Origin: Escherichia coli
GTDB taxonomy: Bacteria > Pseudomonadota > Gammaproteobacteria > Enterobacterales > Enterobacteriaceae
Assembly (NCBI RefSeq): GCF_017348835.2
Contig: NZ_CP071375.1
Length of the DNA stretch: 64,000 bases
Reading direction: 5' to 3' (one strand)
Position numbers and translations under genes: made by a program. This document shows positions 1 to 64,000 of the stretch, piece by piece. The stretch's first letter is position 1. Every line of letters starts with the position of its first letter. Below the pieces are notes generated by a model. That model was given only the letters and a program-made list of their open reading frames with translations, was not told the DNA's origin and searched no databases.

Positions 1-9531: not shown

Positions 9532-11942
9532 TTGCACGCTGGTTCTGGCGCGAATGGCGTTCGCCGTCGCTATTAATTGTCTGGCTGGCGCTAAGCCTGG
9601 CGGTGGCCTGCGTGCTGGCGCTGGGCAATATCAGCGATCGCATGGAGAAGGGCTTAAGCCAGCAAAGCCGTGAGTTTATGGCGGGCGATCGGGCGTTGCG
9701 CAGTTCGCGCGAGGTGCCGCAAGCGTGGCTGGAGGAAGCGCAAAAGCGCGGCCTGAAAGTCGGCAAGCAGCTGACTTTCGCCACGATGACATTTGCAGGC
9801 GACACACCGCAGCTGGCGAATGTCAAAGCGGTGGATGATATCTACCCGATGTATGGCGATCTGCAAACCAATCCCCCCGGCCTGAAACCACAGACGGGCA
9901 GCGTATTGCTGGCCCCACGCCTGATGGCACTGCTTAACCTGAAAACAGGCGACACCATCGACGTGGGTGATGCCACTTTGCGGATTGCCGGAGAAGTGAT
10001 TCAGGAACCGGATTCCGGTTTTAACCCCTTCCAGATGGCTCCGCGTCTGATGATGAATCTGGCGGATGTCGATAAAACCGGAGCCGTGCAGCCGGGGAGT
10101 CGGGTCACCTGGCGCTATAAATTCGGCGGCAGCGAGAACCAGCTCGACAGCTATGAGAAATGGTTGTTACCTCAGCTTAAACCCGAACAACGCTGGTACG
10201 GTCTGGAACAGGACGAAGGCGCGCTGGGGCGATCGATGGAACGCTCGCAACAGTTCCTGCTGCTTTCGGCGCTTCTGACCTTGCTGCTGGCAGTGGCAGC
10301 AGTGGCGGTAGCGATGAATCATTACTGTCGCAGTCGCTACGATCTGGTGGCGATCCTCAAAACGCTGGGGGCAGGGCGAGCGCAACTGCGTAAGCTAATC
10401 GTCGGTCAGTGGTTGATGGTGCTGACGCTTTCAGCCGTTACCGGCGGGGCGATAGGCCTGTTGTTCGAAAACGTGTTGATGGTGCTGCTCAAGCCCGTTC
10501 TGCCTGCTGCACTACCGCCAGCCAGCCTCTGGCCGTGGCTATGGGCGCTGGGCACCATGACGGTCATCTCGCTGCTGGTGGGGCTACGACCATACCGCTT
10601 GTTGCTGGCAACGCAGCCTTTACGCGTATTACGTAATGATGTGGTAGCGAACGTCTGGCCGCTGAAGTTTTATCTGCCGATTGTCAGTGTGGTGGTTGTG
10701 CTGCTGCTCGCCGGATTAATGGGGGGCAGTATGCTGCTCTGGGCGGTGCTGGCGGGCGCGGTAGTACTGGCTTTGCTATGCGGTGTGCTGGGCTGGATGC
10801 TGCTGAATGTACTTCGCCGCATGACGCTGAAATCGCTGCCTCTGCGCCTGGCGGTTAGCCGCCTGTTACGTCAGCCGTGGTCAACGTTAAGCCAGCTTTC
10901 GGCATTTTCGCTCTCCTTTATGCTGCTGGCACTGCTGCTGGTGTTGCGTGGCGATCTGCTCGACCGCTGGCAGCAGCAGCTACCTCCAGAAAGCCCGAAC
11001 TACTTTTTAATTAACATCGCCACAGAACAGGTAGCACCGCTAAAAGCGTTCCTCGCGGAACATCAGATAGTCCCGGAATCGTTTTATCCGGTGGTGCGGG
11101 CGAGACTGACGGCGATTAACGGCAAGCCGACAGAAGGCAATGAAGATGAGGCGCTCAATCGCGAACTCAATCTTACCTGGCAAAATACGCGGCCCGATCA
11201 TAATCCGATTGTCGCCGGTAACTGGCCGCCAAAAGCCGATGAAGTGTCGATGGAAGAGGGGCTGGCGAAACGCTTAAACGTTGCCCTCGGTGATACCGTG
11301 ACTTTTATGGGCGATACCCAGGAGTTCCGCGCTAAAGTGACCAGCCTGCGCAAAGTGGACTGGGAAAGTCTGCGGCCTAATTTCTATTTTATTTTCCCTG
11401 AAGGGGCATTAGACGGGCAACCGCAGAGCTGGCTTACCAGTTTCCGCTGGGAGAATGGCAACGGCATGTTGACGAAACTCAACCGCCAGTTCCCTACCAT
11501 TAGCCTGTTAGACATTGGCGCGATTTTAAAACAGGTCGGTCAGGTGCTGGAGCAGGTAAGTCGGGCGCTGGAGGTGATGGTGGTGCTGGTCACCGCCTGC
11601 GGTATGTTGCTGTTGCTGGCACAGGTGCAGGTGGGAATGCGTCAGCGTCATCAGGAGCTGGTGGTGTGGCGCACACTCGGTGCGGGGAAAAAACTGCTGC
11701 GTACCACGTTGTGGTGTGAGTTCGCCATGCTTGGGTTTGTTTCCGGCCTGGTGGCCGCAATTGGTGCGGAAACGGCACTGGCAGTGTTGCAGGCGAAAGT
11801 GTTTGATTTTCCGTGGGAGCCAGACTGGCGATTGTGGATTGTTCTGCCGTGCAGCGGTGCGCTGCTGCTGTCGCTTTTCGGCGGCTGGCTGGGTGCGCGA
11901 CTGGTTAAGGGTAAGGCGCTGTTCAGGCAGTTTGCGGGGTGA
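9528..11942 (+). CDS. ybbP: FtsX-like ABC transporter permease YbbP
   Basis: 804 aa; duplicated FtsX-type membrane domains; start overlaps ybbA stop. Confidence 0.9.
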   Translation: MIARWFWREWRSPSLLIVWLALSLAVACVLALGNISDRMEKGLSQQSREFMAGDRALRSSREVPQAWLEEAQKRGLKVGKQLTFATMTFAGDTPQLANVKAVDDIYPMYGDLQTNPPGLKPQTGSVLLAPRLMALLNLKTGDTIDVGDATLRIAGEVIQEPDSGFNPFQMAPRLMMNLADVDKTGAVQPGSRVTWRYKFGGSENQLDSYEKWLLPQLKPEQRWYGLEQDEGALGRSMERSQQFLLLSALLTLLLAVAAVAVAMNHYCRSRYDLVAILKTLGAGRAQLRKLIVGQWLMVLTLSAVTGGAIGLLFENVLMVLLKPVLPAALPPASLWPWLWALGTMTVISLLVGLRPYRLLLATQPLRVLRNDVVANVWPLKFYLPIVSVVVVLLLAGLMGGSMLLWAVLAGAVVLALLCGVLGWMLLNVLRRMTLKSLPLRLAVSRLLRQPWSTLSQLSAFSLSFMLLALLLVLRGDLLDRWQQQLPPESPNYFLINIATEQVAPLKAFLAEHQIVPESFYPVVRARLTAINGKPTEGNEDEALNRELNLTWQNTRPDHNPIVAGNWPPKADEVSMEEGLAKRLNVALGDTVTFMGDTQEFRAKVTSLRKVDWESLRPNFYFIFPEGALDGQPQSWLTSFRWENGNGMLTKLNRQFPTISLLDIGAILKQVGQVLEQVSRALEVMVVLVTACGMLLLLAQVQVGMRQRHQELVVWRTLGAGKKLLRTTLWCEFAMLGFVSGLVAAIGAETALAVLQAKVFDFPWEPDWRLWIVLPCSGALLLSLFGGWLGARLVKGKALFRQFAG

Positions 11943-11958
11943 TGACAGGTGTTAGATT

Positions 11959-12057
11959 GCCTGATGCGCTACGCTTATCAGGCCTACGAAGAGCGTGCAA
12001 TATATTGATTTTGCAAGATTGTGTAGGCCAGATAAGGCGTTTACGCCGCATCCGGCA
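11959..12057. repeat. REP elements downstream of ybbP
   Basis: gcctgatgcgctacgcttatcaggcctac and tgtaggccagataaggcgtttacgccgcatccggca. Confidence 0.65.
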
Positions 12058-12159
12058 TGAACAGTGTGCATTTTGGCAATAAATCTGAAACCAACTGTCA
12101 TGTCGGTTTTTTTAAAGGCCGAAGGTGGTAAACCTTCGGCCTTAGCTACGTTTCCTCAG

Positions 12160-12243
12160 TTATTCAATAAACTGACGGATCAGTTCCAGCAGCGCGATTA
12201 GCGCCTTAAGAACGATGAGAACTTTATCGAGAAAAGTTTTCAT
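12160..12243 (-). CDS. candidate 27-aa hydrophobic peptide (type I toxin-like): MKTFLDKVLIVLKALIALLELIRQFIE
   Basis: ATG at 12243-12241 preceded by GGGAG 6 nt upstream; SD lies in palindrome CTCCCttaaGGGAG (12250-12263); TAA stop followed by GC hairpin ggccgaaggtttaccaccttcggcc; not in ORF track (below 60 aa). Confidence 0.35.
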   Translation of the reverse strand: MKTFLDKVLIVLKALIALLELIRQFIE

Positions 12244-12380
12244 CCGTTGCTCCCTTAAGGGAGAAAGACAATCACAGCTTACCCTTACGTTGCCTGTAAC
12301 TATGATTTTCTTCATGTGCTAGATGAGGAATGTTTCATTTCTGCCCGGAACCACCAAGTCTTGGGCGGAAAAAATAAAAA

Positions 12381-12406
12381 AACCGACTGTCATGTCGGTT
12401 TTTTTA
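12381..12406 (-). terminator. hairpin plus U-run downstream of mnmH (A-run/T-run flanked, likely bidirectional)
   Basis: aaaaaaaccgactgtcatgtcggttttttt: stem ccgac/gtcgg, loop tgtcat. Confidence 0.5.
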
Positions 12407-12468
12407 TATCTGTATTCTGGTGCAACCATTCTGTTCTCACGACAATCGCCGTTTCAGAATACCGCCCA

Positions 12469-13578
<1,110 letters not shown>

Positions 13579-13631
13579 TCAAATCAGCTTGCGCACTATT
13601 TTACGCGCCAACGCGCAAGGAAACTTGATTT

Positions 13632-14558
13632 TTAACTGCGTGGGTTGCCGAAAATTTCTAAAAATCCGCTGATTTCCGGCCTGCGTTGGGTAAACAAGGT
13701 CACAATATCTTCTACCGCTTTGCCGCTGCCAAATTTGCGCCATGCCAGACTCAATGGCGAAGGAGGGCGCATCGTTGGGATTACCCGGCTGACCAGTTGT
13801 TGATTATCGATCATTGACTGGCAAAGCGATTTTGGCAAAAAACCAATGCCAACGCCCGCCAGATGGGCGGCGATTTTCGTTTCCATATCGGGAACAATAA
13901 TCTCTTTTTGACCCGGCAATCGCCAGGCGACGCGTTTGGTTAAGGTGCGGGCGCTGTCTTCAATATTGACCGCCGGAAAGCGCCGCAACTGCGCTTCTGT
14001 TAGCGGCTCTTCAACATTCGCCAGCGGATGATCCGCCGCCATGACAAATCGCCATTGCACCGATCCTAAGGGATCAAGACTAAAGGTATTTGCCAGCGCC
14101 TCAGTTCCCGTGACGCCGATAGCCAGCGAAAAACCTTCGTACAATAGCGAGTCCCAGACGCCCATATAGATTTGTCGGGAGATGTGAAACTGGGTAAAGG
14201 GGTAACGTTCATTCAGCCACGCCAGCAACTGGGCGACGGCCTGGGGGTTGTAGAGCAGGTTGTTGATGACAATATTCACCTGGCGTTCCACGCCATCATT
14301 CACCTGTTGCAGCTCGCTTGGCATACTTTCCAGCCAGCTCAGCCAGTCTCTGGCCTGGGAAAGTAGATGCTCGCCAGCCGCTGTCAACGTCACGCTGCGA
14401 GTCGTACGGAAAAACAGCGCTACTCCGGTATTCTCTTCCAGAAGTTTAATGCGATAACTGATCGTCGCCGTGGTTTTACATAATCGTTCTGCCGCTTTTG
14501 AAAAACTTCCTGTTTCAGCAACCGCAATGAAAGTCCGCAAGGTTTCTGGATCGAACAT
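13632..14558 (-). CDS. allS: LysR-family activator of the allantoin regulon AllS
   Basis: 308 aa; N-terminal LysR HTH; synteny with allA/allR. Confidence 0.88.
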
Positions 14559-14787
14559 CTTCAGGTATCCCCTTTTAAATCAGCAAGTTGCGTGATTTTC
14601 TTATCCTCTGATTTATCAGTATTTTTACATGATAACCCTGTTCAATTTGTGGACTAAATCTAGTTTTGGAAAAATATTCCAACTTTTGTGTTGATGTTGT
14701 TCTCTTAAGGTTTTAGATTGCCTGTTATTGAAACCAAGCTGACCGGTCGGCGCTGGTTGAACGGAATTATGTTACAAGGACAAAAAG

Positions 14788-15270
14788 ATGAAACTTCAGG
14801 TATTACCGTTAAGTCAGGAAGCCTTTAGTGCTTATGGCGACGTAATCGAAACGCAGCAACGGGATTTTTTCCATATTAACAATGGCCTGGTGGAGCGTTA
14901 CCACGATTTGGCGCTGGTTGAGATTCTTGAGCAAGACCGTACGCTTATCAGCATTAACCGCGCGCAACCGGCGAATCTGCCGCTGACCATTCACGAACTC
15001 GAACGTCATCCGCTGGGTACTCAGGCCTTTATCCCGATGAAAGGTGAGGTGTTTGTGGTGGTCGTGGCGTTAGGTGACGACAAACCAGACCTGTCAACGC
15101 TGCGGGCGTTTATCACCAACGGCGAACAGGGAGTGAATTACCATCGTAACGTCTGGCATCACCCACTTTTCGCCTGGCAGCGCGTCACCGATTTTCTGAC
15201 CATCGATCGCGGCGGCAGTGACAACTGTGATGTTGAAAGTATTCCTGAACAGGAACTCTGTTTTGCGTGA
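14788..15270 (+). CDS. allA: ureidoglycolate lyase AllA
   Basis: 160 aa cupin-like; synteny. Confidence 0.88.
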
Positions 15271-15347
15271 CGCCTGCAACCGACTTGCATAAGATAAACT
15301 AATTGTTCATTGTTTATGCTCACTTGTAGGTCGGAGTTAACGTAGGT

Positions 15348-16163
15348 ATGACGGAAGTTAGACGGCGCGGCAGGCCAGGACAGGCGGAGCCTGTGGCACA
15401 GAAGGGCGCACAGGCATTAGAGCGGGGAATTGCGATTCTGCAATATCTGGAAAAAAGTGGGGGAAGTTCGTCGGTTAGCGATATTTCTCTCAATCTGGAT
15501 TTGCCGCTCTCCACGACCTTTCGCTTGCTGAAGGTTTTACAGGCAGCGGATTTTGTCTATCAGGACAGTCAGTTAGGCTGGTGGCATATAGGATTAGGTG
15601 TCTTTAACGTCGGTGCGGCGTACATCCATAACCGCGATGTCCTCTCCGTCGCCGGGCCGTTTATGCGCCGCCTGATGTTACTTTCCGGCGAAACGGTCAA
15701 TGTCGCGATCCGTAACGGCAATGAAGCGGTATTAATTGGTCAGTTAGAGTGTAAATCGATGGTCAGGATGTGCGCGCCACTGGGCAGTCGTCTGCCACTG
15801 CATGCTTCCGGTGCGGGCAAAGCGCTGCTTTATCCGCTGGCGGAAGAGGAGTTGATGAGCATCATTCTGCAAACCGGTTTGCAGCAGTTTACGCCAACTA
15901 CGCTTGTGGATATGCCCACCCTGCTGAAGGACCTGGAACAAGCGCGTGAACTGGGCTATACCGTAGATAAAGAAGAGCATGTTGTAGGCCTGAATTGCAT
16001 AGCTTCAGCAATTTATGACGATGTAGGTAGTGTTGTTGCCGCTATCTCCATCTCCGGGCCTTCATCAAGACTGACAGAAGACCGTTTTGTCAGTCAGGGT
16101 GAGCTGGTCAGAGACACCGCCCGCGATATCAGCACGGCGTTGGGACTGAAAGCACATCCATAA
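15348..16163 (+). CDS. allR: IclR-family repressor AllR
   Basis: 271 aa; IclR HTH plus effector domain. Confidence 0.9.
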
Positions 16164-16252
16164 TGTCTGTCGCATCCCGCTCTGCGGAGCGGGTTTTTGT
16201 GACAAAATTTGAAAGTTGGAAAATTTTTCCAATAAATAGAGGTAGGAATAAA

Positions 16253-18034
16253 ATGGCAAAAATGAGAGCCGTTGACGCGGCAATGTATGTGCTGGAGAAA
16301 GAAGGTATCACCACCGCCTTCGGTGTTCCGGGAGCTGCAATCAATCCGTTCTACTCAGCGATGCGTAAGCACGGCGGTATTCGTCACATTCTGGCGCGTC
16401 ATGTGGAAGGTGCTTCGCACATGGCGGAAGGTTATACCCGCGCAACGGCAGGGAATATCGGCGTATGTCTGGGGACTTCCGGTCCTGCGGGCACGGACAT
16501 GATCACCGCGCTCTATTCCGCTTCTGCTGATTCCATTCCTATTCTGTGCATTACCGGCCAGGCTCCGCGCGCCCGTCTGCATAAAGAAGATTTTCAGGCC
16601 GTAGATATTGAAGCAATTGCTAAACCGGTCAGCAAAATGGCGGTTACAGTACGTGAAGCGGCGCTGGTGCCTCGCGTGCTGCAACAGGCATTTCACCTGA
16701 TGCGTTCTGGTCGTCCGGGTCCGGTACTGGTGGATTTACCGTTCGACGTTCAGGTTGCGGAAATCGAGTTTGATCCTGACATGTACGAACCGCTGCCGGT
16801 CTACAAACCTGCTGCCAGCCGTACGCAGATCGAAAAAGCTGTAGAAATGTTAATCCAGGCCGAACGTCCGGTGATTGTTGCCGGGGGCGGGGTAATCAAT
16901 GCTGACGCAGCTGCACTGTTACAACAGTTTGCTGAACTGACCAGCGTTCCGGTGATCCCAACACTGATGGGCTGGGGCTGTATCCCGGACGATCATGAAC
17001 TGATGGCCGGGATGGTGGGTCTGCAAACCGCGCATCGTTACGGTAACGCAACGTTGCTGGCGTCCGACATGGTGTTTGGTATCGGTAACCGTTTTGCTAA
17101 CCGTCATACCGGTTCGGTAGAGAAATACACCGAAGGGCGCAAAATCGTTCATATCGATATTGAGCCGACGCAAATTGGTCGCGTGCTGTGTCCGGATCTC
17201 GGCATTGTCTCTGATGCTAAAGCGGCGCTGACACTGCTGGTTGAAGTGGCGCAGGAGATGCAAAAAGCGGGTCGTCTGCCGTGTCGTAAAGAATGGGTCG
17301 CCGACTGCCAGCAGCGCAAACGCACTTTGCTGCGCAAAACCCACTTCGACAACGTGCCGGTGAAACCGCAGCGCGTGTATGAAGAGATGAACAAAGCCTT
17401 TGGTCGCGATGTTTGTTATGTCACCACCATTGGCCTGTCACAAATCGCTGCGGCACAAATGCTGCATGTCTTTAAAGACCGCCACTGGATCAACTGTGGT
17501 CAGGCTGGTCCGTTAGGCTGGACGATTCCGGCGGCGCTGGGGGTTTGTGCCGCTGATCCGAAACGCAATGTGGTGGCGATTTCCGGTGACTTCGACTTCC
17601 AGTTCCTGATTGAAGAGTTAGCCGTTGGCGCGCAGTTCAACATTCCGTACATCCATGTGCTGGTGAATAACGCCTATCTCGGCCTGATTCGTCAGTCACA
17701 ACGCGCCTTTGACATGGACTACTGCGTGCAACTCGCTTTCGAGAATATCAACTCCAGCGAAGTGAACGGTTACGGCGTCGACCACGTAAAAGTAGCGGAA
17801 GGTTTAGGTTGTAAAGCTATTCGCGTCTTCAAACCGGAAGATATTGCACCGGCCTTTGAACAGGCGAAAGCCTTAATGGCGCAATATCGGGTACCGGTAG
17901 TCGTGGAAGTTATTCTCGAGCGTGTGACAAATATTTCGATGGGCAGCGAACTGGATAACGTCATGGAATTTGAAGATATCGCCGATAACGCAGCGGATGC
18001 ACCGACTGAAACCTGCTTCATGCACTATGAATAA
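16253..18034 (+). CDS. gcl: glyoxylate carboligase (tartronate-semialdehyde synthase)
   Basis: 593 aa from MAKMRAV; ThDP-enzyme family. Confidence 0.92.
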
Positions 18035-18046
18035 GGGAGATAAATA

Positions 18047-18823
18047 ATGTTACGTTTCTCTGCTAATTTATCGATGTTATTTGGTGAATATGATTTTCTC
18101 GCCCGTTTTGAGAAAGCTGCGCAGTGTGGTTTTCGCGGCGTTGAATTTATGTTTCCTTATGACTACGACATTGAAGAATTAAAACAGGTGCTGGCGAGTA
18201 ATAAACTCGAACATACGCTGCACAATTTACCGGCGGGTGACTGGGCGGCGGGGGAGCGCGGTATTGCCTGTATTCCTGGCCGTGAAGAAGAGTTTCGGGA
18301 TGGCGTAGCAGCAGCGATTCGTTATGCCCGTGCGCTGGGTAATAAAAAAATTAACTGTCTGGTCGGTAAAACGCCGGCTGGTTTCAGCAGTGAACAGATT
18401 CACGCAACGCTTGTAGAAAACCTGCGTTATGCCGCGAATATGCTGATGAAAGAAGATATTTTATTACTGATTGAACCTATTAACCATTTTGATATTCCTG
18501 GTTTCCATCTCACCGGAACTCGGCAGGCGCTGAAATTGATTGATGATGTTGGTTGCTGCAATTTGAAAATTCAGTATGACATTTATCACATGCAGCGGAT
18601 GGAAGGTGAATTAACCAACACCATGACTCAGTGGGCCGATAAAATTGGTCACCTGCAAATTGCCGATAATCCGCATCGCGGCGAACCGGGGACCGGAGAA
18701 ATTAATTATGATTATCTCTTTAAGGTAATCGAAAATTCTGACTACAACGGTTGGGTTGGTTGTGAATATAAACCCCAAACCACCACGGAAGCCGGTTTAC
18801 GCTGGATGGATCCGTACCGTTAA
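18047..18823 (+). CDS. hyi: hydroxypyruvate isomerase
   Basis: 258 aa TIM-barrel sugar-isomerase-like; synteny after gcl. Confidence 0.9.
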   Translation: MLRFSANLSMLFGEYDFLARFEKAAQCGFRGVEFMFPYDYDIEELKQVLASNKLEHTLHNLPAGDWAAGERGIACIPGREEEFRDGVAAAIRYARALGNKKINCLVGKTPAGFSSEQIHATLVENLRYAANMLMKEDILLLIEPINHFDIPGFHLTGTRQALKLIDDVGCCNLKIQYDIYHMQRMEGELTNTMTQWADKIGHLQIADNPHRGEPGTGEINYDYLFKVIENSDYNGWVGCEYKPQTTTEAGLRWMDPYR

Positions 18824-18922
18824 AACGTAACGCTGTTCAGGCAATGCTTTTTTAGGCCGCTAAGTTGGCAGGGGATCGTGTTGTCTGAATTCAGGAAAAG
18901 CGAAATTTAAAAGAGGTTAATT

Positions 18923-19801
18923 ATGAAACTGGGATTTATTGGCTTAGGCATTATGGGTACACCGATGGCCATTAATCTGGCGCGTGCCGGTCATCAACTG
19001 CATGTCACAACCATTGGTCCGGTTGCTGATGAATTACTGTCACTGGGTGCCGTCAGTGTTGAAACTGCGCACCAGGTAACGGAAGCATCGGACATCATTT
19101 TTATTATGGTGCCGGATACACCACAGGTTGAAGAAGTTCTGTTCGGTGAAAATGGTTGTACCAAAGCCTCGCTGAAGGGCAAAACCATTGTTGATATGAG
19201 CTCCATTTCCCCGATTGAAACTAAACGTTTCGCTCGTCAGGTGAATGAACTGGGCGGTGATTATCTCGATGCGCCAGTCTCCGGCGGCGAAATCGGCGCG
19301 CGTGAAGGGACGTTGTCAATTATGGTTGGCGGTGACGAAGCGGTATTTGAACGTGTTAAACCGCTGTTTGAACTGCTCGGTAAAAATATCACCCTTGTGG
19401 GCGGTAACGGCGACGGTCAAACCTGCAAAGTGGCAAATCAGATTATTGTGGCGCTCAATATTGAAGCGGTCTCTGAAGCTCTGCTGTTTGCTTCAAAAGC
19501 CGGTGCAGACCCGGTACGTGTGCGCCAGGCGCTGATGGGCGGCTTTGCTTCCTCACGTATTCTGGAAGTTCACGGTGAGCGCATGATTAAACGCACCTTT
19601 AATCCAGGTTTCAAAATTGCGCTGCACCAGAAAGATCTCAACCTGGCACTGCAAAGTGCGAAGACACTGGCGCTGAATCTGCCAAACACCGCGACCTGCC
19701 AGGAGTTATTTAATACCTGTGCGGCAAACGGTGGCAGCCAGTTGGATCACTCTGCGTTAGTGCAGGCGCTGGAATTAATGGCTAACCATAAACTGGCCTG
19801 A
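18923..19801 (+). CDS. glxR: tartronate semialdehyde reductase
   Basis: 292 aa; N-terminal Rossmann GLGIMG motif. Confidence 0.9.
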   Translation: MKLGFIGLGIMGTPMAINLARAGHQLHVTTIGPVADELLSLGAVSVETAHQVTEASDIIFIMVPDTPQVEEVLFGENGCTKASLKGKTIVDMSSISPIETKRFARQVNELGGDYLDAPVSGGEIGAREGTLSIMVGGDEAVFERVKPLFELLGKNITLVGGNGDGQTCKVANQIIVALNIEAVSEALLFASKAGADPVRVRQALMGGFASSRILEVHGERMIKRTFNPGFKIALHQKDLNLALQSAKTLALNLPNTATCQELFNTCAANGGSQLDHSALVQALELMANHKLA

Positions 19802-19969
19802 TACCCGCAATAAAAATGGCCGATATCAGAAAATGAATCGGCCAGCAATATTAAAAAAGAAAGCAGCCAAAGATGTTGCTTCAGTATTAAAAATAATATT
19901 TTTATTTTATTTGTTCCTCATGGCTAGATTAAAACAACGTTATTCGATACGTGAAATTAAGAGGGATTT

Positions 19970-21424
19970 ATGGAACATCAGAGAAAACTATTCCAGCAAC
20001 GCGGCTATAGCGAAGATCTATTGCCGAAAACGCAAAGCCAGCGGACCTGGAAAACATTTAACTATTTTACCTTATGGATGGGTTCGGTTCATAACGTTCC
20101 CAATTATGTGATGGTCGGCGGCTTTTTTATTCTCGGCTTGTCTACCTTTAGTATTATGCTGGCAATTATCCTCAGCGCCTTTTTCATTGCCGCGGTAATG
20201 GTATTAAACGGCGCTGCGGGCAGTAAATACGGCGTACCGTTTGCCATGATCCTGCGTGCTTCTTACGGCGTACGTGGCGCACTGTTTCCCGGATTATTAA
20301 GAGGCGGTATTGCTGCCATTATGTGGTTTGGCCTGCAATGTTACGCGGGGTCACTGGCCTGCTTGATTCTGATTGGCAAAATCTGGCCGGGATTTTTGAC
20401 TCTCGGTGGTGATTTCACTCTGTTAGGCCTTTCTCTACCGGGCTTAATTACTTTCTTACTCTTCTGGCTGGTCAACGTTGGTATAGGTTTTGGCGGTGGC
20501 AAAGTTTTAAATAAATTCACTGCCATTCTTAACCCGTGCATCTATATCGTTTTCGGCGGTATGGCGATTTGGGCGATTTCGCTGGTCGGGCTCGGTCCAA
20601 TCTTTGACTACATTCCGAGCGGTATTCAGAAAGCAGAAAACAGTGGATTCTTGTTCCTGGTGGTGATAAACGCGGTAGTTGCGGTCTGGGCGGCACCGGC
20701 GGTGAGCGCATCCGACTTTACGCAAAACGCCCACTCGTTTCGTGAGCAAGCGCTGGGGCAAACGCTGGGTTTAGTTGTGGCCTATATTCTGTTTGCGGTC
20801 GCCGGGGTATGTATTATTGCCGGAGCCAGTATTCACTACGGCGCTGACACCTGGAACGTGCTGGATATTGTTCAGCGTTGGGACAGCTTGTTCGCCTCGT
20901 TCTTTGCGGTACTGGTTATTCTGATGACGACTATCTCCACTAACGCCACCGGTAATATTATTCCGGCCGGTTATCAGATTGCTGCCATTGCACCGACAAA
21001 ACTGACCTATAAAAACGGCGTACTGATTGCCAGTATTATCAGCCTGCTGATCTGCCCGTGGAAATTAATGGAAAATCAGGACAGTATTTATCTGTTCCTC
21101 GATATCATCGGCGGAATGCTGGGTCCGGTAATTGGTGTCATGATGGCACATTATTTTGTGGTGATGCGTGGGCAAATTAATCTTGATGAACTGTACACCG
21201 CACCAGGCGATTATAAATATTACGATAACGGTTTTAACCTCACCGCGTTTTCAGTAACTCTGGTCGCCGTTATTTTATCTCTTGGCGGTAAGTTTATTCC
21301 CTTAATGGAACCGTTATCGCGTGTTTCATGGTTTGTTGGTGTCATCGTCGCCTTTGCGGCCTACGCCTTATTAAAGAAACGTACAACAGCAGAAAAAACA
21401 GGAGAGCAAAAAACCATAGGTTAA
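19970..21424 (+). CDS. ybbW: putative allantoin permease (NCS1 family; YbbW/AllW)
   Basis: 484 aa polytopic transporter; synteny. Confidence 0.88.
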   Translation: MEHQRKLFQQRGYSEDLLPKTQSQRTWKTFNYFTLWMGSVHNVPNYVMVGGFFILGLSTFSIMLAIILSAFFIAAVMVLNGAAGSKYGVPFAMILRASYGVRGALFPGLLRGGIAAIMWFGLQCYAGSLACLILIGKIWPGFLTLGGDFTLLGLSLPGLITFLLFWLVNVGIGFGGGKVLNKFTAILNPCIYIVFGGMAIWAISLVGLGPIFDYIPSGIQKAENSGFLFLVVINAVVAVWAAPAVSASDFTQNAHSFREQALGQTLGLVVAYILFAVAGVCIIAGASIHYGADTWNVLDIVQRWDSLFASFFAVLVILMTTISTNATGNIIPAGYQIAAIAPTKLTYKNGVLIASIISLLICPWKLMENQDSIYLFLDIIGGMLGPVIGVMMAHYFVVMRGQINLDELYTAPGDYKYYDNGFNLTAFSVTLVAVILSLGGKFIPLMEPLSRVSWFVGVIVAFAAYALLKKRTTAEKTGEQKTIG

Positions 21425-21483
21425 TTAATCCCGATATTGAACATTGAGTTAAAAACCAATCTGTATTTTACAAGGAGTTTGTT

Positions 21484-22845
21484 ATGTCTTTTGATTTAAT
21501 CATTAAAAACGGCACCGTTATTTTAGAAAACGAAGCTCGCGTTGTAGATATCGCCGTTAAAGGCGGCAAAATTGCTGCTATCGGTCAGGATCTGGGCGAT
21601 GCAAAAGAAGTTATGGATGCGTCTGGTCTGGTGGTTTCGCCGGGCATGGTTGATGCGCACACCCATATTTCTGAACCGGGTCGTAGCCACTGGGAAGGTT
21701 ATGAAACCGGTACTCGCGCAGCGGCAAAAGGTGGTATCACCACCATGATCGAAATGCCGCTCAACCAGCTGCCTGCAACGGTTGACCGCGCTTCAATTGA
21801 ACTGAAGTTCGATGCCGCTAAAGGCAAGCTGACTATCGATGCGGCACAACTCGGTGGCCTGGTGTCTTACAACATCGACCGTCTGCATGAGCTGGATGAA
21901 GTGGGCGTTGTCGGCTTCAAATGCTTCGTTGCGACCTGTGGCGATCGCGGTATCGACAACGACTTCCGTGATGTAAACGACTGGCAGTTCTTCAAAGGCG
22001 CGCAGAAGCTGGGCGAACTGGGGCAGCCGGTGCTGGTGCACTGCGAAAACGCGCTGATCTGTGACGCACTGGGCGAAGAAGCGAAACGTGAAGGTCGCGT
22101 AACTGCCCATGACTATGTGGCTTCGCGTCCGGTATTTACCGAAGTGGAAGCGATTCGCCGCGTGCTGTACCTGGCGAAAGTTGCCGGTTGCCGTCTGCAC
22201 GTTTGCCATATCAGCAGCCCGGAAGGTGTTGAGGAAGTGACTCGTGCACGTCAGGAAGGTCAGGACGTTACTTGTGAATCCTGCCCGCATTACTTTGTGC
22301 TGGATACCGATCAGTTCGAAGAAATTGGCACCCTGGCGAAGTGTTCACCGCCGATCCGCGATCTGGAAAACCAGAAAGGCATGTGGGAAAAACTGTTTAA
22401 CGGTGAAATCGACTGCCTGGTTTCCGACCACTCACCATGCCCTCCGGAAATGAAAGCCGGCAACATCATGGAAGCATGGGGCGGTATTGCCGGTCTGCAA
22501 AACTGTATGGACGTGATGTTCGATGAAGCGGTACAGAAACGCGGAATGTCTCTGCCAATGTTCGGCAAATTAATGGCGACTAACGCAGCAGATATTTTCG
22601 GTCTGCAGCAAAAAGGCCGTATCGCCCCAGGAAAAGATGCCGACTTCGTCTTCATTCAGCCGAATAGCAGCTATGTTCTTACCAATGACGATCTGGAATA
22701 TCGCCACAAAGTCAGCCCGTATGTTGGCCGTACCATTGGCGCGCGTATCACGAAAACCATCTTACGTGGTGATGTGATTTACGACATTGAACAGGGCTTC
22801 CCTGTTGCGCCGAAAGGTCAATTTATCCTTAAACATCAGCAGTAA
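21484..22845 (+). CDS. allB: allantoinase
   Basis: 453 aa amidohydrolase; metal-binding HxH (DAHTH). Confidence 0.92.
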
Positions 22846-22901
22846 TCTGGCCCCTGCAATGCCCGTCCTTGCGGCGGGCATTCTCCGGTTAAGGTGTGTT
22901 T

Positions 22902-24203
22902 ATGTTCAATTTTGCAGTCAGCCGCGAAAGCCTGTTATCAGGATTTCAGTGGTTTTTCTTTATTTTTTGCAACACGGTTGTGGTTCCTCCTACGCTACTT
23001 TCTGCTTTTCAGTTGCCGCAAAGTAGCCTGCTTACACTCACACAATATGCTTTTCTTGCTACCGCACTGGCCTGCTTCGCTCAGGCGTTCTGTGGCCATC
23101 GTCGCGCTATTATGGAAGGGCCGGGGGGCCTGTGGTGGGGAACCATCCTAACTATCACCCTTGGCGAAGCATCGCGCGGGACACCGATCAACGATATCGC
23201 CACCAGCCTGGCAGTGGGGATTGCGCTCTCCGGCGTGCTGACGATGTTGATTGGTTTTAGCGGATTAGGCCATCGCCTGGCACGGTTATTTACGCCGTCG
23301 GTGATGGTCTTGTTTATGTTGATGCTGGGCGCGCAGCTGACCACTATCTTTTTCAAAGGTATGCTCGGGTTGCCGTTTGGCATAGCCGACCCAAATTTTA
23401 AAATTCAGTTACCACCGTTCGCGCTCTCGGTGGCGGTGATGTGCCTGGTACTGGCGATGATTATCTTTCTGCCGCAACGTTTTGCCCGTTATGGCCTGCT
23501 GGTCGGTACGATAACCGGCTGGTTGTTGTGGTACTTTTGCTTTCCTTCTTCGCATTCGCTCTCCGGTGAGTTGCACTGGCAGTGGTTCCCGCTCGGCAGT
23601 GGCGGTGCTTTGTCGCCGGGAATTATTCTGACGGCGGTGATTACAGGTCTGGTAAATATCAGCAATACCTACGGTGCGATTCGGGGCACGGATGTTTTTT
23701 ATCCGCAGCAGGGCGCGGGGAATACGCGTTATCGTCGTAGCTTTGTGGCGACCGGATTTATGACACTGATAACCGTACCGCTGGCGGTAATTCCATTTTC
23801 ACCGTTTGTTTCATCCATTGGTTTATTAACCCAGACTGGCGATTACACGCGGCGTTCGTTTATTTATGGCAGCGTTATTTGCCTGCTGGTGGCGCTGGTT
23901 CCGGCACTCACGCGACTGTTTTGCAGTATCCCTTTACCCGTGAGTAGCGCGGTCATGCTGGTTTCTTATCTGCCTTTACTCTTTTCGGCGCTGGTGTTTA
24001 GCCAGCAAATAACGTTTACCGCTCGCAATATTTATCGACTCGCATTGCCGTTATTTGTCGGCATATTTTTAATGGCATTACCGCCTGTGTATCTGCAAGA
24101 CCTTCCATTAACGCTGCGTCCTCTGCTCAGTAACGGCTTATTGGTCGGGATCTTACTGGCTGTTCTTATGGATAACCTTATTCCGTGGGAACGCATCGAA
24201 TAA
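22902..24203 (+). CDS. ybbY: putative purine permease YbbY
   Basis: ~433 aa polytopic membrane protein; synteny. Confidence 0.85.
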   Translation: MFNFAVSRESLLSGFQWFFFIFCNTVVVPPTLLSAFQLPQSSLLTLTQYAFLATALACFAQAFCGHRRAIMEGPGGLWWGTILTITLGEASRGTPINDIATSLAVGIALSGVLTMLIGFSGLGHRLARLFTPSVMVLFMLMLGAQLTTIFFKGMLGLPFGIADPNFKIQLPPFALSVAVMCLVLAMIIFLPQRFARYGLLVGTITGWLLWYFCFPSSHSLSGELHWQWFPLGSGGALSPGIILTAVITGLVNISNTYGAIRGTDVFYPQQGAGNTRYRRSFVATGFMTLITVPLAVIPFSPFVSSIGLLTQTGDYTRRSFIYGSVICLLVALVPALTRLFCSIPLPVSSAVMLVSYLPLLFSALVFSQQITFTARNIYRLALPLFVGIFLMALPPVYLQDLPLTLRPLLSNGLLVGILLAVLMDNLIPWERIE

Positions 24204-24224
24204 TTTGTTGAAAAAGGATTGATA

Positions 24225-25370
24225 ATGAAGATTGTCATTGCGCCAGACTCTTTTAAAGAGAGCTTAAGTGCAGAAAAATGTTGTCAGGCAATTAAAGCCG
24301 GGTTTTCGACCCTCTTTCCCGATGCGAACTATATCTGTTTGCCGATAGCGGATGGCGGCGAAGGGACGGTGGATGCGATGGTCGCCGCGACGGGTGGTAA
24401 CATCGTGACGCTTGAAGTCTGCGGGCCGATGGGCGAAAAAGTGGATGCTTTTTATGGCCTTACCGGCGACGGGAAAACAGCGGTGATTGAGATGGCGGCA
24501 GCAAGTGGCCTGATGCTGGTCGCGCCTGAAAAGCGTAATCCGTTGCTGGCCTCCAGTTTTGGTACGGGGGAGTTAATTCGTCATGCGCTGGATAACGGCA
24601 TTCGCCATATTATTCTCGGCATTGGCGGCAGTGCGACGGTCGACGGCGGTATGGGCATGGCGCAGGCGCTTGGCGTGCGTTTCCTTGATGCCGACGGTCA
24701 GGTGCTGGCAGCTAACGGCGGCAATTTAGCGCGCGTGGCAAGCATTGAGATGGAGGAATGCGATCCGCGTCTGGCGAACTGCCATATTGAAGTAGCATGT
24801 GACGTTGATAACCCGCTGGTAGGGGCACGCGGCGCGGCGGCGGTGTTTGGCCCGCAAAAAGGGGCAACGCCGGAGATGGTCGAAGAGCTGGAACAGGGGC
24901 TGCAAAATTACGCCCGTGTTTTACAACAGCAAACTGAAATTAATGTCTGTCAGATGGCGGGCGGCGGCGCTGCGGGCGGTATGGGGATTGCGGCGGCGGT
25001 ATTTCTCAATGCGGATATTAAACCGGGTATTGAGATTGTGTTGAATGCGGTCAATCTTGCGCAGGCGGTGCAGGGCGCAGCACTGGTGATCACCGGGGAA
25101 GGGCGCATCGACTCGCAAACGGCAGGCGGTAAAGCGCCGCTGGGCGTTGCGTCGGTGGCGAAGCAGTTTAATGTACCTGTGATTGGGATTGCTGGCGTAT
25201 TGGGTGATGGCGTGGAAGTGGTGCACCAGTACGGCATTGATGCGGTATTCAGCATTTTGCCACGTCTGGCACCTTTAGCCGAAGTGCTCGCCAGCGGTGA
25301 AACCAATCTCTTCAACAGCGCGCGAAATATTGCCTGCGCCATTAAAATAGGTCAGGGAATTAAAAACTGA
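24225..25370 (+). CDS. glxK: glycerate 2-kinase (GlxK)
   Basis: 381 aa from [11 protein letters not shown]; glycerate kinase family. Confidence 0.9.
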
Positions 25371-25490
25371 CCCTTACCTTTAAAGCGGATGCGATTTATA
25401 TCGCATAAGAGTGCAGTACTCATGCCGGATGCGGCATGAGTACCATATCCTTCCTGAAAATCGCGCAAATTCTATATATTGCAGAGATCA

Positions 25491-25521
25491 TGTAGGCCTG
25501 ATAAGCGAAGCGCATCAGGCA
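25491..25521. repeat. REP element
   Basis: tgtaggcctgataagcgaagcgcatcaggca. Confidence 0.6.
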
Positions 25522-25528
25522 ATGTTAC

Positions 25529-25555
25529 AAAAAAAGCCACGGTATAAACCGTGGC
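25529..25555 (-). terminator. intrinsic terminator downstream of ylbA/allE
   Basis: Minus-strand reading gccacggtttataccgtggc followed by TTTTTTT. Confidence 0.6.
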
Positions 25556-25597
25556 AAAATCCAACATAGCTAAAAATAATCAGGCGAGTGGTATGAC

Positions 25598-26383
25598 TTA
25601 AATCTCTACGTCGCGGTTGCAATCTTTCGAGTAAATATAGCTGAACGCTTCACCACGCCCTACGCCATAACCAGCCTGTAAAGAATAAGCGCCCATAAAG
25701 ATGTAATCGCCTTTTTTCACCGGGATCCAGTTATTGTCGAGGTTATAAACCCCCTGACCGGAAAGAATATAGGCACCGTGTTCCTGAACATGTGTTTCGA
25801 TATAACCGTGGCTGGCACCTGGTGCAAAAGAGAGGATATGCATGTTCATATCAAAACCTAACTCTTTGGGCAGGAAATCCAGCAGGATCACATCATCCAT
25901 ACCTTCATAGTGAATGCGTTCCAGTTCGCTGGCATTGCCAGAAACCAGCCACGGTGCATGGCCTTCTACCGGAACATAGCGGCGCTTATATAAAAAGATT
26001 TGGCTGTCTTCGGCCTGGGCGTTAACAAACGTCATTAAGGAGCCTGGCGGGCAATAAAGATAGCCACCTTCGCTTAAGGAAAATGTTTTGCCTTCGGCTT
26101 TGGCAGTGATATTTCCAGAGATCACATACAGGAACGTTTCAATGCCTTCGCCACCGAAGCCCTGTTGGTTGCCACCGTTTTGATGCAGTGTGACCAGATA
26201 ATCAACAAAAGAGGCACCCAGCTTTGGCGTGGAGAGGATTGTCGCGTCACAATTTTCAAAGCCCGGAATAATATTTTTTACCAGACCGTCTGGTGTTAAC
26301 AGTGCGAAATTACCGTGTTTCACAATCGCACGGTTAGCCAGTAAATCATCGCGGTAACCGGTGACGTTATTTAAATATCCCAT
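25598..26383 (-). CDS. allE: (S)-ureidoglycine aminohydrolase (AllE/YlbA)
   Basis: 261 aa bicupin; synteny. Confidence 0.88.
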   Translation of the reverse strand: MGYLNNVTGYRDDLLANRAIVKHGNFALLTPDGLVKNIIPGFENCDATILSTPKLGASFVDYLVTLHQNGGNQQGFGGEGIETFLYVISGNITAKAEGKTFSLSEGGYLYCPPGSLMTFVNAQAEDSQIFLYKRRYVPVEGHAPWLVSGNASELERIHYEGMDDVILLDFLPKELGFDMNMHILSFAPGASHGYIETHVQEHGAYILSGQGVYNLDNNWIPVKKGDYIFMGAYSLQAGYGVGRGEAFSYIYSKDCNRDVEI

Positions 26384-26393
26384 TTATGACTCC

Positions 26394-27629
26394 TTATTTC
26401 TGCCAGGCAAGTTGATAAAGCATGAGTGCCAACGTTTTGACCCCTTCGGCAAGGTCGGTAATATTGGTGCGTTCCGCCGGGTTATGGCTGATCCCGTTGA
26501 TGCTGGGAATGAAAATCATGCAGGTCGGCACGCGAGGCGCGAAAAATTGCGCGTCGTGCCCGGCACCACTGTGCATCACCCGGTAATTCAGTTTTTCACT
26601 TTCACACAATTCTGTCAGGGTGGCGACCAGGTCCTTATTCATCGGCACGGGTTCTTCGTCCATCCATAAATCGATATCAATACCAATGTCCATTTCATCG
26701 CAAATCGCCCGCATGTCGTTTTCTAACTGTTGGGTGAAATCACGCAGCACGGCGGCGTCGGTATGACGACAATCAATGGTGAACGTGGTTTTACCCGGCA
26801 CCACATTCACCGTATTCGGGCGCGGCTCTACTTTGCCAAAGGTCAGAACCAGCGGATCGTCCATCTTTTTCGCTTTTTCGATCGACTGATGGCAAATGCG
26901 ACTGAAAGCGTAAACCGTATCACGACGATAACCCATCGGCGTGGTGCCTGCATGGTTTGATTCGCCGTTCAGCGTCACCGTATAGCGACGCTGCCCGACA
27001 ATTGCATTCACCACGCCAATTGATTGCCCATTACTTTCCAGCACACAGCCCTGTTCGATATGCAGTTCGACAAAGGCTTTAATATCCTGACGCGGAGTTA
27101 GTGGGGCGTTCGGCAGAGTAAATCCGCAAGCCTTCATCGCATCGACAAAACTATTTCCTTTGGCATCACAGATATTCCGCACGTCGTCAGGATTCGCCAG
27201 CCCAAAGATATTTTTACTGCCCCAGAAAACATACGGGAAGCGGCTGCCTTCTTCTTCCGCCATCGCCACCACTTCAACCGTACGCAGCGGTGCGCCGTAT
27301 TGCGTTTTCAGCCAGTCAATTGCCAGCCACGCCGCCAGCGCGCCGAATTGCCCGTCGAGGTTACCGCCGTTAACCACGGTATCGATATGCGAACCGCTCA
27401 GAACTACTTCCTGTGGATATTCGGTGCCACTCAGGCGACCGTATAAATTCCCCACTTCATCGAAACGTGTTTCCAGCCCACTTGCGGCCATTCTTTTTTT
27501 AAATTGCTGCTGGGTTTCCAACCATTCCGGCGAATAAAGTAAACGGGTCATCCCACCCGTTGGGTCAGCGCCAAATGAGGAAAGCCAGGGCAGCGCTTCT
27601 TCTATGGCTTGACGAAAATGTGTAATCAT
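26394..27629 (-). CDS. allC: allantoate amidohydrolase
   Basis: 411 aa from MITHFRQ; M20 peptidase family. Confidence 0.9.
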   Translation of the reverse strand: MITHFRQAIEEALPWLSSFGADPTGGMTRLLYSPEWLETQQQFKKRMAASGLETRFDEVGNLYGRLSGTEYPQEVVLSGSHIDTVVNGGNLDGQFGALAAWLAIDWLKTQYGAPLRTVEVVAMAEEEGSRFPYVFWGSKNIFGLANPDDVRNICDAKGNSFVDAMKACGFTLPNAPLTPRQDIKAFVELHIEQGCVLESNGQSIGVVNAIVGQRRYTVTLNGESNHAGTTPMGYRRDTVYAFSRICHQSIEKAKKMDDPLVLTFGKVEPRPNTVNVVPGKTTFTIDCRHTDAAVLRDFTQQLENDMRAICDEMDIGIDIDLWMDEEPVPMNKDLVATLTELCESEKLNYRVMHSGAGHDAQFFAPRVPTCMIFIPSINGISHNPAERTNITDLAEGVKTLALMLYQLAWQK

Positions 27630-27650
27630 AAGAAAGTCCTGTCTCAATAA

Positions 27651-28700
27651 TTATTGCGCAAAGGGATTTTTCGTTTCGTATGACGTGTTATAAAGCGCGT
27701 CGGAAATTAAATACTGGTAAATATCATCAACAATTTCGATGCCTTCGACGGCGGCTTTGCGTTGTTTAATATCCTGATCCTGTCCGGGATAATAAACCTG
27801 ATTAAAACCGGGCGCGGGGGTAATGGCATTTAATTCGCGCATGGTCTGGCTAAGATGTTGACGGAATAATTCGCTGGAGGAGAAAAAGTTCGGGTTAATA
27901 ACTACATGTAATTGCCCCAAATTACGCCCGGCGTGTAAATCGTCATACATCGAACTAACCTGTCGCCCGAACGGTAAGCCGAGTAAGACGCCTGAGAGGA
28001 CGTCAATCATCATCATCAGGCCATACCCTTTCGGCCCGGCTGCGGGGAGCAGAGCATGTACCGCGAACGGATCGGTTGTTGGTGCACCGTTTTTATCGAC
28101 CGCCCAGGTATCCGGGATAGACATATTACGCGAGCGGGCGTCGAGCACTTTTCCCCATGCCTGTACGGTAGTCGCCATATCAAAGGTAAGGATCTCGTCG
28201 CCTTCTCCCGGCGCGGCAAAGGCCAGTGGGTTAGTACCGTAGTAAATTTCCGCGCCGCCAAACGGCACCACCATTGGATCGGACTGGCACATCGAAATGC
28301 CAATTAATCCGGCGCAGGCTGCCTGCTGCACAAAATAAGAGATTGCGCCGCTGTGACCCATCCGGCTGATACCGACCACCGCAACGCCATTTTGCTGGGC
28401 GGTTTTGATGGCATGTTCCATACCCATTTTCGCCGCGACCTGTCCGGCGGCATTGTCGGCATGTAAAATTGCCGAGCACGGCCCGGTTTCTTCAAGACGA
28501 AATTCCGGTTCACGGTTGGTGCCGCCTTTTGAAATGCGTTCTGCGTAGTATTCAACGCGCACCGCGCCATGAGAGTGGATCCCTCTGGCATCGGCGTAAA
28601 CCAATACTTCAGCCACGGTTGCAGCGTGCTCACGTTTTAACCCAGCCTGGCAGAGTTTATTCTCGATTAGCTGGTGGAGTGTTTCCCGACTGATTTTCAT
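27651..28700 (-). CDS. allD: ureidoglycolate dehydrogenase
   Basis: 349 aa; Ldh_2-type oxidoreductase; synteny. Confidence 0.9.
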   Translation of the reverse strand: MKISRETLHQLIENKLCQAGLKREHAATVAEVLVYADARGIHSHGAVRVEYYAERISKGGTNREPEFRLEETGPCSAILHADNAAGQVAAKMGMEHAIKTAQQNGVAVVGISRMGHSGAISYFVQQAACAGLIGISMCQSDPMVVPFGGAEIYYGTNPLAFAAPGEGDEILTFDMATTVQAWGKVLDARSRNMSIPDTWAVDKNGAPTTDPFAVHALLPAAGPKGYGLMMMIDVLSGVLLGLPFGRQVSSMYDDLHAGRNLGQLHVVINPNFFSSSELFRQHLSQTMRELNAITPAPGFNQVYYPGQDQDIKQRKAAVEGIEIVDDIYQYLISDALYNTSYETKNPFAQ

Positions 28701-29016
28701 CTGTCTTCCTTTTTAACGACGGTGTGAAGCATGACTGCAATTAACATACAGGGAAAATATTTGGATTATGTGATCCAGACAGGCAAAAAAATATAGTTAG
28801 AATTTATTTGATAATCTTCGTGCTTTTAACCTGGTTTTTAAAATAACGATGCTTATTAAAAAATAACGCGTAATAGTCTGGCGGTTATTTGAATTCTTTT
28901 GTTAATAATCCCTGTGTGATATTCATCACCTTATTTACTCGTTGTCATCGATACCGTAATCGCCACATTAACACTGCTCGTGCAATTGCCATGGGTGCAA
29001 TTTTTAAGGAGTTGTT

Positions 29017-30684
29017 ATGATCCACGCCTTTATTAAAAAAGGGTGTTTTCAGGATTCGGTCAGTTTAATGATTATTTCACGAAAACTCAGCGAATCAGAA
29101 AATGTTGATGATGTTTCCGTAATGATGGGTACGCCCGCCAATAAAGCGTTATTAGATACCACAGGTTTCTGGCATGACGATTTTAATAACGCCACGCCGA
29201 ACGATATTTGCGTGGCAATTCGTAGCGAAGCGGCGGATGCGGGGATCGCGCAGGCGATTATGCAGCAGCTTGAAGAGGCGCTAAAACAACTGGCGCAGGG
29301 GTCAGGCAGCAGCCAGTCCTTGACGCAGGTGCGTCGCTGGGACAGTGCCTGTCAGAAATTACCCGATGCCAATCTGGCGCTGATTTCAGTGGCTGGCGAG
29401 TATGCGGCGGAGCTGGCGAATCAGGCGCTGGATCGCAACCTCAACGTGATGATGTTCTCCGATAACGTCACGCTGGAAGATGAAATCCAACTTAAAACCC
29501 GCGCGCGGGAAAAAGGCTTGCTGGTGATGGGGCCGGACTGCGGTACGTCGATGATTGCCGGCACGCCGCTGGCTTTTGCTAACGTGATGCCGGAAGGCAA
29601 CATTGGCGTCATTGGCGCTTCCGGTACCGGGATTCAGGAGCTGTGCTCGCAGATTGCGCTGGCAGGGGAGGGAATTACTCACGCGATTGGCCTTGGCGGC
29701 CGCGACCTCAGCCGTGAAGTGGGCGGCATCAGTGCGCTAACAGCGCTGGAAATGCTCAGTGCAGACGAGAAAAGCGAAGTGCTGGCATTTGTTTCAAAAC
29801 CACCTGCCGAAGCTGTGCGTCTGAAAATTGTTAATGCCATGAAAGCAACCGGCAAACCGACGGTGGCGCTGTTTTTAGGTTATACCCCGGCGGTGGCCCG
29901 CGACGAGAATGTCTGGTTTGCCTCCTCGCTGGATGAGGCCGCACGCCTGGCTTGCCTGCTTTCACGCGTTACGGCGCGACGTAACGCGATAACGCCTGCC
30001 AGCAGCGGATTTATTTGCGGTTTGTATACCGGCGGTACGCTGGCTGCCGAAGCGGCGGGATTACTTGCCGGACACCTTGGCGTGGAAGCCGATGATGCCC
30101 ATCATCACGGCATGATGCTGGACGCCGATGGCCACCAGATTATTGACCTTGGCGATGATTTCTACACCGTCGGGCGTCCCCATCCGATGATCGACCCAAC
30201 CTTACGCAACCAGTTAATTGCCGATCTCGGCGCTAAACCGCAAGTGCGCGTATTGCTGCTTGATGTCGTGATTGGCTTCGGTGCGACCGCCGATCCTGCC
30301 GCCTCGCTGGTAAGCGCCTGGCAAAAAGCATGTGCCGCGCGTTCAGACAATCAACCACTGTATGCCATTGCCACGGTGACAGGCACTGAACGTGACCCGC
30401 AATGCCGCTCGCAGCAAATCGCCACGCTGGAAGATGCGGGGATCGCGGTAGTGAGTTCGCTGCCGGAAGCCACCTTGCTGGCGGCGGCACTGATTCGTCC
30501 GCTTTCGCCTGCCACTCAGCAACACACACCGTCATTACTGGAAAACGTCGCCGTGATTAACATCGGATTACGCAGCTTTGCGCTGGAGCTACAAAGCGCC
30601 AGCAAACCGGTTGTGCATTACCAATGGTCGCCAGTCGCCGGCGGCAATAAAAAACTGGCTCGTTTATTAGAACGTTTGCAATAA
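29017..30684 (+). CDS. fdrA: FdrA (acyl-CoA synthetase/CoA-binding-like) protein
   Basis: 555 aa; synteny with ylbE/ylbF/ybcF. Confidence 0.85.
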   Translation: MIHAFIKKGCFQDSVSLMIISRKLSESENVDDVSVMMGTPANKALLDTTGFWHDDFNNATPNDICVAIRSEAADAGIAQAIMQQLEEALKQLAQGSGSSQSLTQVRRWDSACQKLPDANLALISVAGEYAAELANQALDRNLNVMMFSDNVTLEDEIQLKTRAREKGLLVMGPDCGTSMIAGTPLAFANVMPEGNIGVIGASGTGIQELCSQIALAGEGITHAIGLGGRDLSREVGGISALTALEMLSADEKSEVLAFVSKPPAEAVRLKIVNAMKATGKPTVALFLGYTPAVARDENVWFASSLDEAARLACLLSRVTARRNAITPASSGFICGLYTGGTLAAEAAGLLAGHLGVEADDAHHHGMMLDADGHQIIDLGDDFYTVGRPHPMIDPTLRNQLIADLGAKPQVRVLLLDVVIGFGATADPAASLVSAWQKACAARSDNQPLYAIATVTGTERDPQCRSQQIATLEDAGIAVVSSLPEATLLAAALIRPLSPATQQHTPSLLENVAVINIGLRSFALELQSASKPVVHYQWSPVAGGNKKLARLLERLQ

Positions 30685-30693
30685 GGGGTTCCC

Positions 30694-31953
30694 ATGTTTA
30701 CATCAGTGGCGCAAGCCAATGCTGCGGTTATCGAACAAATTCGTCGCGCTCGTCCACACTGGCTGGATGTGCAACCGGCTTCTTCACTTATCAGCGAACT
30801 AAACGAGGGCAAAACACTGCTTCACGCCGGGCCGCCAATGCGCTGGCAGGAGATGACCGGACCCATGAAAGGGGCGTGCGTGGGCGCATGTCTGTTCGAA
30901 GGCTGGGCGAAAGATGAAGCGCAGGCGCTGGCAATACTGGAGCAGGGGGAAGTGAACTTCATTCCTTGTCACCATGTGAATGCCGTCGGTCCAATGGGCG
31001 GTATTACTTCTGCCAGTATGCCGATGCTGGTGGTCGAGAACGTGACCGACGGCAACCGGGCGTACTGCAACCTCAACGAAGGTATCGGCAAAGTGATGCG
31101 TTTTGGCGCTTACGGCGAAGATGTCCTGACTCGCCATCGCTGGATGCGCGATGTGTTAATGCCAGTATTAAGCGCGGCGCTGGGGCGCATGGAGCGCGGT
31201 ATCGATCTCACGGCGATGATGGCGCAGGGCATTACCATGGGTGATGAGTTCCATCAACGCAATATTGCTTCCTCAGCACTGTTAATGCGTGCGCTGGCCC
31301 CACAAATTGCTCGCCTCGATCATGATAAACAGCACATCGCGGAAGTGATGGATTTCCTCAGCGTGACCGATCAGTTCTTCCTCAACCTCGCGATGGCTTA
31401 CTGCAAGGCGGCGATGGATGCTGGCGCGATGATCCGCGCAGGCAGCATCGTCACGGCAATGACCCGCAACGGCAATATGTTCGGGATTCGGGTAAGCGGG
31501 CTGGGCGAACGCTGGTTTACTGCGCCTGTAAACACTCCGCAAGGTCTGTTTTTCACCGGCTTCTCGCAGGAGCAGGCGAACCCGGGTATGGGCGATAGCG
31601 CGATTACCGAAACCTTTGGTATCGGAGGTGCGGCAATGATCGCAGCGCCTGGCGTAACGCGCTTTGTCGGTGCGGGTGGCATGGAAGCGGCCAGGGCGGT
31701 ATCTGAAGAGATGGCGGAAATTTACCTTGAACGCAATATGCAGTTGCAGATCCCAAGCTGGGATTTTCAGGGCGCGTGCCTGGGACTGGACATTCGTCGC
31801 GTGGTAGAAACCGGCATTACGCCACTCATCAATACCGGTATCGCCCATAAAGAGGCGGGGATCGGGCAGATTGGCGCAGGCACCGTGCGGGCACCGCTGG
31901 CGTGTTTTGAACAGGCGCTGGAAGCACTGGCTGAAAGCATGGGGATTGGTTGA
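30694..31953 (+). CDS. ylbE: DUF1116 protein YlbE (single intact frame)
   Basis: 419 aa uninterrupted ORF; synteny. Confidence 0.85.
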
Positions 31954-31963
31954 GGAACGCGCA

Positions 31964-32779
31964 ATGACGATCATCCATCCTCTGCTTGCCAGCCGTAGTG
32001 CACCGAATTATCGCCAGTCTTGGCGGTTAGCGGGAGTGTGGCGACGGGCGATTAACCTGATGACGGAAAGCTGCGAACTGTTAACGCTGCATCGTCAGGG
32101 TAGTGGTTTCGGCCCCGGAGGATGGGTGCTTCGCCGCGCGCAATTCGATGCGTTATGCGGTGGATTATGCGGCAATGAACGACCACAGGTTGTGGCTCAA
32201 GGGATTCGCCTCGGGCGTTTCACGGTTAAACAGCCACAGCGTTATTGTTTGCTGCGTATTACGCCGCCTGCACATCCTCAACCGCTTGCCGCTGCATGGA
32301 TGCAACGCGCGGAGGAAACCGGGCTTTTCGGGCCACTGGCGTTGGCGGCAAGCGATCCGCTGCCTGCTGAATTACGCCAGTTTCGTCACTGTTTTCAGGC
32401 CGCGCTCAATGGCGTTAAGACCGACTGGCGGCACTGGCTGGGTAAAGGCCCCGGATTAACGCCAAGTCATGATGACACTCTGAGCGGAATGCTGCTGGCG
32501 GCCTGGTATTATGGCGCTTTAGATGCGCGCTCTGGTCGCCCGTTTTTTGCCTGTTCCGACAATCTTCAACTCGTTACCACAGCGGTGAGCGTCAGTTATT
32601 TACGTTATGCCGCGCAAGGATATTTCGCCTCGCCACTCCTGCACTTTGTTCATGCTCTGAGTTGCCCGAAACGTACCGCTGTTGCGATTGATTCGCTGCT
32701 GGCGCTGGGGCATACGTCAGGGGCAGATACGCTGCTGGGGTTCTGGCTTGGCCAACAATTATTACAAGGAAAACCATGA
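31964..32779 (+). CDS. ylbF: DUF2877 protein YlbF
   Basis: 271 aa from [11 protein letters not shown]; synteny. Confidence 0.8.
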
Positions 32780-33669
32780 AAACACTGGTTGTGGCTCTTG
32801 GGGGCAACGCCTTACTCCAGCGCGGTGAGGCGCTGACGGCAGAAAATCAATATCGCAATATCGCCAGTGCTGTACCCGCGCTGGCACGCCTGGCCCGTTC
32901 TTATCGGTTGGCGATTGTTCACGGCAACGGGCCGCAGGTGGGGCTGCTGGCATTGCAGAATCTGGCGTGGAAAGAGGTAGAACCGTATCCGCTGGATGTG
33001 CTGGTGGCAGAAAGTCAGGGGATGATTGGCTATATGCTGGCGCAGAGTTTGAGCGCACAGCCGCAGATGCCGCCCGTGACGACGGTGCTGACGCGCATTG
33101 AGGTTTCGCCTGATGATCCGGCGTTTTTGCAGCCAGAGAAATTTATTGGTCCGGTTTATCAGCCAGAAGAACACGAGGCACTGGAAGCGGCTTACGGCTG
33201 GCAGATGAAACGTGATGGTAAATATTTACGCCGGGTGGTGGCGTCTCCGCAACCGCGTAAAATTCTCGACAGCGAAGCCATCGAGTTGTTGCTCAAAGAG
33301 GGGCATGTGGTGATTTGCAGTGGCGGCGGCGGTGTGCCTGTGACGGATGACGGAGCAGGGAGTGAAGCAGTGATTGATAAAGATCTCGCCGCTGCGTTGC
33401 TCGCCGAGCAGATTAATGCAGATGGACTGGTGATCATCACCGATGCTGATGCGGTATATGAAAACTGGGGAACGCCGCAGCAACGTGCCATTCGCCATGC
33501 CACACCGGATGAGTTAGCGCCATTTGCCAAAGCCGATGGTTCGATGGGGCCGAAGGTAACGGCGGTGAGTGGTTATGTCAGAAGCCGTGGTAAACCCGCG
33601 TGGATTGGGGCGTTATCGCGAATTGAAGAGACGCTGGCGGGCGAAGCGGGGACCTGTATTTCGCTGTAG
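32776..33669 (+). CDS. ybcF: carbamate kinase-like protein YbcF
   Basis: 297 aa amino-acid-kinase fold ([14 protein letters not shown]). Confidence 0.88.
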
Positions 33670-33700
33670 TGATGAGAGCATCCGGCAATCGGTGCACCAT

Positions 33701-33790
33701 GCCTGATGCGACGCTTGACGCGTCTTATCAGGCCTACAATGGGTACCGGAGCGGTGTAGGCCGGATAAGGCGTTCACGCCGCATCCGGCA
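33701..33790. repeat. REP elements between ybcF and purK
   Basis: gcctgatgcgacgcttgacgcgtcttatcaggcctac and tgtaggccggataaggcgttcacgccgcatccggca. Confidence 0.65.
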
Positions 33791-33807
33791 ATCAAATGAG
33801 CACCAGG

Positions 33808-34875
33808 TTAACTGAACTTACTCTGCGCCCACATCACGCCGCTGGCATATTCTGGCGGCAGCAGCGGGATTAAGGCTTCCAGCGTCGCGGTCAGACGCGA
33901 TGTGTCGCTGTCGGTTAAATTCAGATGCCCCACTTTACGCCCCGGACGGACTTCTTTGTCGTACCAGTGCAGATGCACCAGCGGCAATTTCAGCCAGTCA
34001 TAATTCACATCGCTACCAATCAGGTTGATCATCACCGACGGACTATTCACTATCGGTTGCGGTAACGGCAGATCGGTAATCGCCCGCAGATGCAGCTCAA
34101 ACTGGCTGATGCTGGCACCGTTTTGTGTCCAGTGACCGCTGTTATGCACACGCGGTGCCAGTTCGTTGATCAACAGACCTTGCGGGGTGACAAAACACTC
34201 CATTGCCATCACGCCTACATAGCCCAGCTCCTGCATAATCGCCGAAAGCATCTCTTCGGCTTGCGCTTGCTGCTGCGCATTGGCCTGCGGGAAAGCGACG
34301 CTGGTGCGCAAAATACCGTCCTGATGCAGGTTATGCGTCAGCGGATAAAACACGGTGCTGCCATCAAAGCCGCGCGCGCCAACCAGCGACACTTCACCAG
34401 AGAAGTTTATGCCCTGCTCGACAATACATTCGCCGTAGCATTCAGCCGGTAACTGCTCGGTTTCATCGGCGCGTAAACGCCATTGACCGCGTCCGTCATA
34501 GCCACCAGTGCGACGCTTAACAATCGCCAGCTCACCTAAACGATCAAACACCGCAGGCCACTCGTTGCGTCCGGCAAGTAACTGCCACGGTGCAGTCGGC
34601 AGGTGGAGCTTATCGAAAAGCTGCTTCTGAGTCAGACGGTCAGCAATAATCGGGAACACATCGCGGTTCACAAAGGCCGGATGGCGCGCCAGCTCGCGGG
34701 TTAATGCGGTTTCCGGCCAGCGTTCTATCTCAGCGGTAATCACGCTTTGTTGAAAAGGCACCGCCGCCGGTTCAGCGTCCAGCCCGACTGGCCAGACAGC
34801 AATGCCTAACGGTTCGCCTGCCTGACGCAGCATACGGCCTAACTGCCCGTTACCGAGGACGCAAACCTGTTTCAT
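33808..34875 (-). CDS. purK: N5-carboxyaminoimidazole ribonucleotide synthase
   Basis: 355 aa ATP-grasp. Confidence 0.92.
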
Positions 34876-35381
34876 GCCGCACCTCGCGGGTCCGGGTTTT
34901 CCAGCACTTCGTCGGTCTGGGCTTTGCGCCAGTCATTCAGACGCTGGTGCAGCTCTTTATCATGAGTCGCAAGAATTTGTGCTGCCAGTAACGCCGCGTT
35001 TGCCGCGCCAGCTTTACCAATCGCCAGCGTACCCACCGGAATGCCGCGCGGCATTTGTACGATGGAGTAGAGGCTATCGATACCGCTCAGTGCGGCGCTC
35101 TGTACTGGCACGCCCAGCACTGGCACCAGCGTTTTGGCGGCAATCATACCCGGCAGGTGCGCTGCGCCGCCTGCGCCCGCAATAATCACCTGATAACCGT
35201 TCTCTTCGGCGCTTTCGGCGAAGCTGAACAGTTTATCGGGGGTGCGGTGAGCAGAAACCACTTCAACGTGGTGCGGGACATTCAGGATTTCGAAGATTTC
35301 GGCGGCGAACTGCATGGTAGCCCAGTCGCTTTTGGACCCCATCACGATGGCGACACGCGCCGGATTATTGCGGGAAGACAT
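34872..35381 (-). CDS. purE: N5-carboxyaminoimidazole ribonucleotide mutase
   Basis: 169 aa from [19 protein letters not shown]; overlaps purK start. Confidence 0.92.
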
Positions 35382-35498
35382 GCGTCTTAAAACTCCTGTG
35401 GTGCACAACTCTCGGCTTTAGAGGGCACAGAGAATAGCACGGAAAGAGAGCAAGGAAAACGGTTGCGTGGCTGTGAAATCAGCAAAGTTGTGGGTTTT

Positions 35499-36221
35499 TT
35501 AAAACGGAAAATGAATCAGCTCAACGTCATCCGCCGTGACTTTCACCATCGAACCTTCCGTATGCCAGGCACCCAGTACCACGCGTAAAGCAGGTTGCTG
35601 GTTGGCGATAAGTTCATGTACCGCCGGGCGATGGGTATGCCCGTGAATCAGCCATTGCACCTGATGTTTTTCCATCGCACTGACCACCGCGTTTTGGTTA
35701 ACGTCCATGATCGCCAGCGATTTACTGCTGTTGGCTTCTTTACTGTTCGCGCGCATTCGCGCGGCAATGCGTTTGCGCACAAACAACGGCAGAGCGAGGA
35801 ATAGCGTTTGCAGCCAGGGTTTGTGGACTTTGGCGCGAAAAGCCTGATAACCCGCGTCATCGGTGCACAGCGTGTCGCCATGCATAATCAACACCCGACG
35901 ACCATAAAGTTCGAGCACCTTTTCTTCCGGCAATAACGTCATGCCGCTTTCACGGGCAAAGCGTTTGCCGAGCAGAAAATCACGGTTGCCATGAATGAAA
36001 TAACAGGGAACGCCGGAATCGGACACCGCTTTGATCGCTGCCGCCATCTGGCGATGGAGTGGGTTGGGATCGTCGTCGCCAATCCACGCTTCAAACAGAT
36101 CGCCAAGAATATACAGCGCGTCGGCATTGCGGGCTTCCCCCGCTAAAAAACGCAGAAAACCGGCGGTGATCGCCGGTTCTTCCACGCAGAGATGAAGATC
36201 TGCAATAAAGAGTGTCGCCAC
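35499..36221 (-). CDS. lpxH: UDP-2,3-diacylglucosamine hydrolase
   Basis: 240 aa calcineurin-like phosphoesterase (DLHL, GNRD motifs). Confidence 0.92.
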
Positions 36222-36223
36222 GA

Positions 36224-36718
36224 TTACTCGCTAACGGTCACGCTTTCAATGATAACGTCTTCTTTTGGCACGTCCTGGTGCATACCGCTACGACCGGTTG
36301 CAACACCTTTGATTTTGTCTACCACGTCCATGCCTTCAACCACTTCAGCAAACACGCAGTAGCCCCAACCTTGCAGGCTTTCGCCAGAGAAGTTCAGGAA
36401 GTCGTTATCAACCACGTTGATGAAGAACTGTGCAGTTGCAGAGTGCGGAGCCTGAGTACGGGCCATTGCCAGCGTACCACGGGTATTTTTCAGGCCGTTG
36501 TTGGCTTCGTTTTTGATCGGTTCTTTGGTGGCTTTTTGTTTCATGCCCGGTTCAAAACCGCCGCCCTGAATCATAAAGCCGTTGATAACACGGTGGAAAA
36601 TGGTGTTGTTGTAAAAACCTTCGCGGCAGTAGTCCAGGAAGTTTTTAACTGTTTCAGGTGCTTTATCGTCAAAAGTTTTGATGACAATATCGCCGTGATT
36701 GGTGTGGAAAGTAACCAT
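36224..36718 (-). CDS. ppiB: peptidyl-prolyl cis-trans isomerase B
   Basis: 164 aa cyclophilin. Confidence 0.93.
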
Positions 36719-36891
36719 TTTTGCATCCTGTTCCGTTTGATTGGTGCTTCAACCCGGTTCGGGTCATATATAGGGTGGTGTTATAGCATAACCGCACGAT
36801 CGGATCATCACGCAATGTATGCTGATTCGCGCGGGAAATATGGGTATTATACGCAACTCAATTACCCACACATGTCTAAACGGAATCTTCG

Positions 36892-38277
36892 ATGCTAAAA
36901 ATCTTCAATACTCTGACACGCCAAAAAGAGGAATTTAAGCCTATTCACGCCGGGGAAGTCGGCATGTACGTGTGTGGAATCACCGTTTACGATCTCTGTC
37001 ATATCGGTCACGGGCGTACCTTTGTTGCTTTTGACGTGGTTGCGCGCTATCTGCGTTTCCTCGGCTATAAACTGAAGTATGTGCGCAACATTACCGATAT
37101 CGACGACAAAATCATCAAACGCGCCAATGAAAATGGCGAAAGCTTTGTGGCGCTGGTGGATCGCATGATCGCCGAAATGCACAAAGATTTTGATGCTTTG
37201 AACATTTTGCGCCCGGATATGGAGCCGCGCGCGACGCACCATATCGCAGAAATTATTGAACTCACTGAACAACTGATCGCCAAAGGTCACGCTTATGTGG
37301 CGGACAACGGCGACGTGATGTTCGACGTCCCGACCGATCCGACTTATGGCGTGCTGTCGCGCCAGGATCTCGACCAGCTGCAGGCAGGCGCGCGCGTTGA
37401 CGTGGTCGATGACAAACGCAACCCGATGGACTTCGTTCTGTGGAAGATGTCGAAAGAGGGCGAACCGAGCTGGCCGTCTCCGTGGGGCGCGGGCCGTCCT
37501 GGCTGGCACATTGAATGTTCGGCAATGAACTGCAAGCAGCTGGGTAACCACTTTGATATCCACGGCGGCGGTTCTGACCTGATGTTCCCACACCACGAAA
37601 ACGAAATCGCTCAGTCCACCTGTGCCCATGATGGTCAGTATGTGAACTACTGGATGCACTCCGGGATGGTGATGGTTGATCGCGAGAAGATGTCCAAATC
37701 GCTGGGTAACTTCTTCACCGTGCGTGATGTGCTGAAATACTACGACGCGGAAACCGTGCGTTACTTCCTGATGTCGGGACACTATCGCAGCCAGCTGAAC
37801 TACAGCGAAGAGAACCTGAAGCAGGCGCGTGCGGCGCTGGAGCGTCTCTACACTGCCCTGCGCGGCACAGACAAAACCGTTGCGCCTGCCGGTGGCGAAG
37901 CGTTTGAAGCGCGCTTTATTGAAGCGATGGACGACGATTTCAACACCCCGGAAGCCTATTCCGTACTGTTTGATATGGCGCGTGAAGTAAACCGTCTGAA
38001 AGCAGAAGATATGGCAGCGGCGAATGCAATGGCATCTCACCTGCGTAAACTTTCCGCTGTACTGGGCCTGCTGGAGCAAGAGCCGGAAGCGTTCCTGCAA
38101 AGCGGTGCGCAGGCAGACGACAGCGAAGTGGCTGAGATTGAAGCGTTAATTCAACAGCGTCTGGATGCCCGTAAAGCGAAAGACTGGGCGGCGGCAGATG
38201 CGGCGCGTGACCGTCTTAACGAGATGGGGATCGTGCTGGAAGATGGCCCGCAAGGGACCACCTGGCGTCGTAAGTAA
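36892..38277 (+). CDS. cysS: cysteine--tRNA ligase
   Basis: 461 aa; class I HIGH (CHIGHGR) and KMSKS motifs. Confidence 0.95.
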
Positions 38278-38288
38278 TTGCGCTGTTG

Positions 38289-38313
38289 CCGGATGCGAGT
38301 TTTCGCATCCGGT
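38289..38313. terminator. hairpin between convergent cysS and ybcI
   Basis: ccggatgcg agtttt cgcatccgg. Confidence 0.5.
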
Positions 38314-38834
38314 TATCGCCTGCGCCACCACAATATTCCCATCAGCACCATCCCCGGCAACCACACCCACATCAATTCAGAAATAATCACCTGATGCCCG
38401 TACGGCGTGCTGTAACGAGACAATGCAAACGGCGCGACTTTGATCACCTGCCAGGGAGCGAAAAAGCGTTCATCTGACCACGGCCACAGCCAGCCAACGC
38501 CTTTACCGCCAGTGGTTACCGAATCCAGCAAGCTGTGCGATAGCAACGAGACGGTTAAAAACAGCCAGCAGCGAATCAGCCCAGCCCTGAACCATCGACG
38601 TCCAATCAGCACACATAACAGCGGGACAACAAACGCAAACACCAGCGAATGGGTAAACCCGCGATGACCAAAAACATTGCCGTAAGCAACGCCAAATTTA
38701 AACGACAATACGTCGGCATCGGGCAGCATCGCCAGGACGATTCCGGCAAATAACAGACGCGGCGGGATGATTATCGAACCCAACCCTAAACCAATGCATA
38801 GGGGAACGGCGGCGTGCGTAATAACGGTTGGCAT
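38313..38834 (-). CDS. ybcI: inner membrane protein YbcI
   Basis: 173 aa polytopic membrane protein; synteny. Confidence 0.85.
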   Translation of the reverse strand: MPTVITHAAVPLCIGLGLGSIIIPPRLLFAGIVLAMLPDADVLSFKFGVAYGNVFGHRGFTHSLVFAFVVPLLCVLIGRRWFRAGLIRCWLFLTVSLLSHSLLDSVTTGGKGVGWLWPWSDERFFAPWQVIKVAPFALSRYSTPYGHQVIISELMWVWLPGMVLMGILWWRRR

Positions 38835-38941
38835 GATGGTCGCTTCGGCAAAATGTCGATGCTATCAGCATGGCTGAATGGGGCGTAGAGGGCAAAAGTC
38901 TGAAAAGAGAACCGGCCTGTTGATACAGGCCGGGAAAGGGA

Positions 38942-39154
38942 TCAGGCAACAACCTGTACGCTGTGACCTGCAAAACTCACTGTCTGCCCGGCGACGATTT
39001 TGCAGCGTTTGCGCGTTTCAACCGCACCGTCGACTTTCACCTGGCCTTCGGCAATCGCGATTTTCGCCTGCGCGCCGCTTTCGCTCCAGCCTTCCAGTTT
39101 CAGCAAGTCGCACAGCTCAACGTGCGGATGTTTACCTAAAGAAAATGTCGCCAT
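38942..39154 (-). CDS. ybcJ: S4-like RNA-binding protein YbcJ
   Basis: 70 aa from MATFSLGKHPHVEL. Confidence 0.85.
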   Translation of the reverse strand: MATFSLGKHPHVELCDLLKLEGWSESGAQAKIAIAEGQVKVDGAVETRKRCKIVAGQTVSFAGHSVQVVA

Positions 39155-39155
39155 G

Positions 39156-40022
39156 TTACTCACCCTGTGGATCATGATATTCAACGCACGCCTGAAGCGT
39201 GTTTTCAATCAGCGTGGCAACCGTCATCGGGCCAACGCCGCCCGGAACAGGCGTAATGTATGAGGCGCGTTTAGCCGCGTCTTCAAACACGACGTCGCCC
39301 ACAACTTTGCCATTTTCCAGACGGTTGATGCCGACATCAATCACAATTGCGCCTTCTTTGATCCAGTCACCAGGAATAAAGCCCGGCTTGCCGACGGCAA
39401 CGATCAGTAGATCGGCATTTTCTACGTGGTGACGCAGATTTTTAGTGAAGCGGTGAGTCACGGTAGTGGTGCAACCTGCGAGCAACAGTTCCATGCTCAT
39501 TGGACGACCGACGATATTCGATGCGCCAATCACCACGGCGTTGAGGCCGAAGGTATCAATGTTGTAACGCTCAAGCAGCGTGACGATACCGCGAGGGGTG
39601 CAGGGGCGCAGACGCGGCGCGCGCTGGCACAGGCGACCGACGTTATAAGGATGGAAACCGTCCACGTCTTTGTCCGGGTGAATACGTTCCAGCACTTTGA
39701 CGTTATCAATACCCGCCGGTAACGGCAGTTGAACCAGAATGCCATCGATGGTGTTGTCGGCATTCAGCGCATCGATAAGCTCCAGCAGCTCCGCTTCGCT
39801 GGTGGTTTCCGGGAGGTCATAAGAGCGGGAGACGAACCCGACTTCTTCACAAGCCTTACGTTTGCTTGCGACATAAATTTGCGATGCAGGGTTACTACCC
39901 ACCAGCACAACGGCCAGTCCTGGTGCCCGCAGTCCGGCTGCAATACGCGCCTGAACTTTTTGAGCAACTTCAGAGCGCACCTGCTGCGCAATCGTTTTAC
40001 CGTCAATAATCTTTGCTGCCAT
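39156..40022 (-). CDS. folD: bifunctional methylenetetrahydrofolate dehydrogenase/cyclohydrolase
   Basis: 288 aa. Confidence 0.95.
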
Positions 40023-40492
40023 CAGAGAGAGGATTCCATCTGTTACGTAGGTCGAAGGGGATGCGCCTATTTTGTCAGAAGCGGGGCGCGCTGTCAGGTT
40101 TCGTTTCAGATTTATCGCGTGAAGCGACCTCTTGCGAAGGTGAGGCGCACTGTCGCTGAGATTGAAAGCTTCATTTTTCGTCCATGATGGCGTTGTAAAT
40201 CTGGAACTGATTTATTTCCTTGTCTAAGGATTAAGATAATTTAAGAAATACCTGACAATATAAAAAGAATTTTCAGCCTGGTAATTTACCGCTTCAGGTC
40301 TATATTTGTGTTGAATATATTTTGCGCGGAAGTATTCATCTAACGGGGCTCTCTATTTTTTAGAATAGAGTGCATATTTTCAATTAAGACATTCTTAGAG
40401 GATAAAAAGGAATTTACTACTATCAGTGTCTTAAATAAAGTAATCGGTTATATACGGATGTGGAGTCGATAAATGAGATTGAAGGAATATAT

Positions 40493-41035
40493 ATGAAATT
40501 AAGATTTATTTCGTCTGCGCTGGCTGCCGCACTATTCGCCGCTACGGGTAGTTATGCTGCCGTTGTAGATGGCGGTACAATTCACTTTGAAGGCGAACTG
40601 GTGAATGCTGCCTGTTCAGTGAATACTGACTCGGCAGACCAGGTTGTCACACTCGGTCAATATCGTACCGATATTTTCAATGCTGTTGGTAATACCTCTG
40701 CATTAATTCCATTCACTATACAGTTGAACGACTGCGATCCTGTTGTTGCCGCTAATGCTGCCGTTGCATTTTCTGGTCAGGCTGATGCAATCAATGATAA
40801 TTTATTGGCCATTGCATCCAGTACCAATACAACAACAGCAACGGGTGTCGGTATTGAAATACTTGATAATACATCCGCAATTCTCAAACCTGATGGGAAT
40901 AGCTTCTCAACCAACCAGAACTTGATCCCCGGGACCAACGTTCTTCATTTTTCTGCACGTTATAAAGGCACCGGTACAAGTGCATCAGCAGGGCAAGCAA
41001 ATGCTGACGCGACTTTTATTATTAGATATGAATAA
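40493..41035 (+). CDS. sfmA: type 1-like fimbrial major subunit
   Basis: 180 aa from [22 protein letters not shown]; fimbrial subunit with signal peptide. Confidence 0.88.
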
Positions 41036-41254
41036 TCAAAACCACGTTGTTTTGAATTATATATCACGTCTTATAACAAAGTAATGTACCGGTTGTCTGA
41101 AGCGGTATGGTGGCAATGTAAATCGAAATCATGTTCACTTTGTATCATGCCGCTTTATTAAATGAAAAGGGAATGATGTGTTGTAAGAAACCAAAGCAAT
41201 CATTTCTTTATATTCCTTATTTTTGCCGTCAGGAATACACAAGGCGTATTAACT

Positions 41255-41947
41255 ATGATGACTAAAATAAAGTTATTGATGCTCATTATATTTTATTTAA
41301 TTATTTCGGCCAGCGCCCATGCTGCCGGAGGGATCGCATTAGGTGCCACGCGTATTATTTATCCCGCTGATGCTAAACAGACTGCGGTATGGATTAGAAA
41401 TAGCCATACCAATGAGCGCTTTCTGGTCAATTCGTGGATTGAAAACAGCAGCGGTGTAAAAGAAAAGTCATTCATCATTACACCGCCACTGTTTGTCAGT
41501 GAACCCAAAAGCGAAAATACTTTGCGTATTATTTACACCGGTCCACCGCTGGCAGCAGATCGTGAGTCTCTGTTCTGGATGAATGTTAAGACGATCCCTT
41601 CGGTAGATAAAAATGCATTGAACGGCAGGAATGTTTTGCAACTGGCGATTTTATCGCGCATGAAGTTATTTCTCCGTCCAATTCAATTACAAGAATTACC
41701 CGCAGAAGCACCGGACACACTCAAGTTTTCGCGATCCGGTAACTATATCAATGTTCATAATCCATCACCTTTTTATGTCACCCTGGTTAACTTACAAGTG
41801 GGCAGCCAAAAGTTGGGGAATGCTATGGCTGCACCCAGAGTTAATTCACAAATTCCCTTACCCTCAGGAGTGCAGGGAAAACTGAAATTTCAGACCGTTA
41901 ATGATTATGGTTCAGTAACCCCGGTCAGAGAAGTGAACTTAAACTAA
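41255..41947 (+). CDS. sfmC: fimbrial periplasmic chaperone
   Basis: 230 aa PapD-like chaperone. Confidence 0.9.
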
Positions 41948-41977
41948 CCGAATCATCTGACAATATCAGAGCTAATT

Positions 41978-44587
41978 ATGAAAATACCCACTACTACGGA
42001 TATTCCGCAGAGGTATACCTGGTGTCTGGCCGGAATTTGTTATTCATCTCTTGCCATTTTACCCTCCTTTTTAAGCTATGCGGAAAGTTATTTCAACCCG
42101 GCATTTTTATTAGAGAATGGCACATCCGTTGCTGATTTATCGCGCTTTGAGAGAGGTAATCATCAACCTGCGGGCGTGTATCGGGTGGATCTCTGGCGTA
42201 ATGATGAGTTCATTGGTTCGCAGGATATCGTATTTGAATCGACAACAGAAAATACTGGTGATAAATCAGGTGGGTTAATGCCCTGTTTTAACCAGGTACT
42301 TCTTGAACGAATTGGCCTTAATAGCAGTGCATTTCCCGAGTTAGCCCAGCAGCAAAACAATAAATGCATCAATTTACTGAAAGCTGTACCTGATGCCACA
42401 ATTAACTTTGATTTTGCAGCGATGCGCCTGAACATCACTATTCCTCAGATAGCGTTGTTGAGTAGCGCTCACGGTTACATTCCGCCTGAAGAGTGGGATG
42501 AAGGTATTCCTGCTTTACTCCTGAATTATAATTTCACCGGTAACAGAGGTAATGGTAACGATAGCTATTTTTTTAGTGAGCTCAGCGGGATTAATATTGG
42601 CCCGTGGCGTTTACGCAACAATGGTTCCTGGAACTATTTTCGCGGAAATGGATATCATTCAGAACAGTGGAATAATATTGGCACCTGGGTACAGCGCGCC
42701 ATTATTCCGCTGAAAAGTGAACTGGTAATGGGAGACGGCAATACAGGAAGTGATATTTTCGATGGTGTTGGATTTCGTGGTGTACGGCTTTATTCTTCCG
42801 ATAATATGTATCCTGATAGCCAGCAAGGGTTTGCCCCAACGGTACGTGGGATTGCCCGTACGGCGGCCCAGCTAACGATTCGGCAAAATGGTTTTATTAT
42901 CTATCAAAGCTATGTTTCCCCCGGCGCTTTTGAAATTACAGATTTGCACCCGACATCTTCAAATGGCGATCTGGATGTCACCATCGACGAGCGCGATGGC
43001 AATCAGCAGAATTACACAATTCCGTATTCAACAGTGCCAATTTTACAACGCGAAGGGCGTTTCAAATTTGACCTGACGGCGGGCGATTTTCGTAGCGGTA
43101 ATAGTCAGCAATCATCGCCTTTCTTTTTTCAGGGCACGGCACTCGGCGGTTTACCACAGGAATTTACTGCCTACGGCGGGACGCAATTATCTGCCAATTA
43201 CACCGCCTTTTTATTAGGGCTGGGGCGCAATCTCGGAAACTGGGGGGCAGTATCTCTGGATGTGACCCATGCGCGCAGTCAGTTAGCCGACGACAGTCGT
43301 CATGAGGGGGATTCTATTCGCTTCCTCTATGCGAAATCGATGAACACCTTCGGCACCAATTTTCAGTTAATGGGTTACCGCTATTCGACACAAGGTTTTT
43401 ATACCCTTGATGATGTTGCGTATCGTCGAATGGAGGGGTACGAATATGATTACGATTACGACGGTGAGCATCGCGATGAACCGATAATCGTGAATTACCA
43501 CAATTTACGCTTTAGCCGTAAAGACCGTTTGCAGTTAAATATTTCACAATCACTTAATGACTTTGGCTCGCTTTATATTTCTGGTACCCATCAAAAATAC
43601 TGGAATACTTCGGATTCAGATACGTGGTATCAGGTGGGGTATACCAGCAGCTGGGTTGGCATCAGTTATTCGCTCTCATTTTCGTGGAATGAATCTGTAG
43701 GGATCCCCGATAACGAACGTATTGTCGGACTTAATGTTTCAGTGCCTTTCAATGTTCTGACCAAACGTCGCTACACCCGGGAAAATGCGCTCGACCGCGC
43801 TTATGCCTCCTTGAACGCCAACCGTAACAGCAACGGGCAAAATAGCTGGCTGGCAGGTGTAGGTGGGACCTTACTGGAAGGCCACAACCTGAGTTATCAC
43901 GTAAGCCAGGGCGATACTTCGAATAATGGGTACACGGGCAGCGCCACGGCAAACTGGCAGGCCGCTTACGGTACGCTGGGGGTCGGGTATAACTACGACC
44001 GCGAGCAACATGACGTTAACTGGCAGCTGTCTGGCGGTGTGGTCGGACATGAAAATGGCATAACGCTGAGCCAGCCTTTAGGGGATACCAATGTTTTGAT
44101 TAAAGCGCCTGGCGCAGGCGGTGTACGCATTGAAAATCAAACTGGCATTTTAACCGACTGGCGCGGCTATGCGGTGATGCCGTATGCCACGGTTTATCGG
44201 TATAACCGTATCGCGCTTGATACCAATACGATGGGGAATTCCATCGATGTTGAAAAAAATATTAGCAGCGTTGTGCCGACGCAAGGCGCGTTGGTTCGTG
44301 CCAATTTTGATACCCGCATAGGCGTGCGGGCGCTCATTACCGTTACCCAGGGCGGAAAACCGGTGCCGTTTGGATCACTGGTACGGGAAAACAGTACCGG
44401 AATAACCAGTATGGTGGGTGATGACGGGCAAGTTTATTTAAGTGGTGCGCCATTGTCTGGTGAATTACTGGTTCAGTGGGGAGACGGCGCGAACTCACGC
44501 TGCATTGCGCACTATGTATTGCCGAAGCAAAGCTTACAGCAAGCCGTCACAGTTATTTCGGCAGTTTGCACACATCCTGGCTCATAA
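41978..44587 (+). CDS. sfmD: fimbrial outer membrane usher
   Basis: 869 aa usher. Confidence 0.9.
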
Positions 44588-44599
44588 AGGAAATTATCA

Positions 44600-45607
44600 A
44601 TGAAGATAATCTGCAGATTATTATTGGCGATGGCATGTTTGTGTCTGGCAAACATATCCTGGGCTACTGTTTGTGCAAATAGTACTGGCGTAGCAGAAGA
44701 TGAACACTATGATCTCTCAAATGTCTTTAATAGCACCAATAACCAGCCAGGGCAGATTGTTGTTTTACCTGAAAAATCCGGCTGGGTAGGTGTATCAGCA
44801 ATTTGTCCACCCGGCACGCTGGTGAATTATACATACCGTAGTTATGTCACCAACTTTATTGTTCAGGAAACTATCGATAATTATAAATATATGCAATTAA
44901 ATGATTATCTATTAGGTGCGATGAGTCTGGTTGATAGCGTGATGGATATTCAATTCCCCCCGCAAAATTATATTCGTATGGGAACAGATCCTAACGTTTC
45001 GCAAAACCTTCCGTTCGGGGTGATGGATTCTCGTTTGATATTTCGTTTAAAGGTTATTCGGCCCTTTATTAACATGGTGGAGATCCCCAGACAGGTGATG
45101 TTTACCGTGTATGTGACATCAACGCCTTACGATCCGTTGGTTACACCTGTTTATACCATTAGTTTTGGTGGCCGGGTTGAAGTACCGCAAAACTGCGAAT
45201 TAAATGCCGGGCAGATTGTTGAATTTGATTTTGGTGATATCGGCGCATCGTTATTTAGTGCGGCAGGGCCGGGTAATCGGCCTGCTGGTGTCATGCCGCA
45301 AACCAAGAGCATTGCGGTCAAATGTACGAATGTTGCTGCGCAGGCTTATTTAACAATGCGTCTGGAAGCCAGTGCCGTTTCTGGTCAGGCGATGGTGTCG
45401 GACAATCAGGATTTAGGTTTTATTGTCGCCGATCAGAACGATACGCCGATCACGCCTAACGATCTCAATAGCGTTATTCCTTTCCGTCTGGATGCAGCTG
45501 CGGCAGCCAATGTCACACTTCGCGCCTGGACTATCAGTATTACCGGTCAAAAACCGACCGAAGGGCCGTTTAGCGCGCTGGGGTATTTACGCGTCGATTA
45601 TCAATGA
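44600..45607 (+). CDS. sfmH: fimbrial adhesin-like protein
   Basis: 335 aa; synteny after usher. Confidence 0.85.
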   Translation: MKIICRLLLAMACLCLANISWATVCANSTGVAEDEHYDLSNVFNSTNNQPGQIVVLPEKSGWVGVSAICPPGTLVNYTYRSYVTNFIVQETIDNYKYMQLNDYLLGAMSLVDSVMDIQFPPQNYIRMGTDPNVSQNLPFGVMDSRLIFRLKVIRPFINMVEIPRQVMFTVYVTSTPYDPLVTPVYTISFGGRVEVPQNCELNAGQIVEFDFGDIGASLFSAAGPGNRPAGVMPQTKSIAVKCTNVAAQAYLTMRLEASAVSGQAMVSDNQDLGFIVADQNDTPITPNDLNSVIPFRLDAAAAANVTLRAWTISITGQKPTEGPFSALGYLRVDYQ

Positions 45608-45617
45608 GGTACGGAGA

Positions 45618-46133
45618 ATGAGAAGAGTATTCTTTAGCTGTTTCTGCGGGTTACTGTGGAGTTCCAGTGGATGGGCAGTTGACCCTTTAGGAACGATTAA
45701 TATCAATTTGCACGGTAACGTTGTTGATTTCTCCTGTACCGTAAACACAGCGGATATTGATAAGACGGTAGATTTAGGCAGATGGCCTACGACACAACTA
45801 CTGACCGCTGGTGATACCACGGCACTCGTCCCTTTTAGCCTGCGGCTGGAGGGATGTCCTCCGGGTTCAGTTGCGATTTTATTTACGGGAACGCCGGCAT
45901 CTGATGCCAACCTGCTGGCTCTGGATGATCCCGCAATGGCACAAACCGTCGCCATCGAATTACGTAATAGCGATCGCTCCCGGCTCGCACTGGGGGAGGC
46001 GAGCCCGACTGAGGAAGTAGATGCAAATGGCAATGTCACACTAAACTTTTTTGCCAATTATCGAGCGTTAGCCAGCGGTGTTCGGCCAGGTGTGGCGAAA
46101 GCGGATGCGATATTTATGATCAATTATAATTAA
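45618..46133 (+). CDS. sfmF: fimbrial minor subunit
   Basis: 171 aa from MRRVFFSCF; fimbrial subunit fold. Confidence 0.85.
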   Translation: MRRVFFSCFCGLLWSSSGWAVDPLGTININLHGNVVDFSCTVNTADIDKTVDLGRWPTTQLLTAGDTTALVPFSLRLEGCPPGSVAILFTGTPASDANLLALDDPAMAQTVAIELRNSDRSRLALGEASPTEEVDANGNVTLNFFANYRALASGVRPGVAKADAIFMINYN

Positions 46134-46135
46134 TA

Positions 46136-46768
46136 TTATATTAATTCGTATAATTTGGCGTAGTCGATAAGCTCTACAATTGAATGCAAACCTAGCTTGC
46201 CATAAATATTAGATTTATGCGCACTAACTGTTTTATTGCTAAGTAATAACTTATCGGCAATTTCTTTATTAGATAATCCGCTGACCAGATAACGTAATAT
46301 CGTCACTTCACGATTAGATAGCACAGTGATCGTTGAACTATTCGTACTACATTTATTGCTTTTTATATAGTTGAGCGTTTCGCTGGGAAAAAAAGTGTAT
46401 CCGGAGAGGATCATCTGAACGGCATGAAAAATATCATTCTGATCATTGCATTTACTGACAAAACCGTTAGCACCAGCTTGTATTGCTCTGCCAGCATAAA
46501 AGCATTCTGATTTCGATGATAAAAATAACACTTTCACTGTGCTCTGGATTTGTTTGATCCTTTTCAGGAAGGTAAAACCGTCTGTTCCGGGCAAGTCTAT
46601 ATCCATAATGATTAAATCAACAGGACGGGTTCGGAGATAATCGATGGTTATGCGGTAATCATCCGTTTTCAGGACAATCTGCAATTCACTGTTTTTTTGC
46701 AACAGAACTTCAATAGACATTCTGATGATAGGATGAGTGTCCATAATGATCACCGACGTTGGTTTCAT
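46136..46768 (-). CDS. fimZ: LuxR-family response regulator FimZ
   Basis: 210 aa from MKPTSVIIMD; receiver domain plus LuxR HTH. Confidence 0.9.
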   Translation of the reverse strand: MKPTSVIIMDTHPIIRMSIEVLLQKNSELQIVLKTDDYRITIDYLRTRPVDLIIMDIDLPGTDGFTFLKRIKQIQSTVKVLFLSSKSECFYAGRAIQAGANGFVSKCNDQNDIFHAVQMILSGYTFFPSETLNYIKSNKCSTNSSTITVLSNREVTILRYLVSGLSNKEIADKLLLSNKTVSAHKSNIYGKLGLHSIVELIDYAKLYELI

Positions 46769-47010
46769 AGTTACCAGTCTCATAGGAGCGGACAATTTTC
46801 CGTTAGGGCGGTAAATTGTACTTTGATACATGAAAATACGGGTTTTCTTGATTCAGACGCGCAGCGGTGTGCATTTGTTTGCCGCTTTAGCGAAATAAAT
46901 CAGAAAATCAGACGCGGTCGTTCACTTGTTCAGCAACCAGATCAAAAGCCATTGACTCAGCAAGGGTTGACCGTATAATTCACGCGATTACACCGCATTG
47001 CGGTATCAAC

Positions 47011-47087
47011 GCGCCCTTAGCTCAGTTGGATAGAGCAACGACCTTCTAAGTCGTGGGCCGCAGGTTCGAATCCTGCAGGGCGCGCCA
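47011..47087 (+). tRNA. argU: tRNA-Arg (anticodon UCU)
   Basis: 77 nt gcgcccttagctcagttggatagagcaacgaccttctaagtcgtgggccgcaggttcgaatcctgcagggcgcgcca; cloverleaf with anticodon loop cuUCUaa. Confidence 0.95.
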
Positions 47088-47102
47088 TTACAATTCAATC
47101 AG

Positions 47103-48265
47103 TTACGCCTTCTTTATATCCTCCATAATTCCACAGTGGGACATATTTGGGACATGATCACCAAAAATGTCGTCTATTTTCCTTGCATGCTCTGTCAAAT
47201 GATTAGGCGCAAGGTGAGCATACCTACGAACCATTTCTATGGACTCCCATCCGCCCATTTCCTGAAGCACAGATAATGGGACGCCTGACTGGATCAGCCA
47301 GCTTGCCCAGGTGTGTCTGAGGTCATGGAAACGGAAATCTTCAATTCCTGCACGACGACAAGCTGATAGCCATGATGTCTTGCTGTCGATGCGCATCTTC
47401 CTGACCGCAGGCGTTGATGTTCCATCTGCTCGCTTAGCCGCCTTGGTATGTACAAACACCCATTTGTGATGCTTGCCTATTTGATCACGCAACACTTTAC
47501 AGGCGGTATCGTTCAGCGCCACACCAATGGCGCGGTTTGATTTGCTCTCTTCTGGATTCACCCAGGCAACTCGTCGCTGCATGTCGATTTGTTGCCATTC
47601 CAGATTTATGATGTTCGACTTTCTCAGACCAGTTGCCAGCGCAAACTTGACGACAGATTTCAGTGGTTCGGGGCACTCATCAATAAGGCGTTTTGCTTCC
47701 TCCTTTTCCAGCCATCTGACTCGCTTGTTTCTGACCGCTGGTATCTTGATGACAGGCGCTTTTTCCAGCCACTTCCAGTCGCGTTCTGCAGCACGGAGAA
47801 TGGCCTTTATCATGGCAAGATGCTTTGCCTTTGTCTGAGTTGATACTGGCTTTGGTTCATAAACAGGCGGTTCTTTACCTTTCCTGATGGCGGCCTGAAC
47901 TTTCTGTTTCCATATTTCTTTCGTCTTTCTGTTATGCATTCTGCTTACAGCAGAGTAAATCTTTGCCTCCGAGATATCTTTAAGCCTTATACCCTCAAAA
48001 TGTTCAAGCCAGAACTCAATCCGGCTTTTATCTGAATCGAGAGATTTTTATCAGCTTTTTCCTCAAGCCATCTTAGGCAGGCCTCTTCAAAAGTGACATC
48101 AGGTAAATCCCCTAGCTTTTCTACTCGCCAGAGTTCTGCTTTTCGCTTGTCGTGCAACTCCTGAGCTTGCCGCTTGTCCTTTGTGCCAAGAGATTCCTTA
48201 ATTCGTTTCCCGCCCGGGAGCGAATACGAGGCATACCATATTTCATTTCTGCGGAAGAGTGACAT
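47103..48265 (-). pseudogene. intD: tyrosine integrase, reading frame interrupted by a frameshift
   Basis: N-terminal 74 codons ([19 protein letters not shown]..., ORF 47987-48265) and C-terminal catalytic part (ORF 47103-47939, HxxR ... Y) are in different frames; the break is at a 5-nt homopolymer at 48045-48049. Confidence 0.8.
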
Positions 48266-48492
48266 TTTCTTTCCTCTGTTATGCCATCACCCGCGCTCAC
48301 CTGGACAGTATGCAGCGGAGACTGAAGCGCCGCAATGCAAGCTTGCCGTGTTGTGAGGTAAGGAGATTTTGGCTTGGTTGGATCTTTACGTGTTGCCTGT
48401 AGGCGGCCTGTTCGTATCCAGTTGGTGGCGGTTGGTCTGGATATCTTAAGAAACTGACAGGCCTCATCGAGTGTGAGGCTGTATGGCTCCAT
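48121..48492 (-). CDS. xis: excisionase-like (AlpA/Xis-type HTH) protein; 3' end overlaps int start
   Basis: Start [31 protein letters not shown] at 48492 (ATG overlaps upstream stop as TAATG); 3' boundary uncertain. Confidence 0.55.
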
Positions 48493-48797
48493 TATTTCAC
48501 CTCTTGCTGTGTCATTGTTGAAAAATGGATACCAGCTCGTTGCTGCCAGACGATCCAACCGAGAGTCATATCCCATGCCATGTATTCGTTATCGCCGTTT
48601 TTTGCTCTCCGACGATCTACTAAGTCACCGAAACGCTTTTCCATGAATAATTCATAGGCTTCGCGTTCATCTGGCTCTACTTCCAGAGATACGAGTGCGA
48701 TTTCATAAGCACGGCGCTCAATATCGTCTCGAACCTCTAGGCTGCTGATTCGTTCTTTGATTTCTTTAATCAGTTCTTTATTGGTAAATGTGGTCAT
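48492..48797 (-). CDS. hypothetical phage early protein (resembles CPS-53 YfdT position)
   Basis: 101 aa acidic ORF, coupled to neighbours. Confidence 0.55.
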   Translation of the reverse strand: MTTFTNKELIKEIKERISSLEVRDDIERRAYEIALVSLEVEPDEREAYELFMEKRFGDLVDRRRAKNGDNEYMAWDMTLGWIVWQQRAGIHFSTMTQQEVK

Positions 48798-49153
48798 TAT
48801 GCTCCAGCCTCCGGTGCTTTTGGCATTACTGCCCAGTGAGTGATATTGACGTTTTCAAGGTCCCCGACCTGAAATGTCCACTGCCATTCTCCGGTTTCTT
48901 TTTGTCCCCAGTTGTACCAGAGAGAACGCCAGCCAATCAGCCAGCCTTCTCCATTAGCATCAAATAACAGAACACTTTCATTTGCTGGTGGCAGTTCAGC
49001 TGACACTGGTATTATTTTGTTTTCCAGTGCCGCACATTTAGCTTCAAGCGCGTCGAATTTACGTAACAGGTACTCAGCATTTGTTTCGTTCACTTTCAGA
49101 TCTCGCGGTACACATTTCCCGCGAAGAAACCCTTCCATTTCGAAAACATTCAT
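48797..49153 (-). CDS. hypothetical phage protein (resembles CPS-53 YfdS position)
   Basis: ~118 aa; ATG at 49153 overlaps stop of upstream HD gene (ATGA). Confidence 0.55.
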   Translation of the reverse strand: MNVFEMEGFLRGKCVPRDLKVNETNAEYLLRKFDALEAKCAALENKIIPVSAELPPANESVLLFDANGEGWLIGWRSLWYNWGQKETGEWQWTFQVGDLENVNITHWAVMPKAPEAGA

Positions 49154-49686
49154 GCGCATTTGCGTAACTCCGATAAATCGTTAAAACGTTCCATAAACAT
49201 CCCGTAGGCATGACCCGGTGCCAGTGGAATCACGTTGAACATCTCTGTTGCCGGGATGCCTTCCAGTACAGGCCAGAAAGAGCCATCATCAAGCCCGAGA
49301 TCGCGGCGTTCGGTTGCCAGCATGATGAGATCGGCATATTTCACGGGTGTACTCATAACTAGGGGTAACCCGTATTTCTCACGGATTACGGCGTCTATTT
49401 TTTCTTCCATTTGTTTATAGTCAGGAAGAAGGCGTTTCAGTGGTGCGGGAATGTCCTGGCAATACGCTTCTGTTGCATCATGCATTAACGCTTCAAAAGC
49501 AAATTCCTGCGGCACCAGCTGGCTGCAAAGAACCGCATGTTGGGCGACGCTGTAGAAGTGCGAAAGATGACCGGCAAAGCGACAGATATTTGAAAGGGAA
49601 ACCGCGATATCGTTAATATCGATGTCGTCTTTATTTATCTTGTCATAATAAAAATGCTTCCCGGAAAAAGTTTTAATAAATGACAT
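49150..49686 (-). CDS. HD-domain phosphohydrolase (YfdR-like)
   Basis: 178 aa from MSFIKTF with GGAG 8 nt upstream; H...HD motif (ALMHDATEAY). Confidence 0.7.
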   Translation of the reverse strand: MSFIKTFSGKHFYYDKINKDDIDINDIAVSLSNICRFAGHLSHFYSVAQHAVLCSQLVPQEFAFEALMHDATEAYCQDIPAPLKRLLPDYKQMEEKIDAVIREKYGLPLVMSTPVKYADLIMLATERRDLGLDDGSFWPVLEGIPATEMFNVIPLAPGHAYGMFMERFNDLSELRKCA

Positions 49687-49813
49687 TTTGTTCTCCACGT
49701 ATATGCACTGCACCGCGCTGAATTCTGGTAAAAGGAAGCCCTCACCATCCGGTGATTATTGAGTTAATTACGTTTCCATAAATGCCCCCGCAGGGGCATT
49801 TGCAGTAATGAAA

Positions 49814-50638
49814 TCAGGCGGTGAAAGTACCAATAAAGGTTTCTACTTTGCTGTCTTTGAATTTCTCAACAAGCAGATCACGAAATTCGTTAGCCATTTC
49901 TTCCTGCACCGCTTCCAGCTGAATAATGCGCAGAACCAGTACAGGACGATCGCCAGTGATAATGCTGAGGCGTAATTTAAACGGACGTTCTTTCAGGCCT
50001 TCAAACGGAACGCATTTAAATTCAAATGCCACTGGCATAATGTCTTTGGTCTTCGCTTCGACAGACTCCATCAGGGAGCGTTTGCCGCTGAAGTCATTAT
50101 CTTCAAAATCAGCGGTCTGGTTTGCTTCAATCGTGATTTTACGGACTGCCGCAGCCGCTTTTGTTGCCTGAATGGCGTCACCATTAGCATCAAAGCCCAC
50201 AAGGTAGTCGGCCCAGTCTTCGATCCATTCTGCCAGTGACTTCTGGGAGTTACGCTCGCCGTTAACAGACAACAGAGCAGAGAACGGTGCTGTCTTTTTC
50301 AGTTTGAGAGTGGCAGTGTTATCTGCGTGACCTGGCTCATCAATAGTACCCAGGTTAAGCACACTGACGGCACGCATATTATCGGCATCGATAAAGCAGC
50401 GGGTGCCTTCATCTGCAAGATCTTTAGAATAACGGGTAAAATCATCGATGCAGGCAGTGGAAAGTGCACCACGGAAACGGAAGCGATTTAAATTAAATTT
50501 TTCCAGATCATGAATGCGGAAATTCTCAGGCAATGCCACAGCATCGGCACCAATCTTACTGATAATTTCATTAACACCCTGAGCAGAAATAAGGGCATGG
50601 ATTTGATTAATTGCAGTTGCGTCTAAGTTCTGAGACAT
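49814..50638 (-). CDS. DUF2303-type phage protein (YfdQ-like)
   Basis: 274 aa. Confidence 0.65.
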
Positions 50639-50703
50639 AATAAGTCCTCACTATATAAAGATATTCAGTGATGAGATAAATAATCAGTTTATTACGAACG
50701 ATA

Positions 50704-51066
50704 TTAACGACCTGCTGCGCGGAGTTTTCCGTCAGGTTCACCGGCAAGAGTCAGTAATTGTCCCTGGTCTTCCTGCAGAATAGTCAGGCGACCACCGCGA
50801 TTGACATACATCGGCGTTTCGGTGGTGTCTTCTTCGGAAATTTTCCCGCGGTTAGTCGGGCGAATATATGAGAGTTTGTGTTTGATTTTCACACGGTTCT
50901 CATCAAATGGTTCGATTTCCAGGTTGAGTGAGACCTTACCTTTGGTTTTCGTGTTCATCACACCGGAAGCGACTTCACTGAGAACTGCGCCGATTTTGGT
51001 TTCAAATACGCCGCCGTCCAGCTCCCCGATAAATGCCTGCACATCAGTACTGCGTTCGCTAGCCAT
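50704..51066 (-). CDS. hypothetical phage protein (YfdP-like), first gene of the leftward block
   Basis: 120 aa from MASERSTDVQ; GGAG upstream. Confidence 0.55.
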   Translation of the reverse strand: MASERSTDVQAFIGELDGGVFETKIGAVLSEVASGVMNTKTKGKVSLNLEIEPFDENRVKIKHKLSYIRPTNRGKISEEDTTETPMYVNRGGRLTILQEDQGQLLTLAGEPDGKLRAAGR

Positions 51067-51536
51067 TTTGCTGCTCCTCATCATATCGACCCTGCAAGGC
51101 CGATTAGTTTCTCCACAAAACAGAGAAGAACACCTGTGGTGGCCGCCGCCCGGATGGATTGGGTTATGAGCCCGTCGTCCGGTGATGCTCTTCTCTGTTT
51201 TGTAAAAAGGACGGTACCAGCCGGAAGCAAGGGTACAAGCTGGTACCGCCAGGACTACACACAGCATAAAGTTGTGGTGCCGGGTGCCCTCCCGGTGCCT
51301 GGCGAAGGTTGCACACCAGGCGGGTGGGTATCCACAGAAGGTCGACTGTCAGCCTCAACCTTAACCCGCGTGCGCTGAGCCGCATTCACCACAACGCTAA
51401 GGATTCTCTCTGGTTGAAAATACTTAGCTGTTATGTGCCTGCTTTTAGCCACATCAGGCGAGGTGGACCTGGTTATTCCCCAACAACAAGGATTCGGTTA
51501 ATCTGGATATCCCCAACAACAATAAGAGTATTCAAT

Positions 51537-52052
51537 GTGATCGCTGAATTAACGGCAGCAATGACGGCTATTCGTGAAACAGCCCAGATTGCAAAACTAA
51601 TGAACGAGGCAAAAACTCAAGCTGAAGTAAATGCGGCTATTGGTGAGCTGAACTCAAAGCTTGCGTCTATTCAGCGCGAATGCGTGTCTCTCGTTGAACT
51701 GGTGGGCTCTTATCAAGAAATAAATGCTTCTCTCAAAGCTAAAATTGCAGAATTCGAAAACTTTGAGGCTCAGACGGAAGGCTATATCCTTAACCAACTT
51801 GAGTCGGGTACTTTTGTATACTCGAAGGAGGTAATCGTGAACGGTGGCAGCATAACCATGCATCTTTGCCCAAAATGTTTTGGACAAAAGATAGTATCGA
51901 TACTTCAACCATTCCCGGTTAGCGAAGATGAGCTTTTTCATAAAAGCAGGTGCCTCCACTGTGAAAATAAGTTTCTGATGAATAAAAATCCGGATTACGT
52001 ATCGCCTCCATCCATTGAGGAGTTGTCCAGAAAACTTAACGGCAATCTGTAG
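51537..52052 (+). CDS. orphan protein: N-terminal heptad-rich helix plus C-terminal CxxC...CxxC zinc ribbon; convergent with pL
   Basis: ~171 aa from GTG 51537 (or 163 aa from ATG 51561); protein-like composition; own terminator at 52092-52115. Confidence 0.55.
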   Translation: MIAELTAAMTAIRETAQIAKLMNEAKTQAEVNAAIGELNSKLASIQRECVSLVELVGSYQEINASLKAKIAEFENFEAQTEGYILNQLESGTFVYSKEVIVNGGSITMHLCPKCFGQKIVSILQPFPVSEDELFHKSRCLHCENKFLMNKNPDYVSPPSIEELSRKLNGNL

Positions 52053-52091
52053 ATTACTACTGTTGTGGATATCCAGATTGTTAAAGAGCTA

Positions 52092-52115
52092 AGCGTCCTG
52101 TAGGGCGCTTTTTTG
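52092..52115 (+). terminator. intrinsic terminator of the orphan plus-strand gene
   Basis: agcgtcc tgta gggcgct followed by TTTTTT. Confidence 0.6.
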
Positions 52116-52280
52116 TTGCTAACGAATCATCCTGGACTTCATATGCCCCAGGCGGCTACTTCGTGGGCGTCCTGCCTGTTCGTTTTTGACATTTACTGAC
52201 TGCTTACGACACATGCACCGTGTTGCAACCAGATTTTGTTGTAATCCTGTAGTTGGTCTGGAACAAAAGATAAAATTAAA

Positions 52281-52317
52281 TTGCGAGATATGCAAGCGAT
52301 ATTTGCGAGGTATGCAA
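52281..52317. promoter_or_regulatory. OL-type operator pair with likely leftward promoter pL
   Basis: Two 15-bp sites ttgcgagatatgcaa and ttgcgaggtatgcaa, 22 bp apart, just past the 3' end of cI; same motif as sites between cI and cro. Confidence 0.55.
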
Positions 52318-52371
52318 ATTTATAGGTAGTAAAAAGCCACCTTTCGGTGGCCGATGGATGGGATATTGAGG

Positions 52372-53064
52372 TTAATTATGTCTCTTAAGGGTTTGCGACT
52401 GACTGATTAAGACCTTTCCAAAGACCATGAATCGGTGTTCGTTTTCGCTAGTAATTCCCCATTCACGGTAAATCTGGTTATCAGAAATCACCAGCAGTTT
52501 GTCAGGAATCATTTGAAGTCTTTTAACGTATATTTTGTCATCAAAACCAAAGACATATATACCATCACCATCAAACTGATTGATGCTGACATCAACGAAG
52601 ATGAGATCTCCTGGCTCAATGGTTGGACACATACTGTCCCCACGAACGTTGATAACTTTGATGTGATTGGCTGGTCGTCCGCCGAACATTGATACAGCAT
52701 TATCAGTTCTGTATTCGATGGCATGAATCACATCAATGACATCACCGCCCTGGATAAGGCCATTTCCCGCACTGGCACTGATATCCAGCATTTCAATACG
52801 GAACACATCCTTCACCTGCGCAACATCCTCATTATTACTGTTTTTATATACAGTATTACTTTTGTGGGCAGAGGTAAAGAGATCAGCAATATCAACACCT
52901 AAGCTCTTGGCAATATTACTCAGTGTTTGTTCGGTAAATTGTTTTTGCTTACCCGTTTCTAAGCGCGAGATGTTCGCCGCATCTACTCCTATTGCTTCAG
53001 CGAGATCGGCGATTTTCATGTTCTTCGCTTGGCGAAGTTGTCTGACTCGGTTTCCTATGTTCAT
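52372..53064 (-). CDS. cI: CI-type prophage repressor (XRE HTH plus S24 LexA-like peptidase domain)
   Basis: 230 aa; N-terminal HTH (MKIADLAEAIGVDAANISRLETGK); C-terminal GDSM ... K peptidase motif. Confidence 0.85.
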   Translation of the reverse strand: MNIGNRVRQLRQAKNMKIADLAEAIGVDAANISRLETGKQKQFTEQTLSNIAKSLGVDIADLFTSAHKSNTVYKNSNNEDVAQVKDVFRIEMLDISASAGNGLIQGGDVIDVIHAIEYRTDNAVSMFGGRPANHIKVINVRGDSMCPTIEPGDLIFVDVSINQFDGDGIYVFGFDDKIYVKRLQMIPDKLLVISDNQIYREWGITSENEHRFMVFGKVLISQSQTLKRHN

Positions 53065-53084
53065 GCGTTTATTACATTTCTTTA

Positions 53085-53147
53085 TTGCGTGATAAGCAAA
53101 TCAACTTGCGCAAAATAATTGCGTGAAATAACATGCATAACGCGCAA
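53085..53147. promoter_or_regulatory. OR operator region with divergent pRM/pR
   Basis: ttgcgtgataagcaa (53085-53099), ttgcgcaa core, atgcataacgcgcaa (53133-53147) between divergent cI and cro. Confidence 0.55.
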
Positions 53148-53161
53148 TATTTGGAGGGCAT

Positions 53162-53422
53162 ATGCAATCACCATTACGAAATGTGCGTAAGGCGCATGGT
53201 TTCACTTTGCAGCATGTTGCTGCGGGTGTTCAAGTCAATCCAGCGACGTTGAGTCGTATTGAGAGGCTGGAGCAGATTCCATCTATCGAGCTTGCAGAAC
53301 GTTTAGCCAATTTTTTTAAGGGTGAAGTCAGCGAAATGCAGATTCTTTATCCGGCACGTTTTCAATCTAGCCAAAACCAGAATGGGTTTAAACCACAGGA
53401 ACAGGAGGTGAACCGTGGGTAA
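53162..53422 (+). CDS. cro: Cro-like HTH regulator
   Basis: 86 aa; HTH (GFTLQHVAAGVQVNPATLSRIE); GGAGGG upstream; divergent from cI. Confidence 0.75.
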   Translation: MQSPLRNVRKAHGFTLQHVAAGVQVNPATLSRIERLEQIPSIELAERLANFFKGEVSEMQILYPARFQSSQNQNGFKPQEQEVNRG

Positions 53423-53966
53423 GCATCACTGGAAAGTAGAAAAACAGCCTGAGTGTTACGTGAAAGCTGTCAGAAAAACTATCGCAGCGTTGCCGGGGGG
53501 GTACGCTGAAGCTGCTGACTGGCTGGATGTAACAGAGAACGCATTATTTAACCGCCTTCGTGCCGATGGCGATCAGATTTTCCCGCTGGGATGGGCAATG
53601 ATTTTGCAACGTGCTGGTGGAACTCACTTCATTGCTGACGCTGTGGCGCAGTCTGCAAATGGCGTCTTTGTGTCTCTTCCTGATGTCGAGGATGTGGACA
53701 ACGCCGATATCAACCAACGCCTGCTGGAAGTCATTGAACAGATCGGCAGTTATTCAAAACAGATTCGTTCAGCAATTGAAGACGGTGTAGTGGAACCGCA
53801 TGAGAAGACAGCAATTAACGATGAGCTGTACCTCTCAATTTCGAAGCTGCAGGAGCATGCAGCACTGGTCTACAAAATCTTTTGCGTTTCAGAAAGTAGT
53901 GACGCCCGCGAGTGTGCAGCTCCGGGCGCCGTGGCGTGTCGTGACTGTGGAGAAACTAACGCATGA
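53415..53966 (+). CDS. CII-like / YdaT-like regulatory protein
   Basis: 183 aa; position after cro; overlaps cro end. Confidence 0.55.
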
Positions 53967-54301
53967 ACAGTTTAACAACACACTACCGTCGCTCGCAACT
54001 GATTGCGCTTCCTGTACCGGGTGGAAAAGCGAAGGTGGAGTATTGCTATGCAGTAAATGTACCAGGTGACAGGGAAATTGTAACCCACAGCTTTGCAGAG
54101 TGGGCTGTGGGTGATTTCAACCGGCAGAAGGAGACAGTCCTTTGCGACAAGTTAACCGCTGGTTCAAAGATCACTACGGAGTGCCCGTCAGAGTCATTCG
54201 TTGGGAGCCGGAAACACAACGGGTTATCTACCTCCGTGAAGGCTATGAGCATGAGTGCTTCAGCCCGCTCGAACAGTTTCGTCGTAAATTCAGGGAAATA
54301 G
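53963..54301 (+). CDS. hypothetical protein; 3' half may belong to an alternative frame (possible frameshift or two small coupled genes)
   Basis: 112 aa ORF; a second frame from TTG 54142 to stop 54318 gives protein-like ...[55 protein letters not shown]. Confidence 0.4.
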
Positions 54302-54310
54302 AGGTCGGTC

Positions 54311-55252
54311 ATGAGCACTAAATTAACCGGCTATGTATGGGATGGTTGCGCTGCGTCAGGCATGAAATTATCCAGCGTGGCAATTATGGCCCGCCTGGCT
54401 GATTTCAGTAATGACGAAGGTGTGTGCTGGCCATCAATTGAAACCATTGCCCGTCAGATTGGCGCGGGGATGAGTACCGTCAGAACGGCTATCGCACGGC
54501 TGGAAGCAGAAGGCTGGTTAACGCGTAAGGCGCGTCGCCAGGGTAACCGCAATGCGTCGAATGTTTATCAGCTTAACGTTGCGAAGCTTCAGGCAGCGGC
54601 ATTTTCTCAACTGTCAGATTCTGACCCGTCAAAATCTGACGCATCAAAATCTGACCCGTCAAAATTTGATGCGTCGAAATCTGGCAAAAAAGCGGGTTTT
54701 CACCCGTCAGAATCTGGCGGGGATCCGTCAGTAAAATCAAAACATGATCCGTCAGATAAAAAAACTTCTCGTCCGGACGCTTCGCAACCGGACACGCAGA
54801 AGGCTGAACAGGAGTTTTTAACTCGCCATCCTGATGCGGTTGTATTCAGCCCTAAAAAGCGCCAGTGGGGAACGCAGGATGATTTGACCTGCGCACAGTG
54901 GCTCTGGAAAAAAATCATCGCCCTGTACGAGCAGGCCGCCGAATGTGACGGCGAGGTGGTTCGTCCCAAAGAACCGAACTGGACAGCCTGGGCAAACGAA
55001 ATTCGCCTGATGTGTGTGCAGGATGGTCGTACTCACAAACAAATCTGCGAGATGTACAGCCGCGTCAGCCGCGATCCGTTCTGGTGCCGTAACGTGCTCA
55101 GCCCGTCGAAGCTGCGGGAAAAATGGGATGAGCTTTCCCTGCGCTTATCGCCGTCCGTCAGCACGTACACCGAAAAACGCGAAGACCCGTACTTCAAAGC
55201 CAGTTACGACAACGTGGACTACAGCCAGATCCCGGCAGGATTCAGGGGGTGA
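54311..55252 (+). CDS. replication initiator (O-like; N-terminal winged-helix; C-terminal region possibly YdaU/DUF1376-like) with internal origin iterons
   Basis: 313 aa; central repeat-encoded low-complexity region; position after cII. Confidence 0.65.
   Translation: MSTKLTGYVWDGCAASGMKLSSVAIMARLADFSNDEGVCWPSIETIARQIGAGMSTVRTAIARLEAEGWLTRKARRQGNRNASNVYQLNVAKLQAAAFSQLSDSDPSKSDASKSDPSKFDASKSGKKAGFHPSESGGDPSVKSKHDPSDKKTSRPDASQPDTQKAEQEFLTRHPDAVVFSPKKRQWGTQDDLTCAQWLWKKIIALYEQAAECDGEVVRPKEPNWTAWANEIRLMCVQDGRTHKQICEMYSRVSRDPFWCRNVLSPSKLREKWDELSLRLSPSVSTYTEKREDPYFKASYDNVDYSQIPAGFRG
54620..54762. repeat. putative replication origin: ~7 iteron copies (core CCGTCAG) followed by an A-rich tract
   Basis: tctgacccgtcaaaa / tctgacgcatcaaaa / tctgacccgtcaaaa / tttgatgcgtcgaaa tandem 15-mers plus cacccgtcagaatctgg, gatccgtcagtaaaatc, gatccgtcagataaaaaaa. 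Confidence 0.6.
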
Positions 55253-55254
55253 TC

Positions 55255-55743
55255 ATGAGTCTTTTGAATGACGTTCAGAAATTCATTGAAGCCCATCCGG
55301 GCTGTACTTCCGGAGACATTGCGGATGCTTTTGCAGGTTACTCACGGCAGCGCGTTCTGCAGTCAGCAAGCAAGTTACGTCAGAGTGGGCGTGTGGCTCA
55401 CCGTTGTGAAGGAGATACACACAGACATTTCCCGCGCCTGACTGAGAGAGCGCAGGATCCGGAACCACAACCAGTTCGTGAAACCAGACCTGTGCGCAAT
55501 TTCTATGTCGGCACTAACGACCCGCGGGTGATTTTGTGCCTGACCCGCCAGGCGGAAGAACTGGAGTCCAGGGGCTTATACCGTCGTGCTGCAACGGTGT
55601 GGATGGCGGCATTCCGTGAAAGCCACTCCCAGCAAGAGCGAAACAATTTTCTTGCGCGTCGTGAGCGGTGTTTACGGAAAAGCAGCAAGCGCGCTGTATC
55701 GGGTGAAGAGTGGTATCTGTCAGGGAATTACGTGGGGGCTTAA
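55255..55743 (+). CDS. hypothetical regulator, possibly PerC-family-like
   Basis: 162 aa from MSLLNDVQ; GGGGG 7 nt upstream; basic C-terminus with LYRRAATVWMAAF motif. Confidence 0.4.
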   Translation: MSLLNDVQKFIEAHPGCTSGDIADAFAGYSRQRVLQSASKLRQSGRVAHRCEGDTHRHFPRLTERAQDPEPQPVRETRPVRNFYVGTNDPRVILCLTRQAEELESRGLYRRAATVWMAAFRESHSQQERNNFLARRERCLRKSSKRAVSGEEWYLSGNYVGA

Positions 55744-56069
55744 TGACGACGTTAACTCAATGCCAGCAGCAGGTGCTGGATATGCTGATTTCTTACCAGA
55801 AAGAACGTGGCTTCCCGCCAACCAATCAGGAGGTGGCTACCATGCTGGGATACCGTTCAGTGAATGCAGCGGTGGAGCATCTTCGCGCACTGGAGAAAAA
55901 AGGCGTCATCACGATAAAGCGTGGCGTGGCCCGGGGCATCACGCTTCATACCGCGGTGAAGGACGACGACAGCGAGGTGGCCGGGATTATCCGCGCACTG
56001 CTTGCTGGTGAGGAAAACGCCAGGCTGCGTGCAACCCACTGGTTACATGAGAGGGGCCTGAAAGTATGA
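55743..56069 (+). CDS. LexA N-terminal DNA-binding-domain-only paralogue (no S24 peptidase domain)
   Basis: 108 aa MTTLTQCQQQVLDMLISYQKERGFPPTNQEVATMLGYRSVNAAVEHLRALEKKGVITIKRGVARGITL aligns along the whole LexA winged-helix domain ([68 protein letters not shown]). Confidence 0.7.
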   Translation: MTTLTQCQQQVLDMLISYQKERGFPPTNQEVATMLGYRSVNAAVEHLRALEKKGVITIKRGVARGITLHTAVKDDDSEVAGIIRALLAGEENARLRATHWLHERGLKV

Positions 56070-56455
56070 AGCTGATCCTGCCTTTTCCGCCCAGCGTGAA
56101 CACGTACTGGCGACACCCCAACAAAGGGGCGTTTGCTGGTAAGAGCCTGATAAGCGCGGCGGGGCGAAAATTCCAGAGCGCGGCGTGCGCAGCAATAGTT
56201 GAGCAGTTACGTCGTCTGCCGAAACCAACGTCGGCACCTGCTTCAGTGGAGATCGTGTTGTTTCCTCCGGATAACAGGATCCGCGATCTGGACAACTATA
56301 ACAAGGCGCTGTTTGACGCCCTGACCCACGCGGGGGTGTGGGAAGACGACAGTCAGGTGAAAAGAATGCTGGTGGAGTGGGGACCGGTTATCCCGGAAGG
56401 GAAGGTCGAGATCACTATCAGTAAGTACGAGAAAACGGCGGGTGCAGCTGCCTGA
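56066..56455 (+). CDS. rusA: Holliday junction resolvase RusA
   Basis: 129 aa; LPFPPSVNTYW ... DLDN motifs. Confidence 0.85.
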   Translation: MKLILPFPPSVNTYWRHPNKGAFAGKSLISAAGRKFQSAACAAIVEQLRRLPKPTSAPASVEIVLFPPDNRIRDLDNYNKALFDALTHAGVWEDDSQVKRMLVEWGPVIPEGKVEITISKYEKTAGAAA

Positions 56456-56474
56456 TCAAGAGGAGAAACGAAGT

Positions 56475-57284
56475 ATGAATAATCTGATGGTCATTGATGG
56501 TATTGAAGTTCGTCGTGATGCTTATGGGCGTTACAGCCTGAACGATCTGCATCGCGCAGCAGTAGCATCTGGTGCAAATGCCAGAACCAAGGAGCCAGGA
56601 AAGTTTCTTTCCAGCCAACAAACTGTTGAGCTTGTTCATGAATTAACCAACACCCAGAATTTGGGTGTTGACCCGGTGAGTGTGATTCATGGGGGAAATG
56701 AACGGGGAACGTATGTCTGTAAGGAACTGGTGTATGCCTATGCAATGTGGATCAGCCCGTCATTCCATCTGAAGGTGATCCGTACTTTCGATATGGTAAC
56801 CAGCGCGCCGGAAAAGTTATCCGGACAGGTTGCTGACAAGATGCAGGCTGGCGTGATTCTGCTGGACTTTATGCGCCGGGAGTTAAATCTGTCTAACTCA
56901 TCTGTGCTTGGGGCCTGTCAGAAACTCCAGGAGGCTGTTGGCTTACCGAATCTGGCACCGCGCTATGCCATTGATGCACCTGCTGACGCGCCTGATGGCT
57001 CAAGCCGCCCGACGCTGTCGCTGAGTGCACTGCTGAAGCAGTATGGTATCCGCCTGACGGCTAATCAGGCATATCACCAGATGGCGAAGCTGGGGATCGT
57101 TGAACAACGCGAACGATACAGCCGTACCGCGATTAACAACATCAAAAAATTCTGGTCGCTGACAGCGAAAGGTTGCATGTTCGGCAAGAACATCACCAGT
57201 CCCGCAAATCCGCGCGAGACGCAGCCGCATTTCTTCGAATCCCGATTCCCTGAGCTGTTAAAGCTGCTCGATACCGTTCATTGA
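56475..57284 (+). CDS. KilA-N domain protein (putative antirepressor-like)
   Basis: 269 aa from MNNLMVIDGIEVRRDAYGRYSLNDLHRAA; AGGAG upstream. Confidence 0.65.
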   Translation: MNNLMVIDGIEVRRDAYGRYSLNDLHRAAVASGANARTKEPGKFLSSQQTVELVHELTNTQNLGVDPVSVIHGGNERGTYVCKELVYAYAMWISPSFHLKVIRTFDMVTSAPEKLSGQVADKMQAGVILLDFMRRELNLSNSSVLGACQKLQEAVGLPNLAPRYAIDAPADAPDGSSRPTLSLSALLKQYGIRLTANQAYHQMAKLGIVEQRERYSRTAINNIKKFWSLTAKGCMFGKNITSPANPRETQPHFFESRFPELLKLLDTVH

Positions 57285-57285
57285 G

Positions 57286-58281
57286 GTGAACGTGAGAGCG
57301 CTACTGACCCCCGAGATTGCCCCGCGTATGGGGATCGTATTGTTCAGACCCGGTTCAGAGCTGATGCCCCTGTTTATGCAGGGGCGTGTCCTGCTGGAGC
57401 CTGAGCCGGAACGTTATTCATCTTTTGCCAGTGGTGCCGTTCCGGCTGCATCACAACCGCTGGCGGATGATCCTGCCGTTCGGGCCGTGTTCCGCAATGA
57501 GGCAGTGATCCGTCGTGCTGGTGGCGTGGAATGTCTTGAAAGCTGGTTACTTCGTGAAAAAGGCTGCCAGTGGCCTCATTCCGACTGGCACAGCGAGAAC
57601 ATGACCACAATGCGACACGCGCCGGGCGCAATCCGTCTGTGCTGGCACTGCGATAACCAACTGCGCGATCAGTTCACGGAACGGCTGGAATCAATGGCAA
57701 CGGATAACTGTGCCCGCTGGGTGTTGTCTGTTGTGCGTCGGGATCTCGGTTTTGATGACAGTCACGTTGTGACAATGCCGGAACTGTGCTGGTGGCTGAT
57801 TCGTAATGATCTGGCGGATACCTTACCGGAAAGTGCAGCCCGTAAGGCACTGAGATTACCGAAGCCTTTTGTGCCGTCTGTCACCCGGGAAAGTGACCTG
57901 GTGCCTTCGGTTCCTGCCACCAGCATCATCCAGAATAAAGCGAAAAAGGTGCTGGCGCTGAAAGTGGATCCGGAGTCGCCGGACTCTTTTATGTTACGCC
58001 CAAAACGTCGCCGCTGGGTTAATGAAAAGTACACGCGATGGGTTAAGACGCAGCCGTGCGCATGTTGTGGAAAACCTGCTGATGATCCCCACCACCTGAT
58101 AGGCCACGGTCAGGGTGGAATGGGGACAAAAGCGCATGACCTCTTTGTGTTGCCTTTGTGCAGAAAGCATCACGACGAGCTGCATGCGGATACTGTGGCA
58201 TTCGAAGAGAAGTATGGCTCCCAGCTGGAGCTGATATTTCGTTTTATCGATCGTGCGCTGGCGATTGGTGTGCTGGCCTGA
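57286..58281 (+). CDS. DUF968 (YdfU-like) protein with C-terminal Cys/His cluster
   Basis: 331 aa; [12 protein letters not shown] ... CRKHHDELH. Confidence 0.65.
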
Positions 58282-58298
58282 TTTTGTGGAGAAAGTTG

Positions 58299-58682
58299 AT
58301 GCGTGATATTCAGATGGTTCTTGAGCGTTGGGGAGCGTGGGCGGCTAATAATCATGAAGATGTGACTTGGTCGTCCATTGCCGCCGGTTTTAAGGGATTA
58401 ATTCCTTCAAAAGTAAAATCTCGCCCACAATGTTGTGACGATGACGCGATGATCATTTGCGGGTGCATGGCCCGTCTGAAAAAGAACAACAGCGACTTGC
58501 ACGATTTATTAGTAGATTATTATGTAGTCGGTATGACATTCATGTCACTGGCAGGTAAGCATTGCTGCTCTGATGGTTATATCGGGAAAAGGTTACAGAA
58601 GGCTGAGGGCATAATTGAAGGGATGTTAATGGCATTAGATATCCGGTTAGAGATGGATATCGTTGTTAATAACTCTAATTAA
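58299..58682 (+). CDS. quuD: late-gene antiterminator Q
   Basis: 127 aa from [18 protein letters not shown]; Cys-rich zinc-binding region. Confidence 0.8.
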
Positions 58683-58870
58683 TATGCCAATTGTTTACTA
58701 AAAATTATTAAAAATGGGGCGTTGCAACGCCCCCAAAAATAAAGGGTAATATATAACAGAAGGTTTATATAGTTAGAAGCAAGGTTGTGCTCCTAAAGGA
58801 AGTGGCTTGAGGGAGCCACTTATATGTTGGGGAGGCAAAGCCTCCCGCAACATATCTTTTAGTAATCAAA

Positions 58871-59953
58871 TTAGAACTGGTAAACCATACCTACAGCAAC
58901 GATATCATCGGTAGCAACGCCAGATGCTTTCGTGAAATCGCTCTTATCAATCAGGTTGATTTTGTAATCAACAAAAGTGGACATATTTTTGTTGAAGTAA
59001 TAGGTTGCACCTACATCAATATATTCAACCAGGTCCTGATCACCCCACGCACCCAAGTCTTTTCCTTTAGATTGCAGGTAAGCAACGGACGGACGCAGAC
59101 CGAAGTCGAACTGATATTGTGCAACTACTTCGAAGTTTTGTGCTTTGTTGGCAATATGGTTATTACCAAAAACAGTCATGTTCTGGGTTTCAGAATAGGT
59201 GGTAGCCAGATAGATGTTGTTCGCATCATATTTCAGACCAGCTGCCCATACTTCAGCATTTTGACCAGATGCATTCAGGCTGTTGTTACCGTAGATAACC
59301 TGATTATTAGTGCGGTCAGATTTAGCATAGGTTGCACCTACACCGAATCCTTCATACTCATACGTAGTGGAGAAACCGAAACCATCACCATTAGCTTCAG
59401 TTACGTCAGTGCGGTCATTTTTACCCTGATACTGAGCAGCAAAGTTCAGACCATCAACCAGACCAAAGAAGTCGTTGTTACGATAAGTTGCAACACCAGT
59501 GGTGCGACCAGTCATGAACACATCTGTTTGGGTCCAGGTATCGCCACCGAATTCTGGCAGAACGTCAGTCCACGCACCGATGTCATATGCTACACCGTAG
59601 TTACGGCCGTAATCGATTGAGCCGTAGTCCCCGAATTTCAGGCCTGCAAATGCAAGACGGGTTTTGTCTTTGGAGGAGCCTTGAGATTCAGCGCGGTTGC
59701 CTTTGAATTCATATTCCCACTGACCGAAACCAGTCAGTTGATCGTTGATTTGGGTTTCACCTTTGAAGCCAAGACGGGCATAAGTAGTATCACCATCATC
59801 TGCATCATTAGAGGAGAAGTAGTGCTTGGCATTAACTTTCCCATATAGATCCAGCTTGTTACTGTCTTTATTATAAATTTCAGCTGCCTGAGCAGACATC
59901 GCCATCAGTACTGATGCGGCTACAGCAGAAATTGCCACTGTTAATTTTTTCAT
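58871..59953 (-). CDS. nmpC: prophage-encoded outer membrane porin (OmpC/OmpF family), uninterrupted
   Basis: 360 aa; signal peptide; C-terminal ...VGMVYQF beta-barrel signature. Confidence 0.9.
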
Positions 59954-60541
59954 CGTGAGCCCTTTTTTTTGAACTATTATTAAAAAATGATGTCACTGCG
60001 CGATAAATATTCATCTAATCAATGTGATTATTTCAAGATGTAAGTTTTAGTTTCTCATTTAATTTGTGAGGTAGATCTCTATTTTTATCTGAACTTTTTC
60101 TATCGAAACCTATTTATGGCTCTTATTTGAACAAAAATAAACCTATTAGCTAATTTATATTAATGGCTGTTATTTATGGAGGTTCTATAATTCGGCGGTT
60201 TAATTTAAATCAACTAAAAATAACGGCGGAAATTATTTGTAGGATATTTGTTGAGGTTTTCTTATGTATTTGTGGTGGTGTTTTGAACACTCGGTAGCAT
60301 TCTCATAAATATCATTCAGTGGTTTACGTACGTAAAAAATTGGTTATGCTGTTAAGAGTGGTTACTTCGTCACACAGCTTAAACCCGCCGTCGAGCTGGT
60401 TTTTCCATTTTTTGAGTCTCGATATTAGCTGATAACTCAATACCTGAGTTATTCACTGACTCCGAGTCTGTTACGTTTCTGCTTTTTTGCGATACGTTGT
60501 ATTCCCTCAATTTACACCCGCTTTGTCTGCGAGGTGGGGTT

Positions 60542-60757
60542 ATGAAATCCATGGATAAGTTAACAACGGGTGTCGCCTATGGCACCTCAGCAGGTAGTGC
60601 CGGTTACTGGTTTTTACAGCTGCTCGATAAAGTTACGCCCTCACAGTGGGCAGCAATAGGTGTGCTGGGTAGCCTGGTATTTGGCCTGCTGACGTACCTG
60701 ACAAACCTTTATTTCAAGATTAAAGAAGATAAGCGCAAGGCTGCGAGAGGTGAATAA
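60542..60757 (+). CDS. essD: holin (class II, phage 21 S-like)
   Basis: 71 aa from MKSMDKL; two TM segments; stop overlaps lysozyme ATG. Confidence 0.85.
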
Positions 60758-61254
60758 TGCCTCCATCATTACGAAAAGCCGTTGCTGCTGCTATTGGTGG
60801 CGGAGCAATTGCTATAGCATCAGTGTTAATCACTGGCCCAAGTGGTAACGATGGTCTGGAAGGTGTCAGCTACATACCATACAAAGATATTGTTGGTGTA
60901 TGGACTGTATGTCACGGGCATACAGGAAAAGACATCATGCTCGGTAAAACGTATACCAAAGCAGAATGCAAAGCACTCTTGAATAAAGACCTTGCCACTG
61001 TCGCCAGACAAATTAACCCGTACATCGAAGTCGATATACCGGAAACAACGCGCGGCGCTCTTTACTCATTCGTTTACAACGTGGGTGCTGGCAATTTCAG
61101 AACATCGACGCTTCTTCGCAAAATAAACCAGGGCGATATCAAAGGCGCATGTGATCAGCTACGTCGCTGGACATACGCTGGCGGTAAGCAATGGAAAGGC
61201 CTGATGACTCGCCGTGAGATTGAGCGTGAAATCTGTTTGTGGGGTCAGCAATGA
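60757..61254 (+). CDS. rrrD: phage lysozyme (endolysin)
   Basis: 165 aa; N-terminal SAR-like hydrophobic segment; lysozyme motifs. Confidence 0.88.
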
Positions 61255-61712
61255 ACAGAGTAACCGCGATTATCTCCGCTCTGGTTATCTGCATCATCGT
61301 CTGCCTGTCATGGGCTGTTAATCATTACCGTGATAACGCCATTACCTACAAAGCCCAGCGCGACAAAAATGCCAGAGAACTGAAGCTGGCGAACGCCACC
61401 ATTACTGACATGCAGCAGCGCCAGCGTGATGTTGCTGCACTGGATGAAAAATACACGAAGGAGTTAGCTAATGCGAAAGCTGAAAATGATGCTCTGCGTG
61501 ATGATGTTGCCGCTGGTCGTCGTCGGTTGCACATCAAAGCAGTCTGTCAGTCAGTGCGTGAAGCCACCACCGCCTCCGGCGTGGATAATGCAGCCTCCCC
61601 CCGACTGGCAGACACCGCTGAACGGGATTATTTCACCCTCAGAGAGAGGCTGATCACTATGCAAAAACAACTGGAAGGAACCCAGAAGTATATTAATGAG
61701 CAGTGCAGATAG
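61251..61712 (+). CDS. rzpD: i-spanin (Rz)
   Basis: 153 aa from [18 protein letters not shown]-terminal TM plus coiled coil. Confidence 0.85.
61471..61653 (+). CDS. rzoD: o-spanin lipoprotein (Rz1) embedded in +1 frame of Rz
   Basis: 60 aa; lipobox VVVGC; proline-rich. Confidence 0.8.
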
Positions 61713-61743
61713 AGCTGCCCATATCGATGGGCAACTCATGCAA

Positions 61744-62037
61744 TTATTGTGAGCAATACACACGCGCTTCCAGCGGAGTATAAATGCCTAAAGTAATAAA
61801 ACCGAGCAATCCATTTACGAATGTTTGCTGGGTTTCTGTTTTAACAACATTTTCTGCGCCGCCACAAATTTTGGCTGCATCAACAGTTTTCTCCTGTCCA
61901 ATTCCCGAAACGAAGAAGTGATGGGTGATGGTTTCCTTTGGTGTTACTGCTGTCGGTTTGTTTCCAACAGTAAACGTCTGTTGAGCACATCCTGTAATAA
62001 GCATTGCCAGAGCGGCAGAAAACAACATTTTTTTCAT
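61744..62037 (-). CDS. borD: Bor-family lipoprotein
   Basis: 97 aa from MKKMLFSAALAMLITGC. Confidence 0.88.
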   Translation of the reverse strand: MKKMLFSAALAMLITGCAQQTFTVGNKPTAVTPKETITHHFFVSGIGQEKTVDAAKICGGAENVVKTETQQTFVNGLLGFITLGIYTPLEARVYCSQ

Positions 62038-62399
62038 CTTATTATCCTGCATTGTTAAAAACGGCAGAATCCTATGTGACAACAATTAAACGATAATTAA
62101 ATGGATTGATGAAAATTAAAACTATATAGGTGTACGCTCAGACTATTGGAGGAAGTTGGGGACACTCAGAATCCTGTGGAATGAAATAAACCGGTCTATC
62201 CGTCTATTACCCTTTTAGCTGCGCTGTATCGTCGCCGTATTCCCGCATTAACCATGACCGTAGCCCGACGGGGAATTCCTTCTGCGTGAGTGTGCGGGAA
62301 TAATCAAAAACGATGCACACCGGGTTTTACTGTGCTGACAGACGCAGGGTTACCCTCATAGTCGCTTTTCCGGTGCGATGGTGGAAGAAACCGGGATGT

Positions 62400-62594
62400 T
62401 TATTCATCATCACTTTGGATTGATGTATATGCTCTCTTTTCTGACGTTAGTCTCCGACGGCAGGCTTCAATGACCCAGGCTGAGAAATTCCCGGACCCTT
62501 TTTGCTCAAGAGCGATGTTAATTTGTTCAATCATTTGGTTAGGAAAGCGGATGTTGCGGGTTGTTGTTCTGCGGGTTCTGTTCTTAGTTGACAT
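62400..62594 (-). CDS. ribbon-helix-helix small protein (YlcI/DUF3950-like)
   Basis: 64 aa; basic N-terminus then RHH-like NIRFPNQMIEQINIALEQKG. Confidence 0.6.
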   Translation of the reverse strand: MSTKNRTRRTTTRNIRFPNQMIEQINIALEQKGSGNFSAWVIEACRRRLTSEKRAYTSIQSDDE

Positions 62595-62780
62595 GAGGTT
62601 GCCCCGTATTCAGTGTCGCTGATTTGTATTGTCTGAAGTTGTTTTTACGTTAAGTTGATGCAGATCAATTAATACGATACCTGCGTCATAATTGATTATT
62701 TGACGTGGTTTGATGGCGTAGATGCACGTTGTGACATGTAGATGATAATTATTATCATTTTGCGGGTCCTTTCCGGCGAT

Positions 62781-62810
62781 CCGACAGGTTACGGGGCGGC
62801 GACCTCGCGG
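62781..62810. other. lambda-type cos site (cosN with 12-nt cohesive end GGGCGGCGACCT at 62793-62804)
   Basis: ccgacaggttacg|gggcggcgacct|cgcgggttttcgc matches the lambda cohesive-end junction as recalled; cosB-like region follows before Nu1. Confidence 0.8.
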
Positions 62811-62982
62811 GTTTTCGCTATTTATGAAAATTTTCCGGTTTAAGGCGTTTCCGTTCTTCTTCGTCGTAACTTAATGTTTTTATTTAAAACACCCTCTGAA
62901 AAGAAAGGAAACGACAGGTGCTGAAAACGAGCTTTTTGGCCTCTGTCGTTTCCTTTCTCTGTTTTTGTCCGTGGAATGAACA

Positions 62983-63528
62983 ATGGAAGTCAACAAAAAG
63001 CAGCTGGCTGACATTTTCGGCGCGAGTATCCGTACCATTCAGAACTGGCAGGAGCAGGGAATGCCCGTTCTGCGGGGTGGTGGCAAGGGTAATGAAGTGC
63101 TTTATGACTCTGCCGCCGCCATAAAATGGTATGCCGAAAGGGATGCTGAAATTGAGAACGAAAAGCTGCGCCGGGAAGTTGAAGAACTGCGGCAGGCCAG
63201 CGAGACAGATCTCCAGCCAGGGACTATTGAGTACGAACGCCATCGACTTACGCGTGCGCAGGCCGACGCACAGGAGCTGAAAAATGCCAGAGACTCCGCT
63301 GAAGTGGTGGAAACCGCATTCTGTACTTTCGTGCTGTCGCGGATCGCAGGTGAAATTGCCAGTATTCTCGACGGGATCCCCCTGTCGGTGCAGCGGCGTT
63401 TTCCGGAACTGGAAAACCGACATGTTGATTTCCTGAAACGGGATATCATCAAAGCCATGAACAAAGCAGCCGCGCTGGATGAACTGATACCGGGGTTGCT
63501 GAGTGAATATATCGAACAGTCAGGTTAA
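62983..63528 (+). CDS. nohD: terminase small subunit (lambda Nu1-like)
   Basis: 181 aa MEVNKKQLADIFGASIRTIQNWQEQGMPVLRGGGKGNEV..., lambda Nu1-like along full length. Confidence 0.92.
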   Translation: MEVNKKQLADIFGASIRTIQNWQEQGMPVLRGGGKGNEVLYDSAAAIKWYAERDAEIENEKLRREVEELRQASETDLQPGTIEYERHRLTRAQADAQELKNARDSAEVVETAFCTFVLSRIAGEIASILDGIPLSVQRRFPELENRHVDFLKRDIIKAMNKAAALDELIPGLLSEYIEQSG

Positions 63529-64000
63529 CAGGCTGCGGCATTTTGTCCGCGCCGGGCTTCGCTCACTGTTCAGGCCGGAGACACAGACCGCCGTTGAATG
63601 GGCGGATGCCAATTACTATCTCCCGAAAGAATCCGCATACCAGGAAGGGCGCTGGGAAACACTGCCCTTTCAGCGGGCCATCATGAATGCGATGGGCAGC
63701 GACTACATCCGCGAGGTGAATGTGGTGAAGTCTGCCCGTGTTGGTTATTCCAAAATGCTGTTGGGTGTTTATGCCTACTTCATAGAGCATAAGCAGCGCA
63801 ACACCCTTATCTGGTTGCCGACGGATGGCGATGCCGAGAACTTTATGAAAACCCACGTCGAGCCGACCATCCGTGATATTCCATCGCTGCTGGCGCTGGC
63901 CCCGTGGTATGGCAAAAAGCACCGGGATAACACGCTCACCATGAAGCGTTTCACCAATGGGCGTGGTTTCTGGTGCCTGGGCGGTAAAGCGGCAAAAAAC
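63506..64000 (+). CDS. terminase large subunit (lambda A-like), N-terminal part; continues beyond window
   Basis: GTG at 63506 overlapping Nu1 end; translation VNISNSQVNRLRHFVRAGLRSLFRPE... Confidence 0.85.

Follow-up and report, generated by a model that had tools for sequence, protein, structure and literature searches.

Descriptions of phage-borne porins of the NmpC/Lc type and of the IpeX RNA date back to the 1980s-2000s, and both the kind of element analyzed here and its allele, which is already present in public phage and genome records, are known. Phage PA-2, whose receptor is OmpC, carries the Lc porin of this group, while nmpC of the prophage DLP12 represents it in E. coli K-12. In the literature nmpC is described as the E. 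coli gene similar to Salmonella ompD (PMC3333887), and its K-12 promoter, PnmpC, was found to be an active sigma-70 promoter which, as seen upon a 199-bp deletion or blocking, drives nmpC/IS5 transcription (PMC11677980). The IpeX RNA of DLP12 is listed with a length of 167 nt (PMC12197685). Both nmpC copies of the UPEC strain CFT073 were expressed as RNA as well as protein, with higher levels at 37 C compared to 23 C (PMC12890032).

The window, i.e. the entire stretch of 64,000 nt of E. coli DNA that was analyzed in this study, contains an uninterrupted porin gene of this type together with conserved flanking elements (Table 1). In our assessment, gene and flanking elements are likely to represent an intact NmpC/Lc-type lysogenic-conversion cassette of a lambdoid prophage at argU.

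Table 1. Positions in the window of the porin gene, its flanking elements and the neighboring prophage genes
Feature	Position	Strand	Basis
quuD, Q-type antiterminator; left neighbor, convergent with the porin gene	58299..58682	+	Phage_antitermQ E=8.5e-54; PE164 annotation
Structured 3' UTR; homologue of the DLP12 and PA-2 ipeX region	58700..58870	-	Identity, fold, length
Intrinsic terminator hairpin GGGGCGTTGCAACGCCCC, followed by a T-run	58716..58733	-	Terminator scan; terminal hairpin of the fold
Porin CDS, NmpC/Lc-type general porin	58871..59953	-	360 codons plus stop; Porin_1, phrog_410, NmpC identity
Equivalent of the K-12 IS5 insertion point, codons Thr341-Lys342	58928..58933	-	K-12 alignment
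Signal peptide, 23 codons, MKK...SAQA, cleavage before AEIYNK	59885..59953	-	PDB chain starts; PA-2/P7 annotation
Promoter-proximal region and 5' UTR (PnmpC equivalent), AT-rich	59954..60160	-	Conservation with K-12 and PA-2
Proximal putative CRP-binding site, center about 119 bp 5' of the ATG	60062..60082	-	PA-2 misc_binding 1363-1383, 1 mismatch
Distal putative CRP-binding site	60357..60377	-	Identical to PA-2 CRP misc_binding 1067-1087
Lysis cassette essD (P21-type holin), rrrD (lysozyme), rzpD/rzoD (Rz/Rz1); right neighbor, divergent from the porin gene	60542..61712	+	Pfam, annotation
essD	60542-60757	+	Pfam, annotation

Prophage setting of the porin gene

The window was chromosomal throughout and exhibited 5 mismatches in 64 kb relative to E. 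coli PE164, a pig isolate. From about 47.1 kb onward it was occupied by a lambdoid prophage located at the tRNA-Arg gene argU, beside the sfm fimbrial operon and fimZ. The gene order was quuD, porin (antisense), essD, rrrD, rzpD/rzoD, a Bor-family lipoprotein gene (opposite strand), ylcI, Nu1 and terminase, and the arrangement around the porin gene was common to DLP12, the temperate phages PhiR34_1 and ev017 as well as the PA-2 fragment. DLP12 of K-12 shares with the window prophage the argU site next to sfm/fimZ and the order quuD, antisense porin, essD-rrrD-rzpD/rzoD, bor, ylcI and nohD, whereas the early region of the window prophage differs. The original prediction, which had been made from the sequence alone, considered the gene to be a prophage porin, and this was borne out by its position, flanked by quuD on one side and essD/rrrD/rzpD on the other, within a lambdoid prophage that, like DLP12, occupies argU. 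PE164, with 99.98% identity across the 25.4 kb in common, has full head and tail genes just past the end of the window.

The prophage integrase gene intD (47103-48265, minus strand) was split into ORFs of 92 and 278 aa and is labeled 'frameshifted; internal stop' in PE164; the prophage is therefore probably unable to excise by itself, even though the matching PE164 genome has the full head and tail genes. A second lysogenic-conversion gene within the prophage late region (61744-62037, minus strand) encodes a Bor-family outer-membrane lipoprotein (Lambda_Bor E=6e-31, phrog_260), which PE164 lists as serum-survival protein Iss. Just 5' of essD, a 16-bp segment was present in the window and in PA-2 and absent in K-12.

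The porin gene is located between the genes for Q and the holin, where late cargo such as stx sits in Stx phages, and this would fit a late/lytic gene of the Q-dependent late operon that is switched on only after induction. Such a role appears very improbable, since the gene lies on the strand opposite to quuD and essD and apparently possesses its own promoter region as well as its own terminator facing quuD. Being antisense to the late operon, it could yield only antisense RNA upon late transcription. Scanning of the plus strand from quuD to essD (58683-58870 and 59954-60541) revealed no consensus sigma-70 promoter and no terminator, and if Q-dependent late transcription starts beside quuD, it must cross ipeX and the whole porin gene in antisense orientation.

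Elsewhere in the window, four small genes were found between cueR and ybbJ (window about 580-2970; PE164 3656157-3658610), among them a gene for a YadA C-terminal domain protein (about 1590-2606). As cueR and ybbJ adjoin each other in K-12, the group between them may represent a small insertion specific to the strain. Between mnmH and ybbP, the annotation includes a dinQ-like type I toxin ORF (window about 12160-12243; PE164 3647249-3647332).

Sequence hallmarks of the encoded porin

According to the ORF list of the window, positions 58871..59953 on the minus strand form a single ATG-to-stop ORF of 360 aa without interruption, exactly as originally predicted, and Pfam Porin_1 (PF00267) matched its translation end to end (profile 1-337/337, E=3.1e-153, 510.6 bits with a cutoff of 23.7). 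The phage protein family phrog_410 was likewise matched end to end (E=1e-224), and the solved porins OmpK37, OmpC, OmpK36, PhoE and OmpF aligned across the whole mature length with E-values from 1e-137 to 1e-116. The N-terminus, consisting of MKK, a hydrophobic core and AQA followed by AEIYNK, was of the standard Sec signal peptide type. The records of PA-2 lc and P7 nmpC both contain a sig_peptide of 69 nt, and the window signal was identical to the former and nearly so to the latter. Further claims of the original prediction, a signal peptide and a C-terminal beta-barrel signature, were also confirmed: the signal comprises 23 residues, equal to the PA-2 lc annotation, and the mature sequence of most matched PDB porin chains starts at query residue 24, while the C-terminus (...VGMVYQF) ends in Y358, Q359 and F360, which were invariant in all aligned porins.

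Across the NmpC alleles and OmpC, OmpF and PhoE, the PEFGGD motif of the constriction loop L3 (P133-D138) was invariant, as were K39, R60 and R150 of the basic ladder, with R99 being nearly invariant; we take K39/R60/R99/R150 to be the equivalents of OmpF K16/R42/R82/R132. A 16-strand beta-barrel fold is very likely in view of the full-length homology to solved 16-strand porins (E~1e-135). The AlphaFold model, a low-confidence model (pLDDT 56) derived from a shallow 10-sequence alignment, displayed 16 main strands. All sequence hallmarks of the family are thus present, and the ORF encodes a classical general porin precursor that is complete.

The protein passed the NCBIfam 'porin OmpC' subfamily model (518 bits, above the cutoff of 484), and it did not reach the NCBIfam equivalogs for PhoE (506 < 599) and OmpF (484 < 583). 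Because the OmpC subfamily model was passed, the gene carries the PGAP name 'ompC: porin OmpC', and taken at face value this name would make it the core OmpC gene of the host instead of phage cargo. We find this scarcely credible, since the NCBIfam model is a subfamily and not an equivalog model, the porin is only 64% identical to K-12 OmpC (b2215), its gene resides inside the late region of a prophage and not beside micF/rcsD, and its product is 100% identical to that of a phage-borne gene. With the chromosomal OmpC, OmpF and PhoE the window porin has in common the fold family, the basic ladder, the PEFGGD loop L3 and the C-terminal YQF, whereas locus and regulation are different. In addition, the Lys of the PhoE motif 'MTKRA', which is the anion-selectivity residue of PhoE, is a Gly in the window porin.

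Phage relatives and allelic variation

On the protein level, the window porin was 100% identical to the porins of PhiR34_1 and PhiR68_2 (PV340559, PV340576), with 2 synonymous nucleotide differences from PhiR34_1. Identities were 94% to phage ev017 and the E. coli B allele, 91% to PA-2 Lc, 84% to NmpC of the P1-type phage P7, and 62-65% to OmpC, OmpF and PhoE of E. coli. OmpD, the name of a Salmonella porin, is used in several phage records. The 'OmpD' porin gene of PhiR34_1/PhiR68_2 and that of the ev099/ev243/ev017 group are embedded in the same order of Q, porin, S-R-Rz, Bor and Nu1. However, PhiR34_1 and PhiR68_2 are free plaque-forming phages, whereas the window copy resides in a prophage with a frameshifted integrase. 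The Lc porin gene of PA-2 (GenBank J02580, protein 2) similarly adjoins lysis genes and is followed by an ipeX-type downstream sequence, but it represents another loop allele, PA-2 Lc being essentially the K-12-type allele.

In a phage collection, 42 records contained a homologue, a number that includes non-cargo cases such as the IS5-split phage 434 and the chromosomal-looking SPF_0923. The Salmonella phage SPF_0923 (ON032529.1) was rejected as a phage example, as the neighbors of its porin homologue (pyruvate-flavodoxin oxidoreductase, uspF and sitA) are of the chromosomal type; the homologue itself is annotated as OmpN precursor and exhibited 65% identity, and the record probably contains host DNA, not a true phage porin. 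In phage P7 (AF503408.1), nmpC with 82-84% identity was found between odaA and ssb, and the presence of the gene in this P1-type phage indicates that porin cargo is not confined to lambdoid phages.

Comparison of six NmpC-type alleles revealed variable columns at 56 of the 114 positions in predicted external loops versus 31 of the 246 elsewhere (odds ratio 6.7, p=3e-13), with loop boundaries that are approximate and were taken from the low-confidence AlphaFold model (pLDDT 56). Variation was mainly observed in L4, L5, L6, L7 and L8, while L3 contained only 3 variable columns out of 37 and the periplasmic turns 0. The gene was a mosaic, with a 5' half that shared about 97-100% identity with the alleles of PA-2, ev017 and B, and with several 3' blocks of 60-80% identity. 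Surface-loop differences of this kind are as expected for a protein that is exposed to phages, colicins and antibodies.

Comparison with nmpC of K-12 and E. coli B

The original prediction had stated that nmpC of K-12 is disrupted by IS5. This agrees with the NC_000913.3 annotation, in which the gene (b0553) is given as two fragments around IS5B, and the alignment of the window to K-12 was interrupted exactly at the IS5B position. Without repair, the K-12 ORF enters IS5 after Lys347 and the last 18 residues, including the terminal strand and the C-terminal Phe, are lost, while removal of IS5 and the 4-bp duplication results in an ORF of 365 aa. The window porin was identical to this rebuilt K-12 NmpC in 329 of 365 positions (90%), with all of the first 148 residues being the same. 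The originally proposed name nmpC is appropriate in so far as the gene belongs to the NmpC/Lc group, as reflected by its identity to the rebuilt NmpC and to PA-2 Lc, but it is an allele other than that of K-12, with a length of 360 versus 365 aa and substitutions as well as indels in loops L4-L8. The likeness to DLP12 extends to the promoter-proximal region (about 97% identity) and the 3' UTR (about 98%). In contrast to the K-12 copy, which is split by IS5B and lacks the terminal strand, the window copy is whole. The IS5 target CTAA (K-12 ACT AAA) is missing in the window, which reads ACG AAA, a synonymous change.

In the B lineage (E. coli C43(DE3)), the DLP12 porin gene was disrupted by IS1, which had produced a 9-bp target duplication; removal of the insertion restored an ORF of 360 aa. 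The two classic laboratory lineages, K-12 (IS5) and B (IS1), have lost the gene independently. The phage 434 record OL657227.1 contains the K-12-type porin gene with the annotation 'IS5 insertion after codon 346', and phage 434 apparently obtained its late region from DLP12 (qsr') of a K-12 host.

Frequency of intact copies in E. coli

The porin CDS was matched in 3,743 of 5,426 complete E. coli genomes, at up to 5 places per genome, and in 2,502 of the 5,426 there was a place that spanned 80% or more of the porin query. The K-12 IS5/nmpC junction was detected in 282 of these genomes. The 141-bp stretch across the IS5 site was uninterrupted in at least 1,518, which is a lower bound, as divergent alleles are missed by megablast. 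Of 60 matching records sampled at even spacing, 34 contained single-piece full-length copies, 5 had copies split by IS5 (K-12 derivatives) and 1 had a copy split by IS1 (B derivative), while 20 exhibited only weak matches to other porins or remnants. The uninterrupted gene is the usual state in E. coli and the IS5-broken K-12 copy is a laboratory-lineage exception. The intactness of the window copy is therefore unremarkable, and published statements of an inactivation of the gene 'in most cases' reflect laboratory strains, not the species.

Promoter region and expression

The last ~200 bp before the ATG carried the identity of about 97% to K-12 mentioned above, and the last 65 bp were identical to PA-2; GC content of the upstream region was about 30%. 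By virtue of this conservation, the porin gene appears to have its own promoter region, in which both of the CRP sites annotated in PA-2 are conserved (Table 1). The consensus promoter scan found no porin promoter; a hand-picked -35/-10 pair (TTGAAA at -83 and GAATAT at -59) is a guess. The frequency of optimal codons (Fop) was 0.72 for the porin gene compared to 0.79 for ompF, 0.52 for phoE and 0.43-0.59 for the neighboring prophage genes. This codon bias, which is high for a prophage gene, suggests selection for expression.

The ORF could be intact but silent under ordinary conditions, e.g. through silencing at the AT-rich upstream region, in which case the envelope would be unaffected. The low upstream GC content, the scan without a consensus promoter and the partly decayed appearance of a prophage with a split integrase all fit such a silent gene, as does the description of nmpC as 'quiescent' in laboratory strains (title of Prilipov 1998, via citing papers). 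We consider it unlikely nonetheless. The quiescence in laboratory strains is explained by IS5 (K-12) and IS1 (B), both of which are absent here, the conserved promoter is active in K-12 (PMC11677980), and the intact copies of CFT073 are expressed at the protein level (PMC12890032). Moreover, the codon bias points to expression and the exact allele is kept in the active phages PhiR34_1 and PhiR68_2.

The 3' UTR and ipeX

The stretch from the porin stop codon to quuD was about 98% identical to K-12 as well as PA-2. Relative to the K-12/PA-2 version, the ipeX region of the window contained 6 substitutions and a 1-nt indel, and differences within the hairpins were confined to loops. The 3' UTR folded into a series of hairpins (-63.2 kcal/mol, z=-9.5), and 0 of 200 shuffles were as good. 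According to the terminator scan and the fold, the porin/ipeX transcript is ended by a terminator before quuD (Table 1). The distance from the stop codon to the terminator tail is about 161-171 nt, which fits the 167-nt IpeX. Castillo-Keller et al., in 2006, reportedly placed ipeX precisely at the interval from the nmpC stop codon to the terminator, and the RNA is said to be identical in PA-2.

A search of positions 58000-61000 against Rfam with a permissive E-value yielded no match; since Rfam contains no IpeX family, this result is neutral for ipeX. The assignment as a putative ipeX rests on homology to K-12 and PA-2, on reviews and on the mapping reported by Castillo-Keller et al. This element, which is linked to the porin gene and by means of which the cassette is reported to lower OmpC and OmpF of the host, was absent from the original prediction. 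The prophage sRNA svsR (PMC12247714) was considered as a related element and rejected as unrelated, as it is encoded at the cI 3' end and acts on lamB.

Proposed function of the cassette

For the likely lysogenic-conversion cassette at argU, we propose, on the basis of the family and the literature, that the lysogen would transcribe the porin gene from a separate sigma-70 promoter which depends on CRP and responds to temperature. For relatives of the cassette, expression in the lysogen and a reduction of OmpC/OmpF are described in the literature. Following export by Sec and cleavage behind Ala23, BAM would assemble the porin into a diffusion pore, a trimer with 16 strands per barrel, while IpeX RNA would be released from the structured 3' UTR of the porin transcript and lower OmpC and OmpF. 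The net outcome would be that host porins are swapped for the one supplied by the phage, with altered permeability and the removal of receptors for other phages and colicins.

A more far-reaching possibility, which we put forward tentatively and would ourselves rather doubt, is that the porin gene and ipeX form a 'porin swap' module that is retained by the host in a non-excising prophage. Loops L4-L8 would be reshuffled by recombination between prophages and provide strain-specific escape from phages, colicins and antibodies that target porins, and convergent Q-dependent late transcription, if begun upstream of the 3' end of the porin gene, would turn off the cassette once the prophage is induced. 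Within this possibility, the loop-focused variation and the mosaicism are the demonstrated parts.

Significance

Beyond the original prediction, the analysis adds the exact allele, the linked ipeX 3' UTR and CRP sites as putative elements, the population frequency and the loop-focused variation. For annotation, the gene is to be regarded as a prophage NmpC/Lc-type porin gene, despite its automatic host-OmpC name. Across the 5,426 complete genomes, intact copies are several times more frequent than the IS5-broken K-12 copy, which corrects a common misconception. Antibiotic permeability may differ in strains that carry such cassettes, as may their sensitivity to phages and colicins that depend on OmpC or OmpF.

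Follow-up and report, generated by a model that had tools for sequence, protein, structure and literature searches.

A conserved non-coding block at the lysis-packaging junction of lambdoid prophages and the imperfect hairpin that it may form in the late transcript

Several kinds of conserved element that lie between genes have been described in lambdoid phages and their hosts. The sib element of lambda and the hairpins of the N leader and cIII are imperfect hairpins that act in cis within untranslated parts of long phage transcripts; they are cleaved by RNase III and affect the decay of flanking mRNA. The AgvB/AsxR and Pas small RNAs are conserved non-coding elements that occupy constant positions in the late regions of lambdoid prophages of pathogenic E. 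coli. AgvB and AsxR are encoded 3' of PR' and upstream of the lysis genes in the moron site, as independent transcripts of 51-60 nt that have intrinsic terminators and are antisense to the late transcript (PMC4104026), and the Pas genes adjoin the holin/lysozyme operon. REP/BIME and ERIC sequences, extragenic elements that stabilise mRNA upstream of them, are imperfect palindromes of about 100 bp between convergent genes, for which a role as a barrier to 3' exonucleases has been proposed. The put RNA of HK022, a cis-acting antitermination RNA, forms two stem-loops in the nascent phage transcript ahead of a long operon. At the level of DNA, De Paepe and coworkers described HR traces at the module junctions of lambdoid phages, which are short patches of 80-100% identity with recombinant breakpoints inside them (De Paepe et al. 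2014, PMC3945230).

The locus considered here lies near the right end of the window (the whole 64,000-nt stretch of E. coli DNA that was analysed), which is the late region of a lambda-like prophage. The holin, endolysin and Rz genes of this region are all on the + strand, a lambda-type cos lies at about 62794-62805 and nu1 occupies 62983-63528. The genes nearest to the locus are the following.

61239-61712, + strand: Rz, the last lysis gene, which gives the direction of late transcription (Pfam Phage_lysis).
61744-62037, - strand: bor/iss, a lipoprotein gene that has been inserted as a moron after Rz and ahead of the block described below (Pfam Lambda_Bor).
62400-62594, - strand: ylcI, called 'RHH' in a previous sequence-only reading of this DNA (Pfam DUF3950; ylcI in RefSeq, YlcI/YnfO family in related records).

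That reading had found the gap between bor and ylcI to be free of open reading frames of 60 aa or more, and it was right: the gap is 362 bp, its longest ORF is 37 aa, and the 37-aa ORF on the - strand has no Pfam match. It had also placed ybcV and ybcW at the corresponding site in DLP12, which comparison confirms. Exact copies of the stretch are present in E. coli chromosomes; in these, RefSeq lists iss, ylcI and nohD and leaves the iss-ylcI gap unannotated. On the - strand at 62087-62103, 50 nt upstream of the bor/iss start, the sequence CATTTA-ATTAT-CGTTTA resembles the PhoP box TGTTTA-N5-TGTTTA. borD has been reported as a PhoP-activated gene, and lambda and DLP12 have a perfect box of this form upstream of bor.

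A perfect 10-nt inverted repeat had been claimed in the gap, and it exists. Its left arm (TATTCCCGCA) is at 62238-62247 as described; the right arm (TGCGGGAATA), which had been assigned to 62296-62305, is at 62293-62302, and the spacer is 45 nt instead of 48 nt, the right arm having been set 3 nt too far right. On the + strand an invariant U·G pair, 62248/62292, lengthens the stem to 11 pairs. On its own, the inverted repeat is weak against chance and unremarkable. Perfect 10-mer inverted repeats with loops of 3-60 nt give 40 hits at about 22 distinct loci in the whole 64-kb window, 4.8 +/- 2.5 are expected per 64 kb of first-order Markov sequence, and about 0.03 are expected by chance in the 362-bp bor-ylcI gap alone. 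The repeat rises above chance because it is conserved, with compensatory change, across hundreds of related phages.

The repeat is part of a longer conserved stretch, referred to here as the block, and a second hairpin, H2, lies to its right. The features of the block and H2 are as follows.

62217-62330, + strand: 'lysis-packaging junction block', non-coding, 114 nt, holding the inverted repeat (blastn, phage and E. coli matches, covariance model).
62228-62232, + strand: 5' side of the outer helix, AUCGU, which pairs with 62310-62314 (MFE and centroid structures of both folds; RNAalifold).
62238-62248, + strand: left arm, the 5' side of the main stem, consisting of the 10 perfect nt and the U of the U·G pair (pair counts).
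62249-62291, + strand: central region of the hairpin, variable in sequence and length (one variant has lost 9 nt through one of the indels), with possible inner helices at 62259-62264/62284-62288.
62292-62302, + strand: right arm, the 3' side of the main stem, of which 62293-62302 is the perfect part (pair counts).
62303-62325, + strand: most conserved stretch of the block, AATCAAAAACGATGCACACCGGG, which includes the 3' side of the outer helix at 62310-62314 (7 of 23 columns variable).
62370-62394, + strand: second conserved hairpin, H2, CCGGU ... GGAAGAAA ... ACCGG, 5 nt from the ylcI stop codon and at the ybcV/ybcW indel site.

The 114-nt block is 82-100% conserved. In blastn comparisons, window positions 62217-62327 correspond to lambda 46865-46974 (82%) and to the borD-ybcV spacer of DLP12 (83%). 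A 131-nt query (62205-62335) gave matches of 80-100% identity, and none below 80%, at 434 places in 432 phage records, which makes the block single-copy per phage; lambda, 434, 21 and many Stx1/Stx2 phages are among them. Its edges are sharp, since 431 of the 432 records span query positions 13/16 to 123/126 (about 110 nt). Among complete E. coli genomes, 4,577 of 5,426 (84%) contain the block, with a median of 2 copies per genome and a maximum of 11, numbers that fall within what would be expected for lambdoid prophages per genome. No annotation lies under the block match among the five E. coli matches listed. Matches to a covariance model of the block (R1) scored 105-140 bits. Nearly all of the 120 matches from a 14-mer scan of genome contigs were due to chance, the genuine ones being only those in E. 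albertii and one other.

The same repeat is found left of ybcV in both lambda (46886-46895/46941-46950) and DLP12 (579027-579036/579082-579091), where the arms read TATTCCCGGA and TCCGGGAATA; one C-G pair has been exchanged for G-C and the repeat is still perfect. The sequence-only reading had suggested a recombination remnant at the place that ybcV/ybcW occupy in DLP12. The repeat is not the scar of a ybcV/ybcW deletion because lambda and DLP12, which keep both genes, bear it left of ybcV. Recombination is involved in another sense, in that the block is a homology patch with recombinants inside it.

When the block is set beside the systems described above, its proposed effect on the decay of flanking mRNA is shared with sib, the N leader and cIII. 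Those elements are RNase III-cleaved, a fate that is hypothetical for the block, whose stem (11 + 5 + 3 bp) is broken by large loops and carries a 43-nt apical region. RNase III is not known to cut at such a location, after Rz in the late operon. Compared with HR traces, the block adds compensatory pair changes and strand-biased G·U pairs, neither of which is predicted by a pure homology patch. Identity with the AsxR, AgvB or Pas small RNAs was rejected; they precede the lysis genes, while the block follows Rz and has no similarity to them. AgvB and AsxR are represented in Rfam (RF02702/RF02703) by a conserved 3' region of about 42 nt that ends in a terminator; the block has no Rfam match and, on inspection, nothing in common with the published sequences. 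A dispersed repeat of the REP, ERIC or MITE type was rejected likewise: the matches amount to 434 places in 432 phage records, the context is always lysis cassette, block and packaging module, and the block, unlike REP/BIME and ERIC, is not dispersed. By eye, the block is also unlike the REP and ERIC consensus sequences. A speculative analogy may be drawn with put, in that the block hairpin and H2 would likewise make two stem-loops before a long operon; the block has no sequence or structural similarity to put, and block-bearing phages use Q.

The suggestion of a structured RNA is the half of the sequence-only reading with the better support. RNAalifold, applied to 35 variants, makes the repeat an 11-pair helix that includes the invariant U·G and is extended by two outer helices. 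Helices of 3, 5 and 11 bp are predicted to be coaxial with internal loops between them; an RNase III substrate would have about two turns of double-stranded RNA. The 11-pair helix is 97.4% paired across 56 distinct variants and contains two full compensatory swaps. At pair 62246/62294 the change is from C-G to G-C (CG 37, UG 14, GC 4), and at pair 62241/62299 it is from U-A to C-G by way of U·G (UA 29, UG 23, CG 4). The outer helix at 62228-62232 is 99.3% paired, with C-G replaced by U·G in 10 of the 56 variants. Covariation over the whole structure is 0.151 compared with 0.137 +/- 0.004 for shuffles (0 of 500 reach it) and is far above slid-partner controls, a count to be read with the fact that related sequences can beat shuffles without any structure. 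Diversity is low (effective number of sequences 1.23), and the repeat and an inner helix supply no more than two compensatory events each. The repeat arms vary nearly as often as the loop (0.64 versus 0.77 of columns). In the stretch 62303-62325 only 7 of 23 columns vary, compared with about 0.64-0.78 of columns elsewhere in the block, and this conservation also holds in samples anchored outside that stretch. Folding of 91 nt gave z-scores of -2.2 on the + strand and -1.4 on the - strand, a signal that vanishes when a 197-nt region is folded. An alternative pairing of the 62303-62325 tail with H2 was dropped, the variants being anti-correlated.

To examine the strand, 229 loci with 50 variants were selected through H2, which lies outside the block and so does not bias the sample with respect to it. 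In this sample the mismatching cells of the repeat comprise 47 G·U on the + strand and 2 on the - strand, or 155 versus 13 when weighted by copies. Pairing stands at 97.4% on + compared with 80.5% on -. Transitions in unpaired columns are symmetric (17 versus 17), which makes a simple mutational bias unlikely. If each independent site-event is counted once, however, the excess of G·U shrinks to 7:3, which does not differ significantly from the 17:17 of the unpaired columns. A thermodynamic comparison of the 56 variants did not separate the strands (mean fold energy -30.9 kcal/mol on + and -31.5 kcal/mol on -, with + the more stable in 28 of 56). Because G·U states are common and perfect DNA symmetry is not needed, an RNA fits these data better than a DNA palindrome.

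The reading favoured here, tentatively and at somewhat under an even chance, is that the late transcript contains, where the lysis and packaging genes meet, a conserved RNA hairpin formed by the block, which is also a homology patch for module exchange. The repeat would be the main stem of an imperfect non-coding hairpin of about 100 nt (62220-62317) inside the 114-nt block, most likely read as + strand RNA within the long Q-antiterminated late transcript. This transcript proceeds through S-R-Rz, the block, H2, cos and nu1, and the Rz-nu1 stretch of the + strand is untranslated. The 27-kb PR' late mRNA traverses the region rightward, and a CRISPRi roadblock at lambda p79 is polar on downstream late genes (PMC10695390). 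Together with H2, the hairpin may act in cis on the late transcript, where it could hold up 3' exonucleases or offer an entry site of the RNase III type, and would thereby set apart the fates of the lysis and morphogenesis segments. This role as a processing or stability element is one that we purely infer. In practice the block also serves as an exchange patch because it is the sole stretch common to otherwise unrelated left and right modules.

The foremost alternative is that the block is only a mosaic-junction linker or HR trace, which survives because exchanges between lambdoid phages pass through it and homogenise it; the repeat would be inherited, have no structural role and be kept palindromic by occasional template-switch correction. 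This is on balance unlikely. The position of the block, which also speaks for the favoured reading, is constant, after the lysis cassette and before the packaging module, and the flanks are unrelated on both sides. To the left are Rz, Rz plus bor, or a KilA-N gene with a small hypothetical gene, and many related loci have Rz followed directly by the block without bor; the right flank holds either ybcV/ybcW/ylcI/Nu1 or, with other types of terminase, HNH/TerS. Left and right classes combine freely, and recombinants with a breakpoint inside the block, as in an HR trace, are seen in Min27, in which the block is followed by TerS without an upstream - strand gene, and in the locus L032. These two breakpoints break a compensated pair and leave a G-G mismatch. 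Mosaicism between lambda and DLP12 through short, diverged homologous patches has been demonstrated (PMC3945230). Between the window and lambda, the identity of the block (82%) is not above that of the neighbouring genes (90%). Some functional-looking phages also lack the block and can therefore dispense with it: HK97 does not have it, nor do 14 of the 60 loci that share one endolysin with the window. These 60 endolysin-anchored loci are near-identical relatives only and bear on presence or absence, not on divergence. However, a linker alone leaves two full compensatory swaps in a 10-bp stem unexplained, as well as the near absence of C·A states where U·G is frequent on several backgrounds. 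Nor does it account for the insertion of morons on both sides yet never within the block, or for the much lower variability of the 3' tail. Service as a homology patch is, moreover, compatible with an RNA role, which is the combination that the favoured reading adopts.

H2 extends the conserved region beyond the block. In 126 of 130 loci (about 97%) a distance of 40-60 nt separates the block from H2 on its right, and of the genuine H2 copies found independently, 230 of about 233 have the block less than 100 nt upstream. This linkage therefore indicates a conserved unit of about 180 nt (62217-62394). The H2 stem also shows a swap in other phages, from CCGGT/ACCGG to CCTGT/ACAGG. A rather unlikely variant of the favoured reading is that the block and H2 (62217-62394; lambda 46865-47031) form a cis-regulatory RNA, new to the late operon of lambdoid phages, that tunes the expression or stability of the lysis message relative to the morphogenesis message. 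Such an RNA might direct RNase processing or, more speculatively, act on polymerase as it enters the long untranslated stretch.

The junction of the ybcV/ybcW indel lies about 70-100 bp right of the repeat, at H2. Lambda has two H2 copies (CCGGUG...GGAAGAAACCGG) that flank ybcV-ybcW, one after the block at 47007-47031 and a degenerate one at about 48091-48107 that adjoins an unannotated ylcI homologue; the window has a single hybrid copy at 62370-62394. The indel therefore looks like recombination between H2 copies. Such recombination would delete ybcV-ybcW, and insertion with duplication would account for the reverse direction. The ylcI (DUF3950) homologue of lambda is on the - strand at 48109-48303, in the p79-cos interval, and corresponds to window 62400-62594.

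An improbable reading assigns the function of the block to the - strand, on which it could define the 3' ends or the stability of leftward transcripts made in lysogens (ylcI, ybcV) or regulate bor from upstream. In the window and in lambda, a - strand stop codon (ylcI 62400; lambda p78 47042) precedes the block by about 70 nt, the U-rich run CGUUUUUGAUUAUU before the stem could bind Hfq, and the fold energies equal those of the + strand. Against this, pairing is poorer on the - strand by the percentages given above, the block is found without an upstream - strand gene (Min27) and without bor, and the stem has no following U-tract on either strand. The bor promoter region, with PhoP-box-like repeats, lies between the block and bor. 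In Sp9, Sp10 and Sp12 of strain Sakai a strong intrinsic terminator that belongs to the convergent DUF3950 gene comes ahead of H2 and the block, and since Sakai-type DUF3950 genes terminate there, the - strand is not an obvious carrier. With uncorrected coordinates, the abundant Hfq-CRAC peaks EcOnc10/11/12 (Tree et al. 2014) coincide with the block's right half in Sp9 and Sp10. Calibration against AgvB1, however, shows the old coordinates to be off by about +140 bp. The correction brings the peaks to the DUF3950 3' UTR, immediately ahead of the terminator, and makes the three prophages mutually consistent, and the overlap was therefore discarded. The target of EcOnc10/11/12 is then an AAU-repeat stretch upstream of a strong terminator, at 2437-2508 in Sp10 (locus L363) with equivalents in Sp9 (L365) and Sp12 (L366); the published table gives the three without a predicted terminator (Tree et al. 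2014). In Sakai, with corrected coordinates, no Hfq-CRAC peak is reported on the block.

It is very improbable that the block is a DNA-level site, with inverted half-sites 55 bp apart for a dimeric or tetrameric protein (the DUF3950 protein being a candidate) or a cruciform. Perfect symmetry in the window and the symmetric C/G to G/C swap in lambda would suit such a site, and a protein might bind the 23-nt tail, which is highly conserved. Asymmetric half-sites are nevertheless the commonest in Stx phages (TATTCCCGTA versus TGCGGGAATA; 40+ copies), their asymmetries are of the G·U type only, the block is present without ylcI, and no operator motif was recognised on inspection. That the repeat is a scar of ybcV/ybcW loss or a chance repeat is hardly credible, for although the window lacks both genes and chance alone would give about 5 such repeats in 64 kb, lambda and DLP12 retain the genes yet bear the same repeat in compensated form, the indel junction is at H2 (62370-62394) and thousands of prophages keep the repeat.

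Other identities were considered and rejected. A scan for intrinsic terminators, which have a G+C-rich stem, a loop of 3-8 nt and a U-tract, was negative at the repeat, which has a 45-nt loop and a stem followed by AAUAAUCAAAAAC on the + strand and CGGCGACGAUAC on the - strand, without a U-tract. No promoter-like site for sigma-70, with -35 and -10 hexamers spaced by 16-18 nt, is present in 62217-62330 on either strand. A small protein gene is not indicated, as variable sites are spread 22/27/27 by codon phase and indels of 1, 2 and 9 nt break the frames. An integron attC-like reading failed on inspection, the core motifs not fitting. ARAGORN found no tRNA or tmRNA. A scan of 61000-64000 with Rfam 15 (E-value mode) gave no match overlapping 62217-62395; its six hits all lie elsewhere in 61000-64000, with E of at least 0.12 and scores far below gathering.

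The transcript data consulted, from K-12 and from Sakai, gave no direct evidence for or against a transcript of the block. The nearest + strand Cappable-seq start in K-12 is 75 nt right of the DLP12 block, among + strand starts. A Rho-dependent 3' end on the + strand lies at K-12 579345 (Adams et al. 2021). As the end of a block RNA it was rejected, since the transcript starts at about 579191 (Cappable-seq), with its promoter in the DLP12 H2 copy. The 579191 start depends on a coordinate shift of +777 between K-12 sequence versions, which we take from the essD coordinates. A good sigma-70 promoter, CTGACA-17-TATGAT, is embedded in the H2 copy that adjoins ybcV in both DLP12 (NC_000913.3 579155-579191; locus positions 2656-2692) and lambda, and with the assumed shift a Cappable-seq start is found 8 nt downstream of its -10 hexamer. 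The start at 579191 and the end at 579345 imply an RNA of about 150 nt that is antisense to the 3' end of ybcV. The H2 copy of the window has neither promoter hexamer.

The block is not annotated in the records checked and not described in the literature searched, and a full-text search for its sequence returned no paper. On the favoured reading, it is a conserved cis-acting hairpin of a phage operon that is carried by lambda itself. If the hairpin works in the late transcript, it would be a conserved regulatory RNA inside lambda, among the best-studied genomes in biology. Such an RNA would lie at the junction of the lysis and virion-assembly genes, in Shiga-toxin phages as well, and could bear on lysis timing and toxin release. 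Even as a homology patch only, the block is a clean and very widespread example of a short conserved sequence for module swaps in lambdoid phages, exemplified by bor/iss, ybcV/ybcW and different terminase systems, and it is a handy landmark for annotating the late regions of prophages.

About 600 mostly conjugative plasmids of E. coli and Salmonella carry a copy of the block that is cut at window position 62319, is 87.5% identical and lacks H2. We suspect that these copies travelled with the bor-derived iss of ColV-type plasmids, and they may give a natural test of decay without late transcription. Further right, between cos and nu1, a perfect 16-bp inverted repeat (AGAAAGGAAACGACAG ... CTGTCGTTTCCTTTCT) at 62902-62958 is the longest in the window and caused spurious microRNA-type Rfam matches; we assume that it also occurs in the cos-nu1 region of lambda.
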